Sequence record: OZ335958.1 | DNA length: 64,000 nucleotides | Reading direction: 5' to 3' (one strand) | DNA from: a phage | Shown: piece by piece, positions 1-64,000 of the stretch | Layout: each line of letters opens with the position of its first letter | Position numbering within the stretch: the first letter of the stretch is position 1 | Notes under the pieces: generated by a model | What the model saw: the letters and a program-made list of their open reading frames with translations, nothing else | What the model was told of the DNA's origin: nothing | Databases searched by the model: none | Position numbers and translations under genes: made by a program

Positions 1-16
1 ACAATAAATTTAGGCA

Positions 17-859
17 TTAATCAACTGCTATTGGATGAATAGCATTAAACTTATGAAACGCTTCTGATTTTTCTTTGCGCGAAACACACATGCGAAGAAC
101 CTTTAATGGTTCGTCTTCTTCACCCAACGATTTTCTCTTTTCAATATTCAATGTTTTCCAACGAGCTTGCTCTGGAAACTCTCTATTGATTTGCTCAAGA
201 GCTCTATTATGTTTTGAATTACTACGAATTGAACTGCACCCGCCCGGAGCCTGTGCTTTTCCAGATACAACCAGATATTTGAACAAGGCCAAATGTGGAT
301 AACCTTGATTAATTAAATTGAGAAATGCATACATATCTTCGCATAAATCAATTTTTCCATACCCAATTTGTTCTGTCGTAAGTTTTCCGAGGTCATACCA
401 AGTATTCGTGAATCCATATGAATTTTCACGATAATTACCCCAAGATGAAGTAATTTTAAAAATAGGCAGACGAGCATGACCATGATAATACCCGCAATCC
501 ATGGCATCTTCAACGTATTGAATCAATTCATAGAACTGTTCACGAGTTAATTGATTAATTTTATCTACGCAGCGACGATCATCTTTCTTTCGCATTGAAC
601 TCATACGAATAGTAGTATCATCATCAATCATCCAAATTCGTTGACCTGCATACATATCAGTAATTGCTTTACGAGTACCAGCAATTCCGTTAACATCATC
701 AGGAATAGTTATAATTTTAGCTCTAGACCCGTAAGCGTCATAATAAGCCTTTTCTTCATGTTCACGTACTACAATATGTGGTTCATAATCAGTCGGAAAC
801 ATATCAAGGGCAGAAACTGCCCCTACGCGCTGATAGCTTGGAATTACGAATTGAATCAT
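17..859 (-). CDS. putative DNA-modifying glycosyltransferase at the beta-gt locus (about 280 aa, not T4 Bgt-like)
   Basis: Track ORF 17..865 begins at GTG; first ATG at 859 overlaps gene 42 stop (ATGA junction). DDD motif (IWMIDDDTT). Position next to gene 42 matches the T-even glucosyltransferase locus. Confidence 0.45.
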   Translation of the reverse strand: MIQFVIPSYQRVGAVSALDMFPTDYEPHIVVREHEEKAYYDAYGSRAKIITIPDDVNGIAGTRKAITDMYAGQRIWMIDDDTTIRMSSMRKKDDRRCVDKINQLTREQFYELIQYVEDAMDCGYYHGHARLPIFKITSSWGNYRENSYGFTNTWYDLGKLTTEQIGYGKIDLCEDMYAFLNLINQGYPHLALFKYLVVSGKAQAPGGCSSIRSNSKHNRALEQINREFPEQARWKTLNIEKRKSLGEEDEPLKVLRMCVSRKEKSEAFHKFNAIHPIAVD

Positions 860-1596
860 TTCCACTCACCGTTATAATCTTTTTTCGCAATATGAGTTTC
901 GCCAGTTTTCCACCAATGGTCAACCAAATAAAAATGACGGGAATACACATGAAGGCTTCCGACATTCCATATAATGGAACCTGCTTTATACTGACGAGTT
1001 GAATCACCTGCATTCAAATCAGATACTAATTTATCTAGTACGTATTTTTGCCATGCATAATCATTACGGAATCCGAAGACCACGTCATTTGAACGCATGC
1101 TTACTACTGCATTGACTTTCTTATCACGAATCAGGTACTGTACTGTATTCGTACACATGAAATCTGACATACCATCTTTATTGTAGTCAAACTGCATGGA
1201 TGGACGAGTATAAATCATGATACCGCGTCGAGAATCAGGATTTTGACCAAGTTCAGCTAAACACATATCATACTGGGCATAGTTATCTTCTGACCAGATG
1301 GCCCAACCATAATTCGAGTTAATTTCGCCTTTAGAAGATGCTACCTGTTGCCAAATCTTTGGTGTTTCACCTGGAATATCTTTAACAAACAGACTTTGAG
1401 ACTTATACCATTCAAGTTCACGTTGAATGTATTCATCATTAAGAGCGCCAAAAATAAAAGGTTCATCTGCTACAAATGATGCACCAATAATTTCAATAGT
1501 TTTAACACCAGTTTTATCAATTACGAAATCTTTTTCCTTTAATGCAAGACCCAAATCAAGACGGATTTCTTCAACTGTCATATAATCGTTAATCAT
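856..1596 (-). CDS. 42: dCMP hydroxymethylase
   Basis: 246-aa ORF, ATG start; length and sequence recognised as T4 gp42; gene order 42-imm-43. Confidence 0.9.
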   Translation of the reverse strand: MINDYMTVEEIRLDLGLALKEKDFVIDKTGVKTIEIIGASFVADEPFIFGALNDEYIQRELEWYKSQSLFVKDIPGETPKIWQQVASSKGEINSNYGWAIWSEDNYAQYDMCLAELGQNPDSRRGIMIYTRPSMQFDYNKDGMSDFMCTNTVQYLIRDKKVNAVVSMRSNDVVFGFRNDYAWQKYVLDKLVSDLNAGDSTRQYKAGSIIWNVGSLHVYSRHFYLVDHWWKTGETHIAKKDYNGEWK

Positions 1597-1749
1597 TTAA
1601 ACCTCAATTGATGCATTCATATTTAACTTGTAACAGTAATAAACCCCAACCTATAATAAGTGTCGGAATCATACAAGGAACCGTTACGCTATAGTATATA
1701 CTTATTATAATCATCAAAATTAAAAGCAATACTGCTAAAATTTTGCTTT

Positions 1750-2001
1750 TCATTCCTTCTCTCTGATGATAATTACTTGGTTTTGCTGTGCAGATTTTTT
1801 AGTTTCACCCGCAATTGACCAAATAAATGTAATAAACCAACCAATAATTGACCAATTAAACAGTAAAGATGTGAAAAAGATTCCTACTGTCGATTTTGAC
1901 CCACGCATCAAGGCGATGAACCACGGAAGCATGTATATAATAATAGCCAACACGCCTGAAACTAAAACCATAAAAATTGAACCTGCTACTAAAGTTTCCA
2001 T
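1750..2001 (-). CDS. imm: superinfection immunity membrane protein
   Basis: 83-aa ORF with two hydrophobic helices, located between 42 and 43 as in T4. Confidence 0.7.
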   Translation of the reverse strand: METLVAGSIFMVLVSGVLAIIIYMLPWFIALMRGSKSTVGIFFTSLLFNWSIIGWFITFIWSIAGETKKSAQQNQVIIIREKE

Positions 2002-2008
2002 GTTTTCC

Positions 2009-2389
2009 TCACTTAGTCAAATTTTTTACACATGAATTATAAGAATTCACTACATACTCCATTGGAGCATTTTTACCAGTACGCCATTGGTAATTATTAG
2101 CCCAATTAGCCCAAAGTTCGGCGCAGTAGTTTTCAATTTTTTCTTCGCGTGTAATTACATCTGAATTACGATATGCTTGAGCAGATTCATCTGGACGAAT
2201 AGCTTCGTCAAAATTCGCCTGCATTTGTTCTACTGTCTGTTTTGGAGCTTCTTTATAACATTTAACATTAGGATTATAAAATTTGCTTGAACAGTTTACA
2301 ATTTTTCCTGCATCAGACTGATTTACTATCGGTCCTTGAGCTACACATCCAGTAAGACCTAATGCAATAACCAAAATAGCGATTTTCAT
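2009..2389 (-). CDS. predicted lipoprotein (imm.1 position)
   Basis: Internal ATG at 2389 gives 126 aa starting MKIAILVIALGLTGC (lipobox); upstream part of track ORF covers promoter DNA. Confidence 0.5.
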   Translation of the reverse strand: MKIAILVIALGLTGCVAQGPIVNQSDAGKIVNCSSKFYNPNVKCYKEAPKQTVEQMQANFDEAIRPDESAQAYRNSDVITREEKIENYCAELWANWANNYQWRTGKNAPMEYVVNSYNSCVKNLTK

Positions 2390-2423
2390 TTCATTCTCCA
2401 AATTTGTATTGGTTGATAGAGTA

Positions 2424-2453
2424 ATAGTACCACAGAGGAACAGTCTTGTAAAC
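2424..2453 (-). promoter_or_regulatory. T4 early-type promoter (GTTTAC -35, 18-bp spacer, TACTAT -10)
   Basis: Minus-strand GTTTAC at 2453..2448 and TACTAT at 2429..2424; one of about eleven copies of the same 50-bp motif family. Confidence 0.5.
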
Positions 2454-2570
2454 AGTTTTGTGAAAAAATTTTTAATGAATTTACAGGACCTAGAATCATC
2501 TATTTTTCCTAAGTATAGATTTATATTACTTGTATGAAAAAGGGACCCGGAGGTCCCTAGATTTATTCTA

Positions 2571-5267
2571 TCAGCCAAACAGGAAGTCTAACGAAGCTTT
2601 TTCCTCATAGTCCATACCTGCCGATTCACACATGCCCGCAAGAGGTTTAACAAACGATTTTTGGAACAAAGTTGAGTAGTCAATCCAAGACAGTACGTCA
2701 GAACGAATTTCTTTTGGAAGTTCTGTGCCTGATGGCCAAGCAATGCACTTGTCACCAAATGGATTTCCTTCACGTAATGGAAGAACCATTACCTTATTTC
2801 CATCCAAAATTGGAGCTACACCTAAACCACTAACAGCTCGACGATAAGTTAGCACACCACGAATATGGAACGGACATTTAAATCCTGGCCAACCTTTATC
2901 ATCATATTTCGCTATATCGTTCGCAGTTTTTACTTCAGCAATAACTTTATAGTCAAGTTGACGATATTCTTTCTCAAAGTTCTTGTAGTATTCTTGGACA
3001 GACTCTTCACCTTCCTGAAGAATACGACGAATACTTTCTTCGAGGGCTTCTTGTACTGCTTTTGGTGTTGAACTCTGCTGAGTTTCCATACCCATGATTT
3101 TTAGATGCGGTTCAGCAAATCGCTTATCTTCCATATCATAAACGTTCAGAGCATAACGTTTTTTCGCTTTCCAAAATCCACCAACACCCTTTGAACCAAG
3201 TGGAGGGCAAGAAATAGCTTCACGGTCCATATGCATCAGATGCTCGCGGTTATTCATATAATCACATAACTCACGATATGCAACATCAATCATAGGTTCC
3301 ATCTTTTTCTTACCAAACTGATTCATGAATTCAACTAAATCATTTTGTTCTTTAAAGCGGTCAAGACCTACTTTTTCAATAACTTTATCTACACAAACAT
3401 ATACCGAATCAGTATCACCTGCTGCGATGAAATCTTCACCATTAGTTCCACACACTTTATTTAGATACTCATTAATTTTACGAGCAATCCATTGAATACC
3501 AACTTGACCGAAAATTGTGATAGCAGTAGCATTTCGCAAATCATAGTAACGGAAATGAATATTACCAAGAGCACCATAAAGACTGTTAATAAGAATTTTA
3601 CGGTTCAGCTGATTTGTGTTAGCAAGCGTAGCTGCTTTTTCACATTCTTCGATCAGACTATTAAGAACAGATTCGGTGTAATTCGATAATTTGTTTAAGA
3701 AATCATCATTGAACTTAACATATCGTTCAACTTCTGGTTTAGTTGAACAAGACCCTGCACCTTTCATAATAATCTTTTTAATAGCTTCGGCATTCATTTC
3801 TTCCGCGAACATTTTCTTTTTCCAATCTTTACGCTGGAAAAATACTTTAGCGATTTCCTTTGGAATGATACCTTCTTGGTGCTTATCATACATCCATCCA
3901 TTCGGAGAGCAAGAATATTCATCACTTGGCTTAGGAGCTGTTCCTGCGATATATTCATGAATTGGATGAACTTTAAACTGCCCACGAATAGTCTCAGGAC
4001 TAATGTTAACCTGACGAATAATGCTAGGATACAGAGACGTCAAGTCAAAACTCATAATGTATCTACGGGCAATCGGTTTAGGTTCAAACACAAATGCACC
4101 TGGAAAACTCTGTTTAACGTGCGAACCTTGTTGAGGAATAACCTTATGTTCACCTTTCAGTGAGTTAAAAATAATAGCATCCCAAGTTTTAATAGGACTC
4201 ATTACACCAGAAAAAGGCATTTTAGCGTAATAAGACATACTTAAAACTAGATCGATAAACCCACGAATTTTATCAATTGCTTGAACTGATTCTACGTCAA
4301 TGATGTTATAACTAATGTATCGTTGATGATTAGTCTCACGAAGTTTATTAATAGGACCATCATATGGTAATTTACCTTTTTTGGTTTCATGTTGAGCAAC
4401 TGATTCCAAAGAGAACGATGGCAAATTAGTAAATGCGAATTTCTTGTACAAATCTAAATAATCAAGAATAGATACGCCATCAATAGAATAAATTTCTTTG
4501 CTACCGTACATATTTTGAATTAGTTTAGATTTTACTCGACCGATTGGAGAGAAGCGTTTCATACTACGTTCGCCTAGAACCATTTTAACACGGTTCATGA
4601 TATACGGAACGTCAAATCCCTCAATATTCCAACCAGTAAAAATAGCGGGTCGTTTCTGTTCCCAGAGATTAATATATTCCATGAGCATATCACGCTCATT
4701 ATCAAATGGCATATAAATTACTCGGTCAAGAATTTCTTGAGGAACTTCATCACCACCTTCGCAGTCAAGCTTAGCAGCTAACTTTGCATCCCATTTTGAT
4801 ACTGAACCGTACATTGAATTCAATAAATCAAAGACGTAAAAACGATCGTCAATTGAATCATAATGAGTGATAGCATCAATTTCATATTCTGCTTTCATTG
4901 GGTCAGGAAATTTATCGCCAGTAACCTCAATGTCACAGTTAGCCACACGAACAAATTTTCGGTCATAAACAATTTCTGAACCATATGTATCACTGATATA
5001 AGCGAGTTTAAAATCGTTCATACCGAGAGCTTCGAGACCGATGTCTTCCATTCGCTTCATCCAGTCTCGCGCATCTTTCATTGATGGAAATTTTTGAGGA
5101 GCGCAATTTTTACCATAAATGTCTTTGTATTTTGACTCTTCCTTACAATGCCTAAACATAGTCGGAAGATATTCTACTTCACGGGTACGTTCCTTTCCAT
5201 TTTCATCAATATAACGCTCAACAATATTATTTCCGACTGTTTCGATAGAGATATAAAATTCTTTCAT
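2571..5267 (-). CDS. 43: DNA polymerase (family B)
   Basis: 898-aa ORF, ATG start; N-terminus MKEFYISIETVGNNIVERYID and full length recognised as T4 gp43. Confidence 0.97.
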   Translation of the reverse strand: MKEFYISIETVGNNIVERYIDENGKERTREVEYLPTMFRHCKEESKYKDIYGKNCAPQKFPSMKDARDWMKRMEDIGLEALGMNDFKLAYISDTYGSEIVYDRKFVRVANCDIEVTGDKFPDPMKAEYEIDAITHYDSIDDRFYVFDLLNSMYGSVSKWDAKLAAKLDCEGGDEVPQEILDRVIYMPFDNERDMLMEYINLWEQKRPAIFTGWNIEGFDVPYIMNRVKMVLGERSMKRFSPIGRVKSKLIQNMYGSKEIYSIDGVSILDYLDLYKKFAFTNLPSFSLESVAQHETKKGKLPYDGPINKLRETNHQRYISYNIIDVESVQAIDKIRGFIDLVLSMSYYAKMPFSGVMSPIKTWDAIIFNSLKGEHKVIPQQGSHVKQSFPGAFVFEPKPIARRYIMSFDLTSLYPSIIRQVNISPETIRGQFKVHPIHEYIAGTAPKPSDEYSCSPNGWMYDKHQEGIIPKEIAKVFFQRKDWKKKMFAEEMNAEAIKKIIMKGAGSCSTKPEVERYVKFNDDFLNKLSNYTESVLNSLIEECEKAATLANTNQLNRKILINSLYGALGNIHFRYYDLRNATAITIFGQVGIQWIARKINEYLNKVCGTNGEDFIAAGDTDSVYVCVDKVIEKVGLDRFKEQNDLVEFMNQFGKKKMEPMIDVAYRELCDYMNNREHLMHMDREAISCPPLGSKGVGGFWKAKKRYALNVYDMEDKRFAEPHLKIMGMETQQSSTPKAVQEALEESIRRILQEGEESVQEYYKNFEKEYRQLDYKVIAEVKTANDIAKYDDKGWPGFKCPFHIRGVLTYRRAVSGLGVAPILDGNKVMVLPLREGNPFGDKCIAWPSGTELPKEIRSDVLSWIDYSTLFQKSFVKPLAGMCESAGMDYEEKASLDFLFG

Positions 5268-5325
5268 AGATATTCCTTAGTTTATAGCCCGAGTTATTAG
5301 GCTCTTGATATATTATACTCCAAAT

Positions 5326-5343
5326 AAGGGGCCGAAGCCCCTT
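5326..5343 (-). promoter_or_regulatory. UUCG-tetraloop hairpin in gene 43 leader (candidate gp43 translational operator)
   Basis: Minus-strand RNA AAGGGGC-UUCG-GCCCCUU, about 55 nt upstream of gene 43 ATG, between regA stop and 43 start. Confidence 0.5.
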
Positions 5344-5345
5344 GC

Positions 5346-5714
5346 TTAATTACCAATCGTATATTTTGGAACGAGTTTCCATTCATGTTTTTGTTTAAAA
5401 GAAATAACTCGGAAGTTATTGGTTAAATCTTTCATAAAAGTTCTTTGACCAGGAACGATTTCAATCAGTCCCCAATCTTCTAACAGCCACGCAATCGAAT
5501 CACGGCGAACTTCATCTTCTTCTGTCATTTCAACCTGGCGACCATCCATACGAAGCATTTCTTTAAAATGAACGATATAGTATAGTCCTTTTTTCTGAAG
5601 AATATGGCAGGACTGATACAGAACTTTATCTTTATTATTAGCAATTCCCATACGAGTCAAGGTTTCTTTTACTTTCAGAAAATCTTCAGGTTTTTTAAGA
5701 GTAATTTCAATCAT
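5346..5714 (-). CDS. regA: translational repressor RegA
   Basis: 122-aa ORF, sequence recognised as T4 RegA; position between 62 and 43. Confidence 0.9.
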   Translation of the reverse strand: MIEITLKKPEDFLKVKETLTRMGIANNKDKVLYQSCHILQKKGLYYIVHFKEMLRMDGRQVEMTEEDEVRRDSIAWLLEDWGLIEIVPGQRTFMKDLTNNFRVISFKQKHEWKLVPKYTIGN

Positions 5715-5715
5715 T

Positions 5716-6279
5716 TTACCATTCCAATGCTAGTTTTTTGAGTTGTTTCTGTTCTTTTACGTTCTTAGTCACTTCTTTCAAAAAATCATCCGTGACTAAA
5801 CCTTTTAGTTCTTTTAATACTAAAGGAAGTTTTCCATTTTTAGTAAGAATTGATTTATAGTTAATTGCATCATTTGTATTAACTTGATACCGCTTAGCAA
5901 GTAACTTAATAATCAATACTTCGGTAGAATCTTCGACCAGTTTTGCCCATTTACCGTATCTTTTACCCCGAGGAACGGCAGCCATCAGATAATTAAAATG
6001 GGCTTCATCGCTTAAACCTGATCCAATTAAATTCATCGCATATACAGCTGGCATGCATTCAGGAAATTGTGATAATGCATTCTCAACCATGTATTTTGAA
6101 TAATCTTTTTGAGCAATAGAGCATTTAGTTTTATTATTAATAGCTCCAATTATTTCAAAAAATTCATTTTCAGCTTTTTCCTTAAAAGAATCAGCAGCAG
6201 ATTGGACAGCTGTCCAATCTTTTGAATACCAAGCAACTTGATGCTCGTTTAATTGAATATCATCTTCAAATAAGCTCAT
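5716..6279 (-). CDS. 62: clamp loader small subunit
   Basis: 187-aa ORF upstream of regA, matches T4 gp62 length and position. Confidence 0.85.
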
Positions 6280-6280
6280 A

Positions 6281-7240
6281 TCACTTCCACTGCATTTCGC
6301 ATGCTAATTGAATGAAAAGATATGCTAAATGTAATTCAGTATTAGCCGCAATTCCATGATACTGGTTATTTTCACCAACAATTTCATACATACGAATAAT
6401 ACTTTGCGGAGTTACGCGTGTATAGATTTCTTCGGCAAGTTTACCTACGAACCACGAATAATCAGCTGCATATTTTGGTGCTAAAGCTCTGAGCTGTTTA
6501 ACATCTTTATTTTTGAGAGATTCAAGAACATCATCAATAGCACCACGATCGTTAGTAACCAGTGATAAAATACCAGCATCCAAAACACCTTTAGATGAAT
6601 AACTATCGAGCTCACCAATAGTTTTACGAAAATCAGGAAAATTCTTTTTAACTAAAGCTGCTACAACTTTCATATCAGCTATAGCAATTCCTTCATGCTT
6701 ACAGATTTCAGTCAATCGACGAATCATCTGCTTCATCATTTCAATTTTATCTTCATCGGTCGGTTGACCGAACGTAATAACTCGGCAGCGTGACTGAAGC
6801 GGTTTAATAATACCATCAATATTGTTAGCAGTAATAATAATACTACAGTTTGAACTATAAGCTTCCATAAAGGAACGAAGATGCCGCTGAGACTCTGCTA
6901 ACCCTGAACGGTCAAATTCATCAATAACGATTACTTTTTGACGACCATCAAATGAAGCTGCGCTAGCAAAATTAGTCAAAGGACCACGAACGAAATCAAT
7001 TTTACAATCTGACCCATTTACAAACATCATATCAGCATTTACATCATGACACAATGCTTTTGCTACAGTTGTTTTACCTGTTCCTGGAGAAGGAGAATGA
7101 AGAATAATATGTGGAATCTTACCTTTACTTGTAATAGATTTAAAGGTTTCTTTATCAAAGGCGGGAAGAATACATTCATCGATAGTAGATGGACGATATT
7201 TCTGTTCAAGAATGTGTTCTTTTTCATTTACAGTAATCAT
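6281..7240 (-). CDS. 44: clamp loader ATPase subunit
   Basis: Walker A SPGTGKTT; track ORF starts at TTG (7255), ATG at 7240 with GAGGAAA RBS gives 319 aa as in T4 gp44. Confidence 0.9.
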
Positions 7241-7272
7241 AATTTCCTCATTCAAGTTTTAGTGTAAATTAT

Positions 7273-7290
7273 AAAGGGCCGAAGCCCTTT
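7273..7290 (-). other. intercistronic UUCG-tetraloop RNA hairpin (45-44 junction)
   Basis: Minus-strand AAAGGGC-UUCG-GCCCUUU. Confidence 0.5.
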
Positions 7291-7291
7291 A

Positions 7292-7978
7292 TTAAAAATC
7301 GTGGGTAGAATCAGCTTCAAGAGCTACTACATAATTCGCATGTTCACCTTCAAATTTAGCAGCACCTTGTTTACCTTTTGCCCAGAGCAGAAGTTTATAA
7401 TTTCCTGGTTGCATTTTCATATTTGCCATATTGATAATGAAATTAAATGTATTTTCACCATCATAATCACCAAGAGTCAAAGAATATTTAACACGGGTCA
7501 AAGCAGAATCTTCTACTTTGTTAAAACCGTTAATTACGATTTTACCTTCTTTTACTGTGATAGCAATTGTATCAATCTGCAGACCACGAGATACACGCAA
7601 CAGCTGTTGAAGGTCTTCAGCTTTAATTTCGGTAACAACAGATGCTACCGGGAATGGAATTGGTTTATTAGGAGCAACTACTGTACTTGGATCGGCTGCT
7701 GGCCAAAAAATTGTTGAACGAGCATCAGCAATTTTAATATTTCCATCTTCTGACTGGGAAATTTCTGCATCGTCATTAACTAGGGACAGAATACCGAGAA
7801 AACCGTTCAAATCGTAAATTGCTACATCAAAATCAATAGTGTCAGAAATATTTGCTTCTGCATAAGTTGTACCATTAACTGCGCGAGTCATAATAAATTG
7901 ACCAGATTTAAGCATAATACCAGAGTTAATAGTAGCGAAATTTTTAAGCAGAGCAGTAGTATCTTTAGACAGTTTCAT
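7292..7978 (-). CDS. 45: sliding clamp
   Basis: 228-aa ORF, sequence recognised as T4 gp45. Confidence 0.9.
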   Translation of the reverse strand: MKLSKDTTALLKNFATINSGIMLKSGQFIMTRAVNGTTYAEANISDTIDFDVAIYDLNGFLGILSLVNDDAEISQSEDGNIKIADARSTIFWPAADPSTVVAPNKPIPFPVASVVTEIKAEDLQQLLRVSRGLQIDTIAITVKEGKIVINGFNKVEDSALTRVKYSLTLGDYDGENTFNFIINMANMKMQPGNYKLLLWAKGKQGAAKFEGEHANYVVALEADSTHDF

Positions 7979-8033
7979 GTAATTTCCTTCAATTCAAATG
8001 AGATTTAATTTTATAACTAATTTAATAAAGCAA

Positions 8034-8423
8034 TTAACGATTAAAATCGGCAGCAATTGTTTCCGCAACAATTTGAGCAGCGACAATTAGGCGTTCATCT
8101 GCATTACCACAATAATCATCTTCAAGACGTTCACCGCATGAAGTCATAATAAATTTAGCACCAGCATTTAAAGATTCTGTCGTATGTTTGCGCATTAGTT
8201 CAATCCATTTATTGCTTACTTCACGATCGATAGCTTCATAATACGCATGACGAGCAGGTGCAGATTTAATTTTATTCTGAATAACTTCCATCGCGTTATC
8301 AGAAAGAGACAAAACCCATGCTCGACGAATTTTATTTTGATTTTGTGGATTTGATTCAGAACGCACGTGTTTTGGCTGAATATCTTTTACATCAACAGTA
8401 TAATTCACAGTAATTTTAGTCAT
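8034..8423 (-). CDS. rpbA: RNA polymerase binding protein
   Basis: 129-aa ORF between 46 and 45 as in T4. Confidence 0.7.
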
Positions 8424-8432
8424 AATACACCT

Positions 8433-8621
8433 TTAGTCATAATAATCAGTAACAGTCCAAGCTTCATTTCTGTTGGACATTATTTTCGTATATTCTGCTT
8501 TAAATGCATTCTTAAGCATAGATTCAGTAACTATATGCTCTTCATTAGAAAAATTATTTCTCAGAATATATCGTTTTATTTCAGGAATAGTTAATAGATG
8601 CTGTCCAGTTGAATATTCCAT
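8433..8621 (-). CDS. hypothetical protein (45.2 position)
   Basis: 62-aa ORF with ATG start, tiled between gene 46 and rpbA. Confidence 0.4.
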   Translation of the reverse strand: MEYSTGQHLLTIPEIKRYILRNNFSNEEHIVTESMLKNAFKAEYTKIMSNRNEAWTVTDYYD

Positions 8622-8676
8622 GTTTTTCCTCCATAGAGATTATACTCTAATAAATTAAAGCATAATCTCTTATAAA

Positions 8677-10359
8677 TTAAACCATTACAGTAAATCGACC
8701 AACTTTCTTCATTTGAAGATGCTGACCATATGCTTGTGGGTCGTGGTCTCTATGTGAAATAACAAAAACATTAGTATTTTTTAAACTATCTAAAATAGTT
8801 GAAATAGCTTTTACACCTTCAACGTCTGTTGCTGAATCAAAAACTTCATCAAGAATTAACGTGTTTATTTTAACACCTGAAACTTTTTCAGCAATATCAC
8901 GCCAAGTAAATAAAAGAGCAATATCAATTCGTGCTTTTTCGCCTTGACTGAATGAAGCATAACTAAAATCTTCACGACCACGGGATTTAATTGTCTCATT
9001 AAATTCTTCATCTAATGTAAACACATAATCCGCTTCCATTATTTTAAGATAATGATTAATCTGCTTATTAAATAACGGAATGTACTTTTTAATAATAGCA
9101 CCTTTAATACCAGAATCTTTGAGCATATCAGTCAAAATTCCTCTGTGGTATTTTTCCATTACTAAATTAGTTTTTGTCTTAACAATTTTATCAAGTTCTT
9201 CTTGAAGCAGTGCTATTTCATCAGCATGGTCAATAAACTCGGATGATGCTTTTTCTATAGCCGCTTTAACTTTTTTAGCTTTATCTACCGTCGTGATTAG
9301 AGATTGCTTTTTATTGCGAATATCATTCGCCAACGTCTGCTGGGTTTTAATATTATCTCGGTATTCATCAACAAGAACTTTTAAATTATCACGATGTGTT
9401 GAAAGCTGTTCGAACGAATGTGTGCATTCAGAAACTTTATCTTTAATTTTAGAAACAACTTTATCACCGGAACTTAATTGTGACAAACAGGTTGGACATA
9501 ATCCACCTTCGTGATACATATTAATGACTTTATTATACGAGTCAATTTTTGATTTAATTAAAAATGCTTCTTGACCGATTTTATTAAATGCATCAGTCGG
9601 GTCTTCATCCAAAACAATATTAACTAATCTTTCATTAGCTTCTTCTATTTCCGATTTTAACGTTCTAGCTTCTTTTGCCAAATCATCATACATATTCTGC
9701 AGACGAGTAAGGTTATCACCAGTTAATTTTTTCTGGCGTTCAACGTTATCATTATATATTTTAATTTGCTGGATAATACTATCTTTTTTAACATCAAGCA
9801 CTTGGTTTTGTGAATTTAATTCACGTATTAGTGCTTTATTAAGCTTATCCATTTCAGCTAATGTTCCTACCTCGAGTAGGTCTTCGACGAGTTTTCTTCT
9901 TGCAGGAGTGGATAAGCCCATAAAAGGGGTATATCCAGCCGTGCCGAGTACGACGATCTGTTTGAAACTGGCGTATGACATTCCGATAAGCTGTTCAAAT
10001 TCTGCTTGGAAATCTTTACTGCTGGCAGATTCATTAAGACGTGTACCGTTAACGGTGATTTCGAAAACATTCGGTTTTTGTCCTCTTTTGATATAGTACT
10101 TTTTCTCATCATATTCCATCCACAGTTCAACTAAAAGTTCTTTCTTATTTGTGCTGTTTATTAATTGACCTTTCTTTACATCACGAAATGGCTTGCCAAA
10201 AAGCCCAAATGTGATGGCTTCTAACATAGTAGACTTACCACCGCCATTTCGTCCAGTAATAAGAGTTTTTTGAACCTTATCTAGTTGAATGTCAATAGGA
10301 TTTCCACCTACTGACATTATATTTTGATACCTAACTCGGTTTAGTTTAAAATTCTTCAC
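8677..10359 (-). CDS. 46: recombination endonuclease subunit (SbcC/Rad50-like ATPase)
   Basis: 560-aa ORF (GTG start at 10359; first ATG at 10315), Walker A GRNGGGKST, coiled-coil middle; length matches T4 gp46. Confidence 0.9.
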   Translation of the reverse strand: MKNFKLNRVRYQNIMSVGGNPIDIQLDKVQKTLITGRNGGGKSTMLEAITFGLFGKPFRDVKKGQLINSTNKKELLVELWMEYDEKKYYIKRGQKPNVFEITVNGTRLNESASSKDFQAEFEQLIGMSYASFKQIVVLGTAGYTPFMGLSTPARRKLVEDLLEVGTLAEMDKLNKALIRELNSQNQVLDVKKDSIIQQIKIYNDNVERQKKLTGDNLTRLQNMYDDLAKEARTLKSEIEEANERLVNIVLDEDPTDAFNKIGQEAFLIKSKIDSYNKVINMYHEGGLCPTCLSQLSSGDKVVSKIKDKVSECTHSFEQLSTHRDNLKVLVDEYRDNIKTQQTLANDIRNKKQSLITTVDKAKKVKAAIEKASSEFIDHADEIALLQEELDKIVKTKTNLVMEKYHRGILTDMLKDSGIKGAIIKKYIPLFNKQINHYLKIMEADYVFTLDEEFNETIKSRGREDFSYASFSQGEKARIDIALLFTWRDIAEKVSGVKINTLILDEVFDSATDVEGVKAISTILDSLKNTNVFVISHRDHDPQAYGQHLQMKKVGRFTVMV

Positions 10360-10619
10360 AAAAGATTCCTTTTAATGTATCTTTTAGACCATTCTATCAT
10401 ATCATCATAATCTAAAAAGTATTCATCAAATTCAGCCATGCAAACAACACCTTGCGCTGCTTTTGATGTGATATAAATTATTCCAACATATCTAGAATCT
10501 TCTTCGGTGTAATCAATATTTGCTATGAATTCATCGTTAATGTCAAATGTCGAAAACTTCACAGTATGCATCCTTAATACAAGATACAGCCATATCTTGT
10601 AATGATTTAGGTGTGTCAT
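10356..10619 (-). CDS. hypothetical protein (46.1 position)
   Basis: 87-aa ORF; possible internal start MHTVKF at 10571; overlaps gene 46 start by 4 nt. Confidence 0.35.
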   Translation of the reverse strand: MTHLNHYKIWLYLVLRMHTVKFSTFDINDEFIANIDYTEEDSRYVGIIYITSKAAQGVVCMAEFDEYFLDYDDMIEWSKRYIKRNLL

Positions 10620-10806
10620 TATCTAAAATGTTGAAGTTAAAAGATACAGCCCAGTCAGTGCAGACCGTAACCTTTTTAATACAATTATCTTCAACCTCTA
10701 GCGGTTCAAACCAATATTCAATAATTTCTTTATGCCCAATATCATCTTTTACTTCGCATTCAAAATGCTGACTCATCATAACATTTTTAAATTCATCAAA
10801 AGTCAT
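10543..10806 (-). CDS. hypothetical protein (46.2 position)
   Basis: 87-aa ORF overlapping gene 47 stop by 4 nt. Confidence 0.4.
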   Translation of the reverse strand: MTFDEFKNVMMSQHFECEVKDDIGHKEIIEYWFEPLEVEDNCIKKVTVCTDWAVSFNFNILDNDTPKSLQDMAVSCIKDAYCEVFDI

Positions 10807-11822
10807 TGTGTTGCCTCTACATATAACTGATTTGCATATTGAATAAGTGCTTCGCGGTCAGAATCAGTGATGTCTGGAATTGCATTAATGTATTCTTCCA
10901 TCAACGTCTGAAGAGATTGAACTTCAACTTCTTCACTATCATCTGACTCGACAGAGTTATCAATCTTTGACACAACTCGTAATGAATGCACAACTTTTTC
11001 TAGTTCAGATTCGAACTTCGTTAGATTTTTGTCTACTTCAGTTACTATAACACGTACTGATAGATTTGTAAAATCTTTATAGTCAATTTTTCCCTTAAAT
11101 GGATATTGAATTCGACGATGCCAGGTGGTGTTGTTTGGAATAAATTCCATTCGTTCTGTTTCTGTATCAAACATCCAGAACCCGCGAGGGTCATTCTCGT
11201 CACCTGCAGTTAGTGTCCATGGTGTCCCAATATATCTGACGTTAGCAGCCTCAGAGATAGTATGGAAGTGACCAGACCACACCTCTTTATAAGTCTTAAG
11301 GAAATCAGGTTCAAGACCGTGAGATTTCATTCCTTTATAAAAATAAAATCCATTCAGTTCCCAGTGACCAACACAAAAAGAAGCAGATGAAGTTTTGATG
11401 TGTTCAAGAATTTCACCAGTATTTTCTTCGCACATCCAAGGAATTAAATCAATCAAACATCCGTCAAAATCTACTGTAGTAGGCTTATCATATACTTTAA
11501 CATTAGGATATTTAGCCAAAAGCTCAGTAGAAGCATTTGGAGTTAAAGTATTTTTAAAGTGCATATCATGGTTTCCTACAACAGTATGTAGGGTAATACC
11601 AGCATCATCAAGCATTTGAACTATTTCACGAGCGAACTCCATAGTTTTATGTGTGATTGCTTTTCGCACATCAAAAATATCGCCGTATTGAATCCATGTA
11701 GTAATTCCGTTTTTCTTAGAATATTCTATTGCTTGTTTAATTCCATCCAACTGAATGGATTGAACCCACTCATCATCAGCTTTAACACCTAAATGCCAAT
11801 CACCTAAATTTAAAATTTTCAT
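10803..11822 (-). CDS. 47: recombination endonuclease subunit (SbcD/Mre11-like phosphoesterase)
   Basis: 339-aa ORF, N-terminal MKILNLGDWHLG metallophosphatase motif; T4 gp47 length. Confidence 0.9.
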   Translation of the reverse strand: MKILNLGDWHLGVKADDEWVQSIQLDGIKQAIEYSKKNGITTWIQYGDIFDVRKAITHKTMEFAREIVQMLDDAGITLHTVVGNHDMHFKNTLTPNASTELLAKYPNVKVYDKPTTVDFDGCLIDLIPWMCEENTGEILEHIKTSSASFCVGHWELNGFYFYKGMKSHGLEPDFLKTYKEVWSGHFHTISEAANVRYIGTPWTLTAGDENDPRGFWMFDTETERMEFIPNNTTWHRRIQYPFKGKIDYKDFTNLSVRVIVTEVDKNLTKFESELEKVVHSLRVVSKIDNSVESDDSEEVEVQSLQTLMEEYINAIPDITDSDREALIQYANQLYVEATQ

Positions 11823-11982
11823 ATATCAAGAACCGTCATTGAAATGCAAAATAAAATTATTGAAATAAATCCATCTGGAGTGCTAAAGAACCCAATCCAA
11901 CATGCTCTAGTGAATAGATAAAATGCGAGAAAAAGTATCACATATCCAAGAAATATCATTATATCAAACTCCGTATAAAGCT

Positions 11983-12000
11983 AAAGGGCCGAAGCCCTTT
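11983..12000 (-). other. intercistronic UUCG-tetraloop RNA hairpin (agt-47 junction)
   Basis: Minus-strand AAAGGGC-UUCG-GCCCUUU overlapping agt stop. Confidence 0.5.
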
Positions 12001-13201
12001 ATTTTGTAATAATGTCAAACTGTTCTTTAAAGCAGAAGCTTGAATCTTGATGCTGATACAAAAATTCATAAGCTTTTTCGCGTTCACGGTCATAAAGAGC
12101 TCGGTCAGATGACAGTTCTTTAATACGTTCAAATGTTGATTCCATGTCATTTTCATCAAACCAAACGATACCGCTATCATGTGAAATTAACGGAGTATTA
12201 TCAACACGGAATTTTAAATTTTCACCAGTAGATTTCCAAAATACTGGAATTGTTCCACATGCACCAAGCTCGAGATGAGTATATTCTAAAGAACGCTGTA
12301 GATATTTTTTGTCCAACTTACTCAGCTGATAACCAAATCCGGATTTACTCATGCGTTCAAGCATTTCGCTATTTACATAACGGTCAAGAATTTGCGTTGG
12401 CAAATTAGGAGCAATTTTAATTTGGTCTACTTGATGAAGACGATAATACTCATATGGAATTCCTTTTTCTTTAATAGGAATGAACGCTGGAGAACGTTCC
12501 AGACCTTCCATAATAGTACTTAGCCCAGCAGGTTTAAGATGTTTTTCGTGAAAATCAAACATCTGATAAAAACCTTTCCATGTAGTCGTACGACCAATCC
12601 AACGGTTGACATTCATGTTAATTTCAGAAACATCTTTCCAGTAGGTTGATCGAACCTTAGCAATATCCATAGGAGGCTGAAAGTTGTATACAGTCGGTGC
12701 TTCTTCAATATCGTCAAACAGTGAAACAGTTTCTGGATACCATTCTTTCATCAGAACTTTATTAAAATCACCATTATCAGAATGACTAAAAATAACATCA
12801 GCTCGGCGAACAGTTTCTTCTAATCCCAAATTTCGGCGCAAAGAAAGAGAAGAATGGTCATGTTGATAAACTACAACACGAACCGAAGGTTTAATGTTAT
12901 CAATAATTTTTTTATAGTTATTAATAGTGTCTTCTTCGACTGAAGTAGCAGGAACTGAATTGATAATTAGAATATCACAATCATTTACCAGCTTAAGTGT
13001 TTTATCGTATTCTTTTGCCAATAAAACCGGAATTGAAAATGATTTATAATCATGCGCGCAATTACGGGTAAATGATTTATCTTTAGCATAAACCAAAGTT
13101 ACTTCATGACCATTTTTAATAAACCAATCACGTTGCTCAAGAGAAAATTTAGTTACGCCACAACCTTCAAGACCTCGAGCCATAAAAATGCATACTTTCA
13201 T
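11999..13201 (-). CDS. agt: DNA alpha-glucosyltransferase
   Basis: 400-aa ORF, N-terminus ..CIFMARGLEGCGVTKFSLEQRDWFIKNGHEV recognised as T4 Agt. Confidence 0.9.
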   Translation of the reverse strand: MKVCIFMARGLEGCGVTKFSLEQRDWFIKNGHEVTLVYAKDKSFTRNCAHDYKSFSIPVLLAKEYDKTLKLVNDCDILIINSVPATSVEEDTINNYKKIIDNIKPSVRVVVYQHDHSSLSLRRNLGLEETVRRADVIFSHSDNGDFNKVLMKEWYPETVSLFDDIEEAPTVYNFQPPMDIAKVRSTYWKDVSEINMNVNRWIGRTTTWKGFYQMFDFHEKHLKPAGLSTIMEGLERSPAFIPIKEKGIPYEYYRLHQVDQIKIAPNLPTQILDRYVNSEMLERMSKSGFGYQLSKLDKKYLQRSLEYTHLELGACGTIPVFWKSTGENLKFRVDNTPLISHDSGIVWFDENDMESTFERIKELSSDRALYDREREKAYEFLYQHQDSSFCFKEQFDIITK

Positions 13202-13252
13202 TTAATATCCTCATTGTTTTGGTTTATTTTACCAAAAATTTATAAAGCAATA

Positions 13253-13270
13253 TAGGAGCCGAAGCTCCTA
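13253..13270 (-). other. UUCG-type RNA hairpin upstream of agt
   Basis: Minus-strand UAGGAGC-UUCG-GCUCCUA about 50 nt upstream of agt start. Confidence 0.4.
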
Positions 13271-13441
13271 TCCGCATAATACACCATACAGAGGCTCATT
13301 AGAGCTTCTAAATTTTATGCGTTTATGTGTTATAGTTCCTGCTTTAGCTTTATCATGAGACTCTTTAAAGCGTCTCATCATTTCTACTTTAGAGGAACGA
13401 ATTTTATTATAATCTATTTCACAAGTCTGGGCGTTCATCTT

Positions 13442-13648
13442 TCACAGTTGCCACCATTTTTTGACTTGATAGGAATCAACCCACACTTTCATATTAGGGT
13501 CTGCTCTTACAATAGGAGGATTAACTTCTTTAATTGAACTATCGTGGTATTCTTTTTCAGAAATTTTCACACAAAGATGACCATTCAAAGATTCAGTAAA
13601 TCCTGCATTAATTTTAAGACGCTTGAATTTTACGTGTGTAAGCATCAA
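13442..13648 (-). CDS. hypothetical protein
   Basis: 68-aa ORF; overlaps next ORF by 35 nt, start uncertain. Confidence 0.3.
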   Translation of the reverse strand: MMLTHVKFKRLKINAGFTESLNGHLCVKISEKEYHDSSIKEVNPPIVRADPNMKVWVDSYQVKKWWQL

Positions 13649-13931
13649 TCATATCCTCAATCTGCGATCTAGTAGTCTTCCAAAGAATACTAATGAGTTC
13701 ATCGTTATATGGCTGTTTTAGAATATCCCGACTTTTCTTGATAGCATATTCGTATTGAGCAAAATTATTGTTTTCAGCTGCAATCTGAGCGTGCTTATAA
13801 AGACGGTTCAGTTCGCGTTTGTTTTTAGACAATAACTTATTTGCTTTTCTTTCTGCTTCAAGACGGTTCTTTTCTTCAAGAGAAGAAATAAGCTTTTCCA
13901 CTTCATCATTAATTTCGGGTTTATCAGTCAT
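13614..13931 (-). CDS. hypothetical protein
   Basis: 105-aa charged/helical ORF downstream of gene 55. Confidence 0.45.
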   Translation of the reverse strand: MTDKPEINDEVEKLISSLEEKNRLEAERKANKLLSKNKRELNRLYKHAQIAAENNNFAQYEYAIKKSRDILKQPYNDELISILWKTTRSQIEDMIDAYTRKIQAS

Positions 13932-13932
13932 A

Positions 13933-14151
13933 TTATTTCTCTAATATAAAATAAAAATCATCATCTGTTAAATGATACCGATAATTTAATTCTACACCGT
14001 TAGATTTAAAAGCGGTATCATACGGATTTTCTGGATCAATATCAATGTCAAGAGCTAAAACTTCCCTGAGATACATTTTAAGTAAATAGGGAATAGCTTC
14101 AACTTCAGGTATTTCTTCCAAGAATCCGGAGAGGTTAATCGTTAGCCTCAT
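13933..14151 (-). CDS. hypothetical protein
   Basis: 72-aa acidic ORF overlapping gene 55 stop. Confidence 0.4.
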
Positions 14152-14692
14152 ATAAAAAATCCAAACTAGGAGAATCGTCTACAACACTTTTCTTTTCAGC
14201 CCCCGGTGTTCTATAGGTTGATTCTTCGTAATGCGTCATTTTATCGTAGATGTCTTGAATAAAAGTTTCATCTACTAACGCAACCATATCGTCGTCACGA
14301 CTGTCATAGACATTGTGAACGAAGTAACTATATTTCTTTGCAACTTCCTTACGTTCTTTTTTAATACGTTGGACGAATGCATTAAAACAAGCTTGAGTTA
14401 TATATGCATGTGGGTTTTTATATTTCGTTTCATCAAAATTATGAAGCCCCTTAATAGAAGCTTCTATACCATCTGCAATCATTTCTTGTTTCCAAGATTG
14501 GGTGTATCCTGAAAAGTTGAAACGTTTAGATAAGCCTTCTGCGATAAGCATAATGGCTAATCCGATAGTATCATTCTGACGAACTACTTTATTTGGGTCT
14601 TTATTATTTGCTAATTCTGTTTTCCAATCAATAATAGCTTGTAAAAGCTCTTTATTGTTTACGTAATTATATTTAGGCTTAGTTTCTGACAT
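14135..14692 (-). CDS. 55: late transcription sigma factor
   Basis: Track ORF starts at GTG 14698; ATG at 14692 gives 185 aa [20 protein letters not shown] recognised as T4 gp55. Confidence 0.9.
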
Positions 14693-14770
14693 TTTCACCT
14701 CTTAGCTCAATTCATAGATCTATTATATCATAATATTTGAAGATCTATCTTAAAGCATAGAGGGTATCAG

Positions 14771-15040
14771 TTATCTAAGTAAGCAGTATGCTTGGAATAC
14801 TTTCTCCATCATCTTTTTAAATTCATGAATATCTATATAATGACTAGTTAAATCAGCATGATATAAAAAGTCTAAAAACTTTTCATGTGTGCTAACATAT
14901 TCACTTTCATTTAATTCAGAAACATGGCTTTCCCAATATCCAACACCAGTCTTATTTGGGAAAAATGAAATTTTCATATATTGGTCAACATAGAAAATTC
15001 CATAATTTTCAATAGTAATAGAAATATTAATAAATTTCAT
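14771..15040 (-). CDS. hypothetical protein
   Basis: 89-aa ORF, tiled without overlap. Confidence 0.4.
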   Translation of the reverse strand: MKFINISITIENYGIFYVDQYMKISFFPNKTGVGYWESHVSELNESEYVSTHEKFLDFLYHADLTSHYIDIHEFKKMMEKVFQAYCLLR

Positions 15041-15258
15041 ACATTCATCAACTTAGCCGCTTCAAGAGCTGCATCTAACGAATCAAACTGGTCAACGTAT
15101 TCAATCAATTCGCCATAATTAGCATATAACCACCATTGACTAAATTCATACTCAAGGATGAATCCATTTCCTTCAATTTGAGTTAAACCAATGCCGTTTG
15201 TATTTACTTCATATCCGGCAAGACGCAAATCGTTAATAAGAGCTTCGTTCATATTCAT
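15037..15258 (-). CDS. hypothetical protein
   Basis: 73-aa acidic ORF, 4-nt overlap with neighbours. Confidence 0.4.
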   Translation of the reverse strand: MNMNEALINDLRLAGYEVNTNGIGLTQIEGNGFILEYEFSQWWLYANYGELIEYVDQFDSLDAALEAAKLMNV

Positions 15259-15581
15259 ACCTTAGCAATTTTCAGGTCAGCAAATTTTTTCTTGCGTTGA
15301 TTTTTCATACGACGAATAGTTTTATCAGAAATTTCATGCTTTTGATAAGCTTTAGATTCTACACCAAAAGCTTTAACATCAAATTCTGACAAGATATATT
15401 GAACCAACAATTCACGGACAGTATTGCGTCCAATTTTCTGATCATTCTGTTTCATCGTCTGATGAAGCTCTTTTTCCCATTTATCCAAAATTTGAGGAGT
15501 TACAATATCGCCTTTTTCTAGCAAAGAAACTACTTTATCATATGCGTAAGAATTGATGGCGTTTTTAATTTGAATAGTCAT
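15255..15581 (-). CDS. hypothetical protein
   Basis: 108-aa ORF, 4-nt overlap with downstream ORF. Confidence 0.45.
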   Translation of the reverse strand: MTIQIKNAINSYAYDKVVSLLEKGDIVTPQILDKWEKELHQTMKQNDQKIGRNTVRELLVQYILSEFDVKAFGVESKAYQKHEISDKTIRRMKNQRKKKFADLKIAKV

Positions 15582-15618
15582 ACATTATCCTCAATTACAT
15601 TAAAATTTTATTATCCAA

Positions 15619-15636
15619 AAAGGGCCGAAGCCCTTA
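15619..15636 (-). other. intercistronic UUCG-tetraloop RNA hairpin
   Basis: Minus-strand AAGGGC-UUCG-GCCCUU overlapping stop of ORF 15634..15834. Confidence 0.45.
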
Positions 15637-15834
15637 GCTAAACTTTTTGGCACCCTTCCAGCCTTCGTACATCATTGCGACTGACAATGACAAAGCTCCT
15701 TCACATGCTGTATACTTATTATTCCAGAACCAATTTAGAAAAACTTCATCCTCAATACCATTATGTTTCATGTTCTGGAAAAATTTGGCACGTTCTTCAG
15801 CAATTCGTTGCGATAATTTAGATTCAGGATTCAT
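15634..15834 (-). CDS. hypothetical protein
   Basis: 66-aa ORF. Confidence 0.4.
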   Translation of the reverse strand: MNPESKLSQRIAEERAKFFQNMKHNGIEDEVFLNWFWNNKYTACEGALSLSVAMMYEGWKGAKKFS

Positions 15835-15966
15835 TTAAATTTTCCAGTTACCATTTTCATCAATAAATTTAATCCAGTCATTTACTGACCACTTGATCGT
15901 ATCGCCCTTTGGAGCAACATTTAAAGTGTATAATCCTTGTTTAAAAAGCATGCGTTTGATATTCAT
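15835..15966 (-). CDS. hypothetical small protein
   Basis: Internal start MNIKRMLF (43 aa) tiles without overlapping the upstream ORF; track ORF 15835..16050 is longer. Confidence 0.3.
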   Translation of the reverse strand: MNIKRMLFKQGLYTLNVAPKGDTIKWSVNDWIKFIDENGNWKI

Positions 15967-15973
15967 ATTTTCC

Positions 15974-16267
15974 TCAGCTGTAACGATAGCACTCGTTTGA
16001 TTTACGCTTAGCAACTCGTTGAGAAGTATTGTAATCAAAATCATCGTCAATGTAAACTGATTTTTTCAACTTTCTTACTTCACCGCGTAATTGGCGATTT
16101 AGCTCATCTTTAACTTCTGAATCAATGCCTTTCATTCTACGCCATTTATCAGAGCGAAAAATGTTTTCAACCATATCTTTATGACTTACACCATCAGGAG
16201 CTTTACGCTTTCCGAAATAGTCATAATCACGAACTTTCAAGTCTTTACGACGATACGTTTTACCCAT
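15974..16267 (-). CDS. hypothetical basic protein
   Basis: Track ORF 15974..16312; internal start MGKTYRRKD at 16267 avoids overlap; Lys/Arg-rich. Confidence 0.4.
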   Translation of the reverse strand: MGKTYRRKDLKVRDYDYFGKRKAPDGVSHKDMVENIFRSDKWRRMKGIDSEVKDELNRQLRGEVRKLKKSVYIDDDFDYNTSQRVAKRKSNECYRYS

Positions 16268-16442
16268 GGAGTTTAATTTCCTTAGCAACTGAACTAAATA
16301 CAGCACGGTCACAAATCATCTGTTTATGTAACTTGAGTATAAGATAATAAACTTCAAAACCGTTTACATAAGTAACACGAACAACATTACCATTAATAAA
16401 ATAATATTGTCCCTTTTTAATTTCTTTATCAACCACAACCAT
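16260..16442 (-). CDS. hypothetical protein
   Basis: 60-aa ORF. Confidence 0.35.
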   Translation of the reverse strand: MVVVDKEIKKGQYYFINGNVVRVTYVNGFEVYYLILKLHKQMICDRAVFSSVAKEIKLHG

Positions 16443-16600
16443 ATCAAATCCTCAAAGGCAATTCATATGTTAATAATACCACAGTTTGAACTTCTTGTAA
16501 ACAACTTTATGAAAATTATTTTAGGGAACGATAAGAAGGGAACGATAGCTTAGAATGGTAATATACAGAATGTGAGAAAGAAAGGCCCAGAGGGCCCGTC

Positions 16601-16924
16601 TTAGTCTTCTATGATATCTCTATCATATCCAAGTGAAATGAGAGTTTCTTTGAAGTGTTTAATGTTCTTTTGTCTAGAATCATTAATGAAAATGACTGGA
16701 TAACGAATATTAAGAGATGTGAATCCAGCGCGTTTAGCAAGAGATACAATCAGTGGACGATCATACTCAATCTTACCATTATTTGTAAGAACTTTATAGA
16801 AAGTAAAAGGAGCATTGAGCTCCTTTAAAAGTTTTGTAACTGATTGACATCCAGGACAACGACCAACTTCATCTGGAATTCCATAGACTTCAATCTTATT
16901 CTTTAAGTTCGAGTTTTGTTCCAC
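16601..16924 (-). CDS. glutaredoxin-like protein (nrdH-like), probable GTG start
   Basis: CPGC redox motif (VGRCPGCQSV); no in-frame ATG between motif and upstream ORF stop; GTG at 16924; track ORF extends to 17053 through the upstream gene. Confidence 0.5.
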   Translation of the reverse strand: MEQNSNLKNKIEVYGIPDEVGRCPGCQSVTKLLKELNAPFTFYKVLTNNGKIEYDRPLIVSLAKRAGFTSLNIRYPVIFINDSRQKNIKHFKETLISLGYDRDIIED

Positions 16925-17207
16925 GAGAAATAATTCCTTGATAAGCCCAATATGGCGGATTAACAGAATCCTCACCAGAATTTTCTTCAGGAAAATAAAC
17001 CTGGATAACAAATCCAGATGCATCAAAGGTAAAATAAACTGTAGGTAATTCACCTAACAATTCAGCACGATTATTAATTTCTTCGAGTTCTCGTTCACGT
17101 CCGGCCCAAAAACTAGGATTTAGACTACATTCATAGAAATAATAGTCATTACCGAACATATCAAAACCTTTCCAACTCTCTACCACATATCGCTCAAAAC
17201 TAATCAT
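16896..17207 (-). CDS. hypothetical protein
   Basis: 103-aa ORF. Confidence 0.4.
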   Translation of the reverse strand: MISFERYVVESWKGFDMFGNDYYFYECSLNPSFWAGRERELEEINNRAELLGELPTVYFTFDASGFVIQVYFPEENSGEDSVNPPYWAYQGIISRGTKLELKE

Positions 17208-17209
17208 AA

Positions 17210-17425
17210 TTAAGCCTTTTTATCAAGAACAGCATTCAGCTTGTTAGTAATTTTATCCAGGCGCTCATTGAACTCGCTAGAAGATAGACCTTTTTCTGGA
17301 GAAATCAAACTAATTACGAAAAATATAACAATAAAAGGAATAAGGAAAATAGCTCCAACTGCCATAAACAGAAAGAATGTTACAGTTGTAAGAAAATCAG
17401 CTAAACCTTTACGAAATTTATACAT
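17210..17425 (-). CDS. small membrane protein
   Basis: 71 aa with one long hydrophobic segment. Confidence 0.45.
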   Translation of the reverse strand: MYKFRKGLADFLTTVTFFLFMAVGAIFLIPFIVIFFVISLISPEKGLSSSEFNERLDKITNKLNAVLDKKA

Positions 17426-17540
17426 ATTTTACCCTTAATTGATTAACCAAGCATTGATAAGCACTAAACTATATTGCGAATAAAATTCTGGACCAAAATG
17501 AAAAATCATATCATTTATAGTGTCCATAATATAATTCAAT

Positions 17541-18011
17541 TTAATCATGTTTCCACACCCCATCGGTATTTGACCAAAGTCGCTGATTATCTGATCCTCG
17601 CCACAGCTTTTTGGTCGGAAGATTTTTCTCATACTTCCCATCAATAATAACATCAACATATTTAAGCATTTCTAGTTGTTTAATATCTTCAAACTTATAT
17701 CCTGTCCACAACCAAATGCTTTTATTGGGATAAAGATTTTTTACTGTTTGAACAATGCAATGAATAACATCTCGGTTATCAGGATAAAGAGGGTCACCTC
17801 CAGTTATAGTTAATCCTTCTATATAATCATTATTCAAACATTCAATTAATTGTTCTAGTGTTTCACCAGTGAATGGAACGCCATTTCTAGCATTCCATGT
17901 TGATTTATTATAACACCCTTCGCATTTATGCAAACAACCTGTAACGAAAAGAACGACCCTGCATCCAGGGCCATTCACAAAATCGCAGGGATAAAATCTA
18001 TCGTAATTCAT
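17541..18011 (-). CDS. nrdG: anaerobic ribonucleotide reductase activating protein (radical SAM)
   Basis: 156 aa, cysteine cluster CLHKCEGCYN, immediately downstream of nrdD with 4-nt overlap. Confidence 0.85.
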   Translation of the reverse strand: MNYDRFYPCDFVNGPGCRVVLFVTGCLHKCEGCYNKSTWNARNGVPFTGETLEQLIECLNNDYIEGLTITGGDPLYPDNRDVIHCIVQTVKNLYPNKSIWLWTGYKFEDIKQLEMLKYVDVIIDGKYEKNLPTKKLWRGSDNQRLWSNTDGVWKHD

Positions 18012-19825
18012 TGGTGTTTAACCCTATGCATGATTTCTTTATTTTTGCCGAGATTAAATCCGCGTTCGTTCGGATTTCCCAAATAACCACAAGTTCTTCT
18101 TATTGTGTTCATCTTTTTAGGATCAGTTTCTCCACAAATAGAACAAACAAATCCGTTTTCAGTAGGAGTCATTTCATGTGTACTTCCACACGTAAAACAT
18201 TTATCTACTGGCATATTAACACCAAAATAATCTAAATGTTGTGCAGCATAATCCCATACAGCCTCAAGACCTTTTAGGTTATTTTTCATATCAGGAAGTT
18301 CAACATAAGAAATGTGACCACCTGTCGCAATGAAATGATATGGTGCTTCTCGAGAAATCTTTTCAAACGGAGTAATATTTTCTTCTACTGAAACGTGGAA
18401 ACTATTAGTGTACCATCCTTTATCAGTAACATCTTTTACACTTCCATATTTCTCAGTATCAAGTTTACAGAAGCGATAGCACAGATTTTCAGCAGGTGTA
18501 GAATACAAACTAAAAGCAAAACCGGTTCTTTCAGTCCACTGTTTAAGACGAGCATTCATTTTAGTTAAAATTTCCTGTCCAATATCACGACCGACAAGAA
18601 TATTCAATTCGTGAATACCAATGTATCCTAAGGACACTGAACTTCTACCGTTTTTAAATAACTCAATTATGTCGTCATCAGGTTTAAGACGAACCCCGAA
18701 TGCACCTTCTTGGTAAAGAATAGGAGCAACAATCGCTTTAACTCCTTTTAAGGAACTAATTCTACACATCAAAGCTTCAAAACACAAATCCATTCGTTCA
18801 TTGAACAATTCGGCAAATTTCTGTTCATTGAATTGTGTTCCAATATAAGAATCTAACGCAATACGAGGAAGATTCAGTGTTACAACACCAAGATTATTAC
18901 GTCCATCAAGAATTTCATTACCAGTCGAATCTTTCCATACGCTTAAGAAACTACGGCAACCCATTGGAGAAACAGGAATAGATGAACCGGTGATAGCTTT
19001 ATTGTTCTTAGCTGAAATAATATCAGGATACATTCTTTTGCTTGCACACTCTAAAGCAAGCTGCTTAATATCATAGTTCGGATCATCTTTATAAAGATTA
19101 ACACCTTCTTCAACGAACATAACAAGTTTAGGGAAAATAGGAGTTATCCCATCGCGACCAAGGCCTTTAATACGATTTTTCAGAATTGCTTTCTGAATCA
19201 TTCGTTCAGTCCAGTCAGTTCCAGTACCAAATGTAATTGTTACAAAAGGCGTTTGTCCGTTTGAACTAAAGAGAGTATTTACTTCATATTCATAAGCTTG
19301 GAATGCATCGTATACGTCTTTTTCTGTTTTAGATTGGGCGTAATTCAACGCATCAGCGATTTGCCATTTTTCTGCATCCTCAATATGTTTTGCATAGGTG
19401 CGTTTAACATAAGGAGAAAGTACTTTATCTACATTCGCAAAAGTCGTTCCACCATATTGATGAGAAGCAACCTGCGCAGTAATTTGTGCCATAATTGCAG
19501 TAGCAACGCCGATTGATTTAGGAGTTTCAATCTGCGCATTACCGAGCTTAAATCCATTCTCAAGCATTCCTTTTAAATCTACTAAACAGCAATTAGTAAA
19601 TGGAAGAGCAGGTGAATAATCAATATCATGGAAATGAATAATTCCGCTTTCATGCGCTTTCATAATAAAAGACGGGACCATATTTTTGGCAATGTGTTTA
19701 GACACAATACCAGCCATAAGGTCCCGTTGAGTTGGAAAAACACGAGAATCTTTATTAGCATTCTCGTTTAAAAGGTCTTTATTAGTTTTATGAATCAATC
19801 CTTCAATTTCTTTTTCAATTGTCAT
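18008..19825 (-). CDS. nrdD: anaerobic ribonucleoside-triphosphate reductase (class III), intronless
   Basis: 605-aa uninterrupted ORF, C-terminal glycyl-radical motif RRTCGYLG and Zn-ribbon CFTCGS..CSICG. Confidence 0.9.
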   Translation of the reverse strand: MTIEKEIEGLIHKTNKDLLNENANKDSRVFPTQRDLMAGIVSKHIAKNMVPSFIMKAHESGIIHFHDIDYSPALPFTNCCLVDLKGMLENGFKLGNAQIETPKSIGVATAIMAQITAQVASHQYGGTTFANVDKVLSPYVKRTYAKHIEDAEKWQIADALNYAQSKTEKDVYDAFQAYEYEVNTLFSSNGQTPFVTITFGTGTDWTERMIQKAILKNRIKGLGRDGITPIFPKLVMFVEEGVNLYKDDPNYDIKQLALECASKRMYPDIISAKNNKAITGSSIPVSPMGCRSFLSVWKDSTGNEILDGRNNLGVVTLNLPRIALDSYIGTQFNEQKFAELFNERMDLCFEALMCRISSLKGVKAIVAPILYQEGAFGVRLKPDDDIIELFKNGRSSVSLGYIGIHELNILVGRDIGQEILTKMNARLKQWTERTGFAFSLYSTPAENLCYRFCKLDTEKYGSVKDVTDKGWYTNSFHVSVEENITPFEKISREAPYHFIATGGHISYVELPDMKNNLKGLEAVWDYAAQHLDYFGVNMPVDKCFTCGSTHEMTPTENGFVCSICGETDPKKMNTIRRTCGYLGNPNERGFNLGKNKEIMHRVKHQ

Positions 19826-20295
19826 TTTAAACTCTTTCTAAGCTGCTTCTTAAATGAAGCTATTAATTGTGTTTTAGTGTCAGATTCATTATATTCAAAT
19901 CCTCTTTGAAGCATCTCAGCCATCATTTCCTCTTTTCCTAAACGAGAAAATTCCTTTGATTTATCTCCAACGAAGTTAGGGTGAATATTATTTTGGGTGT
20001 AATCGGATTTTAAATAAGTAAGTAAATTTTCTAACCATTCAAGATAATCAACGCCTTGTCCCTTTAAGCCAGAACGATTAAATTTGTGCTTCATTTGACC
20101 TTCCGCTGCATTGCAAAGATTACAGAGCAATCCACGTACCTTTCCTGCTTTTGGTCCATTTAATTCATGGTCATGGTCAAGGTGATTAGCTTGAACATCA
20201 GGATTTAGTTCTCGTTGGCAAATTAAGCATTTACCGTTTTGTGCGTTATAAAATTTTTGTTTTTCTTCTTTATATAATTTGCCAGTCAATAACAT
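19822..20295 (-). CDS. 49: endonuclease VII (Holliday junction resolvase)
   Basis: 157-aa ORF MLLTGKLYKEEKQKFY...CLICQ..HLDHDH recognised as T4 gp49. Confidence 0.9.
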   Translation of the reverse strand: MLLTGKLYKEEKQKFYNAQNGKCLICQRELNPDVQANHLDHDHELNGPKAGKVRGLLCNLCNAAEGQMKHKFNRSGLKGQGVDYLEWLENLLTYLKSDYTQNNIHPNFVGDKSKEFSRLGKEEMMAEMLQRGFEYNESDTKTQLIASFKKQLRKSLK

Positions 20296-20301
20296 AATAA
20301 A

Positions 20302-20332
20302 CCCTTACCTTAAATAGATAAGGGTATTTATT
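20302..20332 (-). promoter_or_regulatory. RBS-sequestering hairpin plus late-promoter-like AATAAATA upstream of gene 49
   Basis: Arms CCCTTA (20302..20307) and TAAGGG (20319..20324); downstream arm carries the AAGGG Shine-Dalgarno; AATAAATA on minus strand at 20332..20325. Confidence 0.45.
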
Positions 20333-20336
20333 ATTT

Positions 20337-20513
20337 TCAAGTATTGTAAAACATTCGATGCAATCGCTTATATTGTCGAATCATCTTTTTAGTAGGACGA
20401 GAATAAGTTCCTACACAAGTGGTCATATTAGGGTCTGTAGAATTTCCTTTAATAAAAAGTTTCCAGACTTTACCACCATTTAGCTTTTCAGTATAAATCA
20501 ATTCAGTTTTCAT
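20337..20513 (-). CDS. hypothetical small protein (58 aa)
   Basis: ATG overlaps stop of upstream ORF (TAATG); below the 60-aa track cutoff. Confidence 0.3.
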   Translation of the reverse strand: MKTELIYTEKLNGGKVWKLFIKGNSTDPNMTTCVGTYSRPTKKMIRQYKRLHRMFYNT

Positions 20514-20977
20514 TAGAATGGCCTATCAGAAAAAGAAATTTGAGTTTCAAGCCATTCAATATATTCTGCCGCAGCTTGCATCAAATTTCCTTCATAACCA
20601 TCGTTATTTTCTTGTGCAGCTAATTTAGCTAATGCGTATGAAATGCGTTCACCTTGAAAAGCGGCTTTAGGTTTATGAATAACTTGATCAACTCGTTCTA
20701 CAACTTCTTCAATTTCGCCATTTTCTGCTGATTCAGTATTCCACAAGCACCAATATGTAATTGGCTTATCATAGATGTTAATAATCTTTCCATCAGAAAG
20801 TTCAATTTCAATAATTCCAGTATCAGGTTCTATGTCATCTTCACATTCTTTTACAAGTTCACGAACTTTAAAGACAGTACCTGCACTAAGTTCCGGCCAG
20901 TAATTACACAGCCCTTTATCAGCACGATTAATTCTAAACCACTTATCTACTGCAATCATGTCCCATCTCCATATCAA
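20513..20977 (-). CDS. hypothetical protein
   Basis: 154-aa ORF. Confidence 0.45.
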   Translation of the reverse strand: MIWRWDMIAVDKWFRINRADKGLCNYWPELSAGTVFKVRELVKECEDDIEPDTGIIEIELSDGKIINIYDKPITYWCLWNTESAENGEIEEVVERVDQVIHKPKAAFQGERISYALAKLAAQENNDGYEGNLMQAAAEYIEWLETQISFSDRPF

Positions 20978-21082
20978 TTAAGTCGTTTATCGTCGGTTCA
21001 TTATATACTGTTTCTTCATCAGTGTAAACCGGTTCTTCCGGCTCTGGCTCTACAGTTTCCCATCTAGCCGCCCACCAAGGTT

Positions 21083-21430
21083 TTATAGCGTAATCCATTC
21101 TCGTACTGTCTGAGTTACTACACGTTCACGGGGCTCGACTAGTTCAACAGTCGGAACTGCATAATACCAGTCAGAATGATAAGAACCTGAGCGAGATTCA
21201 TTTACAGACACATGAACGTTATGTTTTGGACTAAAATAAATGCACTGCCGGTATTGACATTTGCCGTCTTGTACCCAATCTTCTATTTCGATAGGTTTAA
21301 GATAATCTGAAAAATCGAAATCATAATTTTCTGAAAATGCATCATGGTCTTCAATGATTTCACCCAGAACTGCATCAACATCGTAAATCATATTTACCCC
21401 AGTTTGACCATACAATCGCCATATTTCCAT
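21083..21430 (-). CDS. hypothetical protein
   Basis: 115-aa acidic ORF. Confidence 0.4.
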   Translation of the reverse strand: MEIWRLYGQTGVNMIYDVDAVLGEIIEDHDAFSENYDFDFSDYLKPIEIEDWVQDGKCQYRQCIYFSPKHNVHVSVNESRSGSYHSDWYYAVPTVELVEPRERVVTQTVREWITL

Positions 21431-21609
21431 TTAGAAATAGACTTTTCACCATTAAAATAATAAACTTCGAGTTTAGCACGATTATTTTTAATTTGAATAA
21501 CCTTGGCTGTCATCAAAGTTCCATACCCATAATAAACTGCAACCTCATCACCTACATATACCGCGCTTCCGCGGTAGTCATGGATATAATCAGTTCCTTC
21601 GAGCATCAT
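21394..21609 (-). CDS. hypothetical protein
   Basis: 71-aa ORF, 4-nt overlap with nrdC. Confidence 0.4.
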   Translation of the reverse strand: MMLEGTDYIHDYRGSAVYVGDEVAVYYGYGTLMTAKVIQIKNNRAKLEVYYFNGEKSISKWKYGDCMVKLG

Positions 21610-21869
21610 TTAAAATATTCCCGCAATTGGTCAAATCCACCAATATAACTTCCATCAGGAGCAAATACTTGTGGCATCGTCAAACCAATTTGAGTATCAC
21701 GACCTAGTTTCGTCAGAAGCTCAGCGATTTTCTCATCATCAAAAACACCTTTTTCTGGCATAATGTTGATAAATTCAAACGGCTGTTTCTTCACAGCCAA
21801 AAGACGTTTTGCATTATCGCAATACACACATTTATGGATACTGCTATCATAACCATATACTTTAAACAT
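21606..21869 (-). CDS. nrdC: thioredoxin/glutaredoxin
   Basis: 87 aa, active site CVYC, recognised as T4 thioredoxin. Confidence 0.85.
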   Translation of the reverse strand: MFKVYGYDSSIHKCVYCDNAKRLLAVKKQPFEFINIMPEKGVFDDEKIAELLTKLGRDTQIGLTMPQVFAPDGSYIGGFDQLREYFK

Positions 21870-21870
21870 A

Positions 21871-22128
21871 TTATTCCTTAATTCCTAGTACTTGTTTAAA
21901 AGTCTCGTCGTAATCAAGACTTTGGCCCGTTTGTTCTTTATGTTTGTATATAATATCACTTATTTCTGATAGCATATTTTTATATGAACGAGTTAAAGCA
22001 GATTTAAGCACGCTGTATCTATCAGGAAATTTACCGTGTTCATTATAATACGCTATTGCTAATTCACGGACTGCCTTTTCAGCAATCTCCATATATTCTT
22101 TACGCTTGGTCATTTTCTTCTCGGTCAA
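21871..22128 (-). CDS. hypothetical protein
   Basis: 85-aa ORF. Confidence 0.4.
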
Positions 22129-22417
22129 ATCGGTGTTTGCAATGACGGCATTTATAACGAAGATTACTAGTCTGCCAATGAACTAATTGTACCTGTTCAG
22201 TACCGCATTCAGGACAATTAGGAACGTTTTTAGAAGCCCTTTCGCGACGTTCAACCATAGCCATAATGGCATCCCAAGCTGGAGGTTTAAAATCTAAATC
22301 GTCACAACCATGAATCTTTCCACGCATTTCCAGATCGTCTTCTTCACCAGCCATAATAATTTTAATTAGACTGGAATTACTTGAAGCTGCAATATCTTCT
22401 AATAGACGCTTTTTCAT
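22100..22417 (-). CDS. zinc-ribbon protein
   Basis: 105 aa with CPECG...CRHC C4 motif. Confidence 0.4.
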
Positions 22418-23343
22418 TTCAGCACCTCAATAGCATTACGTAAACCATTTGCTTTTGCATTAAGAGCTTTTAACAATTTGGTGTGTTCGGCAATCTGGGC
22501 TTCAACTTCAATCAAACGAGCATTGAGATATTCACGTTCTTCGCTCAAGTTATCAATCTTTTCTACTTTAGGCTCTTTTACAACTGTCTTATATGTATTA
22601 GGGTTCTTCAGTTTAATTAGAATGCGTGAACTGTATAACATTGAACCATTATCTTCGGTTTCGTCATACATTTCTACTACGTCCATGATTTTTAACATCA
22701 TGCGAAGTTTATAAGACAACGAACGAATAGTTTTGTTGTGCTTATTAATTTCTTTAGAGTTCATGGTGCCGAGATTACGTGAGTAATAATAAGGAACCTG
22801 GATATTAATTAATACTGATGAACCACCTGGCTTGTGTGTTACTTCATCAGCAATAACCCAGTCCTTAACATGAACTGTATTTGTACGGTCATCACCCGCG
22901 GTAAACAGTTTGCGAGCATGCTTAAAAAGCATATTCACTTGGGTATTGAATTGACAAGCAAATTTATCAGCAAATTTAGTTTCAGGAATGGTAGATAGCC
23001 AATCAGCTAAATGGGTCTTTTTAACATCGTTAACAATAGTAAATTCAACCAAATCGGTTATAGATGTCGCAGATTTAATGAAGCTCGGCTTCATAAAGTT
23101 TTTAATGTTATCACGAGCTACAGTAGAAGATAACATACGAGAACGTTTAAACCATTCAAGCAAATTGCCTAATGAATGAGAATAGGCGTTCTGAGTATCT
23201 TTACAGATATGATTTTCCTGGCCAACATATTGAAGGAAATCACGAAGAATATTATTGATTACTGCTCTGTGTCCGATCTGATAATTACGATGTTTAGTAA
23301 TAAGACTGTCAAAATAATCAATATAATGTTTACGAGTTTTCAT
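22414..23343 (-). CDS. hypothetical protein with C-terminal coiled coil (array member 1)
   Basis: 309 aa, ATG start; last about 45 residues heptad-like. Confidence 0.5.
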   Translation of the reverse strand: MKTRKHYIDYFDSLITKHRNYQIGHRAVINNILRDFLQYVGQENHICKDTQNAYSHSLGNLLEWFKRSRMLSSTVARDNIKNFMKPSFIKSATSITDLVEFTIVNDVKKTHLADWLSTIPETKFADKFACQFNTQVNMLFKHARKLFTAGDDRTNTVHVKDWVIADEVTHKPGGSSVLINIQVPYYYSRNLGTMNSKEINKHNKTIRSLSYKLRMMLKIMDVVEMYDETEDNGSMLYSSRILIKLKNPNTYKTVVKEPKVEKIDNLSEEREYLNARLIEVEAQIAEHTKLLKALNAKANGLRNAIEVLK

Positions 23344-23395
23344 GTTCTTCTCACTTGGTTAATGATTTATGCTCCGAGCCATCCTTGGCTTTAAA

Positions 23396-24397
23396 TTACT
23401 TAATTAATTGTAAAGCTTGTTCAAGACGATCTAGGCGATTAACAGATTCTTCCCAAATCCTTTTAGCCTGCTCATAATCTTTCTGCGCTTTATTAGAAAT
23501 TTCTAGAACTTCTTTATAAGCTTTTTCTAGTGCAATAACTTCTGGACGAATTTCTACCGGTTCAGGTGAATCGTCAAGACATTCCATTAGTTCCTCAAGG
23601 GTAGTTTCTTCTTTAGGAGTATTCACAATTTCATCACATTTTTGTTGGTAAATTTCTTTATCAGTCGGTGAGTACGCACACTTTACTTCACGGAGACTAA
23701 CTACAATTTTATATCCTTCCCAACCGCATATATTCTTAAAAGGATAAGTATGAATATTTTCTACTGTTTCCATACAAAGTAATGCGGTCTCTAACTGACG
23801 AGTTATATCGCTAGCAATTGAGAAAAATTTATTAATGTTCTTTTGATTAGCTTCTGGTGTAAAAAATTCATAATTCACAAAAATAGCTGCTTTATTTTTA
23901 TCAAGCTCATATTCTTTTATGATAATCATATCAGAAGCCCAAGGATGGATTTGACGATAATCACCATAGCATAATTTAGAAGCTGATTTTAGAAGTTGCT
24001 TCTTGAAAAGTCTGAAATTACTAATCCAACGACGAGTAAAAATATTCTCAGGGTCTTCTTTATTATTAAGATGATAAGAATTAACATCACCGAACCAATT
24101 ATATCCTACTACATCTTTAGTTCGTTTAATTTCTTTCCCAAATTTACTAAGAATATCTCTGTTGACTAAGTATGAAAGAAGACGAGAACCTTTAAAGGTT
24201 TCCTTAATATCATCTTTATATTCGCAACTAGAAATTTTATGAACTTCATGAATAAATTTGTCGGAAGAAACAATACTTGCATCAGTATTGTTGAGCCACT
24301 GATTGATAATAGAAAGAACACTATTCTGACTAGACATAGATTTAACTTTATCATCAATAACGCTATTGAATGATTTGATATATTCGTTACGAGTCAT
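23396..24397 (-). CDS. hypothetical protein with C-terminal coiled coil (array member 2)
   Basis: ATG at 24397 with GAGGAG RBS preferred over track start 24427; about 333 aa. Confidence 0.5.
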   Translation of the reverse strand: MTRNEYIKSFNSVIDDKVKSMSSQNSVLSIINQWLNNTDASIVSSDKFIHEVHKISSCEYKDDIKETFKGSRLLSYLVNRDILSKFGKEIKRTKDVVGYNWFGDVNSYHLNNKEDPENIFTRRWISNFRLFKKQLLKSASKLCYGDYRQIHPWASDMIIIKEYELDKNKAAIFVNYEFFTPEANQKNINKFFSIASDITRQLETALLCMETVENIHTYPFKNICGWEGYKIVVSLREVKCAYSPTDKEIYQQKCDEIVNTPKEETTLEELMECLDDSPEPVEIRPEVIALEKAYKEVLEISNKAQKDYEQAKRIWEESVNRLDRLEQALQLIK

Positions 24398-24454
24398 ATT
24401 AATCTCCTCAGTAGAAAGTAAGAACATTATACCACATCCTTGTGGCGAAGTAAA

Positions 24455-25480
24455 CTAGTTTAGTGCATTTAGTGCATTGTTCAGTTTAGAACGTTGCTTC
24501 GTGAGATTTTTGACTTTTTCTTGAGCTTTTTCTAGTATCTTTTCAGCTTCTAACACTTCATTAGTTGCTTTAATGAGTTCATCATCTACTGCCTTGATAG
24601 ACTTCTCAATCGCATCTGCATGCCATTTTTCAACAGGTTTAAGACTCGGATTTTCAACAGGAAGAAAATTCGCTTTATTGAATTTCCATGCATCCTTATT
24701 ACCTGAACTATACATCCAAAATTTAGGATCGTTTGATGAGTAATTGGATAAATTTAAGTTATAGTTATCTTGTACTTCCTGCTTTTTCTCTTGCGGGATT
24801 TCGTCCTTTCTCAAAAAATCATATTTAAATGAAACGATCATATCAAGTTCATACGTTGTTGTATGTTCCCAATTTCGCTCAAAATGAGGTAAAATCTTAG
24901 ACTGAACCGCGGCAACTACATCCATATACTTAAATGCTTCTGTCAACTGTGATTTAAGGCATTCACAAATTGAAAGAGAATTTTTTGTATTAGGTTTAAA
25001 GCTAATTCGTGCAGTTCTGTTATTTTCTTTTAATGGTCTTACTTCCATCTGAAGAGTATAACCATCAAATTTCAGATTCTTTAAGTTAATATCAGAACCT
25101 TTTAATCGACTCGCAATTGATAAAATTTGTTTTAATTGTTTACGGAATAGAGCAATAAATCTCCATTCAATACGATAATGATTTGGATTGAAAAATCCAG
25201 ATGATAAATCGACCTTACTTTGACCAACGCCTTGAACAAATAGAGGATTTTTATAATCAATAGTTTTACAGAAATCGGTGAGCTGCTCACGAGCAGTCAT
25301 TTGTGTAATATACCCCGCTTTACTAAAATGACGTAACCATTCACTGCTATTCATATATTTAAAGTGAATATCACTATTAACTTTATCAGGGTCTAAATTA
25401 TTTTGACACAAAAATGTCATAACATCACGAGTATAGCTGGCATTACGAACCATATCTTCAATTTGAGAACGAGTTTTCAT
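24455..25480 (-). CDS. hypothetical protein with C-terminal coiled coil (array member 3)
   Basis: 341 aa; N-terminus MKTRSQ resembles member 1 MKTRKH. Confidence 0.5.
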   Translation of the reverse strand: MKTRSQIEDMVRNASYTRDVMTFLCQNNLDPDKVNSDIHFKYMNSSEWLRHFSKAGYITQMTAREQLTDFCKTIDYKNPLFVQGVGQSKVDLSSGFFNPNHYRIEWRFIALFRKQLKQILSIASRLKGSDINLKNLKFDGYTLQMEVRPLKENNRTARISFKPNTKNSLSICECLKSQLTEAFKYMDVVAAVQSKILPHFERNWEHTTTYELDMIVSFKYDFLRKDEIPQEKKQEVQDNYNLNLSNYSSNDPKFWMYSSGNKDAWKFNKANFLPVENPSLKPVEKWHADAIEKSIKAVDDELIKATNEVLEAEKILEKAQEKVKNLTKQRSKLNNALNALN

Positions 25481-25488
25481 GGTGTTCC

Positions 25489-26379
25489 TTAAGATTTAAG
25501 TAAATCAACAATTTTAATTAACTTTTCACGCTCAGATTTAGCTTTACTACTCAGTCCAGATAGTCTGAAAATTTCATCATCATATTGTTGAATGGAAATA
25601 TTCAGCTCTTCAATCTGTTTATTAAAATAATCAATTTGTTCAGAATGTTTTTCGTTACTACGAACTGGTACAGGTTTCGTAGGCAATGTAGTTGAACTGG
25701 ATTCATCCGGGCGATAAATTAAAATACAACTTGAACCAATAGGGCATTTTGCACCAGATGAATATTCTAATGTTCCAGCTTCTTTTAAAACTTCAAAAGC
25801 TAAACAGAGATGATGCCCCATATTAACATAATCTGTGGAGCGAGCTCTGATGTAATAATCATCGCCACGAATACTAAATTTAAAGCATTTAAGGTCTTCC
25901 GTATTATTGGTCTTAAAAATCATTTGTTTATCTAGACCTTTAGCTAATCGAGCGCCTAATGCTAATAATCGTCGTTGATTTTCCCACAAATCCACAATCA
26001 TTTGATCGAATGATAATTTCGGCATTAGTCGACCATAAAGGTCATATCCTTTATTATAATTACGAAGGATTTCACTCGCGTTAATACGAGACAATGCTCC
26101 AATTTTATTAAGAGCTTTCATAATGCGATTAGATAAACTCATTCCAGACCCATTTGTTCGCTGTAAATGTTTTTCTAATCCAAATCCAATATCAACTTTA
26201 AACTTATCTAAAATTTCTGCATGAACATCTCTGTCGATAACATTCAAATCCAAAGTTGGGTTAAATCTATGAAAAAATTTATCTGGCTCTGCACTGCGAA
26301 ATACAGTCCATTCATTCATCATTTTTTTATTAACTAAAGATTTAATTACTGCATTGACATTATTAATTACTACTGACAT
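25489..26379 (-). CDS. hypothetical protein with C-terminal coiled coil (array member 4)
   Basis: Track ORF starts at TTG 26400; ATG at 26379 with GAGG RBS gives 296 aa. Confidence 0.5.
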   Translation of the reverse strand: MSVVINNVNAVIKSLVNKKMMNEWTVFRSAEPDKFFHRFNPTLDLNVIDRDVHAEILDKFKVDIGFGLEKHLQRTNGSGMSLSNRIMKALNKIGALSRINASEILRNYNKGYDLYGRLMPKLSFDQMIVDLWENQRRLLALGARLAKGLDKQMIFKTNNTEDLKCFKFSIRGDDYYIRARSTDYVNMGHHLCLAFEVLKEAGTLEYSSGAKCPIGSSCILIYRPDESSSTTLPTKPVPVRSNEKHSEQIDYFNKQIEELNISIQQYDDEIFRLSGLSSKAKSEREKLIKIVDLLKS

Positions 26380-26386
26380 ATTTTCC

Positions 26387-26794
26387 TCACTCAATTTCAA
26401 TTTTACTAAATATACAGAATAAGATGGAACAGACTATATAAGCACCACACACAGATTGAACTAATACCATTCCAAAGAACCAAACAATATTATCAAACAA
26501 TGTCTGTTTTACGTCGAAAGGACGTAAACTTACAGTAATATTATCACCTTTTTCTATTGAAGAATACATCTCTGGGGAAATATATTCACTAAATCTATAA
26601 CCGTCTTTGAGTTCATATACGGCAATAAACGATAAACTAGACCCTTTTCCTTGCGTTCCTGTAATGGTATTAACTACAGTAACATCATAATCTTTATAAT
26701 GCATATAATCATTAATTGCGTAATAACCATATGCAATTACTACACATAAACAACATATCAATAAATTCAATCTTTTAATTATCAACTGTTTCAT
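26387..26794 (-). CDS. membrane protein
   Basis: 135 aa; N- and C-terminal hydrophobic segments. Confidence 0.45.
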   Translation of the reverse strand: MKQLIIKRLNLLICCLCVVIAYGYYAINDYMHYKDYDVTVVNTITGTQGKGSSLSFIAVYELKDGYRFSEYISPEMYSSIEKGDNITVSLRPFDVKQTLFDNIVWFFGMVLVQSVCGAYIVCSILFCIFSKIEIE

Positions 26795-26849
26795 AATAAT
26801 CTCAATTAAAAGGGCTTAGAACCATTATACCATCCTTGGTATAAAGCGG

Positions 26850-27377
26850 TTATGCGAGTACCGTCTTTAACCGTTCTTCAAACTTCCGAAGAGTATTTTG
26901 GCGTTCAGCTCTTTGCTTTTTGTAAGTTTCAATACGCTCTGAAATGAGAGTGTATCGTTCATTTACTGATTCTTTCATAAAATCAGGAATTTCACGAGAA
27001 GCTTTAATCTCGTCAAATTTATCAATAACAGCTTGCTCTTCAGCAATTAAGTTATCATACATTAAAATATCTTTCTTGATGAACTCAATATCTTCTTGAG
27101 TTACACGAGATAATTTAGATGCTTTATCCTTTTTGTACTGTTCGTTAGTATCACGAGACCAGTGTAATGTACGATTTTTATTCGTATTTTTGTAAATTTC
27201 TACAATACCGATCTCATCAATAATAACGATCCAATTCCAACGGGATTTGTAAATTTGTCCTCCATCAACAGTGATTTCACCTCCGATTGAGATGTCATTA
27301 AAGAACTTGCTTTGTGCCTCAGATTTAAATTTACCATCGTTGTAATTTACCAAGTTGAAAATATCTTTAGCGTTCAT
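26850..27377 (-). CDS. hypothetical protein
   Basis: 175 aa; early-type promoter immediately upstream. Confidence 0.45.
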   Translation of the reverse strand: MNAKDIFNLVNYNDGKFKSEAQSKFFNDISIGGEITVDGGQIYKSRWNWIVIIDEIGIVEIYKNTNKNRTLHWSRDTNEQYKKDKASKLSRVTQEDIEFIKKDILMYDNLIAEEQAVIDKFDEIKASREIPDFMKESVNERYTLISERIETYKKQRAERQNTLRKFEERLKTVLA

Positions 27378-27405
27378 TTTCTGTTCCTCCGTAGTTGATA
27401 GGGTA

Positions 27406-27435
27406 ATAGTACCACAGAGGAACAGTCTTGTAAAC
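27406..27435 (-). promoter_or_regulatory. T4 early-type promoter
   Basis: Minus-strand GTTTAC (27435..27430), 18 bp, TACTAT (27411..27406). Confidence 0.5.
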
Positions 27436-27437
27436 CA

Positions 27438-27752
27438 CTAAAAGAAACTTCTTTCACAATTTTTTCCACTGAACCATGCACTCACTGCTTTCTTAGTCTC
27501 AGGAGCAGTGTTATCCATAAACCATTCAAAGGCAGCCTTTTTATGATTCTGGAGGGCTTCTCGGGCTTTAATCTGCTCACGGTCTATTAACACTAACATA
27601 TGAGCCTTTCTTGTCACCATGGGCTTCTTATGATTTTTTGAATACTCCCAGTCATTTGTCCATCGCATTGTCGTTGCGAACTTAAATACTTCTTCTTTAA
27701 TTTTAGTTTCGTAAATTTCACGAGCCTTTGAGTATAACATCATTACCTCCAT
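27438..27752 (-). CDS. hypothetical protein
   Basis: 104-aa ORF. Confidence 0.4.
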   Translation of the reverse strand: MEVMMLYSKAREIYETKIKEEVFKFATTMRWTNDWEYSKNHKKPMVTRKAHMLVLIDREQIKAREALQNHKKAAFEWFMDNTAPETKKAVSAWFSGKNCERSFF

Positions 27753-27841
27753 TCACCAGTTTAATTCTAGTCATCTTTTTAATGGCAGTCCATATAATCT
27801 ATTTCTGAACTGCCTTTTTGTCATAGAAGTCCTCTTATGAA

Positions 27842-28810
27842 TTATTTCAGAAGAGTAACCTCAGCGATTTCTTCCCAACCGTTTTTGTCGGTCATAATAA
27901 AGTCAGCAAGATAAAGAGCAGTACGCAGTGAAACATTGCGTAAACGATTAACATTAACTTTCATCCATGATAATGCTTTATAAGTTTCTTCATCAGAAAG
28001 ACCGCGCTTTTGCATCATGTCAGTTGAAAGAATAACATCTTCAACCCTGACCATAATTTCTTCATTAGTATGAACACCCAAATCCAAATAAACTGAGCGG
28101 GACACTAATGCTTGTAAATGTGGAGCAAGTTTAGTACCGCGGTCTAATTCGCGGTCAATGTCAACGTTTGTGATAAAAACAATCGTTCCTTTAAATTCAA
28201 ACTCACGCTCAATGCCTTTTTCTTCTAAGTAAGAAGACGCAGTGCTCCAGCAGACTTTACGGGTCTCTCCAGTGTCCAGAGCGGCTTTTAGAAGATTAAG
28301 AATGTCCATATCAGAGAAAACATCCACATCATCAATCAAAAGGACAGAATTCTCTTCACGATTATTCCAAAGCTGCTCATAAAGACCAATACCAGAGATT
28401 TTACCATTAATGCTTTTATATTCAATGTATCCAATATCATTTGCTTTATTCAAAGCTTTATCTAAAGAATACGTTTTACCAATACCTGCTGCACCAGAGA
28501 TAATCAATGAACGAATATTTCCATTAATAATACCATTCGTCATCATTCCCATAACATTAAATCTTTTATTAATGCGGGTTTTCATATCTTCATACGATTC
28601 TTTAACTTCTTCAACTTTTACACCATCATATGAAATATCTGATTTGTAAACCCAAACACCGCGACGTTTACCGTCAATTTCAACAAAAACTTTACCATCT
28701 CCTTGTGCATCTACCGGAGCATTATCTGGGAACCATTCGCCTAAGAGCTCAAAAGTTCCAGAGATTTCTTTACCGAAGTAGATACCCTTATTGATAGTTA
28801 CAGTTTTCAT
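27842..28810 (-). CDS. P-loop ATPase (AAA-like)
   Basis: Walker A GAAGIGKT, Walker B LLIDDVD; track start 28828 is GTG, ATG at 28810 has GGAG RBS. Confidence 0.55.
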   Translation of the reverse strand: MKTVTINKGIYFGKEISGTFELLGEWFPDNAPVDAQGDGKVFVEIDGKRRGVWVYKSDISYDGVKVEEVKESYEDMKTRINKRFNVMGMMTNGIINGNIRSLIISGAAGIGKTYSLDKALNKANDIGYIEYKSINGKISGIGLYEQLWNNREENSVLLIDDVDVFSDMDILNLLKAALDTGETRKVCWSTASSYLEEKGIEREFEFKGTIVFITNVDIDRELDRGTKLAPHLQALVSRSVYLDLGVHTNEEIMVRVEDVILSTDMMQKRGLSDEETYKALSWMKVNVNRLRNVSLRTALYLADFIMTDKNGWEEIAEVTLLK

Positions 28811-28846
28811 TTTATTCTCCAATTTCACATTTGTTTTGATAGGGTA

Positions 28847-28876
28847 ATAGTATCACACTACTACCCTACTGTAAAC
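28847..28876 (-). promoter_or_regulatory. T4 early-type promoter
   Basis: Minus-strand GTTTAC (28876..28871), 18 bp, TACTAT (28852..28847). Confidence 0.5.
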
Positions 28877-28879
28877 AAT

Positions 28880-29143
28880 TTATTTTAATGTTTGCCAAAT
28901 TTTTACTGCTTCGCGACGAGATACTTCTACAGCTCCAAGTTCTACGGCTTTTTGGCGTCGGCGAGCATGTAAGTCATAATGTTTAATGCGTTTATCTTGA
29001 AACCAAGAACGTTTCATTCCTATTGCTTCTGCCATTTTATGAAGCTCTTCAATATCTCCATCAGTGAACATATGACAATTTTTAGTTGGATGACCGCGAA
29101 GTTTCCATCCATGATTCATTAAAACATCTACGTAAACTGTCAT
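28880..29143 (-). CDS. small hypothetical protein (possibly DUF4031-like)
   Basis: 87 aa; MTVYVD...HYDL...GA.EVSRREA pattern resembles a phage DUF from memory only. Confidence 0.35.
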   Translation of the reverse strand: MTVYVDVLMNHGWKLRGHPTKNCHMFTDGDIEELHKMAEAIGMKRSWFQDKRIKHYDLHARRRQKAVELGAVEVSRREAVKIWQTLK

Positions 29144-29323
29144 TGATTCTGCTCCAAATATGTTTCTATAATTTTCTGAGCGAGATAAACTGCGTTATCT
29201 TCAGTTGCATCTTCTAAGAAATTTTCAAAATAAGCTGAAATTTCTTCTGTATCAATCAACTTTTTTACTTCAATTAACGTAGTTTTCATTTTATTCCCCA
29301 AATCCGTATCAGTTGATAGTTGT

Positions 29324-29353
29324 ATAGTACCATAAAGCTTTATGCTTGTAAAC
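29324..29353 (-). promoter_or_regulatory. T4 early-type promoter
   Basis: Minus-strand GTTTAC (29353..29348), 18 bp, TACTAT (29329..29324). Confidence 0.5.
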
Positions 29354-29382
29354 CGTTTTGTGAAAAAATTTTGAAATAAAAA

Positions 29383-29403
29383 AGGGAGCCCGAAGGCTCC
29401 CTA
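29383..29403 (-). terminator. rho-independent terminator after nucleotidyltransferase gene
   Basis: Minus-strand GGGAGCC-UUCG-GGCUCCC followed by UUUUUU. Confidence 0.6.
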
Positions 29404-30417
29404 TCATTTATAATAACTTCGATGGTTTTCAAGATAAATCCTCTCAAGGAAGTCATCCCAGAAACCCATGTCTACTTTTTGCTGCATACCGTTCTTAGAA
29501 GCTTCAATGGAAGCTGCTTCTACTTGATCGACTACATCTTCCAAAAACTCTTGAACAGTTTTAAATGGATGTTTACCCAACTTCACGTCGAGAATAAATG
29601 GAGCATCTTGAAGTGGATAGACTAAGTCACCAGTTTTGTAAATTTCCAATAGTTGGAGTCCACCACGGCAAGCATGACTCAGAGCTTTCCAGTCAATGCC
29701 CTCATTAGCTTCGGCCTTACGAGCGCGTTCGCCGTATTCAGCATCAAGTTTATTCAAAGATTGCTTAAGCTCGATAAGAGAAAGCGTTGTTTGATATTTA
29801 CGACCCAACACGGTGTAGAACGTTTGTGGTCCTGTTTTCTCATGATTATGGAATACCCATTCACAGAATTCGTTCTCTGGAAGACGATGCTTAATATCTT
29901 CAACTTTAGTTCGACGCTGCTTAATGGAACCGTCTTCTTGGTAATCAACCCATTGCTCAGGGATTTGATTAACTACTTTCAATACATCACGTAATGCGGC
30001 CAAACGAGAACCCTTGACACCATATTTAGAAGCTTGCTTGCGAACATATCCTAAATAGGATTTCATGTTAGTCGTATAAAAACGAGAACGATTGTCTTGA
30101 ATAAACTTCCATACATCAGGCAAATCAGATTTAACTACCAGTTCAGGTGGAGTATGGAGCATATCCAATGCTACAGTTTCACCATCTGCTGCTAATTTAA
30201 AGAAATACTTAAGACTGTATAGTTCATGGTCAATATCATCTTTAGTGTTTTTAGATGATGTGTTGTTAGTGTTTTTACTCATATGCTCTTTAACATTTCC
30301 GATAAGAATATCACGAGCAGGAGGAACAAAGATTTCTTTAAAATCTACATCAGATTCTGGAGTAGAAGTTCCATAAAGATGACTACCAAAATAGCTTTTC
30401 ATTACTGTTTTCATCAT
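29404..30417 (-). CDS. nucleotidyltransferase-fold protein (Pol-beta superfamily)
   Basis: N-terminal motif FGSHLYGTSTPESDVDFKEIFV (GS...DxD); 337 aa. Confidence 0.5.
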   Translation of the reverse strand: MMKTVMKSYFGSHLYGTSTPESDVDFKEIFVPPARDILIGNVKEHMSKNTNNTSSKNTKDDIDHELYSLKYFFKLAADGETVALDMLHTPPELVVKSDLPDVWKFIQDNRSRFYTTNMKSYLGYVRKQASKYGVKGSRLAALRDVLKVVNQIPEQWVDYQEDGSIKQRRTKVEDIKHRLPENEFCEWVFHNHEKTGPQTFYTVLGRKYQTTLSLIELKQSLNKLDAEYGERARKAEANEGIDWKALSHACRGGLQLLEIYKTGDLVYPLQDAPFILDVKLGKHPFKTVQEFLEDVVDQVEAASIEASKNGMQQKVDMGFWDDFLERIYLENHRSYYK

Positions 30418-30875
30418 TCAGCCTTATATTCAATAACAGGACATACTTTAGCTTTACGCGCTTTTAAAAATTCGACGATAATAGATTTCTTGGGTTGAAT
30501 AGGAGGTAAACCTTTATACGCCCTATCAATATTTTCTACATGTAAAGCATAATCCTTTTTCCATTTATAATCTTTATATTTTTCATGCAGTTGTGCAGGA
30601 ATAACAAATGAACCAATAATAAGTAAAACAAGCAAAATGGCAAGTATAAATGCTGATGGAATAAGAGTCCATAAACTACCAAAAATAAGCCATTTCTGTA
30701 TGATTTCTGCACAGATAATAGTTAGACCTGCGAGTATAGTACATCCGAAAAAAGAAACGAAAAATGCAGGGATAACAATAGACCAAAAATATGCACAAAG
30801 TGTCTTAGGTCGTTTCCATTCGTCGTTAAACATTTTGAATAATTTATAATGCCAAGAGTTTTCATTAATAATCAT
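30414..30875 (-). CDS. membrane protein
   Basis: 153 aa with 2-3 hydrophobic helices; 4-nt overlap with NTase gene. Confidence 0.45.
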   Translation of the reverse strand: MIINENSWHYKLFKMFNDEWKRPKTLCAYFWSIVIPAFFVSFFGCTILAGLTIICAEIIQKWLIFGSLWTLIPSAFILAILLVLLIIGSFVIPAQLHEKYKDYKWKKDYALHVENIDRAYKGLPPIQPKKSIIVEFLKARKAKVCPVIEYKAE

Positions 30876-30877
30876 AA

Positions 30878-31399
30878 TTATCCTTTCATTGAAGGTGTAA
30901 CAGTTGTTAAATACTTAATCATAGCTTCAGCTTCTGATTTTGATAATGAAATTTCTCCATTATTTTGACGAATAGAAATAAAATCCGGATGACGGTCACC
31001 ACCAGCTTTTAAAACACACATATAAGTATCAGTTTCATCTTCAATATTTGAAATGATTGAAGCAGTTCCACATGAATGTGGTTTTTGATAAACTAATACA
31101 GCTTTTCTTCCACCGTTTGACTGTTCATAAACTTTTAATACATCAAACAAATCACTTCTTTTATCAATAGCTAAGATGTTGTTTTCATCTTCAATGTTAA
31201 ATCCTTCGGATACTTCATAAAGTGTCACCCATAAATCGCCAATATCAATAACAGCGTTCACTTTTCCATGACTTTCAAGAGCATGACAAATTTTCTTGAT
31301 TTCATCATAACTCATTTTAATAATATCATCTCCTTGAATAAGAAAGATGTCATTTTTAAATTCAACACGAATTAAACCGCTTTCACTTGAAATAAACAT
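30878..31399 (-). CDS. hypothetical protein (paralog A)
   Basis: 173 aa; C-terminus LSKSEAEAMIKYLTTVTPSMKG resembles neighbour. Confidence 0.45.
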   Translation of the reverse strand: MFISSESGLIRVEFKNDIFLIQGDDIIKMSYDEIKKICHALESHGKVNAVIDIGDLWVTLYEVSEGFNIEDENNILAIDKRSDLFDVLKVYEQSNGGRKAVLVYQKPHSCGTASIISNIEDETDTYMCVLKAGGDRHPDFISIRQNNGEISLSKSEAEAMIKYLTTVTPSMKG

Positions 31400-31405
31400 A
31401 TTTCC

Positions 31406-31963
31406 TCACTTTGAAATCATAGTTGGAATGACAGAATCAAGATAAGTCTTTAGCGCAATAGCTTCGTCTTTGGTAAATGTGACAATATGTGATCGAAAAT
31501 CATCAATTTGACGAATAGTTAAGACATCTCCATCTTCATAACATTTTGATAAATTTAAAACAGTTTCATCATTTTGATTGCAAGCGTTAGTAATAATAGC
31601 ATTGCAATTTTTGAGCCATTTTAAACTATGTTTTCTTTCATTAGAATAATAAAAATATTTAATCTTATCTATAAAACTATCCCAATGGATAACTGATAAA
31701 CACATTGACTCACTTTTAATATTAAATCCTGGGCATGAAGAATAAAAATGAATTTTGTGCTCATCATTGATGCTTACTATTTTATCAGTATAAGGATATT
31801 CAATTTGGGTTAAATGAATGATTTCACTAGGCGTAAAATATAGCATATCGTCTTCTTGTGTCAAACGATACATATTATTTACTTTTTCTATAGCTAATTC
31901 ACCAAAAAGCGGACTAACTTCTAATACTAATCGTTTCATATTGATTCTCTTCGACTCACTCAC
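31406..31963 (-). CDS. hypothetical protein (paralog B)
   Basis: 185 aa; C-terminus FTKDEAIALKTYLDSVIPTMISK resembles neighbour. Confidence 0.45.
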   Translation of the reverse strand: MSESKRINMKRLVLEVSPLFGELAIEKVNNMYRLTQEDDMLYFTPSEIIHLTQIEYPYTDKIVSINDEHKIHFYSSCPGFNIKSESMCLSVIHWDSFIDKIKYFYYSNERKHSLKWLKNCNAIITNACNQNDETVLNLSKCYEDGDVLTIRQIDDFRSHIVTFTKDEAIALKTYLDSVIPTMISK

Positions 31964-32130
31964 AATTACATACTCCTTTGAATAATATCAATAATGTTGT
32001 TCACCAGATTATAAGTAAACATTGGATAATTATATTGAATCATCACATACACAACAAACAAAACTTTCATTCTCTTCTCCTTGGCAGTTGACAAGATTAC
32101 TATATCATAACCTTGCCAACTTGTAAACCA

Positions 32131-32304
32131 TTAAATGACGTTTTCAATAAAATTCTGAAGCTTTGTGTGAGCATCAACCATGATTTTCATTTCTTCCTTT
32201 GCGAAAGCTGTACCTCTTTCCCTAGCAGAATACTCATAGTCAGAAACTGCGTTAGCATATTCTTCAATTAGCTTCATTAAAAACATCTGCTTTTCAGTTT
32301 TCAT
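32131..32304 (-). CDS. hypothetical small protein (57 aa)
   Basis: ATG at 32304; below track cutoff. Confidence 0.3.
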   Translation of the reverse strand: MKTEKQMFLMKLIEEYANAVSDYEYSARERGTAFAKEEMKIMVDAHTKLQNFIENVI

Positions 32305-32488
32305 TATTCCACCTAATCATTTCAAGATATTGAACTAACTTAGCTTTGGATTTATCCAAATCCTTTTTAGCTGCTTCTATACCATCGTATGAGTATCCTT
32401 CACAATGCTCAACTGCTAATTGATATGAATCTATTTCAACATCACGTGCTAATTTAATAATTTTTTCAAACTGTTCACGTGTTAGCAT
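32294..32488 (-). CDS. hypothetical protein
   Basis: 64-aa ORF. Confidence 0.35.
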   Translation of the reverse strand: MLTREQFEKIIKLARDVEIDSYQLAVEHCEGYSYDGIEAAKKDLDKSKAKLVQYLEMIRWNNEN

Positions 32489-32490
32489 AC

Positions 32491-32730
32491 TTAAACTCTC
32501 GTATTATGATCGATAATTTCATCAAGAAACATATCTAAAGCTTCTACAGCATTATCAACTTTAGCTTCAAATTTTTCAATACCTTTATTTGCAATGCCTG
32601 CCGAAAACCAAGCAAAGTCACTAAGTTCCTCATCTGCTTTGCGAATTAAAGCTACCAATTCTTTAATTTTATCTGCTTGTTCAATTCTAGTCATTATTCC
32701 ACCACATATGAAAGAGAGAATATTGCACAC
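32491..32730 (-). CDS. hypothetical protein
   Basis: 79-aa ORF. Confidence 0.35.
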
Positions 32731-32882
32731 GCCATATGAGTTGCAGCTTCATCACACATATCATAACGTTTCTTAAGAAGTTCTACAAGTTCTTCACTAG
32801 TAACTTCATCCATGTCGACGAAAAAATCACCATTAATGATGACATAGATATTTCCTTCTTGATTGAGTGCTTCAATTTTCAT
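32694..32882 (-). CDS. hypothetical small acidic protein
   Basis: ATG at 32882 with GAGGAG RBS; track start 32927 lies inside the promoter. Confidence 0.4.
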
Positions 32883-32910
32883 GATGTTCTCCTCTTTATC
32901 CGATGGTTGT

Positions 32911-32940
32911 ATAGTATCACAGCTCAAATTGAAAGTAAAC
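32911..32940 (-). promoter_or_regulatory. T4 early-type promoter
   Basis: Minus-strand GTTTAC (32940..32935), 18 bp, TACTAT (32916..32911). Confidence 0.5.
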
Positions 32941-32955
32941 CGGTAAAATGAAAAA

Positions 32956-32973
32956 AGTCTCCCGAAGGAGACT
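32956..32973 (-). other. UUCG-tetraloop RNA hairpin
   Basis: Minus-strand AGUCUCC-UUCG-GGAGACU just downstream of ORF 32978..33364. Confidence 0.45.
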
Positions 32974-32977
32974 AATG

Positions 32978-33364
32978 TTATTCGAGGGAAAGAAGATATT
33001 TACTCTGGTAAAACATCCCAGTGATATCATCTATCGTGCTTTGAATGGCTGGAGGCATTTCTTTATAAATGCTGTTAGATTGATCTAGTATGTGATCAAT
33101 CATTTTAATTGTATCGGTAGGAAGTTTACTGGCGTCTGGAATAGAAGGCGTGTATTTTCTACCAGAATACCCTAAATATTGCTCACCAAATTTATCAATC
33201 AAATCTGGCAATTCAGAGAAAATAAAATCGTATGCTTTGTGTCTAGCATAACTTTTAGTTTCAAAATGTGCAGAATGAAAATAAGCTTGTGCAGCCATTA
33301 ATAAACCTAAGTATTCATCTGCCTTTGAAGGTTTTCCACTTTGTGAAAAGTCGCTGAATTTCAT
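32978..33364 (-). CDS. hypothetical protein (rI.1 position)
   Basis: 128-aa ORF, 4-nt overlap with rI. Confidence 0.45.
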
Positions 33365-33654
33365 TCAGTCTCCAATTTAATGTTCATAATTCTAGCGTAT
33401 GATTGTGCCATCTCCGCGCCTCGCTCTATACATTCAAAATCGGAAGAGCACGGGTCATTTTTATAAGTCGTTCGCATAAAACTATAGAACTGTTCAGATG
33501 ATTCTACGCTTTTATTTTCAAAAAGCATATAAACGTGTCTAATACCAGATTCCATAAATTTATCAAAATGAGGATCGACATTCGCTTCAATTGGTGGAGA
33601 TAAAGCAAACGCTAATCCTAGCATGGCAAATAGTGCCGTTGCTTTTAAGGCCAT
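33361..33654 (-). CDS. rI: lysis inhibition regulator RI
   Basis: 97 aa, MALKATALFAMLGL signal-anchor, recognised as T4 RI. Confidence 0.85.
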   Translation of the reverse strand: MALKATALFAMLGLAFALSPPIEANVDPHFDKFMESGIRHVYMLFENKSVESSEQFYSFMRTTYKNDPCSSDFECIERGAEMAQSYARIMNIKLETE

Positions 33655-33666
33655 AAAGGCCTCCTA

Positions 33667-33879
33667 TCATTTTTGTCCTGTATTTACTTTATGCCGATGC
33701 ACGGCCTTAACTTTATCAAGGTATTTTTCAAAATTTCGCAATCTAGTATAGTCTGCCGGAGATTGGTTGAGTGATACTTCTCGACGCAAAGCTGAAATGA
33801 TATTTCCAACTTCCCTACGAATTTCATCTAATTGAAGAACAGTAAGATTGCGAAGTTGCTTTTCAGTTAATTGTAGCAT
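33667..33879 (-). CDS. hypothetical protein (rI.-1 position)
   Basis: 70-aa basic ORF. Confidence 0.4.
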
Positions 33880-33921
33880 ATATACCCCTTTAGTTAGATA
33901 AACCTATTTATAACTTTTGCA

Positions 33922-34503
33922 CTAACCGAGCTTTTTAGTTAATTCATTCCAATGTTTTCTACACAAAGAAACATAAATTTCATCACCAATACAGATTTGA
34001 TTACCTTCTTTAACCGGTGTTCCATCTTCCATTAATCGAGCTGTCATAATAGCCTTTTTACCACAATGACAAACTGCCTTTAGTTCAATAAGTTTATCTG
34101 CAATCGCCAAAAGTTCTTTAGAACCTTCAAATAATTTTCCAGCGAAATCAGTCCTTAGTCCATAAGCCATAACAGGAACACTATATGTATCAACAATTCG
34201 GCTTAATTGATGCACCTGTTTAGTTTTTAAAAACTGGGCTTCATCTACAAATACACAATGAATATCTTTTTGTGCTTCAGCCCATTTATAGAACTCAAAA
34301 ATATCCATATCATCCGTAATAATATTCGCTTCCTGCTTAATTCCAATGCGAGAAACGACTTCACAGACAGAATCACGAGTATCAATAGCAGGCTTAAGAA
34401 CTAATACACCCATTCCGCGTTCTTTATAATTATGTGCAGCAGTCAAAAGAGAAGCAGATTTTCCAGCATTCATTGCTGCGTAAGTAAAAATTAAACTCGC
34501 CAT
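33922..34503 (-). CDS. tk: thymidine kinase
   Basis: 193 aa, P-loop AAMNAGKS, C-terminal Zn cysteines; recognised as T4 Tk. Confidence 0.9.
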   Translation of the reverse strand: MASLIFTYAAMNAGKSASLLTAAHNYKERGMGVLVLKPAIDTRDSVCEVVSRIGIKQEANIITDDMDIFEFYKWAEAQKDIHCVFVDEAQFLKTKQVHQLSRIVDTYSVPVMAYGLRTDFAGKLFEGSKELLAIADKLIELKAVCHCGKKAIMTARLMEDGTPVKEGNQICIGDEIYVSLCRKHWNELTKKLG

Positions 34504-34512
34504 ATCACCTTC

Positions 34513-34698
34513 TTAAAGCGTATTCACATAAGCTATTAATTCGTTTTCTTTCTTATCAAACCGATCAGCAAATTCTTCTTGCTGATCGGGAGATAGCGGG
34601 CCGTATTCATCATAAAAGGTGTTTGCTTCTGTATGCTCATCTAGAAGTTCATGGATAAGCTCAAACAATTTATCTTTTTGTTCTTTACTCAGACTCAT
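34513..34698 (-). CDS. hypothetical acidic protein
   Basis: 61-aa ORF. Confidence 0.4.
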   Translation of the reverse strand: MSLSKEQKDKLFELIHELLDEHTEANTFYDEYGPLSPDQQEEFADRFDKKENELIAYVNTL

Positions 34699-34864
34699 AT
34701 ATTAATTTCCAGGAGTTTTAAAATAATTCGCTTTTGCTTAAATATTTCCATAGTTAAATGACCAGTATCTTTTTGACCGATTCCAATGGCAAAACCTTTA
34801 TTGACAGCGAGTTCAATTAAATTATCAAGCTCACGTAACACTTCATATTGTAACTCAAAACTAT

Positions 34865-35077
34865 TCATTTCGGTTTACCTTCTTTAACGAAATCGGGATA
34901 AGGATAAAATCCTGAATAAAATCCTTCACCTTTATGATTGATGCATCCTTTATTAGAACAATAGCACCAATAATCGAAATCACAAGCCATTTCATCATTA
35001 CATAAAGCAAAAACAACTGGCCATTCACACTTTTCGCAGTGGGCATTTTTAAGAATACTTGTTTGGCTCATAACCAT
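34865..35077 (-). CDS. cysteine-rich small protein
   Basis: Track ORF starts at TTG 35092; ATG at 35077; about 10 Cys (CEKCEW..CND..C..CYC..C); 5 prime part lies in duplication copy 1. Confidence 0.45.
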   Translation of the reverse strand: MVMSQTSILKNAHCEKCEWPVVFALCNDEMACDFDYWCYCSNKGCINHKGEGFYSGFYPYPDFVKEGKPK

Positions 35078-35503
35078 GTAACCTTTAAACAATATTCTTC
35101 TACGTGTTGTTTACGACCTTTCTTATCAATAAAGGTATATTCAACGAATGTTCCAATATAGTCTTTATCTACACCATGTGGACTATTAATTGGGCATTTA
35201 GTACGGCAAATGCGTTCCCATTGACGAATAATTTCCACTTTGTTTTTAGTCATTACATAAAGCAAAAACAACTGGCCATTCACACTTTTCGCAGTGGGCA
35301 TTTTTAAGAATACTTGTTTGGCTCATAACCATGTAACCTTTAAACAATATTCTTCTACGTGTTGTTTACGACCTTTCTTATCAATAAAGGTATATTCAAC
35401 GAATGTTCCAATATAGTCTTTATCTACACCATGTGGACTATTAATTGGGCATTTAGTACGGCAAATGCGTTCCCATTGACGAATAATTTCCACTTTGTTT
35501 TTA
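34994..35503. repeat. perfect tandem duplication, 2 x 255 bp
   Basis: 34994..35248 and 35249..35503 are identical on base-by-base reading. Confidence 0.9.
35068..35301 (-). pseudogene. chimeric ORF created by the duplication
   Basis: 77-aa ORF; first 17 aa from the alternate frame of the cysteine-rich gene 5 prime region, remainder identical to residues 12-70 of ORF 35323..35535. Confidence 0.55.
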
Positions 35504-35535
35504 GGATCAAACGGATGCGGGTAATGTACTTTCAT
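35323..35535 (-). CDS. hypothetical protein (intact copy of duplicated gene)
   Basis: 70 aa, MKVHYPHPFDPKNKVEIIRQWERICRTKCPINSPHGVDKDY; ATG start. Confidence 0.5.
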   Translation of the reverse strand: MKVHYPHPFDPKNKVEIIRQWERICRTKCPINSPHGVDKDYIGTFVEYTFIDKKGRKQHVEEYCLKVTWL

Positions 35536-35986
35536 AATCCATCACTATTAAATCAATATCAGGAGTAAACATGTCGATTAATTTAGAAACCTTATCCCAA
35601 TCGCCGCCAGCAATACCGCAACCTATACGTGGAATGTAAATTACTGGTTTAAACAAAAGGGTTTCTGCCTGTAGATTTAATTCTATCATGCAGTTTACTA
35701 AAGCACCATAATCAAGATTAGGACCCGGTTCGTATTGTGTATACAGGTTATAGCATATACCAAATCCCGTAGGGCTATGTTTAAAAACAATAGACATATC
35801 GCCTAATTTATCACGAGAACCGTACTCGGTAGTGGTTTTATCTATTTCTAAAATTTTGGGATAGGCTCTTGCTAATTGACCCGCTACGCCAGAGCCCATT
35901 GTGTGGAAGCAATTGCACCCGTGCGCAATAATATTACCTTGAAGAAATAGGGCGACAATATCGCCCTTGATATATTTTACAATCAT
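35507..35986 (-). CDS. macro-domain protein (ADP-ribose binding/hydrolase family)
   Basis: 159 aa; motifs GDI...QGNIIAHGCNC...GSGVAG...GCGIAGG typical of macro domains. Confidence 0.6.
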   Translation of the reverse strand: MIVKYIKGDIVALFLQGNIIAHGCNCFHTMGSGVAGQLARAYPKILEIDKTTTEYGSRDKLGDMSIVFKHSPTGFGICYNLYTQYEPGPNLDYGALVNCMIELNLQAETLLFKPVIYIPRIGCGIAGGDWDKVSKLIDMFTPDIDLIVMDYESTLPASV

Positions 35987-36330
35987 CTAGTACTCAATCC
36001 TCGATTATAAGAATCTACTAAACGGTCAACCATTGAATGACAAGCGGCTTTATCTTTCTCCTCCGCAACTGAACATTCTAAAGTATTCCACTTTTTAGCA
36101 TATCGTTTTAACAATGTATCATTTTTGTATCTGCTTGATTTATCTCTTTCTCCGTCTTTATATGCATATATTAATTTCTGCGCAAATTCAGCTTGGCATG
36201 CTTTATTTTTCCCACAATAATCCGCGGCAGTACGGTTTACATACTCTCTAATTTCAGTATATGATGTATCTGCTAACGCAGAAGCAGAAAATGAAATTAA
36301 TCCTATACATAAAACCAAAATTTTAGTCAT
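35983..36330 (-). CDS. secreted small protein (vs position)
   Basis: 115 aa with signal peptide MTKILVLCIGLISFSASALA. Confidence 0.45.
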   Translation of the reverse strand: MTKILVLCIGLISFSASALADTSYTEIREYVNRTAADYCGKNKACQAEFAQKLIYAYKDGERDKSSRYKNDTLLKRYAKKWNTLECSVAEEKDKAACHSMVDRLVDSYNRGLSTR

Positions 36331-36868
36331 TTACTATTTCCAAAAGTTTATTATTTTTAAGGTAATTAGCCTTTTCTAGGACTTCAGAAGCATATTTAGA
36401 ACCTGCTTTAACATTCCATCCCGAATTATAAGAGGATATCGCCTTTCTTATATCGCCCTTATGTATATTTAACCAATAAGAAAGTTCAATGTACGCCCAG
36501 GAAGCTGAATTGGACCGTTTATTCAACATTCTTTTTATTTCAGCATCGGTCATATTATAACCAAGTTCCTTAACTCTTGCTCGCATAGTAGGCAAATAAT
36601 TTTGGAACATTCCATAGGCATGATGCTTTGGTTTAGATTTTAAATTAACTCCGGCAGAGCTTTCTTGCCATAAAATAGCAGCCATTATATGACCTAATCC
36701 GCTCTTGTGGATATTTTTGTGTGTTTTATATTTTCCATCCTTAGAAAATTGTTCCCCGAATTGATACGCGTAACGCATGTTATCGAGTTGGACATTACTG
36801 AAAGTATGCTCGGAGCTATGCGCCATCATTGAAATGGCCAATAGACCAGCGAGTAGTGCTTTTCTCAT
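36323..36868 (-). CDS. periplasmic lytic-transglycosylase-like protein
   Basis: 181 aa, signal peptide, SLT-like motifs WQESS, GMFQ, SYNSGW. Confidence 0.5.
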   Translation of the reverse strand: MRKALLAGLLAISMMAHSSEHTFSNVQLDNMRYAYQFGEQFSKDGKYKTHKNIHKSGLGHIMAAILWQESSAGVNLKSKPKHHAYGMFQNYLPTMRARVKELGYNMTDAEIKRMLNKRSNSASWAYIELSYWLNIHKGDIRKAISSYNSGWNVKAGSKYASEVLEKANYLKNNKLLEIVND

Positions 36869-36875
36869 GCTTACC

Positions 36876-37337
36876 TCATTGAGTTTTAATTACTGCTTTA
36901 GAAGCCTTTCCTGGTAAACGACGACTGTTGATAATTGCCATCCTGCATTGAAGCGACGGGTCTTTGAACTTCGCATTAGGTTTACAAACTGTAAATCCAA
37001 GCCAAAGATTTCCATCTGTGATTTCTAAACGTCCAGGACGGTATTCAACCCCATCAATAAAATCCTCATCAATGTCAGGACGCGGAGGCATACTCAGGAA
37101 TTCATTAACTTCTAAAACATGGTCTTTTATTTTGTGGAATAATTCAAAAACATATGTCTCATCAATCTCCCGTTGAATTGCACGATCAAGAAGATGCTGA
37201 GAATATTTTAGATGAAACGATGAGACCCCTGCTGCTTTTGATGCCTCACGAATCTCATTGTTAATTTGACGAAACTCCGACTCAAAGTGACGACGAAGCT
37301 TATTTCGACGGATAAAAACTTCTGTGTTGATAGTCAT
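36876..37337 (-). CDS. regB: site-specific endoribonuclease RegB
   Basis: 153-aa ORF recognised as T4 RegB by length, position and sequence. Confidence 0.8.
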   Translation of the reverse strand: MTINTEVFIRRNKLRRHFESEFRQINNEIREASKAAGVSSFHLKYSQHLLDRAIQREIDETYVFELFHKIKDHVLEVNEFLSMPPRPDIDEDFIDGVEYRPGRLEITDGNLWLGFTVCKPNAKFKDPSLQCRMAIINSRRLPGKASKAVIKTQ

Positions 37338-37364
37338 GTTATTCTCCTCTTAACTGATAGAAAA

Positions 37365-37394
37365 ATTATACCACAGTCAAGAGGAAAAGTAAAC
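37365..37394 (-). promoter_or_regulatory. T4 early-type promoter upstream of regB
   Basis: Minus-strand GTTTAC (37394..37389), 18 bp, TATAAT (37370..37365). Confidence 0.55.
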
Positions 37395-37396
37395 AG

Positions 37397-37717
37397 TTAT
37401 TCTTTAAATCTAATCAATTTATTCATAGACTTTGAAACTTCTGCACGGACCTCATGTAGGTTTTTAAGCTGTTCAAGACGCTGCTCATAGTAAGCAATTT
37501 CATCTTCTTCGAGACAGTCCTGTGAATCTTCTTTAAGATAACGTGCATAGTCCTGGAAAGCTTTACGGACTACTTCTTGGAAGTCATCAAGACTTTGAAT
37601 TTTCTTAGGAGCAACAGATACACGACGAGGGGCAGTATAATACTCATAACCAAACCCTGCGCTTAATTGAGCCATTAATATTTTTCCTCTGGTTGGAACA
37701 CAGCACGACAAGCCCAC
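37397..37717 (-). CDS. hypothetical protein
   Basis: 106-aa ORF. Confidence 0.4.
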
Positions 37718-37977
37718 ATACTAGCTTCTTTGAGTTTCGTTTTAGCAATAGTTAACTGATCGAGGCTTTCAGCATAATTCTTTGCGAATTCGTAGTCTTC
37801 ACAATTATCTAGTGCTTCCCAGAATTCATCATATAAAGCGTCAAAGATAAGTCCTAAACGAACTTCAGCGTCTTTGATAGCATTCACTTTATCGATTTTC
37901 TCTTCAGTGTGCGGCTTATAACCTTTAATATCTTCAATCATATTTGACTTCCTCGCCCGTTCCCAAATCATATTCAA
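37675..37977 (-). CDS. hypothetical protein
   Basis: 100-aa acidic ORF. Confidence 0.4.
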
Positions 37978-38155
37978 CTAAACGAATAGGTTCATGAATG
38001 CCATATCCCTGAACAGAAATTTCTGTCGTAGGATAAATTCCACTAATATCACCCATATTCCACGCTTCATTAAATTGCTGTTCGCCTGAATTACTAAACC
38101 ATTCTGCGAAAGCATTTAACACATCTTTAGAACCTTCAATAATTATCTTTGCCAT
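37934..38155 (-). CDS. hypothetical protein
   Basis: 73-aa ORF. Confidence 0.4.
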   Translation of the reverse strand: MAKIIIEGSKDVLNAFAEWFSNSGEQQFNEAWNMGDISGIYPTTEISVQGYGIHEPIRLVEYDLGTGEEVKYD

Positions 38156-38517
38156 TACAAGCTCTCAGTAAAGGTACGAGCGATAACGTCGCGCTGCTGT
38201 TCCGGAGTCAGAGAGTTAAAGCGAACTGCATAACCGGATACACGGATGGTCAGCTGCGGATATTTTTCCGGATGCTTAACTGCATCTTCCAGAGTTTCAC
38301 GACGCAGAACGTTAACGTTCAGGTGTTGACCACCCTCAATTTTAACTGTAGGTTGTGTTTCAATTTCAATTTCACGGGCATGCAAACCATAGAAAATTTC
38401 TGGGTCTACAAAAGAGTCCTCTTTAAAGGTTTTAGAGACAATAATTCGTGCTTGAATACCATCTTCAAAATAAATAGTACCTCTATGTGTGCCTTCAAGA
38501 ATTTGATATGCTTTCAT
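38155..38517 (-). CDS. autonomous glycyl-radical cofactor-like protein (GrcA/YfiD-like)
   Basis: 120 aa; C-terminus [29 protein letters not shown] matches the glycyl-radical motif; 3 prime half has higher GC than surroundings. Confidence 0.6.
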
Positions 38518-38523
38518 ATAACC

Positions 38524-38904
38524 TCAATTAGAAAATAAATTTATCCAAGATTGTTCTTTAATTAAAAATGGCTCAGAATCATATGCCATTAAACTTTGTG
38601 TGATTAGTCCTTTAAAAGGCCCATCAATAAATTCCATAGTAAAATATGGAATTTTATTCATTAGTCGTGCATTAGGAGCAGTGCACAAAACTCTGCATCC
38701 TTTGAATACGCCTTTTTGTAATTTGTACTGCTTAGGATAAAATTCGCTCAAGACGTTATTATTTGCCAAAATTTCAAAATGATTCACCAACTTATTTTTA
38801 ATAGTTTTTGGTGAAAAATAAAGATATTCGAAAAGCTGTGTGTCTGTCATCATTGCATTCCAATCACAAAAAATTGAGGACGAGTAATACCGCCAATGCA
38901 GCAT
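38524..38904 (-). CDS. hypothetical protein
   Basis: 126-aa ORF. Confidence 0.4.
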   Translation of the reverse strand: MLHWRYYSSSIFCDWNAMMTDTQLFEYLYFSPKTIKNKLVNHFEILANNNVLSEFYPKQYKLQKGVFKGCRVLCTAPNARLMNKIPYFTMEFIDGPFKGLITQSLMAYDSEPFLIKEQSWINLFSN

Positions 38905-39437
38905 TTACTGTTGCAGCAGTGTTGCACAGTTTCAATATGAATATCATAAATTTTATCCATATCAGGAGATTTAACAGGCTCATCGATTATATACAAGATT
39001 CGAGAAAGCGATAAACCTCTGAACTTGCTACCTCTATTACCAATAAAACTACGGACAGAATCGGTAAATAAGCGGAATCGGATATCATCGCTAGAATAAC
39101 GAGAAAATTCTTTTTTAATGTGGCCTGCAGAAATTTTAGCGTAAGCTGAAGTGTTAGAAAGAACAATAACTGTTCCACCATCATACAGCCAATTAGCAGC
39201 AAAATTAGTCACAGCAGTTGATTTACCGGATTGACGTCCACCATCTAGTCGAAGTGTACAATACTGTTTGAGCAAGTCTTCAAATGGTAGGATATAATCG
39301 TTTTTACAAATTTCTTCTACTCTAGCATCAGAATGGTGTGTAAAAGCATTCATCAGGGATAGATAAGGACCAGTTAAAAATGTTCTCATTTTATTCTCTC
39401 TAAATTTGGGCCATTCCATGGCGCGTGAATTGTCCAT
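38850..39437 (-). CDS. P-loop NTPase-like protein
   Basis: Walker A-like GGRQSGKST; start uncertain (55-nt overlap with downstream ORF). Confidence 0.4.
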   Translation of the reverse strand: MDNSRAMEWPKFRENKMRTFLTGPYLSLMNAFTHHSDARVEEICKNDYILPFEDLLKQYCTLRLDGGRQSGKSTAVTNFAANWLYDGGTVIVLSNTSAYAKISAGHIKKEFSRYSSDDIRFRLFTDSVRSFIGNRGSKFRGLSLSRILYIIDEPVKSPDMDKIYDIHIETVQHCCNSKCCIGGITRPQFFVIGMQ

Positions 39438-39542
39438 TTCTGTATTTACCCATTACCGCACTTGGGCTCGACCTTATTACAGGTTGGCGGGAATCCCTCA
39501 TAGAATCATGAAGTCCAGCTTGTTCCCATATTTCTTATTTGC

Positions 39543-40016
39543 TTATTTGAATGATTTGACGTACTGAATAGAGCCTTTGCTATTCACGAAAGCGATTTTA
39601 CCATTTTTGTTATACATGGTAGCAGTACGCTGATAGCCATAAGTTTGCTTACCAGATTGATAACCAACTAGTGCGAAATTATCTTCACCCATTTTATTCT
39701 GCTTAGCGCGGATACGTTCATGACCGTGCGCCATAAGAACCTTAGCATCACCAGTTGCAATGGATCTACGAGTTTTTTCATCTTCAACTGTATTAACAAA
39801 GTCGTCAAATGAATCAAATTTAGCATGAGATTTATTATACAGTTTTCCATCTACTGCATAATTATATCCCTGTACATCCATCTCAACTTCTGTACCATCA
39901 TCTAATACAGCAGTGATTTTTTGACCTTTTTTAAATTTCAAAAGATCAGTAAAAGATTCAGCAATAATTTGAGAATTAATAGCTGCTTCAGTGATAAATT
40001 CTTGATATGTTTTCAT
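39543..40016 (-). CDS. internal-protein-like capsid-targeted protein
   Basis: 157 aa; N-terminus MKTYQEFITEA matches the T4 internal protein capsid targeting sequence; body unlike IPI/II/III. Confidence 0.55.
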   Translation of the reverse strand: MKTYQEFITEAAINSQIIAESFTDLLKFKKGQKITAVLDDGTEVEMDVQGYNYAVDGKLYNKSHAKFDSFDDFVNTVEDEKTRRSIATGDAKVLMAHGHERIRAKQNKMGEDNFALVGYQSGKQTYGYQRTATMYNKNGKIAFVNSKGSIQYVKSFK

Positions 40017-40025
40017 GTGTTTCCT

Positions 40026-40442
40026 TTAAATGTAAATATTTTTGCCGTAGTATTTATACCAGTGTGGCTTCATTAAAATTTTTTCATCGAGTCGTTGTTG
40101 ACTCAATTTAATAGCCGATTTGCATTGGTTATAATCATTTTTCCATTCTGCTGGAATATCGCTGATGTCAGGAACTTCAGTATCTTTTATACTAAACCCA
40201 CGTTTTAAGCATTCCGCTATAATGTCTGATTGACGCTTTCGCAAAAATTCTAACTTATCATAAAAGAACGTAACATGACCAGAACCTAAAATAAACTCGG
40301 AAGATATTTTAAAATCTTTAACCCGCTTACCATTTGCCACATGTTTACGAACTATACCAAAAACACGTGGCAATTCACGGTATTCTGCGATTAAATGTTG
40401 ATCAGCAAGTTCAGATACTAAAGTCAAATTAATACGAGTCAT
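40026..40442 (-). CDS. denV: endonuclease V (pyrimidine dimer DNA glycosylase)
   Basis: 138-aa [31 protein letters not shown] recognised as T4 DenV. Confidence 0.85.
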
Positions 40443-40450
40443 TTTATCCC

Positions 40451-40496
40451 TCCTAGAATTGTGAATATACTATCACAATTCTAGGAGAAAGTAAAC
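40451..40496 (-). promoter_or_regulatory. early-type promoter embedded in a 14-bp perfect inverted repeat that includes the denV Shine-Dalgarno
   Basis: Arms TCCTAGAATTGTGA (40451..40464) and TCACAATTCTAGGA (40473..40486) flank the -10 region; GTTTAC at 40496..40491. Confidence 0.5.
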
Positions 40497-40500
40497 AACT

Positions 40501-41031
<531 letters not shown>

Positions 41032-41487
41032 TTAAAAGAGGCTGTTCATTATTCGGTAAAGTGAAGGACCCATCACATATTGCCACTGAGTACGAGGAAT
41101 AAGAGCAAAAGCATCCATCTCTGGAATCATAACGCCATCTTTATTTTCAAAATAAGACTCGCAATGGCAATTTCTAAACATCTCATGCTCTACTGGAATC
41201 GTATAATAAAATAACTGTAAGTCTTTATTACTAGAATATTTAAATACACCTAAGTCTTCTAGAAGGTCTGGATTATAATCGATAAAACCAGTCTCTTCTG
41301 AGCATTCTCTTTTTGCAGCTTCCAGTGCATTCAAATCAGAACTTTCTACACGCCCCTTTGGAATATCCCAGCGATGTGCCATCATTCCAGGTTTACGAGA
41401 ACCGGTAACTCGTCCCATAAATAAATCTTTATCTTCTGTCATAAAGATAATACCAGCTGATAATGTTTTCATTTTAATTTCCTGCAT
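41032..41487 (-). CDS. nudE: Nudix hydrolase
   Basis: 151 aa; Nudix box GRVESSDLNALEAAKRECSEETG. Confidence 0.8.
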   Translation of the reverse strand: MQEIKMKTLSAGIIFMTEDKDLFMGRVTGSRKPGMMAHRWDIPKGRVESSDLNALEAAKRECSEETGFIDYNPDLLEDLGVFKYSSNKDLQLFYYTIPVEHEMFRNCHCESYFENKDGVMIPEMDAFALIPRTQWQYVMGPSLYRIMNSLF

Positions 41488-41957
41488 TCAGTGATAAAAT
41501 TATTTAAATTTTGAGCATATTTCTTTTCATCAAAAATCTTTTGTTGTCTGCGCATCCGCCATGGCATTTCAATGAACATGTACCATATTCCTGATAATAT
41601 TGATGCTGTAAAAATATTAACAAGTATAATTAAAAGAATCCAATCTCCCGTTCTGCCTACTGGACTTTCTCCAAAGAAGCAAAATACAAATGATGTCACA
41701 GGAAAACTAATAATATACCACAGAATCATAATCTTATCTGTGAACCAATCAGCGTTCGTTAATTTAGCGCGACCGTTTCGAATACACACGAATTTATCAT
41801 CTGTCGCAGTAGATGGCTTAGCTGCTTGATATCCCATTCTAAACTCCCTAATTAATCGTTTCTTTGTATCTTCAGAACAGCCGCTCCAGTCAACTCTATC
41901 AACTGAAATGCCATCGTCCCCATCATCTAAATCATACCAGCGAGTTTTTAAAATCAT
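41469..41957 (-). CDS. membrane protein
   Basis: 162 aa with two central hydrophobic helices. Confidence 0.4.
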   Translation of the reverse strand: MILKTRWYDLDDGDDGISVDRVDWSGCSEDTKKRLIREFRMGYQAAKPSTATDDKFVCIRNGRAKLTNADWFTDKIMILWYIISFPVTSFVFCFFGESPVGRTGDWILLIILVNIFTASILSGIWYMFIEMPWRMRRQQKIFDEKKYAQNLNNFITECRKLK

Positions 41958-42316
41958 TTAATTTTCCTACAATCACTCACAAACTCTTCCATTGATTCTT
42001 TTTCAATATAAGACATATAGCTATTATATTCCTTTAATTGTATTTTGTAATCCTTTTTTCTTTGCCAATTTATTTTAAAATTATCATAATGAAAATATAA
42101 CATGGTACCAAAGAATGAAAATAATGAAATCGCTATAGTAAAACGAAGTTCACTCCAAACCTCTATTATAATTACTGTGCCGTCGATGTTTAAAATAAAA
42201 CAGTCAATTAACAATCCAATAAGACTACCCGCAAGAGCTGCAAATACTGATACAGCAAGAATTAATAGTGCCTCAGGAAACGAATATTTGACTTTATTTA
42301 GTTTTGGCTTTTGCAT
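41954..42316 (-). CDS. membrane protein
   Basis: 120 aa with two hydrophobic helices. Confidence 0.4.
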   Translation of the reverse strand: MQKPKLNKVKYSFPEALLILAVSVFAALAGSLIGLLIDCFILNIDGTVIIIEVWSELRFTIAISLFSFFGTMLYFHYDNFKINWQRKKDYKIQLKEYNSYMSYIEKESMEEFVSDCRKIK

Positions 42317-42711
42317 CGTGATTCCTTAACAAATTTCATAATTTCATCAAATTCATACATATCTAGCTTAAGCTGGTGTTCCTTTTTAATCTTTTTACAC
42401 TGAGCTTTCCAATCACGTACACGTTTACGATAATGTCTTCCTTGATACCAGTATCCTACCCAATTTACAGGTACTAATAAAAGCGGAACTACCAATGGAA
42501 GAATTAGTGTTGCTCCAAATATTACACCAGATTCAATATCAGTCATAACGTCTATAACCATTCCAGCAATCACCAAAATCACAAATGATACAGCTACCAC
42601 AGGACCTATTAACACATCAGTAGAAATTAGCTGACGCTTTGGTTCATACTTCACAGGTTTACTTGGAAGGTATAGTGATGGCTTTGACATATTCTCTACA
42701 TTCCTTAACAA
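42298..42711 (-). CDS. membrane protein
   Basis: 137 aa with two hydrophobic helices. Confidence 0.4.
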   Translation of the reverse strand: MLRNVENMSKPSLYLPSKPVKYEPKRQLISTDVLIGPVVAVSFVILVIAGMVIDVMTDIESGVIFGATLILPLVVPLLLVPVNWVGYWYQGRHYRKRVRDWKAQCKKIKKEHQLKLDMYEFDEIMKFVKESRCKSQN

Positions 42712-43273
42712 ATTTTTCTAATAATAAATCACTTTCAAAATTGGGATTTTCTACGAATTTATCAAAAAGATCATCAACAATAGTTAAGATATTCTTTTTA
42801 CTAAGAATACGCTTATTTTCATATTTTGTTTCAGAGTCAACTATAAGAGTAAAGAAATATTTCTTTCCCTGAAATTTTACCGTAGTATCAATATAAAATA
42901 AATTTGATTTTTGTAAATTACGTTTAAACCATGCATCACTTAAACTATAAACGCCAAGATAATCATAATCGTCGTTTAAATAACAAACCGTCCATTCAGG
43001 AGAAATGAAATCAGTAAATTCAACATCAAAATCACACGTCAATGAATGAATTGATTCAATACTGTTAATGAGTATTCCAGGACGTATTAAAGACTTTTTA
43101 CCTCTAGAAAATCTTCCGGAAAGGCTTTCATCAGTTTCATATGAAGACCCCCAATAGTAATTACGTCCTTCTGCCATGCGTTTAAGAGCATTTAGTAATT
43201 GGTCTGGAACATCAACCTGTCTTTGGAACTCTTCAAACATTGAATTGAAATCACTTTGCATTTTCATTTTCAT
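42659..43273 (-). CDS. hypothetical protein
   Basis: 204-aa ORF; start uncertain. Confidence 0.4.
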   Translation of the reverse strand: MKMKMQSDFNSMFEEFQRQVDVPDQLLNALKRMAEGRNYYWGSSYETDESLSGRFSRGKKSLIRPGILINSIESIHSLTCDFDVEFTDFISPEWTVCYLNDDYDYLGVYSLSDAWFKRNLQKSNLFYIDTTVKFQGKKYFFTLIVDSETKYENKRILSKKNILTIVDDLFDKFVENPNFESDLLLEKFVKECREYVKAITIPSK

Positions 43274-43292
43274 TCCTATTTACTCCAAGTAT

Positions 43293-43310
43293 AAGGGGCC
43301 GAAGCCCCTT
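43293..43310 (-). other. intercistronic UUCG-tetraloop RNA hairpin
   Basis: Minus-strand AAGGGGC-UUCG-GCCCCUU, no U-tract. Confidence 0.45.
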
Positions 43311-43314
43311 ATCA

Positions 43315-43908
43315 TTATTTCAGAGAATTAATGTATTCCTGAACATCGGCAGAGGTAGTTTCAACCCCAGAAATATTACCATTAAAGGTTTCAACTCGAG
43401 CAAGGGTATCTTCAATATCAACCTTAGTCAGTGCTGCAATTTCAACTACATCATCGGCAGTACTAATTCCAAGGGCATTTGCCGCACGAGTTTCACGGAT
43501 ATATTCCAATTTAACTGCAAGCTCTTGACGAGCATCATCTAACTCAACTACTTTCTTGGCGATTTCAATTCGCATTTCAGCATAACCGTCAGCCTTAGTA
43601 GTCAACTGCTCAGCTGTTCGACGATATAGTAAACCGAGTTTAGCATGCATTGTTACATCTTGGCCTTCGGAAAGAAGTTTACGAATTTCACGCTCTTTTG
43701 ATTCGGCCTGTCGATTCTTTTCGATAACAAGTTCACGAATACGTTTTTCTTCGTTAATAGATTTAACAGAAGCAGTTTTTAGATCTTTAATTTTATCAAG
43801 TAGTTTTGCTGCTGCAGCAGTATACTGTTCTTCGACAGATAGATTTTTAGCCATAGCAGAACCAAGTTTAGTGCGAATAAACTCAACAATTTTCTTCAGT
43901 GTGTTCAT
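43315..43908 (-). CDS. coiled-coil protein with PspA/IM30-like character
   Basis: 197 aa, largely helical, charged heptad-rich. Confidence 0.4.
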
Positions 43909-44012
43909 AGTATTTCCTTAGGTTGATTAAGATTTAAAATCCGTAAAAGTAGTATTATACTCTATCATCAAGTTACAGGCTCATAATATCTCAATCATGA
44001 GCCTATGTAAAC

Positions 44013-44276
44013 TTATTTCATATTATTGAAATATTCTTCTGCGATTTCGTCGTTATCGTGGTAAACTTTAGAAGACAGTTTAACATAACCTTCTGCTGTG
44101 AACATATTAATCACAACCTTTACAGTATACCACTGTCCGTCTTCATTACCCATTACTGCGTAAGTTTCAAACATCGGATGGTCAGGACCGATAACTTTAA
44201 TATCATTCACTGTACGACCGAAATCTTCTGAAACGCATTTCATAAAGAAGTTGAACAGTTCGCCGTAATTATCCAT
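44013..44276 (-). CDS. hypothetical protein
   Basis: ATG at 44276 with GGAG RBS (87 aa); track start 44330 lies inside the promoter. Confidence 0.4.
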   Translation of the reverse strand: MDNYGELFNFFMKCVSEDFGRTVNDIKVIGPDHPMFETYAVMGNEDGQWYTVKVVINMFTAEGYVKLSSKVYHDNDEIAEEYFNNMK

Positions 44277-44320
44277 TTCATTCTCCAAGTTGTTTTTCTG
44301 TATCAGTAGTTGATAGTTGT

Positions 44321-44350
44321 ATAGTACCATGGAAGAACAGGGATGTAAAC
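44321..44350 (-). promoter_or_regulatory. T4 early-type promoter
   Basis: Minus-strand GTTTAC (44350..44345), 18 bp, TACTAT (44326..44321). Confidence 0.5.
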
Positions 44351-44482
44351 CGTTTTGTGAAAAAATTTTTAAAAAGTTTTATGGAATTCTGGGGCAGGGA
44401 GGGGCAATTAAAAGGTAGGATAATATATTATAAAGGGTATAAACTAAATGATGCCTAGAGAGGCCCGGAAAGGCCTAGATAC

Positions 44483-44511
44483 CAAAAAGCCCCAACCTTT
44501 TGGTCGGGGTT
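44483..44511 (-). terminator. rho-independent terminator
   Basis: Minus-strand CCCCGACC-AAAA-GGUUGGGG followed by CUUUUU, just after ORF 44519..44992. Confidence 0.55.
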
Positions 44512-44518
44512 AAGAATG

Positions 44519-44992
44519 TTATTTGATTTGTTTAGCAGACCAAATGCGGTCTTTAATAATTTTTTGAATGTCTTCAACATACTCAAGAGAGTGAACGTGT
44601 GGATTATCTTTGAAACTATAAGCACGGGCTAACTTTTGGCCTTCGGTTTTGATTACTAAAAGCTCTTTAAGGATAGCTTCATATTTAGCGATAATTCCTT
44701 TAACGATATTTTTTTCTTGTGCCGCTTTAGGATCTGCTTTAGGAGCAGGTTTACCCGAAGGCTTTGCAAAAGCAGCTCCAGTAGCAACTAAACTTTTCCA
44801 GGCCATACTAACTGCATTTCCCGTAAATCCTTCTGCTTTCATGTCGCGAGCAAATTGGAATCGTGATTCGTCAGAAGCATCTTTATAGGAATATTTACCC
44901 GCTGCAATGGCTGCTTTTGCGACAGCTTGAATTTCGGTGCTAGATGCTTCATTTAACACCGCTTCATTTAAAAATTGAGCATATGATTTCAT
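44519..44992 (-). CDS. internal-protein-like capsid-targeted protein
   Basis: 157 aa; N-terminus MKSYAQFLNEA resembles the internal protein targeting sequence; Ala/Lys-rich; own late promoter. Confidence 0.5.
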   Translation of the reverse strand: MKSYAQFLNEAVLNEASSTEIQAVAKAAIAAGKYSYKDASDESRFQFARDMKAEGFTGNAVSMAWKSLVATGAAFAKPSGKPAPKADPKAAQEKNIVKGIIAKYEAILKELLVIKTEGQKLARAYSFKDNPHVHSLEYVEDIQKIIKDRIWSAKQIK

Positions 44993-45032
44993 CTTATTTC
45001 CTGTTTTAATTCGTGGATTTAATATACTACTA

Positions 45033-45040
45033 TATTTATA
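45033..45040 (-). promoter_or_regulatory. late promoter TATAAATA
   Basis: Minus-strand TATAAATA about 40 nt upstream of the 44992 start codon. Confidence 0.5.
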
Positions 45041-45070
45041 CTAAAAAGCCCCAACCTTTCGGTCGGGGCT
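45041..45070 (-). terminator. rho-independent terminator at end of stable-RNA region
   Basis: Minus-strand AGCCCCGACC-GAAA-GGUUGGGGCU followed by UUUUUAG. Confidence 0.55.
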
Positions 45071-45376
45071 AAGCCTTGCGGCAACCTTGTCGGGGTTCCA
45101 CCTGCTAAGGCAAGTGTTTGTACGAAACGCCGGGATTCGAACCCGGTTATTAAGTAGTTGACGCTACTCAATATTTTTAAAAGGCCATATCTCGACCATA
45201 TCCGAACGTTCCGTCAAAAACGCTACTCGGCTTACGGCAAAGATATTTCCTCGAATCGATAATTCGGTGCGCCGTTTCAGCTGTGATAGTAAAGAACCAG
45301 AACACAGTAAAACTGTGGGAGGAACTATACTCCAGGGAACATCAGTCCGACGACTTACCGGTAACGACCCGGTTTC
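45071..45376 (-). ncRNA. candidate stable small RNA(s) of the tRNA region (T4 species 1/2-like)
   Basis: No protein ORF; tRNA T-arm-like CGGGUUCGAAUCCCG on minus strand; bounded by terminator; T4 has stable RNAs next to tRNA-Arg. Confidence 0.4.
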
Positions 45377-45727
45377 TTAATATTCTTTTAAAGTATCAAT
45401 CTGTTCACGACGTTTACGCCATAAATCAATTGCTTCATACGCAGATTCAGCATTTCTAATTAGTCGGCATTTGTGTAAAGACTTATGATTTTGATATTGT
45501 GTAGATAACGGAATTTTATCTAAAAGGTCTTTACGTTCAAAGTATTCATAACCATCTAAGCCAAATGAACGATTTTTAAGAAATTGCCAATGACCGTATT
45601 CGTTTTCGACATAAACATAATCTGCGTGCTGATAAAGCAAATTAATTACACGTTCAGAAATAACAGTGTCATTATGATTAAAATAGAATGTTAAATCATG
45701 AACTACTAAATAAACATTACCTTTCAT
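45377..45727 (-). CDS. hypothetical protein embedded in the tRNA/stable-RNA cluster
   Basis: 116-aa ORF with protein-like composition between tRNA-Arg and the RNA region. Confidence 0.45.
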   Translation of the reverse strand: MKGNVYLVVHDLTFYFNHNDTVISERVINLLYQHADYVYVENEYGHWQFLKNRSFGLDGYEYFERKDLLDKIPLSTQYQNHKSLHKCRLIRNAESAYEAIDLWRKRREQIDTLKEY

Positions 45728-45743
45728 ATTTTCCTCACTTAAT

Positions 45744-45820
45744 TGGTCGAGGCAGTAGGGATCGAACCTACGACCCAGGACTTAGAAGGTCCTTGCTCTT
45801 CCTTCTGAGCTATGCCTCGG
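45744..45820 (-). tRNA. tRNA-Arg (anticodon UCU)
   Basis: Cloverleaf folded by hand; anticodon loop CUUCUAA; CCA encoded. Confidence 0.8.
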
Positions 45821-45823
45821 ATT

Positions 45824-45898
45824 TGGCGGACGTGATAGGATTCGAACCTATAACCAATCGCTTAACAGGCGATCGCTCTGCCATTGAGCTACACATCC
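45824..45898 (-). tRNA. tRNA-Asn (anticodon GUU)
   Basis: Cloverleaf folded by hand; anticodon stem AUCGC/GCGAU, loop CUGUUAA; T-loop UUCGAAU; CCA encoded. Confidence 0.65.
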
Positions 45899-45903
45899 AA
45901 ATT

Positions 45904-45989
45904 GGTGGGGAGTGATGGAGTCGAACCACCCGAGTCGCAATGACAATGGATTTACAGTCCACACCGCTACCTCTACGGGATAACTCCCC
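45904..45989 (-). tRNA. tRNA-Tyr (anticodon GUA), type II
   Basis: 86 nt; anticodon loop CUGUAAA; long variable arm; CCA encoded. Confidence 0.65.
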
Positions 45990-45997
45990 AAATTAAT

Positions 45998-46073
45998 TTG
46001 GTGGCCCTGGGTGGAATTGAACCACCATCTGGCGATTATGAGTCGCTTGCTTGAACCTTCCAGCTACAGGGCC
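45998..46073 (-). tRNA. tRNA with CAU anticodon (Ile2-type or Met)
   Basis: Anticodon loop CUCAUAA; T-arm GGUGG-UUCAAUU-CCACC; CCA encoded. Confidence 0.65.
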
Positions 46074-46074
46074 T

Positions 46075-46150
46075 TGGTGCTGATTGACGGAATCGAACCG
46101 CCGACCTTCTCATTACAAGTGAGTTGCTCTACCTACTGAGCTAAATCAGC
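46075..46150 (-). tRNA. tRNA-Thr (anticodon UGU)
   Basis: Anticodon loop CUUGUAA; 1 nt from the preceding tRNA. Confidence 0.75.
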
Positions 46151-46155
46151 AAAAC

Positions 46156-46245
46156 TGGCGGAGGCGATAGGATTTGAACCTATGAGTCGCCGGAGCGACT
46201 GCCGGTTTTCAAGACCGGTGCATTAAACCACTCTGCCACGCCTCC
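46156..46245 (-). tRNA. tRNA-Ser (anticodon UGA), type II
   Basis: 90 nt; anticodon loop CUUGAAA; sequence recognised as T4 tRNA-Ser. Confidence 0.85.
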
Positions 46246-46247
46246 AG

Positions 46248-46321
46248 TCTCCATACAAGGATTTGAACCTTGGACCTCCTGATCCCAAATCAGGCGCTCT
46301 ACCAAACTGAGCTACACGGAG
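46248..46321 (-). tRNA. tRNA-Pro (anticodon UGG), CCA not encoded
   Basis: Anticodon loop UUUGGGA; 2 nt upstream of tRNA-Ser (dimeric precursor arrangement). Confidence 0.75.
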
Positions 46322-46331
46322 TAAATTAAAT

Positions 46332-46405
<74 letters not shown>

Positions 46406-46410
46406 AAATT

Positions 46411-46497
46411 TGGTGCGAGAAGTGGGACTCGAACCCACAAGGAAATCATTCCGCAGCATTTTAAGTGCTGTGCCTTTACCAATTTGACCATTCTCGC
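46411..46497 (-). tRNA. tRNA-Leu (anticodon UAA), type II
   Basis: 87 nt; anticodon loop CUUAAAA; long variable arm. Confidence 0.8.
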
Positions 46498-46498
46498 G

Positions 46499-46571
46499 CT
46501 GGGAATAAAGGACTCGAACCTTTGCATCCTGGAATCAAAATCCAGTGCCTTACCAACTTGGCTAATTCCCA
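46499..46571 (-). tRNA. tRNA-Gln (anticodon UUG), CCA not encoded
   Basis: U1-A72 acceptor pair, anticodon loop UUUUGAU; 1 nt from tRNA-Leu (Gln-Leu dimer). Confidence 0.75.
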
Positions 46572-46657
46572 ATTATTAACAAAGGCTCTTAAGCAAGAAC
46601 CCTTGATGATAGAGGGTATTAATCAGTGCGATATGAGTTAATAATAACAAATAATTC

Positions 46658-47173
46658 TTAAAGCAAATTAAACATTTTAACGGTCGGCAAAACAATTTCT
46701 TCTTCTATATAAGAGTATTTAACACTCTCAACTACACGCAAAAAATCATAATCATAATACTCAGAAGCATTACCTAAAATATTAATAAGTCCTTCAAGCA
46801 CTTTATTACCATTCACAAAAAATAAGTCAAATACACGTTCTTCATCTTCTTCAGATTTATTACCAAGATCAACTTCTATGCGAAAGACCTTTTTAATGAA
46901 TTCTGGATAAAGCTGGTCTGAGAACAGTCCTTCAACCAAGTATTCATAAATAAAAAGAGATTGCTCGCTGAACAAACCATTACCGCAATAGCGCTCAATT
47001 TTAGTACTAGAATATCTGCTTTTAAATTTCTTTAAAAGATACTGAAATTGTAAGATTTCATGCTCTTCTACGCCAAACAGTGTTTTAGTTTTATAGTTGT
47101 CACCATCATTTTCCCAGGTAGTGACATCAATTACGTAGCCCTGCGGAATTGTAGTACCTAAACAAATATTCAT
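46658..47173 (-). CDS. hypothetical protein
   Basis: 171-aa ORF. Confidence 0.45.
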   Translation of the reverse strand: MNICLGTTIPQGYVIDVTTWENDGDNYKTKTLFGVEEHEILQFQYLLKKFKSRYSSTKIERYCGNGLFSEQSLFIYEYLVEGLFSDQLYPEFIKKVFRIEVDLGNKSEEDEERVFDLFFVNGNKVLEGLINILGNASEYYDYDFLRVVESVKYSYIEEEIVLPTVKMFNLL

Positions 47174-47176
47174 TTT

Positions 47177-47467
47177 TCACCACGCTGCGTTAATGTAAGT
47201 ATATTTAATACATTCAAGACCCAAAGGATTCTTGAAAATATCATATTCAAGAGGACCTTTTTCTGTTTCAATAAAGAAATCAAAATTTACTGTATTAAAT
47301 TTACGTTCTTCCTTCACTAATTTAACTTGAGAAGATGAACGGTCAATGTAAACCTTTTCAACTTCAAAACATGTTAAAATGCCATAATCATCAATCAAAG
47401 CTTTAGCCGCGTCTTGATCATATTTATATCCATTTTCAATGGATGATACTTTCGCATAAAGAATCAT
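47177..47467 (-). CDS. hypothetical protein
   Basis: 96-aa ORF. Confidence 0.4.
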   Translation of the reverse strand: MILYAKVSSIENGYKYDQDAAKALIDDYGILTCFEVEKVYIDRSSSQVKLVKEERKFNTVNFDFFIETEKGPLEYDIFKNPLGLECIKYTYINAAW

Positions 47468-47469
47468 TA

Positions 47470-47868
47470 TCAGCCTTCATCAACAATAGTGTGAGTATTG
47501 GCATTTACGATTTGCCACCAATCAAAGCGATTAGAATCCATCGGTTTGTTTTCATTTTCTTTGATAATGTCACGGAGTTCATCTTCAGAGAATGCTTTAG
47601 CAATTAAATCGGTATACCCACCACGGGGATAATAATTATCACCTGCAAACAAAAGGAAATTTACCTTCCCGGAAGGAACATATGCTTCCTTAGGATACTT
47701 GTTTCCTGCGTGGTCAACCACTTCAATATAACGGTAAGGAATATCGGTTCTTTCAACCCATTGCCATGCCGCTGCAGGGGAATCGAAAGCATCTACACCT
47801 AAACGATTATCTTCATCTTTAGACGGATTATTTTCGTAATCCGCATATACATAATATTCAACGTTCAT
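47470..47868 (-). CDS. hypothetical protein
   Basis: 132-aa acidic ORF. Confidence 0.45.
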   Translation of the reverse strand: MNVEYYVYADYENNPSKDEDNRLGVDAFDSPAAAWQWVERTDIPYRYIEVVDHAGNKYPKEAYVPSGKVNFLLFAGDNYYPRGGYTDLIAKAFSEDELRDIIKENENKPMDSNRFDWWQIVNANTHTIVDEG

Positions 47869-48056
47869 TATTCACCTTTAGAAATTTTATCCATAACAAT
47901 AGCAATTAAACCAATTAAAAATGCTACTACAAGTGAAAAAACATTTTCTGCCGTAGTCAATAATCCGCATATAAATCCAACAAACATTGAAAAACTGAAA
48001 GCGGAAGCAGAAATTGCAATAGCAACATTTCGAATTAATTCACAACGTTTCATTTT
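47868..48056 (-). CDS. small membrane protein
   Basis: Internal ATG (MKRCELIRNVAIAISASAF..., 62 aa) downstream of promoter; track ORF extends to 48194 through promoter DNA. Confidence 0.4.
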   Translation of the reverse strand, partial: KMKRCELIRNVAIAISASAFSFSMFVGFICGLLTTAENVFSLVVAFLIGLIAIVMDKISKGE

Positions 48057-48080
48057 ATTCTCCTCAGTAGTTGATAGGGT

Positions 48081-48110
48081 AATAGTATCACTACCCCATC
48101 TAAAAGTAAA
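48081..48110 (-). promoter_or_regulatory. T4 early-type promoter (GTAAAT variant)
   Basis: Minus-strand ATTTAC (48110..48105), 18 bp, TACTAT (48086..48081). Confidence 0.4.
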
Positions 48111-48111
48111 T

Positions 48112-48345
48112 TTATTTTTTACGAAAAATTGATTTATTTTCTGCTGCCCATTTTTCAATAACTGCAGCAGGACCAGTAACAACAATTTTATCACCGTAAT
48201 CTTCTGCGGCGAGTTGACCGAAATTATCTAATGCATCACGAAGAACTCCATGAGGCATTTCACCCATTTTATCTTTCTTGCCGGTGTAAATAAACTCAAC
48301 TTTTACATCAGAAGATTCAGCGATAAATTCTTGATAAGTTTTCAT
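48112..48345 (-). CDS. internal-protein-like small protein (IPI position)
   Basis: ATG at 48345 gives MKTYQEFIAESSDV... (77 aa), exact capsid-targeting N-terminus; body unlike T4 IPI as recalled. Confidence 0.55.
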   Translation of the reverse strand: MKTYQEFIAESSDVKVEFIYTGKKDKMGEMPHGVLRDALDNFGQLAAEDYGDKIVVTGPAAVIEKWAAENKSIFRKK

Positions 48346-48382
48346 TTTAGTTTCCATTCGATTGTTTTGTTTTGATAGGGTA

Positions 48383-48412
48383 ATAGTATCACAACTAAAA
48401 CCCTATGTAAAC
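48383..48412 (-). promoter_or_regulatory. T4 early-type promoter
   Basis: Minus-strand GTTTAC (48412..48407), 18 bp, TACTAT (48388..48383); 7-bp inverted repeat flanks the -10. Confidence 0.5.
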
Positions 48413-48424
48413 AACTTTGTGAAA

Positions 48425-48682
48425 TTATTTTAAATCTTCTAATCGTTTCTTCATCTTAGAACCATTTTTAGCAATTTCTCCTGCATCGGAGCATAATGCT
48501 AAAAGTGCTTTAACTTTCGTTTGGTCTCCTTTAAAAGATGAAGGATCTACTGCAGCAGCAAGTTCTTTAATACGAGAGAAAAGACGCTCAGCTTCAGCTA
48601 AAGCCATTCCAAGCTTTACTTCCATACCGTGGGAAGATTCAGTGATAGTAGTTTTTGCAGCAAACTCTTTGAAAGTTTTCAT
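48425..48682 (-). CDS. internal-protein-like small protein
   Basis: 85 aa, N-terminus MKTFKEFAAKTTITES (targeting-sequence-like), helical Ala/Lys-rich body. Confidence 0.45.
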   Translation of the reverse strand: MKTFKEFAAKTTITESSHGMEVKLGMALAEAERLFSRIKELAAAVDPSSFKGDQTKVKALLALCSDAGEIAKNGSKMKKRLEDLK

Positions 48683-48702
48683 TTTATTTTCCTAATTAAT
48701 TT

Positions 48703-48742
48703 TGATGAGGTAATAGTATCACTACCTCATCAGCATGTAAAC
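48703..48742 (-). promoter_or_regulatory. early-type promoter with 10-bp perfect inverted repeat around the -10
   Basis: Arms TGATGAGGTA (48703..48712) and TACCTCATCA (48724..48733); TACTAT at 48718..48713; GTTTAC at 48742..48737. Confidence 0.5.
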
Positions 48743-48754
48743 AACTTTGTGAAA

Positions 48755-49439
<685 letters not shown>

Positions 49440-49440
<1 letters not shown>

Positions 49441-50165
49441 TATAGTACCTTTAGTGTATTTTTAATTTTAGAAAAAAGTTCTTCAAGAGAACCATCGTTT
49501 GTAATTACTAAATCGCCATCACGAATTGGCAATCCAGCTTCTGTAATATGAGTATCATTGGATTTTTGACCAGGACGAACTACATGAATTACTGTAGCAC
49601 CCATCGCCCTAGCCGCATCCATTTCATGATCTTGACGAGTATCAGGAACGATATAATAATCATAACCTGAGTTAAATTTATCAAGATAATCTAAAGCAAA
49701 TAATTTTACCCAATACATGCGGTCGAAGTTATTAACAATCAAATCCGTACCTAGGGCTTGCATCAGACGACGGATTGACCATTGATCTTCAATATTATTT
49801 ATAACGTCAGCAATCTTGTTAAATGCTACGAAATTAACTGATTCTTTTCCTTCGTCATCAAAAACAAACACACCTTTAATTGGGCTTTTACTATTAAGAT
49901 AGCAAAATGCTTGTTCCATAATCGTAATTACTTCTAATTTAGTCAGATTTAAATTAGTCTCACGATCATAGTCAATTCCTTCAAACTCTCTACGAGTTAA
50001 GCAAGGATAGTCAGTGTTTGCTGCAAATACAGACCATGCATAAGCCAATGCATCCTTAATAGGACCAGCAAGTTGATATTTAACTGCAGAATAATTATTC
50101 ATGATAAAATCTGCAGTAGTATCTTTTCCACTACGCTTTACACCACTTAAAAAGATTAGTTTCAT
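49440..50165 (-). CDS. 1: deoxynucleoside monophosphate kinase
   Basis: 241 aa, P-loop GVKRSGKDT; T4 gp1 length and position. Confidence 0.85.
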
Positions 50166-50214
50166 ATGTTTCTCCTCAAATTTAGTTAAGATTATAACAC
50201 ATGAAACTGAAGCA

Positions 50215-50745
50215 TTAAACTTCTGCTATAATTTTACCATCTTTTTCTACTTGAAAATACGTATAAGGAATCGTTGCTGTGCATACTAAAGCTGGGTCTG
50301 AATCTTCCGTGTAGCTGAATTCTACTTCAGATAGGTCAGAAACCCAGGGCTTATAAAAATTTATTGACATCACGATTTCAGTTTTACTATTATCTAAAAT
50401 GTAAAGCGTAATGTATTCAGGACCTGTTTTTTGGGCAGTATTTTCACCTGTAAGATAGTTACTAGTTCCTAGCATCCATTCATACATTCCTATCCACGAC
50501 TTAAGCTCTTCATCAACTATAAATCTCACGATGAGTGGATCGTACTCAAATGTAACTCCTGGACGTTGTGCTCTACCTAGTCCAAACGGCCCAGTCACGG
50601 TATCAGTAACAGGTATCCTAATTCCTGGAATAGGAACTGACTGAGCATTTAAAGTAAAAGCAGATGTAGTATTACTATGCGGTATTGATACTACAAAGTT
50701 AGTTGTATTTGCTTGGTTAAAAATTTGTTGTAGTGCTTGCGACAT
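50215..50745 (-). CDS. 3: tail completion / sheath stabiliser protein
   Basis: Internal ATG at 50745 gives 176 aa (MSQALQQIFNQ...), the T4 gp3 length. Confidence 0.75.
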   Translation of the reverse strand: MSQALQQIFNQANTTNFVVSIPHSNTTSAFTLNAQSVPIPGIRIPVTDTVTGPFGLGRAQRPGVTFEYDPLIVRFIVDEELKSWIGMYEWMLGTSNYLTGENTAQKTGPEYITLYILDNSKTEIVMSINFYKPWVSDLSEVEFSYTEDSDPALVCTATIPYTYFQVEKDGKIIAEV

Positions 50746-50851
50746 ATATTCCTCATAATGCTTCATAAATGTTGGTGGTATAATGGGTCTAAGTCCCTTC
50801 CATTCAATTCCAATTAGAACAAACAATAGAAAAGAATGGAAGATAATAGAA

Positions 50852-51676
50852 TTAGATATTTGACCAGACTTTGTTTGCAGAGAAACGTTTTCCTTTTGAA
50901 ACGAACTGCTGAAGTGGCATTAACACAACGTTCGCCCAGTCTTTCGGGGCGATTTCAACAAGGCTACCCATAATATTACCGGGTATATATGCCTTAATCA
51001 TTTGGTCTGCACCCCTAAATCCTTTCACTTGACTCCAATCAATTTTTAATTTCGTTTTATTAGTAATAGTAGGCGTATTTGAATATTGCTTTAAAAGCTC
51101 TTCTAGAAACTGTTGACGAGCTTTAGGTGGAATATAGTGCAAGTTCAATCCATACATTAAATTGTGTTTACCTAAACCGAGGTAAATTATCAAAGGAAAT
51201 TTATCCCAATAAGGAAGAGTTTCCTTGTGTTTAGCATCATAAGCAAAAGCATATATTCGTCCCGGCTGCGGGCGAACAACTTTGTGTCCTTTTACTTGCT
51301 TGATAGTTTCAGCAAACCACTTTCTGGTTTTATTATTAATTGCTGCGCCTTCATTACGAATTTTATCACGCAATGTTTGCCTGAATGAATTTATCATAAG
51401 CAGTTGTCTTTCTTGCTTATTGAGTTTATTCATTGGTTTTGATTCAAGCTTTTGAATCTTTTCAGCTGTTTTAATTCCTGAAGCATATTTTGACATTGCT
51501 GAAGTAAACGTAGAGTATTTGATTCCTCTTTCTTCGGCAAATTGCTTTCCTGTCATTCCTTTTGCTTTGGCCTTTTTGTATTCAAGACCTATCTGAATCC
51601 ATTTCTTTTCGTTTAATGATTGCTTAACCTTTGGAACTTGGGGAGTGCTTTCATTAATTATTTGAAAAATAGCCAT
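50852..51676 (-). CDS. 2: DNA end protector protein
   Basis: 274-aa basic ORF; T4 gp2 length and position. Confidence 0.8.
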
Positions 51677-52128
51677 TATGCCCCCTTAAAGCCAAGAGCT
51701 CGTAATCCATCTTCTGTTAAAATTCTAAATTTTATTCCACGCTTTTCAGCTAAAGATTGCGCTGCTTTCCATTTGTCAGTATTAACGGAATATGTATAAA
51801 TTTCATTCATAAATCTTTTCTTCGCTGCAGTTGTTAGATGTGCCGGTTTAACTGGTGGTTGTGTTTCTTTTTTAGGTTTTATTTCAATAAAAAATTCTTG
51901 TCCAGAAGAATCTTTCATCCAAATATCCATGAAGTATCTACGTTTTTTCCCTTCTGCATTACAAAAATAAGGAATTACTGCTGTTTCACTACCCCATGCA
52001 ATAATTTCTGGATTTTTATCTAACCATTCAAAAAAGAATTTTTCCCAATTTGATCTATACGTAATTTTTTTAGGGTCACCTCTATATTTTGATATATTTT
52101 TAGGAACCCATTTTCCAGAATATGCCAT
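51676..52128 (-). CDS. 4: head completion protein
   Basis: 150-aa ORF; T4 gp4 length and position. Confidence 0.8.
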
Positions 52129-52139
52129 TGGATTCTCCT

Positions 52140-52147
52140 TATAAATA
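52140..52147 (+). promoter_or_regulatory. late promoter TATAAATA for gene 53
   Basis: Plus-strand TATAAATA about 30 nt upstream of gene 53 ATG. Confidence 0.6.
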
Positions 52148-52155
52148 GATAATAT

Positions 52156-52163
52156 ATTTATAA
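52156..52163 (-). promoter_or_regulatory. late promoter TATAAATA for gene 4 (divergent)
   Basis: Minus-strand TATAAATA about 28 nt upstream of gene 4 ATG. Confidence 0.55.
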
Positions 52164-52175
52164 ACAGGAGGGCCC

Positions 52176-52766
52176 ATGCTCTTTACATTTTTTGATCCGA
52201 TTGAATATGCGGCCAAAACGGTGAATAAAAACGCGCCGACTATTCCTATGACAGATATTTTTAGAAACTATAAAGACTATTTCAAACGTGCTCTTGCAGG
52301 ATACCGCTTACGCACTTATTATATTAAAGGTTCACCACGTCCGGAAGAATTAGCAAATGCTATATATGGAAATCCGCAGTTGTATTGGGTTTTATTGATG
52401 TGTAATGATAATTATGATCCGTATTATGGATGGATTACTTCGCAAGAAGCTGCTTATCAAGCATCTATACAAAAATACAAAAACGTAGGTGGAGACCAAA
52501 TAGTATATCATGTGAATGAGAACGGTGAAAAATTTTATAATTTAATATCATACGATGATAATCCATATGTTTGGTATGACAAAGGCGATAAAGCTAGAAA
52601 ATATCCTCAATATGAAGGAGCACTTGCTGCGGTCGATACGTATGAAGCTGCTGTTCTTGAAAATGAAAAACTTCGTCAAATAAAAATAATAGCAAAATCA
52701 GACATCAATTCATTTATGAACGACCTTATACGTATAATGGAGAAATCTTATGGAAATGATAAGTAA
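52176..52766 (+). CDS. 53: baseplate wedge protein
   Basis: 196-aa ORF, T4 gp53 length, first gene of plus-strand baseplate operon. Confidence 0.85.
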   Translation: MLFTFFDPIEYAAKTVNKNAPTIPMTDIFRNYKDYFKRALAGYRLRTYYIKGSPRPEELANAIYGNPQLYWVLLMCNDNYDPYYGWITSQEAAYQASIQKYKNVGGDQIVYHVNENGEKFYNLISYDDNPYVWYDKGDKARKYPQYEGALAAVDTYEAAVLENEKLRQIKIIAKSDINSFMNDLIRIMEKSYGNDK

Positions 52767-54477
52767 TAACCTTAATTGGTTTGTTGGTGTTGTTGAAGAT
52801 AGAATGGACCCATTAAAATTAGGTCGTGTTCGTGTTCGTGTAGTTGGTCTGCATCCACCTCAAAGAGCACAAGGCGACGTAATGGGTATTCCAACTGATA
52901 AATTACCATGGATGTCAGTTATTCAACCTATAACTTCTGCAGCAATGTCTGGAATTGGAGGCTCCGTTACTGGTCCGGTAGAAGGAACTAGAGTCTATGG
53001 TCATTTTTTAGACAAATGGAAAACTAACGGAATTGTCCTTGGCACGTATGGTGGAATAGTTCGCGAAAAACCTAATAGACTTGAAGGATTTTCTGATCCG
53101 ACTGGACAGTATCCTAGACGTCTAGGAAATGATACTAACGTATTAAACCAAGGCGGAGAAGTAGGATATGATTCGTCTTCTAATATTATCCAAGATAGCA
53201 ATCTAGACACTGCGATAAATCCTGATGATAGACCGCTATCAGAAATTCCAACTGATGATAATCCAAATATGTCAATGGCTGAAATGCTTCGCCGCGATGA
53301 AGGATTAAGACTAAAAGTTTATTGGGATACTGAAGGATATCCGACAATTGGTATTGGTCATCTTATCATGAAGCAGCCAGTGCGTGATATGACCCAAATT
53401 AATAAAGTTTTATCAAAACAAGTTGGTCGTGAAATTACCGGAAATCCAGGTTCTATTACAATGGAAGAATCGGTAACTTTATTTGAACGCGATTTGGCTG
53501 ATATGCAACGTGACATTAAATCACATTCTAAAGTTGGCCCAGTTTGGCAAGCAGTTAATCGTTCTCGTCAAATGGCATTAGAAAATATGGCATTTCAGAT
53601 GGGCGTTGGCGGTGTAGCTAAATTTAACACAATGTTAACTGCTATGTTAGCCGGAGATTGGGAAAAGGCATATAAAGCTGGTCGTGATTCATTGTGGTAT
53701 CAACAAACAAAAGGCCGTGCATCTCGTGTTACCATGATTATTCTTACAGGTAATTTGGAATCATACGGTATTGAAGTGAAAACACCGTCTAGGTCTTTGT
53801 CAGCAATGGCTGCTACTGTAGCAAAGTCTTCTGATCCAGCTGACCCTCCTATTCCGAATGATTCGAGAATTTTATTTAAAGAACCTGTTTCTTCATATAA
53901 AGGTGAATATCCGTATGTTCATACAATGGAAACTGAAAGCGGTCATATTCAGGAATTTGATGATACCCCTGGGCAAGAACGATACAGATTAGTTCATCCG
54001 ACTGGAACATATGAGGAAGTATCACCCTCAGGAAGAAGAACAAGAAAAACTGTTGATAATTTGTATGATATAACAAATGCTGATGGTAATTTTTTGGTAG
54101 CCGGTGATAAAAAGACTAACGTCGGTGGGTCAGAAATTTATTACAACATGGATAATCGTCTCCACCAAATAGATGGAAGCAATACAATATTTGTACGTGG
54201 CGATGAAACTAAGACGGTTGAAGGTAATGGAACTATCCTAGTCAAAGGTAATGTTACTATTGTAGTTGAAGGTAATGCTGACATTACAGTTAAAGGAGAT
54301 GCTACCACTTTAGTTGAAGGAAATCAGACTAATACAGTAAATGGAAATCTTTCTTGGAAAGTTGCTGGTACAGTTGATTGGGACGTTGGTGGTGATTGGA
54401 CAGAAAAAATGGCATCTATGAGTTCTATTTCATCTGGTCAATACACAATTGATGGATCGAGGATTGACATTGGCTAA
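52750..54477 (+). CDS. 5: baseplate hub and tail lysozyme (cell-puncturing device)
   Basis: 575-aa ORF; internal lysozyme domain EMLRRDEGLRLKVYWDTEGYPTIGIGHL; C-terminal VxGxxxV beta-helix repeats. Confidence 0.95.
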   Translation: MEMISNNLNWFVGVVEDRMDPLKLGRVRVRVVGLHPPQRAQGDVMGIPTDKLPWMSVIQPITSAAMSGIGGSVTGPVEGTRVYGHFLDKWKTNGIVLGTYGGIVREKPNRLEGFSDPTGQYPRRLGNDTNVLNQGGEVGYDSSSNIIQDSNLDTAINPDDRPLSEIPTDDNPNMSMAEMLRRDEGLRLKVYWDTEGYPTIGIGHLIMKQPVRDMTQINKVLSKQVGREITGNPGSITMEESVTLFERDLADMQRDIKSHSKVGPVWQAVNRSRQMALENMAFQMGVGGVAKFNTMLTAMLAGDWEKAYKAGRDSLWYQQTKGRASRVTMIILTGNLESYGIEVKTPSRSLSAMAATVAKSSDPADPPIPNDSRILFKEPVSSYKGEYPYVHTMETESGHIQEFDDTPGQERYRLVHPTGTYEEVSPSGRRTRKTVDNLYDITNADGNFLVAGDKKTNVGGSEIYYNMDNRLHQIDGSNTIFVRGDETKTVEGNGTILVKGNVTIVVEGNADITVKGDATTLVEGNQTNTVNGNLSWKVAGTVDWDVGGDWTEKMASMSSISSGQYTIDGSRIDIG

Positions 54478-55006
54478 TATACTTCCAATGAGCGCTGATT
54501 TAGGAGAATCCATGGAAGGTTCTTCTATCGACGTCACCTTTACTGCTCAATTAGAAACAGGTGAAACGTTAGTATCTATAAATATAACTAGTTACGAAGA
54601 AACTCCTGGGGTTTTAGTAGAAGAAAATCGTTTATATGGAACGTATGAATCCGTGTTTGGATTCGGAAATGATGCGTTGAAATATCGTTTAGATAATGAA
54701 TTTAAAACCGCTGCTTCATGGGAAGACCTTCCAACTGATTCTAATACTCAGTTATATTTATGGAAAGCTCCTCAGAACCTCCAGAAGACATTCACTTACG
54801 AAGTAACATTAATATATGACTACCAAGAACAAAGTGAATCTGGAGGTTCTGGCAGTAATTCTAGGTCATCTTCTGATACTACTGAACCAACGGATCCTCC
54901 TGCTCCAATAAGAAAAACTCTTGTTAAAAATTACACAAAAACTATAGTTGGAAATTGGAGTCGTTGGGCTAATAAATTGAGAAGCTACGTATATGAGAGG
55001 CAATAA
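54452..55006 (+). CDS. 5.1: baseplate-associated protein
   Basis: Track ORF starts at TTG 54449; ATG at 54452; Ser/Thr-rich C-terminal region. Confidence 0.6.
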   Translation: MDRGLTLANILPMSADLGESMEGSSIDVTFTAQLETGETLVSINITSYEETPGVLVEENRLYGTYESVFGFGNDALKYRLDNEFKTAASWEDLPTDSNTQLYLWKAPQNLQKTFTYEVTLIYDYQEQSESGGSGSNSRSSSDTTEPTDPPAPIRKTLVKNYTKTIVGNWSRWANKLRSYVYERQ

Positions 55007-55300
55007 ATGTCAGGATTAAGTTATGATAAGTGTGTTACTGCTGGCCATGAAGCATGGCCTCCAACAGTTGTGAATGCTACACAAAGTAAAGTATTCACTG
55101 GAGGAATTGCTGTTCTCGTAGCAGGTGATCCAATTACGGAACATACAGAAATTAAAAAGCCATATGAAACACATGGCGGAGTGGCACAACCTAGAACTTC
55201 TAAGGTATATGTCACTGGAAAGAAAGCTGTTCAAATGGCTGATCCAATATCATGCGGTGATACTGTGGCTCAGGCATCATCTAAAGTATTCATTAAATAG
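55007..55300 (+). CDS. 5.4: PAAR-type spike tip protein
   Basis: 97-aa ORF; T4 gp5.4 length and position after gene 5. Confidence 0.75.
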
Positions 55301-55308
55301 GATTTAAA

Positions 55309-57291
55309 ATGGCAAATACCCCTGTAAATTATCAATTAACAAGAACAGCAAATGCTATTCCCGAGATATTCGTCGGGGGTACATTTGCTGAAATAAAACA
55401 AAACCTCATTGAATGGCTTAATGGCCAAAATGAATTTTTGGATTATGATTTTGAAGGCTCAAGATTAAACGTTCTGTGTGACCTTTTGGCTTATAATACA
55501 TTGTACATTCAGCAGTTTGGTAATGCTGCCTTGTATGAAAGCTTTATGCGTACTGCTAATTTGCGTAGTTCAGTAGTTCAAGCTGCACAAGATAATGGAT
55601 ATTTACCTACTTCAAAATCAGCTGCTCAAACTGAAATTATGCTAACTTGCACAGACGCATTGAATAGAAATTACATTACTATTCCTCGCGGTACTCGCTT
55701 TTTAGCATATGCAAAAGATACTTCCGTTAATCCTTATAACTTTGTATCTACTGAAGATGTTATTGCTATTCGCGATAAAAATAACCAATATTTTCCGCGT
55801 TTAAAATTAGCCCAGGGGCGTATAGTAAGAACTGAAATCATTTATGATAAATTAACACCTATTATCATTTATGACAAAAATATAGATAGAAACCAAGTTA
55901 AGCTGTATGTTGATGGAGCAGAATGGATTAACTGGACAAGAAAGTCAATGGTTCATGCTGGTTCTACATCAACAATTTACTACATGCGTGAAACTATTGA
56001 TGGAAATACTGAGTTTTATTTTGGCGAAGGCGAGATTTCTGTTAATGCGGCAGAAGGAGCATTGACTGCTAATTATATTGGAGGTCTTAAACCTACCCAG
56101 AACTCTACGATTGTTATTGAGTACATCAGTACTAACGGTGCAGATGCGAATGGCGCAGTCGGATTTTCATATGCAGATACATTAACAAATATAACTGTCA
56201 TCAACATTAATGAAAATCCAAACGACGACCCAGATTTTGTTGGAGCAGACGGCGGCGGTGACCCAGAAGATATTGAGCGTATTCGCGAATTGGGTACTAT
56301 TAAACGCGAAACCCAACAACGCTGCGTAACTGCGACTGATTATGATACATTCGTTTCAGAGAGATTTGGTTCTATTATTCAAGCAGTTCAGACGTTCACT
56401 GATTCTACAAAACCCGGTTATGCATTTATTGCTGCTAAACCTAAATCAGGTCTGTATTTAACTACTGTACAGCGTGAAGATATTAAAAATTATCTCAAAG
56501 ACTATAATTTAGCTCCTATTACACCATCAATTATTTCTCCTAATTACCTTTTTATTAAGACTAATTTAAAAGTCACATATGCTTTAAATAAGCTGCAAGA
56601 ATCTGAACAGTGGCTTGAAGGTCAAATAATTGATAAAATTGATCGTTATTATACCGAAGACGTAGAAATTTTTAACTCATCTTTCGCTAAATCTAAGATG
56701 TTGACATATGTAGATGATGCAGATCATTCTATCATTGGCTCATCAGCGACAATTCAAATTGTTCGTGAAGTACAAAACTTCTATAAAACGCCTGAAGCAG
56801 GTATTAAATACAATAATCAAATAAAAGACCGTTCTATGGAATCTAATACGTTTTCATTTAATTCTGGACGAAAGGTTGTAAATCCTGATACTGGTTTAGA
56901 AGAAGATGTATTATATGACGTTCGCATAGTATCAACAGACCGAAATTCTAAAGGAATTGGTAAAGTTATTATTGGTCCATTTGCTTCTGGCGATGTTACA
57001 GAAAATAAAAACATTCGTCCATATACAGGCAACGATTTTAATAAATTAGCAAATTCTAGTGGACGCGACAAATACTATGTTATCGGTGAAATAAATTATC
57101 CAGCTGATGTGATTTATTGGAATATCGCTAAAATTAATTTAACATCTGAAAAATTTGAAGTTCAGACTATTGAATTATATTCTGACCCAACCGATGATGT
57201 TATCTTTACTCGCGATGGTTCACTGATTGTATTTGAAAATGACTTACGTCCACAATACTTAACTATCGATTTGGAGCCTATATCACAATGA
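55309..57291 (+). CDS. 6: baseplate wedge protein
   Basis: 660-aa ORF; T4 gp6 length and order. Confidence 0.9.
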   Translation: MANTPVNYQLTRTANAIPEIFVGGTFAEIKQNLIEWLNGQNEFLDYDFEGSRLNVLCDLLAYNTLYIQQFGNAALYESFMRTANLRSSVVQAAQDNGYLPTSKSAAQTEIMLTCTDALNRNYITIPRGTRFLAYAKDTSVNPYNFVSTEDVIAIRDKNNQYFPRLKLAQGRIVRTEIIYDKLTPIIIYDKNIDRNQVKLYVDGAEWINWTRKSMVHAGSTSTIYYMRETIDGNTEFYFGEGEISVNAAEGALTANYIGGLKPTQNSTIVIEYISTNGADANGAVGFSYADTLTNITVININENPNDDPDFVGADGGGDPEDIERIRELGTIKRETQQRCVTATDYDTFVSERFGSIIQAVQTFTDSTKPGYAFIAAKPKSGLYLTTVQREDIKNYLKDYNLAPITPSIISPNYLFIKTNLKVTYALNKLQESEQWLEGQIIDKIDRYYTEDVEIFNSSFAKSKMLTYVDDADHSIIGSSATIQIVREVQNFYKTPEAGIKYNNQIKDRSMESNTFSFNSGRKVVNPDTGLEEDVLYDVRIVSTDRNSKGIGKVIIGPFASGDVTENKNIRPYTGNDFNKLANSSGRDKYYVIGEINYPADVIYWNIAKINLTSEKFEVQTIELYSDPTDDVIFTRDGSLIVFENDLRPQYLTIDLEPISQ

Positions 57292-60200
57292 CAGTAAAAG
57301 CACCTTCAGTCACTAGTCTCAGAATTTCCAAGTTATCCGCAAATCAGGTGCAAGTACGCTGGGATGACGTTGGTGCTAATTTCTACTATTTTGTAGAAAT
57401 CGCTGAGACAAAAACAAACTCGGGGGGAAATCTCCCGAGTAATCAATACCAATGGATTAACTTAGGATATACTGCAAATAACAGCTTCTTTTTTGATAAT
57501 GCTAATCCATTGACATCGTACATTATTAGAGTAGCTACAGCTGCGCAGGATTTTGAGCAATCTGATTGGATTTATACCGAAGAGTTTGAAACTTTTGCTA
57601 CAAACGCTTATACATTTCAAAACATGATTGAAATGCAATTAGCTAATAAATTCATTCAGGAAAAATTTACTCTTAATAATTCTGACTATGTTAATTTTAA
57701 TAATGACACTATAATGGCTGCATTGATGAATGAATCATTCCAATTCAGCCCATCATATGCTGATGTTTCATCAATAAGTAATTTTATTATTGGTGAAAAT
57801 GAGTATCATGAAATACAAGGTTCTATTCAGCAAGTATGTAAGGATATTAACCGAGTTTATTTGATGGAATCAGAAGGGATTCTATATCTTTTTGAGCGCT
57901 ATCAGCCTGTAGTTAAAGTATCCAATGATAAAGGACAAACCTGGAAAGCTGTAAAGCTCTTCAATGACCGTGTAGGATATCCTTTATCTAAGACTGTATA
58001 TTACCAATCTGCGAGCACAACATATGTTCTAGGATACGACAAGATTTTCTATGGCCGCAAATCTACTGATGTTAGATGGTCAGCTGATGATGTCAGATTT
58101 AGTTCGCAGGACATAACATTCGCTAAACTTGGTGATCAACTTCATTTGGGATTTGATGTTGAAATCTTTGGTACTTATGCTACATTACCTGCAAATGTGT
58201 ATCGTATAGCTGAAGCTATTACTTGCACCGATGATTACATTTACGTTGTCGCCAGAGACAAAGTTAGATATATAAAAACGAGCAATGCACCTATAGATTC
58301 TGATCCATTATCTCCAACATATTCAGAAAGGCTATTTGAACCTGATACAATGACTATAACTGGAAATCCTAAAGCAGTATGCTATAAAATGGATTCTATT
58401 GGTGATAAAGTTTTTGCTCTTATTATCGGTGAAGTTGAAACATTAAATGCTAATCCTAGAACGTCAAAAATAATTGATTCTGCTGATAAAGGAATATATG
58501 TTTTAAATCATGACACAAAAACGTGGAAAAGAGTTTTTGGCAACACTGAAGAAGAAAGAAGACGTATTCAACCTGGGTATGCGAATATGTCAACTGATGG
58601 TAAATTAGTTTCTCTATCTTCGAGTAATTTTAAATTTTTAAGTGATAATATTGTTAATGACCCTGAAACTATAGCAAAATATCAGTTAATCGGTGCCGTT
58701 AAATATGAATTTCCTCGTGAATGGTTAGCTGATAAGCATTATCATATGATGGCATTTATAGCAGATGAAAAGTCTGATTGGGAAACCTTTGCTCCACAAC
58801 CAATGAAATATTATGCTGAACCTTTCTTTAACTGGTCTAAAAAGTCTAATACACGGTGCTGGATAAACAACTCTAATAGGGCTGTGGTAGTTTATGCAGA
58901 TTTAAAATATACTAAAGTTATTGAAAATTTTCCAGAAACATCGCCAGATAGATTAGTTCATGAATACTGGGATGACGGCGATTGCACTATAGTAATGCCA
59001 AACGTTAAATTCACGGGATTTAAAAAATATGCGTCTGGGATGCTTTTTTATAAATCCTCTGGTGAAATAATTTCTTATTATGATTTTAACTATCGAGTGA
59101 GAGACACGGTTGAAATAATTTGGAAGCCAACTGGAATATTTTTAAAAGCATTTTTACAAAACCAAGAGCATGAAACTCCTTGGTCACCAGAAGAAGAGCA
59201 TGGATTAGCTGACCCTGATTTAAGACCATTGATTGGCACAATGATGCCTGATTCTTATTTACTGCAAGATTCGAATTTTGAGGCATTTTGCGAAGCATAT
59301 ATTCAGTATCTTTCTGATGGATATGGAACTCAGTATAACAATTTACGAAATTTAATTCGTAACAAATATCCACGAGAAGAGCATGCATGGGAATATTTGT
59401 GGTCAGAGATATATAAAAGAAACATTTATTTAAATGCTGACAAACGTGATGCTGTTACAAGATTTTTCGAATCACGTAGCTATGATTTTTATTCTACTAA
59501 AGGAATTGAAGCATCATACAAATTTCTTTTTAAAGTTCTTTATAATGAAGAGGTTGAAATTGAAATCGAATCTGGGGCTGGTACTGAATATGATATAATC
59601 GTTCAATCTGATTCTTTGACTGAAGACTTAGTAGGACAAACGATTTATACGGCTACGGGAAGATGTAATGTTACTTATATAGAAAGAAGCTATTCTAATG
59701 GTAAATTGCAATGGACCGTAACTATTCATAATCTTTTGGGAAGATTAATTGCTGGTCAAGAAGTTAAAGCAGAAAGACTTCCGAGTTTTGAAGGCGAAAT
59801 TATTCGTGGGGTTAAAGGAAAGGATTTGCTTCAAAATAATATAGACTATATTAATAGAAGCCGATCATATTATGTAATGAAAATTAAATCCAATTTACCT
59901 TCTTCCCGCTGGAAATCTGACGTTATTCGTTTTGTTCATCCAGTAGGATTTGGATTTATAGCAATTACCCTTTTAACGATGTTTATTAATGTTGGTTTAA
60001 CTCTTAAACATACAGAGACTATAATTAATAAATATAAAAACTACAAATGGGATTCTGGATTGCCTACTGAATATGCTGATAGAGTAGCTAAATTGACTCC
60101 AGCTGGTGAAATTGAACATGATTCAGTAACAGGCGAAGCAATTTATGAACCTGGCCCAATGGCTGGTGTAAAATATCCTCTTCCTGATGACTATAATGCT

Positions 60201-60386
60201 GAAAATAATAATTCAATATTTCAAGGTCAATTGCCTTCTGAACGACGCAAATTAATGAGTCCTCTATTTGACGCATCTGGAACAACATTTGCACAGTTTA
60301 GGGATTTAGTTAATAAACGTCTAAAAGATAATATAGGAAATCCAAGAGACCCTGAAAATCCAACACAGGTTAAAATAGATGAATGA
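57288..60386 (+). CDS. 7: baseplate wedge initiator
   Basis: 1032-aa ORF; T4 gp7 length and order; 4-nt overlap with gene 6. Confidence 0.9.
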   Translation: MTVKAPSVTSLRISKLSANQVQVRWDDVGANFYYFVEIAETKTNSGGNLPSNQYQWINLGYTANNSFFFDNANPLTSYIIRVATAAQDFEQSDWIYTEEFETFATNAYTFQNMIEMQLANKFIQEKFTLNNSDYVNFNNDTIMAALMNESFQFSPSYADVSSISNFIIGENEYHEIQGSIQQVCKDINRVYLMESEGILYLFERYQPVVKVSNDKGQTWKAVKLFNDRVGYPLSKTVYYQSASTTYVLGYDKIFYGRKSTDVRWSADDVRFSSQDITFAKLGDQLHLGFDVEIFGTYATLPANVYRIAEAITCTDDYIYVVARDKVRYIKTSNAPIDSDPLSPTYSERLFEPDTMTITGNPKAVCYKMDSIGDKVFALIIGEVETLNANPRTSKIIDSADKGIYVLNHDTKTWKRVFGNTEEERRRIQPGYANMSTDGKLVSLSSSNFKFLSDNIVNDPETIAKYQLIGAVKYEFPREWLADKHYHMMAFIADEKSDWETFAPQPMKYYAEPFFNWSKKSNTRCWINNSNRAVVVYADLKYTKVIENFPETSPDRLVHEYWDDGDCTIVMPNVKFTGFKKYASGMLFYKSSGEIISYYDFNYRVRDTVEIIWKPTGIFLKAFLQNQEHETPWSPEEEHGLADPDLRPLIGTMMPDSYLLQDSNFEAFCEAYIQYLSDGYGTQYNNLRNLIRNKYPREEHAWEYLWSEIYKRNIYLNADKRDAVTRFFESRSYDFYSTKGIEASYKFLFKVLYNEEVEIEIESGAGTEYDIIVQSDSLTEDLVGQTIYTATGRCNVTYIERSYSNGKLQWTVTIHNLLGRLIAGQEVKAERLPSFEGEIIRGVKGKDLLQNNIDYINRSRSYYVMKIKSNLPSSRWKSDVIRFVHPVGFGFIAITLLTMFINVGLTLKHTETIINKYKNYKWDSGLPTEYADRVAKLTPAGEIEHDSVTGEAIYEPGPMAGVKYPLPDDYNAENNNSIFQGQLPSERRKLMSPLFDASGTTFAQFRDLVNKRLKDNIGNPRDPENPTQVKIDE

Positions 60387-61383
60387 TTCAAGTGTTATCT
60401 ATCGTGCGATAGTTACTTCAAAATTTAGAACAGAAAAAATGTTGAATTTTTATAATTCAATTGGGAGTGGTCCGGATAAAAACACTATCTTTATCACATT
60501 TGGAAGATCAGAACCGTGGTCATCAAATGAAAATGAGGTGGGCTTTGCTCCACCTTATCCAACTGATTCTGTATTGGGTGTAACTGACATGTGGACTCAT
60601 ATGATGGGAACCGTAAAGGTTCTTCCATCTATGCTTGATGCGGTTATTCCTCGTAGAGATTGGGGAGATACTAGATATCCGGATCCATACACATTTAGAA
60701 TTAACGATATTGTAGTGTGTAACTCAGCTCCTTACAATGCTACTGAATCAGGCGCAGGCTGGCTAGTATATCGTTGTTTAGATGTTCCTGACACAGGAAC
60801 ATGCTCAATAGCATCTTTGACTGACAAGGATGAATGTATTAAGTTAGGTGGAAAATGGACTCCTTCTGTTAGGTCAATGACTCCTCCTGAAGGTCGAGGA
60901 GACGCGGAAGGAACAATCGAACCTGGAGACGGATATGTTTGGGAATATCTTTTTGAGATTCCGCCTGATGTATCTATAAATAGATGCACAAATGAATATA
61001 TCGTAGTTCCTTGGCCTGAGGAATTAAAAGAAGACCCAACTAGATGGGGGTATGAAGATAATCTCACTTGGAAACAAGATGATTTTGGATTAATTTATCG
61101 CGTTAAGGCAAACACTATACGTTTTAAAGCATATTTAGATTCAGTTTACTTTCCTGATGCTGCATTACCGGGAAATAAAGGATTTAGACAAATATCAATA
61201 ATCACCAATCCTCTTGAAGCTAAAGTTCATCCAAATGACCCAAACGTTAAAGCTGAAAAGGATTATTATGATCCGGAAGATTTAATGAGGCATTCGGGCG
61301 AAATGATTTATATGGAAAATAGGCCACCTATTATCATGGCAATGGATCAAACAGAAGAAATCAATATTCTGTTTACATTTTAA
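60379..61383 (+). CDS. 8: baseplate wedge protein
   Basis: 334-aa ORF; T4 gp8 length. Confidence 0.9.
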   Translation: MNDSSVIYRAIVTSKFRTEKMLNFYNSIGSGPDKNTIFITFGRSEPWSSNENEVGFAPPYPTDSVLGVTDMWTHMMGTVKVLPSMLDAVIPRRDWGDTRYPDPYTFRINDIVVCNSAPYNATESGAGWLVYRCLDVPDTGTCSIASLTDKDECIKLGGKWTPSVRSMTPPEGRGDAEGTIEPGDGYVWEYLFEIPPDVSINRCTNEYIVVPWPEELKEDPTRWGYEDNLTWKQDDFGLIYRVKANTIRFKAYLDSVYFPDAALPGNKGFRQISIITNPLEAKVHPNDPNVKAEKDYYDPEDLMRHSGEMIYMENRPPIIMAMDQTEEINILFTF

Positions 61384-61388
61384 ATTAA

Positions 61389-61412
61389 GGGAGCCCATAG
61401 GCTCCCTTTTTT
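61389..61412 (+). terminator. rho-independent terminator after gene 8
   Basis: GGGAGCC-CATA-GGCTCCC followed by TTTTTTCTTT. Confidence 0.7.
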
Positions 61413-61415
61413 CTT

Positions 61416-61423
61416 TATAAATA
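61416..61423 (+). promoter_or_regulatory. late promoter TATAAATA for gene 9
   Basis: TATAAATA 25 nt upstream of gene 9 ATG. Confidence 0.6.
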
Positions 61424-61447
61424 CTATAAACTCATAAGGAAACCGCT

Positions 61448-62314
61448 ATGTTCATTCAAGAACCAAAGAAATTGATTGATACCGGCGAAATTGGTAACGC
61501 TTCTACTGGTGATATCTTATTCGACGGTGGTAATAAAATTAATAGTGATTTTAACGCAATTTATAATGCGTTTGGCGATCAGCGCAAAATGGCAGTAGCA
61601 AATGGCACTGGAGCAAATGGCCAAATTATCCATGCTACTGGATATTATCAAAAGCACTCTATAGCAGAGTATGCAACTCCAGTAAAAGTTGGCACTAGAC
61701 ATGATATTGATACCTCTACTGTAGGTGTTAAAGTTATCATTGAAAAAGGCGAACTTGGCGACTGTGTTGAATTTATTAACTCAAATGGGTCAATATCAGT
61801 TACTAATCCTTTAACAATTCAGGCTATTGATTCAATCAAAGGTGTTTCGGGTAATTTGGTAGTAACTAGCCCATATAGTAAAGTTACTTTACGATGTATT
61901 TCATCTGATAATTCTACGTCTGTTTGGAATTATTCTATTGAAAGTATGTTTGGCCAAAAGGAATCACCGGCCGAAGGTACATGGAATATTTCTACGTCTG
62001 GATCAGTTGACATTCCGCTATTTCATCGTACTGAATATAATATGGCTAAATTGTTAGTTACATGCCAATCAGTAGATGGAAGAAAAATTAAAACAGCAGA
62101 AATAAATATTCTTGTAGATACTGTTAATTCAGAGGTCATTTCTTCTGAATATGCTGTCATGCGAGTTGGGAATGAAACTGAAGAAGACGAAATCGCTAAT
62201 ATTGCATTTAGTATTAAAACAAATTATGTAACAGCGACTATAAGTTCTTCAACTGTCGGTATGAGAGCAGCAGTTAAAGTTATCGCTACGCAGAAAATCG
62301 GGGTGGCTCAATAA
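61448..62314 (+). CDS. 9: baseplate wedge / long tail fiber socket protein
   Basis: 288-aa ORF; T4 gp9 length. Confidence 0.9.
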   Translation: MFIQEPKKLIDTGEIGNASTGDILFDGGNKINSDFNAIYNAFGDQRKMAVANGTGANGQIIHATGYYQKHSIAEYATPVKVGTRHDIDTSTVGVKVIIEKGELGDCVEFINSNGSISVTNPLTIQAIDSIKGVSGNLVVTSPYSKVTLRCISSDNSTSVWNYSIESMFGQKESPAEGTWNISTSGSVDIPLFHRTEYNMAKLLVTCQSVDGRKIKTAEINILVDTVNSEVISSEYAVMRVGNETEEDEIANIAFSIKTNYVTATISSSTVGMRAAVKVIATQKIGVAQ

Positions 62315-64000
62315 TGAAACAAAATATTAATATCGGTAATGTTGTTGATGATGGTACCGGTGACTACCTGCGTAAAGGTGGTATAAAAATAAATGAAAAC
62401 TTTGATGAACTTTATTATGAACTCGGTGATGGAGATGTTCCATATTCAGCCGGTGCCTGGAAAACTTATAATGCTTCATCTGGTCAAACACTAAAAGCTA
62501 AGTGGGGAAAATCATACGCTATTAATACCTCTTCTGGAAGAGTAACTTTACAACTTCCTAAAGGAACTGTTAATGATTATAATAAAGTAATTAGAGCTAG
62601 GGATGTATTTGCAACATGGAACATTAATCCAGTTACTTTAGTAGCTGCTTCTGGAGATACAATTAAAGGGTCGTCATCGTCAGTTGAAATTAATATTCAA
62701 TTTAGTGATTTAGAGCTCGTTTATTGCGCACCAGGACGTTGGGAGTATGTCAAAAACAAACAAATTGATAAAATTATTAGTTCAGATATTAGTAATGTAG
62801 CTCGCAAAGAATTTTTAGTAGAAGTTCAAGGACAAACTGACTTTTTAGATATTTTCCGTGGAACTAGTTATAATGTTAATAACATAAGAGTAAAACATCG
62901 CGGTAACGAATTATATTACGGCGATGTATTTAGTGAAAACAGTGACTTTGGCTCTCCAGGGGAAAATGAAGGTGAATTAATTCCTCTTGATGGATTTAAT
63001 ATTAGGTTAAGACAGCCTTGTAATATTGGTGACACTGTTCAAATTGAAACATTTATGGATGGTGTATCACAATGGAGAAGTTCATATACAAGACGCCAAA
63101 TAAAAGTACTAGATTCAAAACTAACATCAAAGACTTCTTTAGAAGGAAGCATTTATGTTACTGATTTATCGGCGATGAAATCAATTCCATTTTCTGCATT
63201 TGGATTAATTCCTGGTGAACCCATTAATCCTAATTCTCTTGAGGTTCGTTTTAATGGAATTTTACAGCAGCAGGCTGGAACAGCTGGATATCCTCTGTTT
63301 TTGTGCGAAGGCGCTAATTCAGATACGCAAGAAGGATGTATATCTCTTGGTGGCGAATGGAAAGAATCAAACACCGATTATTCTATAGAATATGAAGACG
63401 GAAAACCTATCAGTCTTTTATTTGATAGAAAATTTGAATCCGGCGACATTATCGTTATAACATGGTTCAATAACGATTTAGGAACTCTTTTAGAAAAAGA
63501 TGACATCATTGAATTGACTGATGACCGTTATGTTAGCAAAGGATCATCTACCGAGGTTACTGGTGATGTAGCCTTAACGGATTTTGATAAAATTGGTTGG
63601 CCAAATGTTGAAAAAGTTGATTCTTATACTAGAACGTATAATTCAATATCATCTATTTTCGACAGCATTTATCCAGTTGGTTCAATTTATGAAAATGCTA
63701 TAAACCCAAATAATCCAGTGACTTATATGGGATTTGGTTCGTGGAAATTATTTGGTAAAGGACAAGTTTTAGTAGGATGGAACGATGATGTTACAGATCC
63801 AAACTTTGCATTAAACAATAATGATTTAGATTCTAGCGGAAATCCTTCACATACTGCAGGTGGAACAGTTGGAACAACATCAGTAACGCTTGAAAACGCA
63901 AATCTTCCTGCGACTAAAACTGATGAAAGAGTTTTAATTGAAGACGAAAATGGATCAGTTATTATTGGAGGTTGTCAATATGACCCAGATGAAACTGGTC
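62314..64000 (+). CDS. 10: baseplate wedge and short-tail-fiber attachment protein (5 prime partial, runs off window)
   Basis: ATG at 62314 overlaps gene 9 stop (TAATG); MKQNINIGNVVDDGTGDYLRKGG recognised as T4 gp10; open to window end. Confidence 0.85.
   Translation, partial: MKQNINIGNVVDDGTGDYLRKGGIKINENFDELYYELGDGDVPYSAGAWKTYNASSGQTLKAKWGKSYAINTSSGRVTLQLPKGTVNDYNKVIRARDVFATWNINPVTLVAASGDTIKGSSSSVEINIQFSDLELVYCAPGRWEYVKNKQIDKIISSDISNVARKEFLVEVQGQTDFLDIFRGTSYNVNNIRVKHRGNELYYGDVFSENSDFGSPGENEGELIPLDGFNIRLRQPCNIGDTVQIETFMDGVSQWRSSYTRRQIKVLDSKLTSKTSLEGSIYVTDLSAMKSIPFSAFGLIPGEPINPNSLEVRFNGILQQQAGTAGYPLFLCEGANSDTQEGCISLGGEWKESNTDYSIEYEDGKPISLLFDRKFESGDIIVITWFNNDLGTLLEKDDIIELTDDRYVSKGSSTEVTGDVALTDFDKIGWPNVEKVDSYTRTYNSISSIFDSIYPVGSIYENAINPNNPVTYMGFGSWKLFGKGQVLVGWNDDVTDPNFALNNNDLDSSGNPSHTAGGTVGTTSVTLENANLPATKTDERVLIEDENGSVIIGGCQYDPDETG

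Follow-up and report, generated by a model that had tools for sequence, protein, structure and literature searches.

The window analysed here is a 64,000-nucleotide stretch of phage DNA (OZ335958.1) that belongs to a Tequatrovirus, since an 8-kb comparison with phages BW-1 and PYps32T gives 98.3% identity and complete Tequatrovirus genomes match it at 96–98%. On its minus strand, positions 39543–40016 (stop codon included) hold an ATG-initiated open reading frame of 157 amino acids whose translation begins MKTYQEFITEAAINSQ, confirming the internal-protein-type gene that an earlier note had described there. In the sense of transcription, this gene is preceded by nudE (41032–41487), the lysozyme gene e (40501–40995) and denV (40026–40442), and is followed by vs.8, then vs.7 and then the GrcA-like vs.6. 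The features of the gene and its immediate flanks, listed in the direction of transcription with ↓ marking a cleavage point, are:

40437–40500, unstranded: e–denV intergenic inverted repeat with core CTCCTAGAATTGTGA / TCACAATTCTAGGAG and an 8-nt loop, from an inverted-repeat search and homology to the T4 ipIII–ipII spacer
40026–40442, minus strand: denV (endonuclease V), the upstream neighbour of ip4; Pfam Pyr_excise, 78% nucleotide identity to T4 denV over the first 294 nt
40017–40043, minus strand: 5′ flank of the internal-protein (IP) cassette with its ribosome-binding site (RBS; AAAATATTTACATTTAAAGGAAACAC), overlapping the denV stop and near-identical to the sequence upstream of T4 ipII
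39543–40016, minus strand: ip4 (IpIV), T-even internal head protein precursor; open reading frame, Pfam DUF7412, PHROG 3155, 100% identical to the T2/RB18/RB33 protein
39987–40016, minus strand: codons 1–10, MKTYQEFITE, capsid targeting sequence (CTS), from 10/11 identity to the T4 IPII/IPIII leader
39957–39986, minus strand: codons 11–20, AAINSQIIAE, variable linker with a second gp21-type site, I18-A19-E20↓S21, from the family alignment
39546–39956, minus strand: codons 21–157, predicted mature Ip4* body with an orphan alpha/beta fold; 137 amino acids, 15.5 kDa, pI 9.3

The earlier note had called the gene novel, a claim that did not survive database comparison. The open reading frame is the already named internal protein Ip4; databases and literature already covered the gene and its locus, the class to which it belongs and the proposed anti-defence role. 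A tblastn search recovered Ip4 from 471 phage records; in 291 of these identity is ≥99%, and the protein is 100% identical in T2, RB18, RB33, teqskov and HY03. The BASEL phages Bas43 and Bas44 also carry ip4. The exact sequence is found on 459 public contigs and carries the UniRef name ‘IpIV internal head protein’ of T2; the RB51 record (99.4% identity) names the gene Ip4 with the remark ‘similar to T2, RB70 Ip4’, and UniProt Q38388, ‘Ip4 [Enterobacteria phage K3]’, represented in BFVD, is 99% identical. Profile searches agreed, with Pfam DUF7412 (PF24183) scoring 319 bits against a cut-off of 27 (E 5.7e-96; residues 1–157 on profile positions 1–158) and PHROG 3155, ‘internal virion protein’, scoring 339 bits (E 6e-102). 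The window protein is thus the same as Ip4/IpIV of T2, K3, RB51 and RB70 (Q38388, A0A2Z5WKT6), with no substantive difference. A passage of Silas et al. (2025) credits Repoila et al. (1994) with at least ten further leader-recognised Ips in relatives of T4. The earlier note adds no new entity, and the question of what Ip4 targets predates it. Added here are a second invariant protease-type site at residues 18–20, a predicted basic orphan fold without conserved catalytic residues, and a lysozyme-like degree of conservation.

Recognition of the N terminus as the CTS of T4 internal proteins was borne out at both the protein and the DNA level. MKTYQEFITEA of Ip4 matches MKTYQEFIAEA of T4 IPII and IPIII (translated from NC_000866) at 10 of 11 residues, and the sole mismatch, residue 9, is the free X of the prohead-protease (gp21) motif L/I-X-E (PMC9026906); T4 IPI begins MKTFKEFTSTTTPVSTITEA. 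A first gp21-type site, I8-T9-E10↓A11, closes the Ip4 CTS. Experiments on IPIII have shown that residues 4 and 7 matter for targeting and residues 8 and 10 for processing, and that its first 10 residues, which gp21 removes, alone suffice to package foreign proteins (PMC9026906). Ip4 is identical to IPIII at all four of these positions. Over positions 40043–39985 (59 nt, comprising 27 nt upstream and 32 nt of coding sequence), DNA identity reaches 93% with T4 ipII (pairwise E 2.6e-20) and 91% with T4 ipIII; the RBS is the very one that both T4 genes use, and the same 5′ flank precedes Ip4 in fPS-90 and RB51. This identity across the RBS and leader shows that the leader match is not due to chance, and conservation with ipII/ipIII at the DNA level marks ip4 as the same type of mobile cassette.

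In the family alignment, M1, K2, F7 and E10 are invariant; residues 11–25 are variable with the exception of an invariant E20, and the body is well conserved from residue 26 onward. An [ILM]-x-E↓[AST] site occurs after residue 10 in 12 of 12 aligned members and again after residues 19–21, and residues 11–20 between the two sites have low pLDDT (53). In T4 IPI the cut at T-I-T-E↓A follows E19, a counterpart of the second Ip4 site after E20; S21 is probably the first residue of mature Ip4, in a similar way to IPI*, which begins after E19. Metagenomic relatives at 34–37% identity have different leaders that nonetheless keep the motif (MNFEQFLNE↓S, MNFKDFLNE↓S...LNE↓S and ...SLNE↓S). Retention of a leader and an [ILM]-x-E site at this distance suggests selection for targeting and processing and is not expected of a vestigial leader.

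We compared the locus with that of T4, in whose reference record ipII and ipIII lie between denV and e, as the earlier note had stated. The T4 order is e–ipIII–ipII–denV–vs.8, whereas the window reads e–denV–ip4–vs.8 with a gap of 58 bp between e and denV; both this gap and the placement of ip4 downstream of denV had been given correctly. In pairwise alignment, nudE and e are collinear with T4 at 94% identity, and homology resumes 12 bases past the ip4 stop, exactly at the denV/vs.8 junction of T4, indicating a single e-to-vs.8 hotspot with differently arranged cassettes. The description of the position as non-canonical therefore holds in one respect, since ip4 lies on the opposite side of denV from T4 ipII/ipIII, but not in another: lying between denV and vs.8, ip4 is inside the interval that holds ipII and ipIII in T4, and the order e–denV–Ip4–vs.8 recurs in RB51 and fPS-90, whose ip4 neighbours are those of the window. 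T-even phages have two polymorphic Ip loci, the e–vs.8 region and the ipI locus next to 57B (PMC12373910).

Related phages fill the interval in other ways. In T2, Salmonella phage Melville and Klebsiella phage KEN37, ip4 directly follows e. T2 (PV648364.1, 4419–5474) has e and then ip4 with no denV gene there, which explains the direct junction in that phage, and the sequence upstream of its ip4 is the flank that T4 has at ipIII. Classically, T2 is more UV-sensitive than T4, which fits the missing denV in its record. Melville and KEN37 carry another IP gene after ip4, in KEN37 a clear IPIII orthologue, and Bas37 has e–denV–vs.8 without any IP gene. Short homologies have been proposed to drive modular shuffling in the hyperplastic regions of T4-type phages (PMC2839356), and the leader/RBS segments of ip4 and the stem-loop spacers are homologies of this kind. 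The e–denV spacer resembles the promoter/stem-loop boundaries between cassettes that have been proposed to mediate such shuffling, and in the annotation of fPS-90 it contains a predicted early promoter. Gene 21, encoding the gp21 protease, falls outside the 64-kb window by T4 synteny (window position 37097 corresponds to T4 62500).

Two more leader-bearing genes lie at the ipI locus of the window, Ip6 (48112–48345, minus strand; 77 amino acids, PHROG 8111) and Ip5 (48425–48682, minus strand; 85 amino acids, PHROG 3499, with the IPI-like leader MKTFKEF). A tblastn search of the window found no body of IPI, IPII or IPIII. In Bas37, the 234-nt gene Bas37_0260 sits directly downstream of a 258-nt ‘ipI’ gene; lengths and order match Ip6/Ip5, so that Ip6 of the window is probably the orthologue of Bas37_0260.

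Two conserved TATAAATA late-promoter boxes, present in T4 as well, precede e and face the same way as that gene, and a search for terminators gave no site of that type between denV and vs.8. The simplest reading, we infer, is that ip4 is probably co-transcribed with e and denV. A further exact match to the T4 late-promoter consensus TATAAATA, at 40051–40058 (minus strand), 35 nt before the ip4 ATG, was rejected as a conserved feature. Motifs of the TATAAATA type occur in the window at chance level (12 observed versus 10.7 expected); at this place RB51 and fPS-90 read TATAAGTA, and the T2 flank differs. The box sits in the 3′ end of denV, where synonymous codon choices (W-Y-K-Y) produce it, and this origin, together with its absence from RB51, fPS-90 and T2, makes it probably fortuitous.

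The body of Ip4 is unlike that of any T4 internal protein, in agreement with the earlier note. Compared with mature IPI, IPII and IPIII it gave no significant similarity (blastp E ≥ 2.3, with tblastn matches driven by the leader), and neither sequence nor fold comparison revealed a likeness to Ip1, Ip2 or Ip3. Structure prediction, which the earlier note had proposed, and a fold search returned an orphan alpha/beta fold with no enzyme-like structural neighbour. In charge, Ip4 resembles its namesakes: its predicted mature form of about 15.5–16.5 kDa has a pI of 9.1–9.3 and 17 lysines, comparably basic to mature T4 IPI*, IPII* and IPIII* (pI 9.0–9.7). IPI* has 76 residues, and lysines of the T4 internal proteins contact DNA phosphates (PMC3012670).

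Conservation within the body offers a view of its likely mode of action. Residues kept out to distant homologues are G31, V48, G50, K58, N61, K62, S63, A65, L94, N107, K108, A115, Q120, G122, G127, Y128, T131 and K157. An enzymatic reading was considered and rejected: H64, H99, E111 and D112 are invariant in close relatives but are not kept in homologues at 34–37% identity, and the loss of all of them at that distance speaks for a protein that binds and not for one that catalyses. From one genus to another (Tequatrovirus, Gelderlandvirus and Jiaodavirus), identity is 68–71% for Ip4, 65–67% for lysozyme e and 55% for NudE. With identity as high as that of e, ip4 evolves like a stable inherited gene and not like a hypervariable one. 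This lysozyme-like conservation, unlike the fast, strain-specific arms-race pattern of Ip1–3, could reflect a role that is conserved or structural. The family is a small one, forming 14 clusters at 90% identity, and a search of 1.84 billion representatives gave 7 hits; its phages infect Escherichia, Shigella, Salmonella, Klebsiella, Serratia, Erwinia, Proteus, Citrobacter and Yersinia, at 61–71% identity.

Some Klebsiella phage records, such as vB_Kpn_AM_K5 and vB_Kpn_AM_K6, hold disrupted or chimeric ip4 copies. One encodes a 184-amino-acid product with an unrelated C terminus, and a 261-kb record matches only the first 66 residues. These defective copies may be assembly errors or true gene decay.

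The relatives of assigned function share a single theme. T4 Ip1, Ip2 and Ip3 inhibit one GmrSD type IV enzyme apiece, all three different, without cross-protection (Silas et al. 2025, PMC12373910), and Bas37_0260, which also bears a CTS, inhibits McrBC (HIDEN-SEQ, bioRxiv 10.1101/2025.11.20.689424). All four function-assigned CTS proteins are therefore inhibitors of type IV restriction systems. With T4 IPII/IPIII, inhibitors of GmrSD-ECOR21/-ECOR17, Ip4 has in common the CTS, an L/I-x-E↓A/S site, the RBS–leader DNA cassette, the hotspot and a basic mature protein, but the bodies are unrelated, and Ip4 lies beyond denV and has a second cleavage-type site. T4 IPI/IPI*, which inhibits the GmrSD of E. 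coli CT596, provides the precedent of a small basic protein that is packaged, processed and injected. Bas37_0260 resembles Ip4 as a non-T4 internal protein recognised by its leader, one that blocks type IV restriction; it differs in being a 77-amino-acid protein encoded at the ipI locus, in a phage without ip4. The HIDEN-SEQ Bas37 library consequently yields no fitness value for Ip4. Leaderless IPIII acts in the cytoplasm, and its expression in the host rescues the host-specific plating defect of the deletion.

The one published test that includes a gene called ip4 gave a negative result. Silas et al. (2025, PMC12373910) screened ip4–10 against active GmrSD systems and observed no new inhibitory interaction; the assay covered the only 8 of many GmrSD subtypes that were active, and their ip4 construct is equated with Ip4 by name only. 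In the same study, T2, whose Ip4 is identical, was restricted by GmrSD-ECOR21 and GmrSD-ECOR17, so these two are not Ip4 targets. The earlier note had put the gene forward as a candidate for a new anti-defence effector. Anti-defence is indeed the leading hypothesis, but the idea had already been published, and the GmrSD test of ip4–10 came out negative.

Taken together, we favour with moderate confidence a five-step explanation in which ip4 encodes a T-even internal protein that is packaged, trimmed and injected and that inhibits modification-dependent defence. Its first four steps draw on sequence and T4 precedent, and the fifth on analogy with Ip1, Ip2, Ip3 and Bas37_0260. Transcripts that come in by way of e and denV would yield the Ip4 precursor, which its 10-residue N-terminal CTS would direct to the prohead's scaffolding core. 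There, gp21 would cut at I-T-E10↓A and probably also at I-A-E20↓S, which would leave a basic mature protein of about 15.5–16.5 kDa inside the head. Mature Ip4 would then be ejected into the cell along with the DNA, where it may act as a stoichiometric binding inhibitor, not an enzyme, of a first-line host defence that depends on DNA modification. By the same analogy, the most likely target would be a type IV restriction enzyme that the published GmrSD panel either lacked or contained in inactive form. The DNA of Tevenvirinae host phages is of the hydroxymethylcytosine type, so that type IV enzymes are the obvious threat shared by all of them. This explanation is favoured by the location of ip4 in an IP hotspot, of which there are two, and by its neighbours in other genera, which include further IP genes; against it stand the negative GmrSD screen of ip4–10 and the continued restriction of T2 by the ECOR21 and ECOR17 GmrSD systems.

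Three other readings draw on parts of the same evidence. It is unlikely, in our estimate, that Ip4 is an injected inhibitor of a non-type-IV defence or of a host function broadly shared among Enterobacterales. A family spanning phages of nine enterobacterial genera at 61–71% identity, the lack of arms-race-like divergence and a GmrSD panel without a match would all suit such a target, but nothing positive points to any particular one, the four characterised CTS proteins all act on type IV restriction, and hydroxymethylcytosine-type DNA exposes every host phage to type IV enzymes. We regard as distinctly unlikely a mainly physical role, in which Ip4 would be packaged and processed as a lysine-rich, DNA-associated head component serving charge neutralisation, DNA packing or ejection. 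The basic mature protein (17 lysines, pI 9.3), the presence of K58, K62, K108 and K157 among the residues kept in distant homologues, a level of conservation that equals the core lysozyme's among Tequatrovirus, Gelderlandvirus and Jiaodavirus, the negative screen of ip4–10 and the contacts of T4 internal-protein lysines with DNA phosphates (PMC3012670) are all compatible with this role. Natural absence of ip4 from T4 and Bas37, however, means that heads can function without it; the T4 internal proteins once given such a role each proved to be specific restriction inhibitors (PMC12373910); and the modelled Ip4 body is folded, well conserved and globular, not a low-complexity polycation.

That the leader is a recombination relic, and Ip4 an ordinary cytoplasmic accessory protein that is never packaged, strikes us as highly improbable. 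Our search for virion proteomics showing Ip4 packaged or cleaved found none in the searchable literature, including the fPS-90 and fD1 papers, and the late-promoter match at 40051–40058 is specific to the window and absent from RB51, fPS-90 and T2, both of which would fit a relic. Yet homologues at 34–37% identity with different leader sequences still keep F-L-N-E↓S, the first 10 residues of IPIII package foreign proteins (PMC9026906), and e is preceded by two conserved late promoters that point the same way.

Ip4 is most likely, to judge from its sequence, a packaged and injected binder or inhibitor of host defence. More tentatively, it is possible that it inhibits a defence outside the tested GmrSD set, type IV or non-restriction but Enterobacterales-wide, and that its orphan fold, stable across at least five T-even genera, is a broad-spectrum counterpart of the strain-specific Ip1–3. 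Internal proteins enter the cell with the DNA, ahead of any phage gene expression, and Ip4, with 471 of the phage records searched and T2 among them, is one of the most widespread. Finding its target would fill a real gap and bears on the choice of therapeutic T-even phages.

Downstream of ip4, a GC-richer stretch at 39440–39530 was considered as a tRNA or RNA remnant and rejected: ARAGORN found nothing there, and the stretch is the 5′ part of a T4-type vs.8 (94% identity). In the window, vs.8 (38850–39501, minus strand) is frameshifted relative to the 219-amino-acid T4 protein, T4 residues 1–32 corresponding to a small open reading frame at 39400–39501 and residues 26–219 to one in another frame at 38850–39437. 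RB51 and fPS-90 annotate just a shorter vs.8 of about 180 amino acids. The vs.8 protein contains a P-loop (GGRQSGKS), and its terminase-like/AAA matches are weak. Farther along, vs.6 (38155–38517, minus strand) encodes a 120-amino-acid protein in which a glycyl-radical domain stands alone (Pfam Gly_radical, E 2e-18), and the T4 and fPS-90 records label it autonomous glycyl radical cofactor GrcA.

Follow-up and report, generated by a model that had tools for sequence, protein, structure and literature searches.

The spacer between the lysozyme gene e and denV in this phage probably contains a promoter-early stem-loop (PeSL) type cassette, in which an early promoter is combined with a stem-loop that gates denV translation according to where the transcript originates. 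We analysed a stretch of 64,000 nucleotides (64 kb, sequence record OZ335958.1), here called the window. Its source is a Tequatrovirus, a near relative of T4, and its top matches are phages a48 and BW-1 (~99% identity over 1.2 kb). We draw on the anatomy of the spacer, the thermodynamics of its RNA, the conservation and covariation of denV leaders, and homology to T4 cassettes. From these we infer where denV transcription starts, how translation is affected, and the timing.

Organization of the e-denV spacer

All features of this locus are on the minus strand. The gene nudE (41487..41032) is followed by e (40995..40501), whose ORF is near-identical to T4 lysozyme, and by denV (40442..40026), which encodes endonuclease V, a pyrimidine-dimer glycosylase of 138 aa (phrog_1183, E = 1e-61). 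An internal virion protein gene (40016..39543) begins 9 nt past denV. The e-denV spacer is 58 nt long and reads, in mRNA sense and with its flanking codons, TAA-A-GTTGTTTACTTT-CTCCTAGAATTGTGA-TAGTATAT-TCACAATTCTAGGAG-GGATAAA-ATG. Read-through transcripts enter the cassette at the TAA stop of e (40501..40503). Two T4 late promoters (TATAAATA) are located upstream of e at 41029-41022 and 41016-41009, and this pair (41029-41009) is the likely source of late RNA that crosses e into the denV cassette. The classic gene e ribosome-binding site (RBS) hairpin is also found in the window, at 41029-40996, ~500 nt from the denV cassette. Another copy of the late promoter is situated within the end of denV (40058-40051) and serves the downstream internal-protein gene. 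We had considered that this gene needs late read-through and that a terminator before denV would therefore be excluded; the argument was dropped because of that promoter.

The spacer contains an inverted repeat that is perfect over 15 bp (40450-40464 and 40473-40487) with an 8-nt loop. It is the longest perfect short-loop inverted repeat of the whole 64 kb, and dinucleotide-shuffled windows contained on average 0.03 repeats of at least 14 bp. The original prediction had described a perfect 14-bp repeat that brackets the -10 region of an early-type promoter and contains the denV Shine-Dalgarno (SD) sequence in its downstream arm. The repeat is real and perfect, one base pair longer than described, and the positions of promoter and SD were confirmed. 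The 5' arm (mRNA sense CTCCTAGAATTGTGA, 40473..40487) is inside the promoter spacer; it opens with the anti-SD sequence CTCC and closes with the TGn of an extended -10 (TG at 40475-40474). The 3' arm (TCACAATTCTAGGAG, 40450..40464) was recovered by both the inverted-repeat search and the fold. The denV SD, AGGAGGG (40448..40454), has its AGGAG within this perfect arm, and its last two G form wobble pairs with U40488 and U40489, so that the whole SD is paired. A-T pairs dominate the stem, in which 5 of the 15 perfect pairs are G-C, and GGGAUAAAAUG comes next, with no U-run. It thus lacks the G/C-rich stem and U run of an intrinsic terminator, and a terminator scan gave no hit at the denV stem. 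Rfam covariance models gave no match at E <=1 on either strand of 39900-41100.

The promoter of the cassette has the -35 hexamer TTTACT (40490..40495; GTTTAC at 40496..40491), preceded by the A/T-rich stretch ATAAAAATCTATAAAG. The -10 hexamer TAGTAT (40467..40472), 17 nt downstream, is within the 8-nt loop (40465-40472). Early promoters of T4 and PST have the consensus TTTACW-N17-TAYWAT (PMC4122927), and TTTACT-17-TGn-TAGTAT fits it save for one base, the G at position 3 of the -10. A generic sigma-70 scan skipped this promoter because it matches the E. coli hexamers TTGACA/TATAAT at only 8 of 12 positions. We assigned it from homology and from the T4-specific consensus. In phage fPS-90, an early promoter at the homologous position was independently predicted by the annotators of that genome. 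The depositor-annotated -10 regions of the homologous T4 cassettes lie between the arms, and the T4 e-ipIII cassette has the same GATAGTATATTCAC at its -10. No T4 late promoter sequence is present in 40443-40500. With the usual sigma-70 spacing, transcription is predicted to start at about 40460 (40458..40462), an A located 7 nt past the -10. This start site would be inside the 3' arm, and RNA made from the denV promoter would then lack the 5' arm.

Predicted folding of long and short transcripts

We folded the read-through RNA and the RNA from the predicted start. The read-through RNA (86 nt) gave -32.6 kcal/mol (z = -7.8), and none of 200 shuffled sequences was equally stable. Its stem has 18 pairs, namely the 15 perfect pairs, two U.G and one A-U, and all of AGGAGGGA is paired. 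Both the MFE and the centroid structures contain an additional outer helix of 8 bp, in which AGUUGUUU (40493..40500) pairs with AAAUGACU (40444..40437) and thereby covers the denV AUG in the read-through RNA. The complete duplex has ~26 stacked pairs with one 2x2 internal loop. The antisense strand of the leader gave a fold 6 kcal/mol weaker than the sense strand.

RNA from the predicted start was as structured as shuffled sequence (z = +0.2). The mean probability that the SD is unpaired was 0.01 in the read-through RNA versus 0.54 in the promoter-initiated RNA. Typical values for long RNA are 0.4-0.6 among the 122 gene starts called in the window, of which only 5 have a value of 0.05 or lower. 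These in silico results agree with the original prediction that read-through transcripts would hide the RBS and that transcripts starting internally would expose it.

Conservation of denV leaders in the Tevenvirinae

We gathered denV loci from annotated phage records and IMG/VR and obtained 32 distinct Tevenvirinae leaders; three pattern matches (L090, L103, and L122) were left out as they have no T4-type leader. All 32 contain GTTTAC, a -10 box and a hairpin of which the SD is a part. The weakest cases are VR26 (L005), whose local pairing is only 5 bp, and L034, which has a weak fold. The gene that precedes denV varies among the phages and may be e, ipII, orf114, an internal virion protein gene or a hypothetical protein gene.

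The leaders fall into two types. Type 1 leaders (found in the window, T4, JS98, and others) have their 5' arm in the promoter spacer, and the anti-SD CTCC begins 2-3 bases past the -35. Type 2 leaders (phiR1-RT, pKp20, and others) have a 5' arm that overlaps the -10 and the discriminator. The anti-SD is upstream of the predicted transcription start in both types. The denV 5' UTRs are only 17-24 nt long, so any hairpin that includes the SD must reach past the start, and this weakens the argument from the position of the anti-SD.

The Type 1 leaders were aligned by anchoring on CTCC and GGAG only, and hence the alignment was not fitted to the pairing. Pairing was possible in 89.9% of the cells as compared to 41-52% when the partner was slid. 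Compensatory changes on both sides were found in 7 of 11 stem pairs. The covariation score was 0.51 versus 0.05-0.15 in slid controls and was reached in 0 of 500 shuffles, a significance that is overstated by the kinship of the leaders. MAFFT/RNAalifold put the Type 2 leaders in poor register (consensus -0.76 kcal/mol), and the Type 2 arrangement rests on single-sequence folds. Together, these comparisons support conservation of the denV leader design, with compensatory changes, in several Tevenvirinae genera. Compensatory changes across unrelated stems argue for selection on pairing rather than mere descent. The jumbo-phage denV loci (L025, L027, L028, and L036) are organized differently: they have a canonical G/C hairpin with a T-run over the -35, and the SD is free.

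A perfect palindrome centred on a -10 could also act as DNA, by serving a dimeric DNA-binding protein as operator or by forming a cruciform that alters promoter activity. The comparison of sense and antisense folds over the 32 leaders (14/32, p = 0.39; 42 versus 22 G.U pairs) leaves room for such DNA symmetry, and likewise for selection on the other strand. However, the arm sequences are wholly different among related phages while the pairing is kept, which is unexpected for a protein recognition site. In the window clade the sense RNA is more stable by 3.5-7.4 kcal/mol through U.G pairs, which are C.A mismatches on the other strand. Furthermore, the allele common among relatives of the window phage (see below) is not a DNA palindrome at all. 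We consider a role as DNA extremely improbable.

Relation to T4 stem-loops and PeSL cassettes

Four stem-loops (A/A', B/B', C/C', and D/D') are annotated in GenBank X04567, which covers the T4 58.3-65.5 kb early region and which we take to be the record of Valerie et al. (1986). A/A' follows e and has an ipIII -10 inside. B/B' (X04567 1342-1377) follows ipIII and has the ipII -10 in its loop. C/C' follows ipII; the denV -10 is inside and the denV RBS is within C'. D/D' precedes ORF 61.9 (regB), with the RBS inside D'. Each is labelled by the depositors as 'putative stem-loop; potential transcription terminator' of the upstream gene.

C/C' occupies the orthologous place at denV and has the same layout as the window cassette, with the -10 between the arms and the RBS in the downstream arm. 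As in the window, the anti-SD (T)CTCC comes after GTTTAC in both C/C' and D/D', and GGAG closes the 3' arm. C/C' differs from the window in having an imperfect stem of another sequence (TCTCCTGTAG/CTACAGGAGA) and in that denV follows ipII, not e. The depositors read C/C' as a terminator of the upstream gene and not as a translational gate. The suggestion that a known arrangement was here applied to denV is thus no novelty as far as the anatomy is concerned, since T4 C/C' with the RBS in C' was already described in X04567.

In sequence, the window stem matches B/B'. The B/B' arms (TCCTAGAATTGTGA and TCACAATTCTAGGA) are identical to the window arms over 14 bp (40473-40486 and 40451-40464), and B/B' shares with the window the upstream GTTTAC and the -10 in an 8-nt loop. 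The loop sequences differ (TAGTATAT in the window versus AATATATTA in B/B'), as do the downstream genes. In T4, B' is followed by ~35 nt before the ipII SD and no RBS is sequestered, whereas the window arm joins the denV leader at AGGAG and in this way supplies part of the denV SD. The T4 e-ipIII cassette (A/A') and the 5' flank in the window (the end of e, the -35, and the beginning of the arm) share ~96% identity. Judging by these alignments, the window palindrome was not built for denV: its arms are those of T4 B/B', whose 3' arm is not an SD.

It speaks against a role in gating that T4 B/B' encloses the ipII -10 but leaves the ipII SD outside; the palindrome thus has some SD-independent reason to exist.

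PeSL cassettes were described in T4-like phages by Arbiol et al. (2010, PMC2839356) and Comeau et al. (2014, PMC4122927). Similar to these, the denV cassette has an intergenic consensus early promoter with an A/T-rich upstream region, and a stable stem-loop over the promoter boxes followed by an SD and a start codon. Cassettes of this type are repeated in the genome, and the one at denV is located at a gene-content breakpoint between related phages. The commonest PeSL stem positions are between the -35 and -10 or overlapping the -10 (PMC2839356). The PST stem-loops are drawn just upstream of the promoter, while the window stem encloses the -10. In both papers the stem-loop is regarded as a terminator or attenuator and as a recombination site, and SD occlusion is not discussed (PMC2839356, PMC4122927).

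The stem-loop may then be mainly a terminator, an attenuator or a 3'-end stabiliser of the upstream gene (e here, ipII in T4). It would insulate the late lysozyme message from the early denV unit, and the overlap with the SD would be a by-product of tight packing. The X04567 label on all four stem-loops agrees with this, as does the finding that an RB49 stem-loop lowered expression of downstream lacZ about as much as rrnB T1 (PMC2839356). The RB49 stem, the only one on which PeSL terminator activity was assayed, is G/C-rich (PMC2839356). In addition, the same palindrome in T4 (B/B') involves no SD, and the internal-protein gene after denV does not need read-through because it has its own late promoter. 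However, the stem composition, the sequence that follows it and the empty terminator scan do not fit a terminator, while the jumbo-phage denV loci do carry a canonical one at the equivalent place. The SD is in the 3' arm of all Tevenvirinae denV leaders despite varied upstream genes and two positions of the 5' arm, which is more than a pure terminator would need. In T4 RNA-seq, e, ipIII, ipII, and denV are all classed as early RNA, compatible with read-through. We consider it unlikely that termination or 3'-end stabilisation is the main function, and note that terminator function and translation gating are mutually compatible.

Gating of denV translation by transcript origin would resemble the internal-promoter RBS hairpins established at T4 e, soc, 49, and I-TevI (review PMC3014915; McPheeters et al. 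1986). In those genes the SD and/or AUG is paired in the long RNA, as predicted for denV. RNA from the internal promoter lacks the 5' strand and is translatable, and the denV promoter would act alike according to its predicted start. The difference is in the promoter class: the internal promoter of e, soc, 49, and I-TevI is late (TATAAATA) and their early RNA is silent, whereas the internal promoter of denV is of the early sigma-70 type. The original prediction had invoked the logic of T4 genes e and 49; what we found is instead its mirror image, with an early promoter inside the hairpin and no late promoter in the spacer. The RBS-hairpin list of the review does not include denV (PMC3014915).

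Origin of the perfect palindrome

The stem is interrupted in all the relatives compared, namely a48, ZCEC15, slur13, a15, teqhad, SH-2, fPS-90, and one IMG/VR contig. Their allele reads ...TCACA(A/G)TT(A/G)(C/T)TTGGAGGG, and the sequence of the common interrupted allele is ...TCACAATTACTTGGAGG. The interrupted stem of 7 + 10 bp gives -22 to -24 kcal/mol as compared to -32 in the window. The perfect allele was found in no other record among 50,697 phage genomes, where the best match over the full 57-nt core differs in two places, and an exact-palindrome scan of IMG/VR gave no match. Two changes, a 1-nt deletion and a T-to-A substitution, separate the window from the common allele, and both serve to make the palindrome perfect. 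Among the relatives sampled, the perfect palindrome is a rare allele that appears peculiar to the window genome. The two perfecting changes fit templated quasi-palindrome correction or conversion from a B/B'-type cassette. Templated correction of this kind is reportedly a mutational mechanism first described in T4 (Ripley's model).

The gene order is e-denV-internal protein in the window and e-ipIII-ipII-denV in T4, and the junction falls within the cassette. Such an order with its junction in the cassette is what the PeSL shuffling model describes (PMC2839356, PMC4122927). Cassette recombination probably fused a B/B'-type palindrome of the internal-protein locus directly onto the denV leader.

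These features raise the question whether the palindrome is a neutral scar, left when cassettes were shuffled as modules and not selected for any RNA function, that became perfect by templated quasi-palindrome correction or by B/B'-type conversion. The near-identity of the 5' part of the spacer to T4 e-ipIII, the B/B' arms, the junction with the denV leader at the shared AGGAG, the changed gene order, and the absence of the perfect allele elsewhere are all expected from such shuffling. Upstream of the gene that ends at 2389 there is a 'half cassette', which has the same 5' half as the cassette of the gene at 27377 (see below) and no complementary 3' half. Moreover, PeSLs were proposed as recombination sites (PMC4122927, PMC2839356). 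On the other hand, the SD is buried even in the imperfect allele that is common (-23.7 kcal/mol), and unrelated stems in other genera also bury it and show compensatory changes. The scar explains the origin of the allele well but not the persistence of the design, and as a full account of the element we think it quite improbable.

Other early-promoter cassettes in the window

Strong T4-type early promoters were found close upstream of 15 genes in the window, and their cassettes have blocks in common, such as TACTATTACCCTATCAACTAC. The SD is fully buried against sequence upstream of the predicted start in three of the 15. These are the cassettes of denV, of the RegB endoribonuclease gene (start 37337, phrog_1323), and of a gene of unknown function at 27377 (phrog_2274). 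Two further cassettes, with gene starts at 44276 and 29289, show weak burial. In the cassettes at 48682, 48053, 48345, and 28810 there is a small hairpin around the -10 only (TAGGGTA...TACCCTA) and the SD is free. Because only three of the 15 bury the SD completely, SD burial is not a generic property of early promoters.

A possible role in denV expression

Gating of translation at denV is plausible and supported by the leader comparison, and it would proceed as follows. Early in infection, RNA from the denV promoter would lack the first arm, its RBS would be free, and DenV would be made. RNA that originates upstream, whether from early or middle promoters or, at later times, from the pair of gene e late promoters, would contain both arms. 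This read-through RNA would fold co-transcriptionally, the 18-bp hairpin and the outer helix would bury the SD and the AUG, and denV would be silent. As a net result, DenV synthesis would be tied to its own early promoter even though RNA covering denV may be present throughout infection. The hairpin may also act as a barrier or a 3'-end structure for the upstream mRNA.

Data from T4 fit such gating: denV is classed as early at both the RNA and the protein level, while the upstream genes e, ipIII, and ipII are early at the RNA level and late at the protein level (PMC9697503 supplements). This suggests that read-through RNA exists and that translation control separates e, ipIII, ipII, and denV. 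Our literature search found no 5'-end or translation data for the T4 denV hairpin. Evidence on the state of the denV SD comes from RegB, which cuts GGAG in early SD sequences and is inhibited by secondary structure (PMC1702504). When T4 denV mRNA was engineered to be A-rich 3' of GGAG, RegB cut it efficiently at GGAG in vivo (PMC1702504). Given the inhibition by structure, at least the transcripts detected in that experiment should have an open SD.

We also asked whether the duplex might be a processing site, for example for host RNase III, or a shield of GGAG from RegB. Cleavage of the duplex would split denV off from the e message and, on read-through RNA, would destroy its SD, and the ~26 stacked pairs with one internal loop would offer a substrate. 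The stems of the common allele and of the T4 type, however, are 10-17 bp long and interrupted, which is short for RNase III. As for a shield, the sensitivity of RegB to structure is in its favour, and the window sequence after GGAG (GGAUAAA) has no C at position 9; according to the authors of the RegB study, that C is probably why T4 denV RNA is cleaved poorly (PMC1702504). On the other hand, the resistance of T4 denV to RegB was traced to sequence and not to structure (PMC1702504). Both a processing site and a shield appear very unlikely.

The gating of denV by transcript origin may extend to other genes. We suggest, more tentatively and with some doubt, that a conserved early-promoter form of the gene e trick is used by Tevenvirinae. 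In this proposal a particular subset of early genes (denV and regB, with at least one more of unknown function) would keep the anti-SD upstream of their own early start, and only promoter-proximal RNA would be translated. If so, an anti-SD in the spacer and one in the -10/discriminator would be two arrangements with the same result. The abundant early, middle, and late read-through RNA would all be silent, and protein synthesis would depend on when the promoter is shut off and not on how much RNA is present.

In practice the impact is modest, since the principle is already known and GenBank has contained the T4 denV anatomy since 1986. If the gating is real, annotators would be warned against labelling such stem-loops as terminators by default. 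DenV and RegB would join lysozyme, Soc, endonuclease VII, and I-TevI as T4 proteins whose timing depends on the promoter that made the RNA, with the opposite polarity of being on early and off later. There would be a simple reason for the mismatch between RNA-seq and protein timing of neighbouring T4 genes. The promoter/stem-loop cassettes of these phages, so far seen as terminators and recombination sites, would then have a second function.

Origin of the denV palindrome

The perfect palindrome in the denV leader (40450-40487) was found only in the window genome among 50,697 phage records. We compared this allele with the corresponding sequences of related denV loci (L001, L007 and L130-L136). 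The relatives read ...TTACTTGGAGG and the window reads ...TTCTAGGAGG. There are two differences between them, and each one perfects the leader repeat. Because both changes act in this direction, the sequence comparison suggests that the palindrome arose either by templated quasi-palindrome correction or by conversion from a cassette of the B/B' type, the inverted repeat between ipIII and ipII of T4. After the denV palindrome, the longest perfect inverted repeats with a short loop anywhere in the window measure 11 bp (CCGATCAGCAA/TTGCTGATCGG, 34561-34589) and 10 bp (AAATTCCATA/TATGGAATTT, 38629-38654).

Related cassettes

The denV design recurs at two other minus-strand sites. Upstream of the RegB endoribonuclease gene (37337..36876), the cassette at 37338-37400 has GTTTAC and a spacer that carries the anti-SD arm; the hairpin loop holds TATAAT, and the 3' arm includes the SD GAGGAG. 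This cassette corresponds to the inverted repeat D/D' of T4 (X04567). The unpaired probability of the regB SD is 0.03 in the long RNA, read through from upstream, vs. 0.80 in the short RNA, which starts at the gene's own predicted early start site. The second cassette, CTGTTCCTC...GGAGGAACAG (27378-27440), precedes a phrog_2274 gene (27377..26850) encoding a 175-aa protein of unknown function. The unpaired probability of this gene's SD rises from 0.00 in the long to 0.81 in the short RNA. A "half cassette" at 2390-2474 (minus strand) carries a promoter and 5' arm (GTTTACAAGACTGTTCCTCTGTGGTACTATTAC) near-identical to those of the phrog_2274 cassette, without a complementary 3' arm and with a free SD. 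It looks like a product of inter-cassette recombination.

Four minus-strand cassettes with a small hairpin (48683-48767, 48054-48138, 48346-48430 and 28811-28895; e.g. TAGGGTAGTGATACTATTACCCTA) are another class of early-promoter cassette, in which only the TGn/-10 is bracketed and the SD is free. Of the genes that follow these cassettes, two begin with an internal-protein leader, MKTYQEF / MKTFKEF.

At the jumbo-phage loci L025, L027, L028 and L036, a canonical terminator hairpin, GGGTTGAC-TTCG-GTCAGCCC followed by a T-run, lies ~60-20 nt upstream of denV. Its 5' arm holds the -35 element (TTGACT) of a TTGACT-18-TATAAT promoter. These loci show a true terminator/promoter overlap, with the SD free.

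Late promoters and RegB sensitivity

The neighbour of the denV cassette has the classic gene e arrangement, with late promoters inside an RBS-sequestering leader. Two minus-strand copies of TATAAATA (41029-41022 and 41016-41009) lie in the gene e leader, ...TATAAATACCTTCTATAAATACTTAGGAGGTATTATG (40996-41031, minus strand), which forms the textbook T4 lysozyme hairpin. The same late-promoter motif occurs on the minus strand within the 3' end of denV (40051-40058), ~35 nt upstream of the internal virion protein gene (40016..39543); only 9 nt separate denV from this gene.

Downstream of the denV GGAG (40448-40453 region), the window has GGAUAAA, whereas T4 (L002) has AACACUA. The C at position 9 is regarded by Durand et al. 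(PMC1702504) as probably responsible for the poor RegB cleavage of T4 denV RNA. Since the window sequence lacks this C and has G at position 5, the promoter-initiated denV mRNA of this phage may be sensitive to RegB.

Follow-up and report, generated by a model that had tools for sequence, protein, structure and literature searches.

A gene of 157 codons on the minus strand of phage sequence record OZ335958.1 probably encodes a T-even internal protein (Ip) at a third ip locus, that is, a protein that would be made late, targeted to the prohead, trimmed there, injected and, by analogy, directed against a host defence. The stretch analysed, called the window throughout, is 64,000 nt long. The gene is real and is under purifying selection. 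Its product, named "hypothetical protein" in all records and source names inspected, is probably an unrecognised member of a well-known mechanism class. We infer late transcription, packaging, cleavage, injection and a target; packaging is predicted from about 10 residues of sequence, and the anti-defence role is a best guess made by pure analogy with Ip1-3 and with Bas37_0260.

The internal proteins of T4 are defined by an N-terminal capsid targeting sequence that takes them into the core of the prohead and is cleaved off by the prohead protease (PMC3012670, PMC12373910, bioRxiv 10.1101/2022.04.14.488369). They share this leader alone and are otherwise mutually unrelated (PMC3012670, PMC12373910), and Ip1, Ip2 and Ip3 inhibit GmrSD enzymes, a different one in each case (PMC12373910).

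The locus, its expression signals and the cassette

The window belongs to a Tequatrovirus of the RB32/ime09/AR1 type, with 96-98% identity over the gene region. On the minus strand the order is tRNAs, a 116-aa ORF, rnaD, rnaC, terminator T1, the promoter, the gene, terminator T2, an early promoter, e.8 and e.6. Coordinates are given in Table 1. Ten tRNA genes were found at 46571..45744. The rnaD homologue, diverged from T4 in its central part, directly follows the 116-aa ORF, and the tRNA/stable-RNA cluster ends with the rnaC homologue, a stretch that also bears the name rnaC in the annotation of RB27. Between rnaC and the gene unit lies a trailer of 80 nt ending in T1, and the next gene downstream is e.8 (44013..44330). 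The Rfam scan returned no family for the rnaC/rnaD region and no match overlapping the gene.

Table 1 Features of the gene and its surroundings, in order of transcription (positions in the window)
Feature	Position	Strand	Basis and details
T4 rnaD homologue (species 2 stable RNA)	45266..45380	(-)	T4 alignment and annotation; bounds approximate
T4 rnaC homologue (species 1 stable RNA)	45121..45259	(-)	Near-identical to T4
Direct repeat, upstream copy, 36 nt	45038..45073	(-)	Bounds the cassette
Terminator T1	45041..45070	(-)	Stem 45070..45047 (10 bp, 7 GC), then TTTTT
T4-type late promoter TATAAATA	45033..45040	(-)	Sequence; conserved ATAAATA; start predicted at ~45027
Shine-Dalgarno AGGAAA	44997..45002	(-)	Read from sequence; ends 4 nt before ATG
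Candidate internal head protein CDS	44519..44992	(-)	157 aa; RB32ORF133c, AR1_137, PHROG 2280
Leader, codons 1-15	44948..44992	(-)	Decapeptide MKSYAQFLNE and two predicted prohead-protease sites
Direct repeat, downstream copy, 36 nt	44479..44514	(-)	3' side continues as T4 does after its single terminator
Terminator T2	44484..44509	(-)	Stem 44509..44490 (8 bp, 6 GC), then CTTTTT
Early-type promoter of e.8	44321..44349	(-)	TTTACA, 17 nt, TACTAT with TG; conserved in T4

The original prediction, made from the letters of the window, had placed an ORF at 44519..44992, and this was confirmed, with an ATG start, 157 codons and the N-terminus MKSYAQFLNEAVLNEAS. The body was described there as Ala/Lys-rich, which agrees with the composition (Ala 17.2%, Lys 13.4%, pI 9.5). 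The counterpart in RB32 is RB32ORF133c, and a literature search on that name found no mention. Searches of the literature for virion proteomics, N-terminal sequencing or a transcript map covering the gene and its homologues found none, and the AR1 record inspected carries no virion-proteomics remark on its homologue. In the text of the report on phage HY01, one of the five major bands of the virion gel is a "hypothetical protein", its identity being given in a figure (PMC5201272).

A late-promoter octamer had been claimed at 45040..45033. The octamer TATAAATA was found there, on the correct strand and within a 48-nt spacer, with its final base 40 nt from the ATG; the transcription start was predicted using the T4 rule, in which the octamer spans -13 to -6. 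ATAAATA is kept in all seven orthologous spacers compared (three genera and metagenomes), the rest of the spacer having diverged, and the base preceding it varies (T, A, C or G). Across the window the octamer occurs 12 times (10.7 +/- 3.1 expected), which is not above chance, so the promoter call rests on position and conservation. The Shine-Dalgarno sequence and the terminator are conserved among the orthologues along with the promoter. In the distant members VP8 and L011, the gene overlaps the ORF upstream of it and lacks a separate promoter, so that an insulated single-gene late unit is typical of the family, not universal.

The Ip4 gene of the window likewise has a late promoter. So does the e lysozyme gene of the window, a non-structural gene, and many T4 late promoters serve such genes. 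This would fit a late cytoplasmic protein that is never packaged, with the leader as a remnant or a coincidence and a role in lysis timing, superinfection exclusion or nucleic-acid handling. The leader, as described below, makes that reading improbable.

Near-identical terminators had been proposed on both sides of the gene, and they were recovered as parts of a 36-nt direct repeat whose two copies are 92% identical and spaced 559 nt apart. The repeat consists of the terminator hairpin plus GTAT, and its 26-nt core occurs at two places only within the window (0 expected). RB32ORF133c carries the annotation "flanked by 34 bp imperfect direct repeat". Folding energies were -20.3 kcal/mol for T1 (z -4.65) and -15.1 kcal/mol for T2 (z -2.49); the two are the best of the 6 terminator-like sites in 43800..45800, where 1.3 were expected.

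Alignment to T4 places the T1 hairpin in T4 as well, closing the tRNA/rnaD/rnaC cluster. The T4 sequence is near-identical through rnaD, rnaC and T1, and then continues directly with the sequence that follows T2 in the window. T4 has one terminator and no gene, so the window carries a 559-bp cassette composed of the late promoter, the gene and the second terminator. Of the insulated single-gene unit first proposed, the bracketing hairpins and their shielding effect stand; T1 as a private insulator of the gene was dropped, since it is the terminator of the stable-RNA cluster and is common to T4. The same empty site with a single terminator copy is present in T4, T2 and PST, and recombination between the terminator copies, as read from the sequences, would explain it. 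The gene occupies the same locus, from the stable-RNA cluster to e.8/e.6, in Tequatrovirus RB27, Mosigvirus APCEc01 and Jiaodavirus KpV477. A recent gain in RB32-type phages was considered and dropped because the locus is the same in these three genera. For the same reason, loss in T4, T2 and PST through repeat recombination would be more economical than repeated gain, though the direction cannot be proven.

The leader

The window ORFs were searched with the start pattern M-[KR]-x-[YF]-x-x-[FYL]-[ILVM]-x-E, which matched three of them: Ip4 (39543..40016), Ip6 (48112..48345) and the 157-aa ORF. When candidate starts were ranked by similarity to known targeting sequences, the N-terminus MKSYAQFLNEA, predicted earlier to be targeting-like, came 4th of 953, behind Ip4, Ip6 and Ip5 (48425..48682). 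The next-ranked start is the upstream ATG of gene 3, which is not an Ip start and has no terminal Glu. It scored 27 against 29, so by itself the leader score only suggests a targeting sequence, and a non-Ip start of similar score in the window is what a packaging-independent late protein with a chance leader would allow.

In an alignment of 12 family sequences, with identity to the window protein down to 26-30%, M1 and F7 are present throughout and L8 is nearly invariant. The family leader reads M-x-x-[Y/F]-x-x-F-[L/V] followed by L/I-x-E, with the consensus M-K-[ST]-Y-x-E-F-L-x-E, and the closing L/I-x-E motif, a trait of the Ip class, was found in the window copy and in 12 of 12 family members. 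Across this family, whose members come from several Tevenvirinae genera, no other part of the protein is as well conserved as the leader. A coincidental N-terminus would not stay the most conserved segment at such divergence with L-x-E in every member, which makes a non-packaged late protein less likely.

The window copy and its family have the leader by which Ip membership is recognised, MKT[Y/F][Q/K]EF[I/x]xE. Compared with the canonical MKTYQEFIAE, the window leader is identical at 5 of 10 positions and differs at S3, A5, Q6, L8 and N9, the substitutions S3 and L8 being conservative. Two protease sites are predicted in it, L8-N-E10/A and L13-N-E15/A, of which the second stems from a 15-bp tandem duplication that RB27 and the Mosigvirus do not have. 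In the AlphaFold2 model, residues 1-14 are disordered and precede a folded helical body.

The leader of the window copy reached no match to the Ip PHROGs. A homologue that is 78% identical (P0003) has the leader MKTYNEFLNES and matched Ip PHROGs 7857, 3499, 3966 and 15565 with E values of ~0.01-0.04, the matches running from residue 1 to residues 20..47. PHROG 7857 is the IPII family and PHROG 3499 is Ip5. Bona fide Ips match one another's PHROGs through the N-terminus in the same way. In Klebsiella phage KpV477, the protein annotated as the Ip4 orthologue begins with MKTYKEFLNES, to which the P0003 leader is identical at 10 of 11 positions, so at least one recognised Ip carries the FLNE variant. 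Such close homologues with an almost canonical leader also speak against a remnant or coincidental leader on a cytoplasmic protein. Leader conservation, the L-x-E motif and the PHROG cross-matches of the homologue together support the original prediction of an internal-protein-like gene.

Family, protein body and alternative head roles

Homologues were found using tblastn in 512 phage records, with coverage of at least 80% in 468, and the protein is identical in phage ECP2301. Distant members occur in Yersinia phage fHe-Yen9-01, Cronobacter phage VP8 (Muldoonvirus) and metagenomes. An exhaustive HMM search of 1.84 billion representatives returned 13 relatives only, all without a name. Against RB32, RB27 and Mosigvirus APCEc01, dN/dS was 0.076-0.11, with dS up to 1.6.

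Some copies are damaged, with an in-frame stop in KpV477 and split genes in G28 and SfPhi01, and T4, T2 and PST have no copy at all. Such a pattern might be expected of a chance ORF or of a decaying remnant in a duplicated terminator region. That explanation is effectively refuted by the selection signature (dN/dS 0.08-0.11 at the dS given above), and it is also at odds with the full-length copies in hundreds of genomes from several genera, with the conserved Shine-Dalgarno sequence, promoter and terminator, and with an AlphaFold2 model that is confident for most of the body. Dispensability and variable presence among close relatives are traits of the Ip class, and both apply here.

The AlphaFold2 model is all-alpha (mean pLDDT 74, pTM 0.45). 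It consists of a three-helix N-domain (18-71), a Pro/Lys/Ala linker (72-87) and a long helical hairpin (88-154). The N-domain is conserved across the family, including the motifs GKYSYKD and AWKS. The C-terminal module exists in two unrelated versions among the lineages, one ending ...IIKDRIWSAKQIK and the other ...VGDVGRHYKKL. Residues 108-110, within the body, form a third L-x-E motif.

Foldseek searches against PDB and BFVD gave no fold match beyond the protein's own orthologues. There was no Pfam match above threshold and none in NCBIfam, and the PHROGs search assigned PHROG 2280, "unknown function". The 157-aa protein showed no transmembrane segment, enzymatic domain or known fold, which is a further point against a cytoplasmic role. 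BLASTP against Ip4 gave no sequence relation, and hhalign against IPII and IPIII aligned the N-terminus alone, with a probability of 8-12%. No relationship to Ip1, Ip2 or Ip3 beyond the leader was found in sequence or fold. Of the homology and structure comparison suggested with the prediction, the likeness to Ips came out for the leader, and relatives of the fold or body beyond the protein's own family did not. The missing similarity to Ip1-3 leaves a GmrSD-type function possible because Ip1-3 are mutually unrelated too.

The body also bears on whether the protein is injected. It could instead be a prohead-core protein with an accessory part in assembly or scaffolding, or a structural filler associated with the DNA, being either degraded by gp21 like gp22, gp67 and gp68 or kept with the DNA, whose charge it would neutralise. 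An Ala/Lys-rich, all-helical protein of pI 9.5 with a long C-terminal helical hairpin would suit such a role, as would the L-x-E motif within the body. The dN/dS of ~0.1 across genera, unlike that of arms-race proteins and unusual for the Ip class, keeps a structural or DNA-associated head role alive. The heads of T4, T2 and PST are normal without the gene, however, so it is not needed for assembly, and the leader is of the type borne by injected Ips and is not known from the scaffold proteins of the T4 head core (general T4 knowledge and the review PMC3012670). The exchange of the C-terminal module between lineages suggests adaptation to different targets, which also argues against a core protein. 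On this evidence a core role is unlikely, although it has more in its favour than a protein that is never packaged.

Cross-genus conservation and purifying selection are a counterpoint to an arms-race inhibitor, and the classical, hypervariable Ip genes differ in this respect. A housekeeping function in the head would account for this conservation pattern at least as well as such an inhibitor.

Relation to known systems, proposed mechanism and significance

The gene resembles T4 IPI, IPII and IPIII in having a leader of the MKT[Y/F][Q/K]EF..E type that ends in L/I-x-E for gp21, and also in small size, dispensability, patchy presence among T-even phages and a basic mature protein. It differs in location. 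The known loci of IPI-III are 57B-tRNA.4 and e-denV/vs.8, whereas the 157-aa gene lies between the rnaC terminator and e.8; position at a known ip locus, a usual but not defining trait of Ips, was not found. This placement outside both known ip loci is a counterpoint to the Ip reading. T4 ipI and ipIII have early-type promoters directly upstream, whereas the 157-aa gene has a late promoter only. Compared with IPI-III, its family is conserved across genera and has a more diverged leader, and its packaging and target are predicted.

Ip4-Ip9 are variant T-even Ips of the class defined by Repoila et al. 1994, as cited in PMC12373910. The names are used in the annotations of RB32, PST and AR1, and IpI-IX map to two other loci. 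They are likewise recognised by the leader and likewise form single-gene cassettes between repeated regulatory sequences: RB32 Ip7 and Ip9 are annotated "flanked by 43 bp direct repeat", compared with the 34-36 nt repeat of the 157-aa gene. The repeats of Ip5, Ip6, Ip7 and Ip9 join a terminator to an early promoter, whereas a terminator and a late promoter are combined at the 157-aa gene. Ip4 of the window is also 157 aa long and also has a late promoter, but its sequence is unrelated.

The gene for Bas37_0260 occupies the ipI locus, and its product shows the N-terminal motif conserved among Ips (HIDEN-SEQ preprint, bioRxiv 10.1101/2025.11.20.689424). Bas37_0260 is needed on E. coli K-12 BW25113 and not on a variant without McrA, McrBC and Mrr, a phenotype suggesting that it acts against K-12 type IV restriction (bioRxiv 10.1101/2025.11.20.689424). 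Like the 157-aa protein, it has an Ip leader outside the T4 set and was recognised by its N-terminal motif. Bas37_0260 has the ipI locus and experimental support, whereas the 157-aa gene is at another locus and is known from its sequence alone.

The cassette also recalls the PeSL cassettes of T4-like phages, which pair a stem-loop with an early promoter (Arbiol et al. 2010; Comeau et al. 2014, PMC4122927). Both have repeated stem-loops flanking a variable gene, whose presence or absence would follow from recombination between the repeats. The PeSL repeat includes the early promoter, whereas the 36-nt repeat is a terminator alone and the promoter adjoining it is of the late type. No early promoter is joined to the stem-loop here, the next one being ~135 nt further on, so the cassette departs from the definition of a PeSL.

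For the injected internal protein favoured here, the following course is proposed. RNA polymerase modified by gp55/gp33 would start late at TATAAATA and give a transcript of ~540 nt ending at T2, with T1 of the stable-RNA cluster barring early and middle transcription from the gene. The decapeptide MKSYAQFLNE would serve as the capsid targeting sequence and bring the protein into the prohead scaffolding core. There, the gp21 prohead protease would cut the leader after Glu10 and/or Glu15 (L-x-E/A), leaving AVLNEASSTEIQAVAK as the predicted mature N-terminus if the cut follows E10, or ASSTEIQAVAK if it follows E15. The mature product, a basic, all-helical protein of 142-147 residues with a pI of ~9.5, would lie alongside the DNA and enter the host together with the genome. 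By analogy, it may act against a first-response defence of the host, for which a nuclease of the modification-dependent (type IV / GmrSD-like) kind is the most plausible candidate.

A wider and more tentative proposal is that PHROG 2280 as a whole could represent injected head proteins of several genera and define a third ip locus in Tevenvirinae; the exchangeable C-terminal module would then set specificity for a host defence against which T4 and T2 are powerless. This is possible, though doubtful at present, and less secure than the assignment of the single gene.

Studies of injected Ips as type IV restriction inhibitors start from the known ip loci. The 157-aa gene lies outside these, and the model phages T4 and T2 do not carry it, which is probably how it came to be overlooked. 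It is present in >500 sequenced phages, many of which are candidates for phage therapy or biocontrol of E. coli O157, Shigella and Yersinia. The cassette is a clean example of gene gain or loss through duplicated-terminator recombination. If packaged, the protein would be one more first-response effector, and introducing the gene into T4 and T2, which naturally do without it, could bring a new defence/counter-defence pair to light.

Leader of the candidate internal head protein and the recognised internal-protein genes

The leader of the 157-aa candidate internal head protein (RB32ORF133c, PHROG 2280) contains a 15-bp tandem duplication, which gives rise to a second copy of the predicted protease site LNE|A. 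The duplication is present in the RB32-type copies and missing from the RB27 and Mosigvirus homologues. Against the set of known internal-protein targeting sequences, the N-terminus from the upstream ATG of gene 3 (MKHYEEYMSQ) scored only slightly below the candidate, which illustrates that leader-like N-termini can be produced by chance. Apart from the candidate, the window holds three recognised internal-protein genes (Ip4, Ip6, and Ip5), and the promoters of the latter two sit within repeated promoter/stem-loop cassettes. The locations of all features are listed in the table.

Coordinates of the features (window positions unless a locus is given)
Feature	Position	Strand	Remarks
Ip4	39543..40016	-	Adjoins e; late promoter 40058..40051
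e.6 homologue	43315..43908	-	PHROG 1203 (unknown function)
15-bp tandem duplication	44948..44971	-	TTAAATGAAGC(GGTG) then TTAAATGAAGC(ATCT)
rnaC (species 1) and rnaD (species 2) homologues	45121..45380	-	Near-identical to the T4 stable RNAs
116-aa ORF	45377..45727	-	PHROG 3355 (unknown function); between tRNA-Arg and rnaD
Ip6	48112..48345	-	ipI locus; early-type promoter
Ip5	48425..48682	-	ipI locus; early-type promoter
Gene 3, longest ORF	50215..50766	-	Upstream ATG start gives MKHYEEYMSQ
Interrupted homologue of the candidate	L005 (Klebsiella phage KpV477 locus) 2495..3028		Annotated as a 78-aa fragment

tRNA region, stable RNAs, and e.6

Compared with T4, segB is missing from the window, and tRNA-Asn, tRNA-Tyr, and a tRNA with a CAU anticodon are additional. 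The 116-aa ORF is carried by T2 and AR1, and the corresponding site in T4 is empty. The rnaC and rnaD homologues matched none of the Rfam 15 families at E ≤ 1, so that a curated covariance model appears to be absent for these classic phage RNAs. In GenBank, several records give the e.6 homologue the name "host specificity protein"; this is probably annotation drift and does not attest to a function.

Gene family of the candidate and the HY01 virion

In the 12-sequence alignment (A4) and at two homologue loci (L005 and L008), the N-domain and the Pro/Lys linker are conserved, and the C-terminal modules are of two unrelated types. The module ending in ...IIKDRIWSAKQIK is found in Tequatrovirus, Mosigvirus, and part of the metagenomic members, and the one ending in ...VGDVGRHYKKL in phages of Klebsiella, Yersinia, and Cronobacter. 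An in-frame TAA breaks the KpV477 homologue at a position that codes for Lys in phage KP01, which points either to a pseudogene or to an error in sequencing. Phage HY01 carries a copy that is 98.7% identical to the candidate, and a report on this phage (PMC5201272) describes a "hypothetical protein", identified by MALDI and specified in its Fig 9, as one of the five major bands in SDS-PAGE of the virion.

What the first reader, a model, noticed from the sequence alone, without database searches (positions are those of the whole stretch)
48112..48682. Two small internal-protein-like genes at the ipI locus, each with its own early promoter
ORF 48112..48345 starts MKTYQEFIAESS (exact targeting-sequence match) and ORF 48425..48682 starts MKTFKEFAAKTT. 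Each is preceded by a GTTTAC / 18 bp / TACTAT early promoter. The T4 ipI locus carries a single 95-aa IPI; here there appear to be two different small cargo proteins, suggesting locus diversification that may track host defence repertoire.
Basis: partly seen in the sequence, partly recalled or inferred. Interest (0 to 1): 0.55.

Follow-up and report, generated by a model that had tools for sequence, protein, structure and literature searches.

The report
Known T6-type internal protein genes ip5–ip6
The two small genes are real, but they are the long-known internal-protein genes ip5 and ip6 of T-even phages, in the same arrangement as classical phage T6; a 2025 preprint reports a 97%-identical ip6 product as an inhibitor of the E. 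coli McrBC restriction enzyme, so this is an ordinary, already described locus.

Summary
Observation confirmed. Both ORFs lie on the minus strand of a Tequatrovirus window, between 57B/Acb1 and trna.4, where T4 has ipI. Each has a capsid-targeting leader ending in the gp21 protease motif (MKTYQEFIAE|S; MKTFKEFAAKTTITE|S). Each follows a T4-type early promoter (GTTTAC-N18-TACTAT) that overlaps a stem-loop.

ORF2 is Ip5 (98-99% to T2 and T6, 94% to RB70 Ip5). ORF1 is Ip6 (96% to T6 Ip6). Phage T6 has exactly ip5-ip6 here, and 214 phage records carry the same 1.4-kb arrangement, many annotated as internal head or virion proteins. Papers read here credit Repoila et al. 1994 with the polymorphic IP loci, the conserved leader and the PeSL-like flanking elements.

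Neither protein resembles IPI beyond the leader. ORF1 is 75/77 identical to Bas37_0260, which a 2025 preprint reports as a McrBC type IV restriction inhibitor. Ip5 has no assigned target. T2 and T6 carry it and are still restricted by GmrSD-ECOR21 and GmrSD-ECOR17.

Predicted folds are generic: ferredoxin-like for Ip6, a helical hairpin for Ip5. Virion packaging is inferred, not shown. Novelty: already known. Interest is low.

In passing: a widespread 'hypothetical' protein (44519-44992) has a CTS-like leader and a late-promoter motif.

The parts
48425..48682 (-). ip5 CDS (85 aa). The predicted leader is residues 1-15, MKTFKEFAAKTTITE, with cleavage before S16. The predicted mature Ip5* is 70 aa, 7.5 kDa, pI 9.2.
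   Evidence: ORF. phrog_3499 'internal head protein', E=3.9e-49. 98-99% identical to Ip5 of T2 and T6 and 94% to Ip5 of RB70. 84/85 identical to bas37_0261. ITE|S is invariant while the leader length varies. AF2 model is a helical hairpin, pLDDT 72. Size and pI.
48112..48345 (-). ip6 CDS (77 aa). The predicted leader is residues 1-10, MKTYQEFIAE, with cleavage before S11. The predicted mature Ip6* is 67 aa, 7.4 kDa, pI 6.5.
   Evidence: ORF. phrog_8111 'internal virion protein', E=5.1e-52. Named ip6 in VR7, JK08 and T6. 75/77 identical to Bas37_0260, the reported McrBC inhibitor. AF2 pLDDT 82, ferredoxin-like fold. BFVD top hit is VR7 Ip6, TM 0.95.
48713..48742 (-). T4-type early promoter of ip5: GTTTAC-N18-TACTAT, with TG before the -10 hexamer.
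   Evidence: Nearly identical to the T4 57B-ipI intergenic promoter. An equivalent promoter is annotated in phage ASO78A.
48703..48732 (-). Stem-loop (13 bp) overlapping the -10 element of the ip5 promoter. It has no U-tract.
   Evidence: Inverted repeat I16. RNA fold -17.4 kcal/mol, z = -3.7. Not called as an intrinsic terminator. Annotated as a terminator by WebGeSTer in ASO78A.
48383..48412 (-). T4-type early promoter of ip6: GTTTAC-N18-TACTAT.
   Evidence: Nearly identical to the promoter in the T4 ipI-trna.4 spacer.
48367..48414 (-). Stem-loop between ip5 and ip6, overlapping the ip6 promoter.
   Evidence: RNA fold -18.1 kcal/mol, z = -3.2. The stem arms differ from cassette 1 on both sides (ATAGGGT/ACCCTAT against GATGAGG/CCTCATC).
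48082..48111 (-). Third cassette promoter (ATTTAC-N18-TACTAT), ahead of trna.4 and directly after the ip6 stop codon.
   Evidence: 1 mismatch. Stem-loop at 48073-48100, z = -3.15. The 3' part is identical to the T4 ipI-trna.4 spacer.
48700..48770 (-). Copy 1 of the 71-nt conserved cassette (the other copies are at 48370-48440 and 48069-48139). The candidate recombination block reaches into the last codons of 57B and ip5, both of which end ...DLK*.
   Evidence: Direct repeat family D1, 61-100% identity. Alignment with the T4 cassettes.
48755..49210 (-). 57B = Acb1 (anti-CBASS nuclease), the upstream neighbour that fixes the locus.
   Evidence: Pfam PF23474 Acb1, E=2.6e-60. Synteny with T4 57B.
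47868..48050 (-). trna.4 (60-aa predicted membrane protein), the downstream neighbour that fixes the locus.
   Evidence: phrog_1692, E=9.7e-34. Annotated as a T4 Trna.4 homologue in ASO78A, T2 and T6.

Best explanation
What it is: the segment is the 'ipI' hyperplastic locus of a T-even (Tequatrovirus) phage in its T6-type configuration. Read on the minus strand, it runs 57B/Acb1 - [early promoter + stem-loop] - ip5 - [early promoter + stem-loop] - ip6 - [early promoter + stem-loop] - trna.4.

How the proteins are delivered: Ip5 and Ip6 are two unrelated small internal (ejection) proteins. Each is made with an N-terminal capsid-targeting sequence that docks it to the scaffolding core of the prohead. 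The gp21 prohead protease removes the leader after L/I-x-E (after E10 in Ip6, after E15 in Ip5). The ~7.5-kDa mature proteins then stay in the DNA-filled head, by analogy with T4 IPs at some hundreds of copies, and are ejected with the DNA. They can therefore act before any phage gene is expressed.

What they do: Ip6 most likely neutralises the host McrBC type IV restriction enzyme. This phage is likely to need that, because it has T2/T6-type glucosylation genes (a-gt plus ba-gt), which in T2 and T6 leave part of the hmC unglucosylated. Ip5 most likely neutralises another modification-dependent nuclease or defence that has not been identified.

How the locus varies: the ~70-bp conserved promoter/stem-loop blocks on either side of each gene serve as homology for recombination, which swaps, adds or deletes IP cassettes between co-infecting T-even phages.

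Shown here: gene identity, leaders, promoters, stem-loops, cassette homology with T4, and distribution.
Shown elsewhere: the role of the CTS and the gp21 motif in T4 IPIII; McrBC sensitivity of a Bas37 mutant lacking the 97%-identical gene.
Inferred: packaging and cleavage of these two proteins, direct binding of Ip6 to McrBC, any function for Ip5, and recombination at the cassettes.
For: Identity of the genes:
- 214 phage records carry >=80% of the 1.4-kb locus. Ip6 is found in 246 records and Ip5-like proteins in 497, with names ip5 and ip6 in T2, T6, RB14, RB51, VR7 and JK08.
- the UniRef entry 'Ip5, Enterobacteria phage RB70'.
- T6 has ip5-ip6 and T2 has ip5-ip7 at this spot.

Leaders:
- the Ip6 leader is identical to the T4 IPII/IPIII CTS; the Ip5 leader resembles the 19-aa T4 IPI leader.
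- ITE|S is invariant while the leader length varies.
- the motif occurs 3 times against ~0.005 expected.
- PMC9026906: CTS of 10-19 residues, positions 4 and 7 for targeting, 8 and 10 for processing, gp21 motif L/I-X-E, about 300 copies per head.

Promoters and cassettes.

Function:
- bioRxiv 10.1101/2025.11.20.689424: Bas37 has two genes at the ipI locus, and the bas37_0260 knockout is specifically McrBC-sensitive.
- Bas37 is phage KarlGJung, MZ501089. bas37_0260 occupies the ip6 position and is 75/77 identical to ORF1.
- Glucosylation genes: Pfam AGT at 11999-13201, and a glycosyltransferase at 17-865 that is 99% identical to the gene annotated ba-gt in SHFML-26.
- PMC12373910: Ip1, Ip2 and Ip3 each inhibit one GmrSD.
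- PMC2839356: the IP loci are flanked by PeSL-like promoter/stem-loop elements, and more than 30 IP variants are known.
Against: - No virion proteomics for Ip5 or Ip6 was found in the searchable literature, so packaging and cleavage rest on the leader alone.
- The McrBC result is a preprint on another phage. ORF1 differs from that protein at residues 11-12, directly after the predicted cleavage site.
- No late-promoter motif (TATAAATA) lies directly upstream of ip5 or ip6; the nearest upstream copy on the minus strand is inside gene 1 at 49796-49803. How enough protein reaches late proheads is therefore inferred: persistence of early protein, or read-through.
- The stem-loops lack a U-tract and are not called as terminators.
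- Ip5 has no functional evidence. T2 and T6 carry it yet are restricted by GmrSD-ECOR21 and GmrSD-ECOR17. Ten ip genes tested against further GmrSD variants gave no new pairs (PMC12373910).
- The predicted folds are generic and give no mechanistic clue.
Confidence: 0.85

Rival explanations
1. Ip5, and possibly Ip6, is mainly a structural or charge-neutralising head component: a small basic DNA-associated protein that aids DNA condensation or head assembly, like the assembly role described for IPIII, rather than a dedicated anti-defence effector.
For: Mature Ip5 is basic (pI 9.2, 13 K+R in 70 aa) and is predicted to be a simple helical hairpin with no specific structural relative. T4 IPs contact DNA phosphates through lysines, and IPIII mutants show head-assembly defects (PMC3012670; PMC9026906). 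No target is known for Ip5.
Against: The gene comes and goes between close relatives: ip5 only, ip6 only, ipI+ip6, ip5+ip7. That is the pattern of an accessory, host-range gene, not a structural requirement. Every IP with a reported function (Ip1, Ip2, Ip3, Bas37_0260) is an anti-restriction protein. Mature Ip6 is near neutral (pI 6.5).
Confidence: 0.1
2. The proteins act mainly as ordinary early cytoplasmic proteins, made de novo from their early promoters. Under this reading the leader is a vestige and little or no protein is packaged.
For: Both genes have strong T4-type early promoters and no late-promoter motif directly upstream. The other CTS gene of the window, ip4, has TATAAATA 35 nt upstream.
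Against: The leader, including the positions needed for targeting (4, 7) and processing (L/I-x-E), is strictly conserved across alleles, while the Ip5 leader varies in length around an invariant cleavage site. A type IV nuclease attacks incoming DNA before early proteins can accumulate. T4 ipI sits behind a nearly identical promoter cassette, and IPI is a proven packaged and injected protein (PMC3012670).
Confidence: 0.05

Closest known systems
Phage T6 ipI-locus configuration (57B - ip5 - ip6 - trna.4), MH550421
   Same: Same gene order, same flanks, and the same two proteins (Ip5 99%, Ip6 96% identical). The same arrangement is found in Bas35, Bas36 and Bas37 (Bas42 has a more diverged ip6 allele), SHFML-26, UGKSEcP1/2 and more than 200 other records.
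   Different: Only point substitutions: Ip6 has S11-S12 instead of T11-A12, and Ip5 has A9 instead of T9.
Bas37_0260 (phage KarlGJung), reported McrBC inhibitor (bioRxiv 10.1101/2025.11.20.689424)
   Same: 75/77 identical to ORF1, at the same locus position, with the same leader. Both phages also carry ba-gt.
   Different: Function was not tested for this phage. The two substitutions fall at P1'-P2' of the predicted gp21 cleavage site.
T4 IPI/IPI* (GmrSD-CT596 inhibitor; phrog_4363; NMR structure, 76-aa mature form)
   Same: Same genomic slot, a nearly identical flanking promoter/stem-loop cassette, an N-terminal CTS removed at L/I-x-E, and a mature size of about 70-76 aa. The Ip5 leader is of the IPI type.
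T4 IPII / IPIII (inhibitors of GmrSD-ECOR21 and GmrSD-ECOR17)
   Same: The Ip6 leader MKTYQEFIAE is identical to theirs. Same class of injected anti-restriction protein (PMC12373910).
   Different: They are encoded at the other IP locus (e-denV). The mature parts are unrelated. This window has no ipII or ipIII, and carries ip4 downstream of denV instead.
PeSL mobile regulatory cassettes of RB49/phi1-type phages (Arbiol et al. 2010, PMC2839356)
   Same: An early promoter combined with a stem-loop flanks small accessory ORFs and is thought to mediate modular shuffling.
   Different: According to that paper, the T-even IP-associated elements are analogues, not homologues: they are built on T4 early promoters with weaker, AT-rich stems. 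Here the stems lack U-tracts.

Membership tests
T-even internal (CTS-bearing, ejected) proteins | N-terminal capsid-targeting sequence of 10-19 residues resembling MKTYQEFIAE, with aromatic residues at positions 4 and 7 | tested here: met
   Ip6 has MKTYQEFIAE, identical to T4 IPII/IPIII. Ip5 has MKTFKEF..., as in T4 IPI. The motif occurs 3 times against ~0.005 expected. Criteria taken from PMC9026906.
T-even internal (CTS-bearing, ejected) proteins | gp21 prohead-protease site L/I-x-E at the end of the leader | tested here: met
   I8-A9-E10|S in Ip6 and I13-T14-E15|S in Ip5. ITE|S is invariant although the leader length varies.
T-even internal (CTS-bearing, ejected) proteins | Encoded in one of the two polymorphic IP loci, flanked by conserved early-promoter/stem-loop blocks | tested here: met
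   Located between 57B and trna.4, as T4 ipI is. There are three 71-nt cassettes, nearly identical to the T4 cassettes.
T-even internal (CTS-bearing, ejected) proteins | Physically present in the mature head in processed form and ejected with the DNA | not testable with these tools
   This needs virion mass spectrometry or injection assays. No such data for Ip5 or Ip6 were found.
IPI family (GmrSD-CT596 inhibitor, phrog_4363) | Sequence homology of the mature part to T4 IPI* | tested here: not met
   BLASTP aligns only the leader (14 and 26 residues). The best PHROGs are 8111 and 3499, not 4363.
Ip6 family (phrog_8111; includes the reported McrBC inhibitor Bas37_0260) | Full-length sequence identity to named Ip6 proteins and to Bas37_0260 | tested here: met
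   phrog_8111 E=5.1e-52 over 1-77/77. 97% to Bas37_0260 and 96% to T6 Ip6. The AF2 model matches VR7 Ip6 with TM 0.95.
Ip6 family (phrog_8111; includes the reported McrBC inhibitor Bas37_0260) | Protects the phage from McrBC | not testable with these tools
   Reported only for the Bas37 knockout in the preprint. Carried over to this phage by 97% identity.
Ip5 family (phrog_3499) | Full-length sequence identity to named Ip5 proteins (RB70, T2, T6, RB14, RB51) | tested here: met
   phrog_3499 E=3.9e-49 over 1-85/85. 94-99% identity to Ip5 of RB70, T2 and T6.
Intrinsic (rho-independent) terminators | GC-rich hairpin followed by a U-tract on the transcribed strand | tested here: not met
   The hairpins are significant (z = -3.2 to -3.7), but they are followed by A-rich sequence and are not called by the terminator scan.

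The most novel reading that the evidence does not exclude
Ip5, which is carried by T2, T6 and hundreds of Tequatroviruses, is an injected inhibitor of a defence system not yet paired with any internal protein. The evidence argues against GmrSD-ECOR21 and GmrSD-ECOR17 as targets, since T2 and T6 remain sensitive to them, and it is presumably not McrBC, which is Ip6's reported target. Acb1, Ip5 and Ip6 together would then form a compact three-gene anti-defence island whose cassette content predicts host range.
Probability: 0.45. Interest if true: 0.4.

Novelty: already known. Interest (0 to 1): 0.15.

Why it matters
For a genome scan this is a true positive of a known kind. The practical value is in annotation and phage-therapy host-range prediction. 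The IP cassette content of a T-even phage (here Ip4, Ip5 and Ip6, with no Ip1, Ip2 or Ip3) suggests which type IV restriction systems it may overcome: McrBC probably yes, the three characterised GmrSD variants probably not. The one open question of some value is the target of Ip5, which is still unknown even though the gene is present in the classical phages T2 and T6.

Tried and rejected
- Pfam: no family for either protein above threshold.
- PDB sequence search: nothing below E = 0.65.
- Foldseek on the Ip5 model: only generic helical hairpins and designed proteins, E > 0.6.
- BFVD: only Ip6 itself.
- Rfam: nothing in 47800-49300, only the tRNA cluster further downstream.
- Terminator scan: none at the cassettes.
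- Late-promoter motif: none directly upstream of ip5 or ip6.
- Idea that the ORFs are diverged IPI variants: rejected.
- Idea that the two ORFs are paralogues: rejected, since only 12 leader residues align.
- Papers that could not be read because they are not held: Repoila 1994 (PMC395341), Miller 2003 (PMC150520), Bair 2007 (PMC1868451). Statements about Repoila 1994 therefore rest on how PMC2839356, PMC12373910 and PMC3012670 cite it, and on my own recollection of its abstract.
- Supplements of PMC12373910: no 'ip5' or 'ip6' strings, so I cannot say whether these were among the ten ip genes tested.
- A literature search for 'ip5/ip6' was swamped by inositol phosphates.
- Two guesses at the Bas37 accession failed before the BASEL supplement gave MZ501089.

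Full report
**1. What is in the sequence**

The window is a T4-like phage of the genus Tequatrovirus. A 1.4-kb query around the finding matches 792 phage records, the best at 99.4% (UGKSEcP1/2, SHFML-26).

The two ORFs of the finding exist at the stated coordinates but on the minus strand. 48112-48345 encodes 77 aa (MKTYQEFIAESS...) and 48425-48682 encodes 85 aa (MKTFKEFAAKTT...).

Read along the minus strand, the neighbourhood is:
- gene 1 (dNMP kinase), 49440-50165
- 57A, 49210-49440
- 57B, 48755-49210, which Pfam identifies as Acb1, the anti-CBASS nuclease (E = 2.6e-60)
- ORF2, then ORF1
- trna.4 (47868-48050), trna.3, trna.2
- a block of ten tRNA genes

T4 has a single 95-aa ipI between 57B and trna.4.

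**2. Are the features more than chance?**

- The leader motif MKT[YF][QK]EF occurs three times in the six-frame translation, each time at the start of an ORF. About 0.005 (loose pattern) or 0 (strict pattern) are expected from 200 Markov shuffles.
- GTTTAC-N18-TACTAT (<=1 mismatch) occurs 13 times, all on the minus strand, against 0.33 expected. Two exact copies precede ORF2 and ORF1 (48713-48742 and 48383-48412). A one-mismatch copy (48082-48111) precedes trna.4.
- The generic sigma-70 scan reads the first two as TTTACA-17-TACTAT with an extended TG.
- Each promoter overlaps a stem-loop whose RNA fold is better than all or all but one of 200 shuffles (z = -3.7, -3.2, -3.15). The stem arms differ between cassettes on both sides.
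- None of the stems is followed by a U-tract, and the terminator scan does not call them.
- Promoter and stem-loop form a 71-nt block present three times.
- The block upstream of ORF2 is nearly identical to T4's 57B-ipI spacer. The block between ORF2 and ORF1 matches the promoter half of T4's ipI-trna.4 spacer. The block after ORF1 matches the distal half of that spacer.

So each gene is a self-contained cassette inserted between the same conserved junctions that flank ipI in T4.

**3. Identity of the two genes**

ORF2 is Ip5:
- phrog_3499 'internal head protein', full length, E = 3.9e-49.
- 98-99% identical to the proteins named Ip5 in T2 and T6, and 94% to the UniRef entry 'Ip5, Enterobacteria phage RB70'.

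ORF1 is Ip6:
- phrog_8111 'internal virion protein', E = 5.1e-52.
- Named ip6 in VR7, JK08 and T6.

Phage T6 has exactly 57B-ip5-ip6-trna.4 and T2 has ip5-ip7. In the BASEL phages I found:
- ip5+ip6 in Bas35, Bas36, Bas37 and Bas42
- ip5 alone in Bas38
- ip6 alone in Bas45
- ipI+ip6 in Bas44

In total 214 records carry >=80% of the 1.4-kb arrangement. Ip6 occurs in 246 records, Ip5 at >=80% identity in about 270, and IPI in about 280. The T6-type configuration is therefore about as common as the T4-type.

Neither protein is an IPI variant. BLASTP aligns only 14 and 26 N-terminal residues to IPI and 12 residues to each other.

The 'exact' leader match of ORF1 is to IPII/IPIII (MKTYQEFIAE|A). 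T4 IPI has the 19-residue leader MKTFKEFTSTTTPVSTITE|A, of which ORF2's MKTFKEFAAKTTITE|S is a shorter version. Across Ip5 alleles the leader varies in length, but ITE|S is invariant.

**4. What is already known**

- Arbiol et al. 2010 (PMC2839356) state that Repoila et al. 1994 observed PeSL-like sequences at the two highly variable IP loci of the T-even phages. They also state that more than 30 IP variants are known, and that these elements may be responsible for IP shuffling.
- Silas et al. 2025 (PMC12373910) cite the same paper for at least 10 IPs with a conserved packaging signal. They show that Ip1, Ip2 and Ip3 each inhibit one specific GmrSD type IV restriction enzyme, and they suggest that all proteins of the two IP loci target such enzymes.
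- The Black review (PMC9026906) gives the rules used here: CTS of 10-19 residues, positions 4 and 7 for targeting, 8 and 10 for processing, the gp21 motif L/I-X-E, and about 300 copies of each IP per head.
[quoted passage not shown] It also reports that the bas37_0260 knockout becomes specifically sensitive to McrBC.

Bas37 is phage KarlGJung, MZ501089 (BASEL supplement). In that record bas37_0260 is the 77-aa gene next to trna.4. It is 75/77 identical to ORF1, and bas37_0261 is 84/85 identical to ORF2.

**5. Mechanism**

*Shown or directly readable:* the leaders, the cleavage motifs, the promoters, the cassette structure, and the orthology to a reported McrBC inhibitor.

*Inferred:*
- Both proteins bind the prohead core through the CTS.
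- gp21 cuts them to 67 aa (Ip6*, pI 6.5) and 70 aa (Ip5*, pI 9.2).
- They stay in the filled head and are ejected with the DNA.

A rationale for a McrBC inhibitor is that this phage, like Bas37, has a-gt (Pfam AGT; 11999-13201). Next to gene 42 it also has a glycosyltransferase that is 99% identical to the gene annotated as beta-glucosyl-HMC-alpha-glucosyltransferase in SHFML-26 (17-865), rather than T4's b-gt. T2 and T6 have this enzyme set (PMC6024577). From my own knowledge, not tested here, they leave about a quarter of hmC unglucosylated, and unglucosylated hmC is a McrBC substrate.

For Ip5 there is only negative information. T2 and T6 carry it yet are restricted by GmrSD-ECOR21 and GmrSD-ECOR17.

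Ip6 alleles fall into two types. They are identical through residue 45 apart from occasional substitutions at positions 11, 12, 21 and 41, and differ mainly in residues 46-70. That region may be the specificity surface.

*Open point on timing.* No TATAAATA late-promoter motif lies directly upstream of ip5 or ip6. The nearest upstream copy on the minus strand is inside gene 1 (49796-49803). By contrast ip4 (39543-40016) has one 35 nt upstream. Supply of protein to late proheads must therefore come from early synthesis or from read-through across the U-tract-less stem-loops. T4 ipI sits behind a nearly identical cassette and IPI is a proven packaged protein, so this does not argue against packaging.

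**6. Verdict**

The finding is already known at every level:
- named genes
- a classical phage with the same arrangement
- a described mechanism of locus polymorphism
- a reported function for one of the two proteins (preprint)

Interest is low. What remains open is the target of Ip5, and direct proof that Ip5 and Ip6 are packaged.

**7. Seen in passing**

- The window's third CTS gene is Ip4 (RB51 nomenclature; DUF7412). It lies downstream of denV, and there is no ipII or ipIII between e and denV.
- A 157-aa protein at 44519-44992 is annotated 'hypothetical' in all 25 records listed of the 512 that match. It starts MKSYAQFLNEAVLNE|A.
  - Its family keeps MK[ST]Y.EFL, then a spacer of variable length, then an invariant Glu.
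  - A TATAAATA motif lies 41 nt upstream.
  - It looks like an unrecognised internal protein outside the two canonical IP loci.

Noticed in passing
window 44519-44992 (-): A 157-aa protein starts MKSYAQFLNEAVLNE|ASS. This is a CTS-like leader: Y4, F7 and L8-x-E10, plus L13-x-E15. Family members keep MK[ST]Y.EFL, then a 0-5-aa spacer, then an invariant Glu, as IP leaders do. A TATAAATA late-promoter motif lies at 45033-45040(-), 41 nt upstream. It belongs to phrog_2280 (unknown function), has no Pfam match, and matches 512 phage records, the 25 listed all annotated 'hypothetical protein' or 'Phage protein'. It is a candidate unrecognised internal protein at a third locus, between the e region and the tRNA genes.
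   Followed up: partly
window 39543-40016 (-): The third CTS gene of the window (MKTYQEFITE|A, 157 aa) is Ip4 (RB51 name; DUF7412, phrog_3155). It lies downstream of denV (40026-40442). There is no ipII or ipIII between e (40501-40995) and denV, unlike T4. A TATAAATA motif at 40051-40058(-) lies just upstream.
   Followed up: partly
window 48755-49210 (-): Gene 57B is Acb1, the anti-CBASS nuclease (Pfam E = 2.6e-60). RefSeq relatives label it 'RNA ligase'. Together with Ip5 and Ip6 it forms a compact anti-defence cluster.
   Followed up: partly
window 17-865 (-) and 11999-13201 (-): The phage has a-gt (Pfam AGT) and, next to gene 42, a TAGT-family glycosyltransferase that is 99% identical to the gene annotated ba-gt in SHFML-26. 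This is the T2/T6-type glucosylation gene set rather than T4's b-gt, and it fits the presence of a McrBC inhibitor.
   Followed up: partly
window 2424-2453 and 27406-27435 (-): Two early promoters 25 kb apart are identical over all 30 nt (GTTTACAAGACTGTTCCTCTGTGGTACTAT). All 13 promoter matches in the window are on the minus strand.
   Followed up: no
window 48112-48345 (-), residues 46-70 of Ip6: Ip6 alleles fall into two types that are about 80% identical. They are identical through residue 45 apart from occasional substitutions at positions 11, 12, 21 and 41, and differ mainly in residues 46-70 (AAEDYGDKIVVTGPAAV..AAENK against GGEEFGDYFVIYGPAKV..ADKYK). This could be a specificity surface or a recombination mosaic.
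   Followed up: partly
window 48346-48357 (-): An in-frame ATG 12 nt upstream of the ip6 start (METKMKTYQ...) has led some gene callers to extended products of 81-98 aa, such as P0006-P0008. These would bury the N-terminal targeting sequence.
   Followed up: partly
L010 (MZ501106, Bas43 TadeuszReichstein) 874-1329: In this relative, 57B/Acb1 is split into two short ORFs (a truncated Acb1) upstream of ip6. The phage may therefore have lost anti-CBASS activity.
   Followed up: no
window 45744-46571 (-): The tRNA cluster has ten contiguous genes, including tRNA-Asn and tRNA-Tyr. It has no segB-like homing endonuclease inside it, unlike T4 and the otherwise 99%-identical SHFML-26.
   Followed up: no
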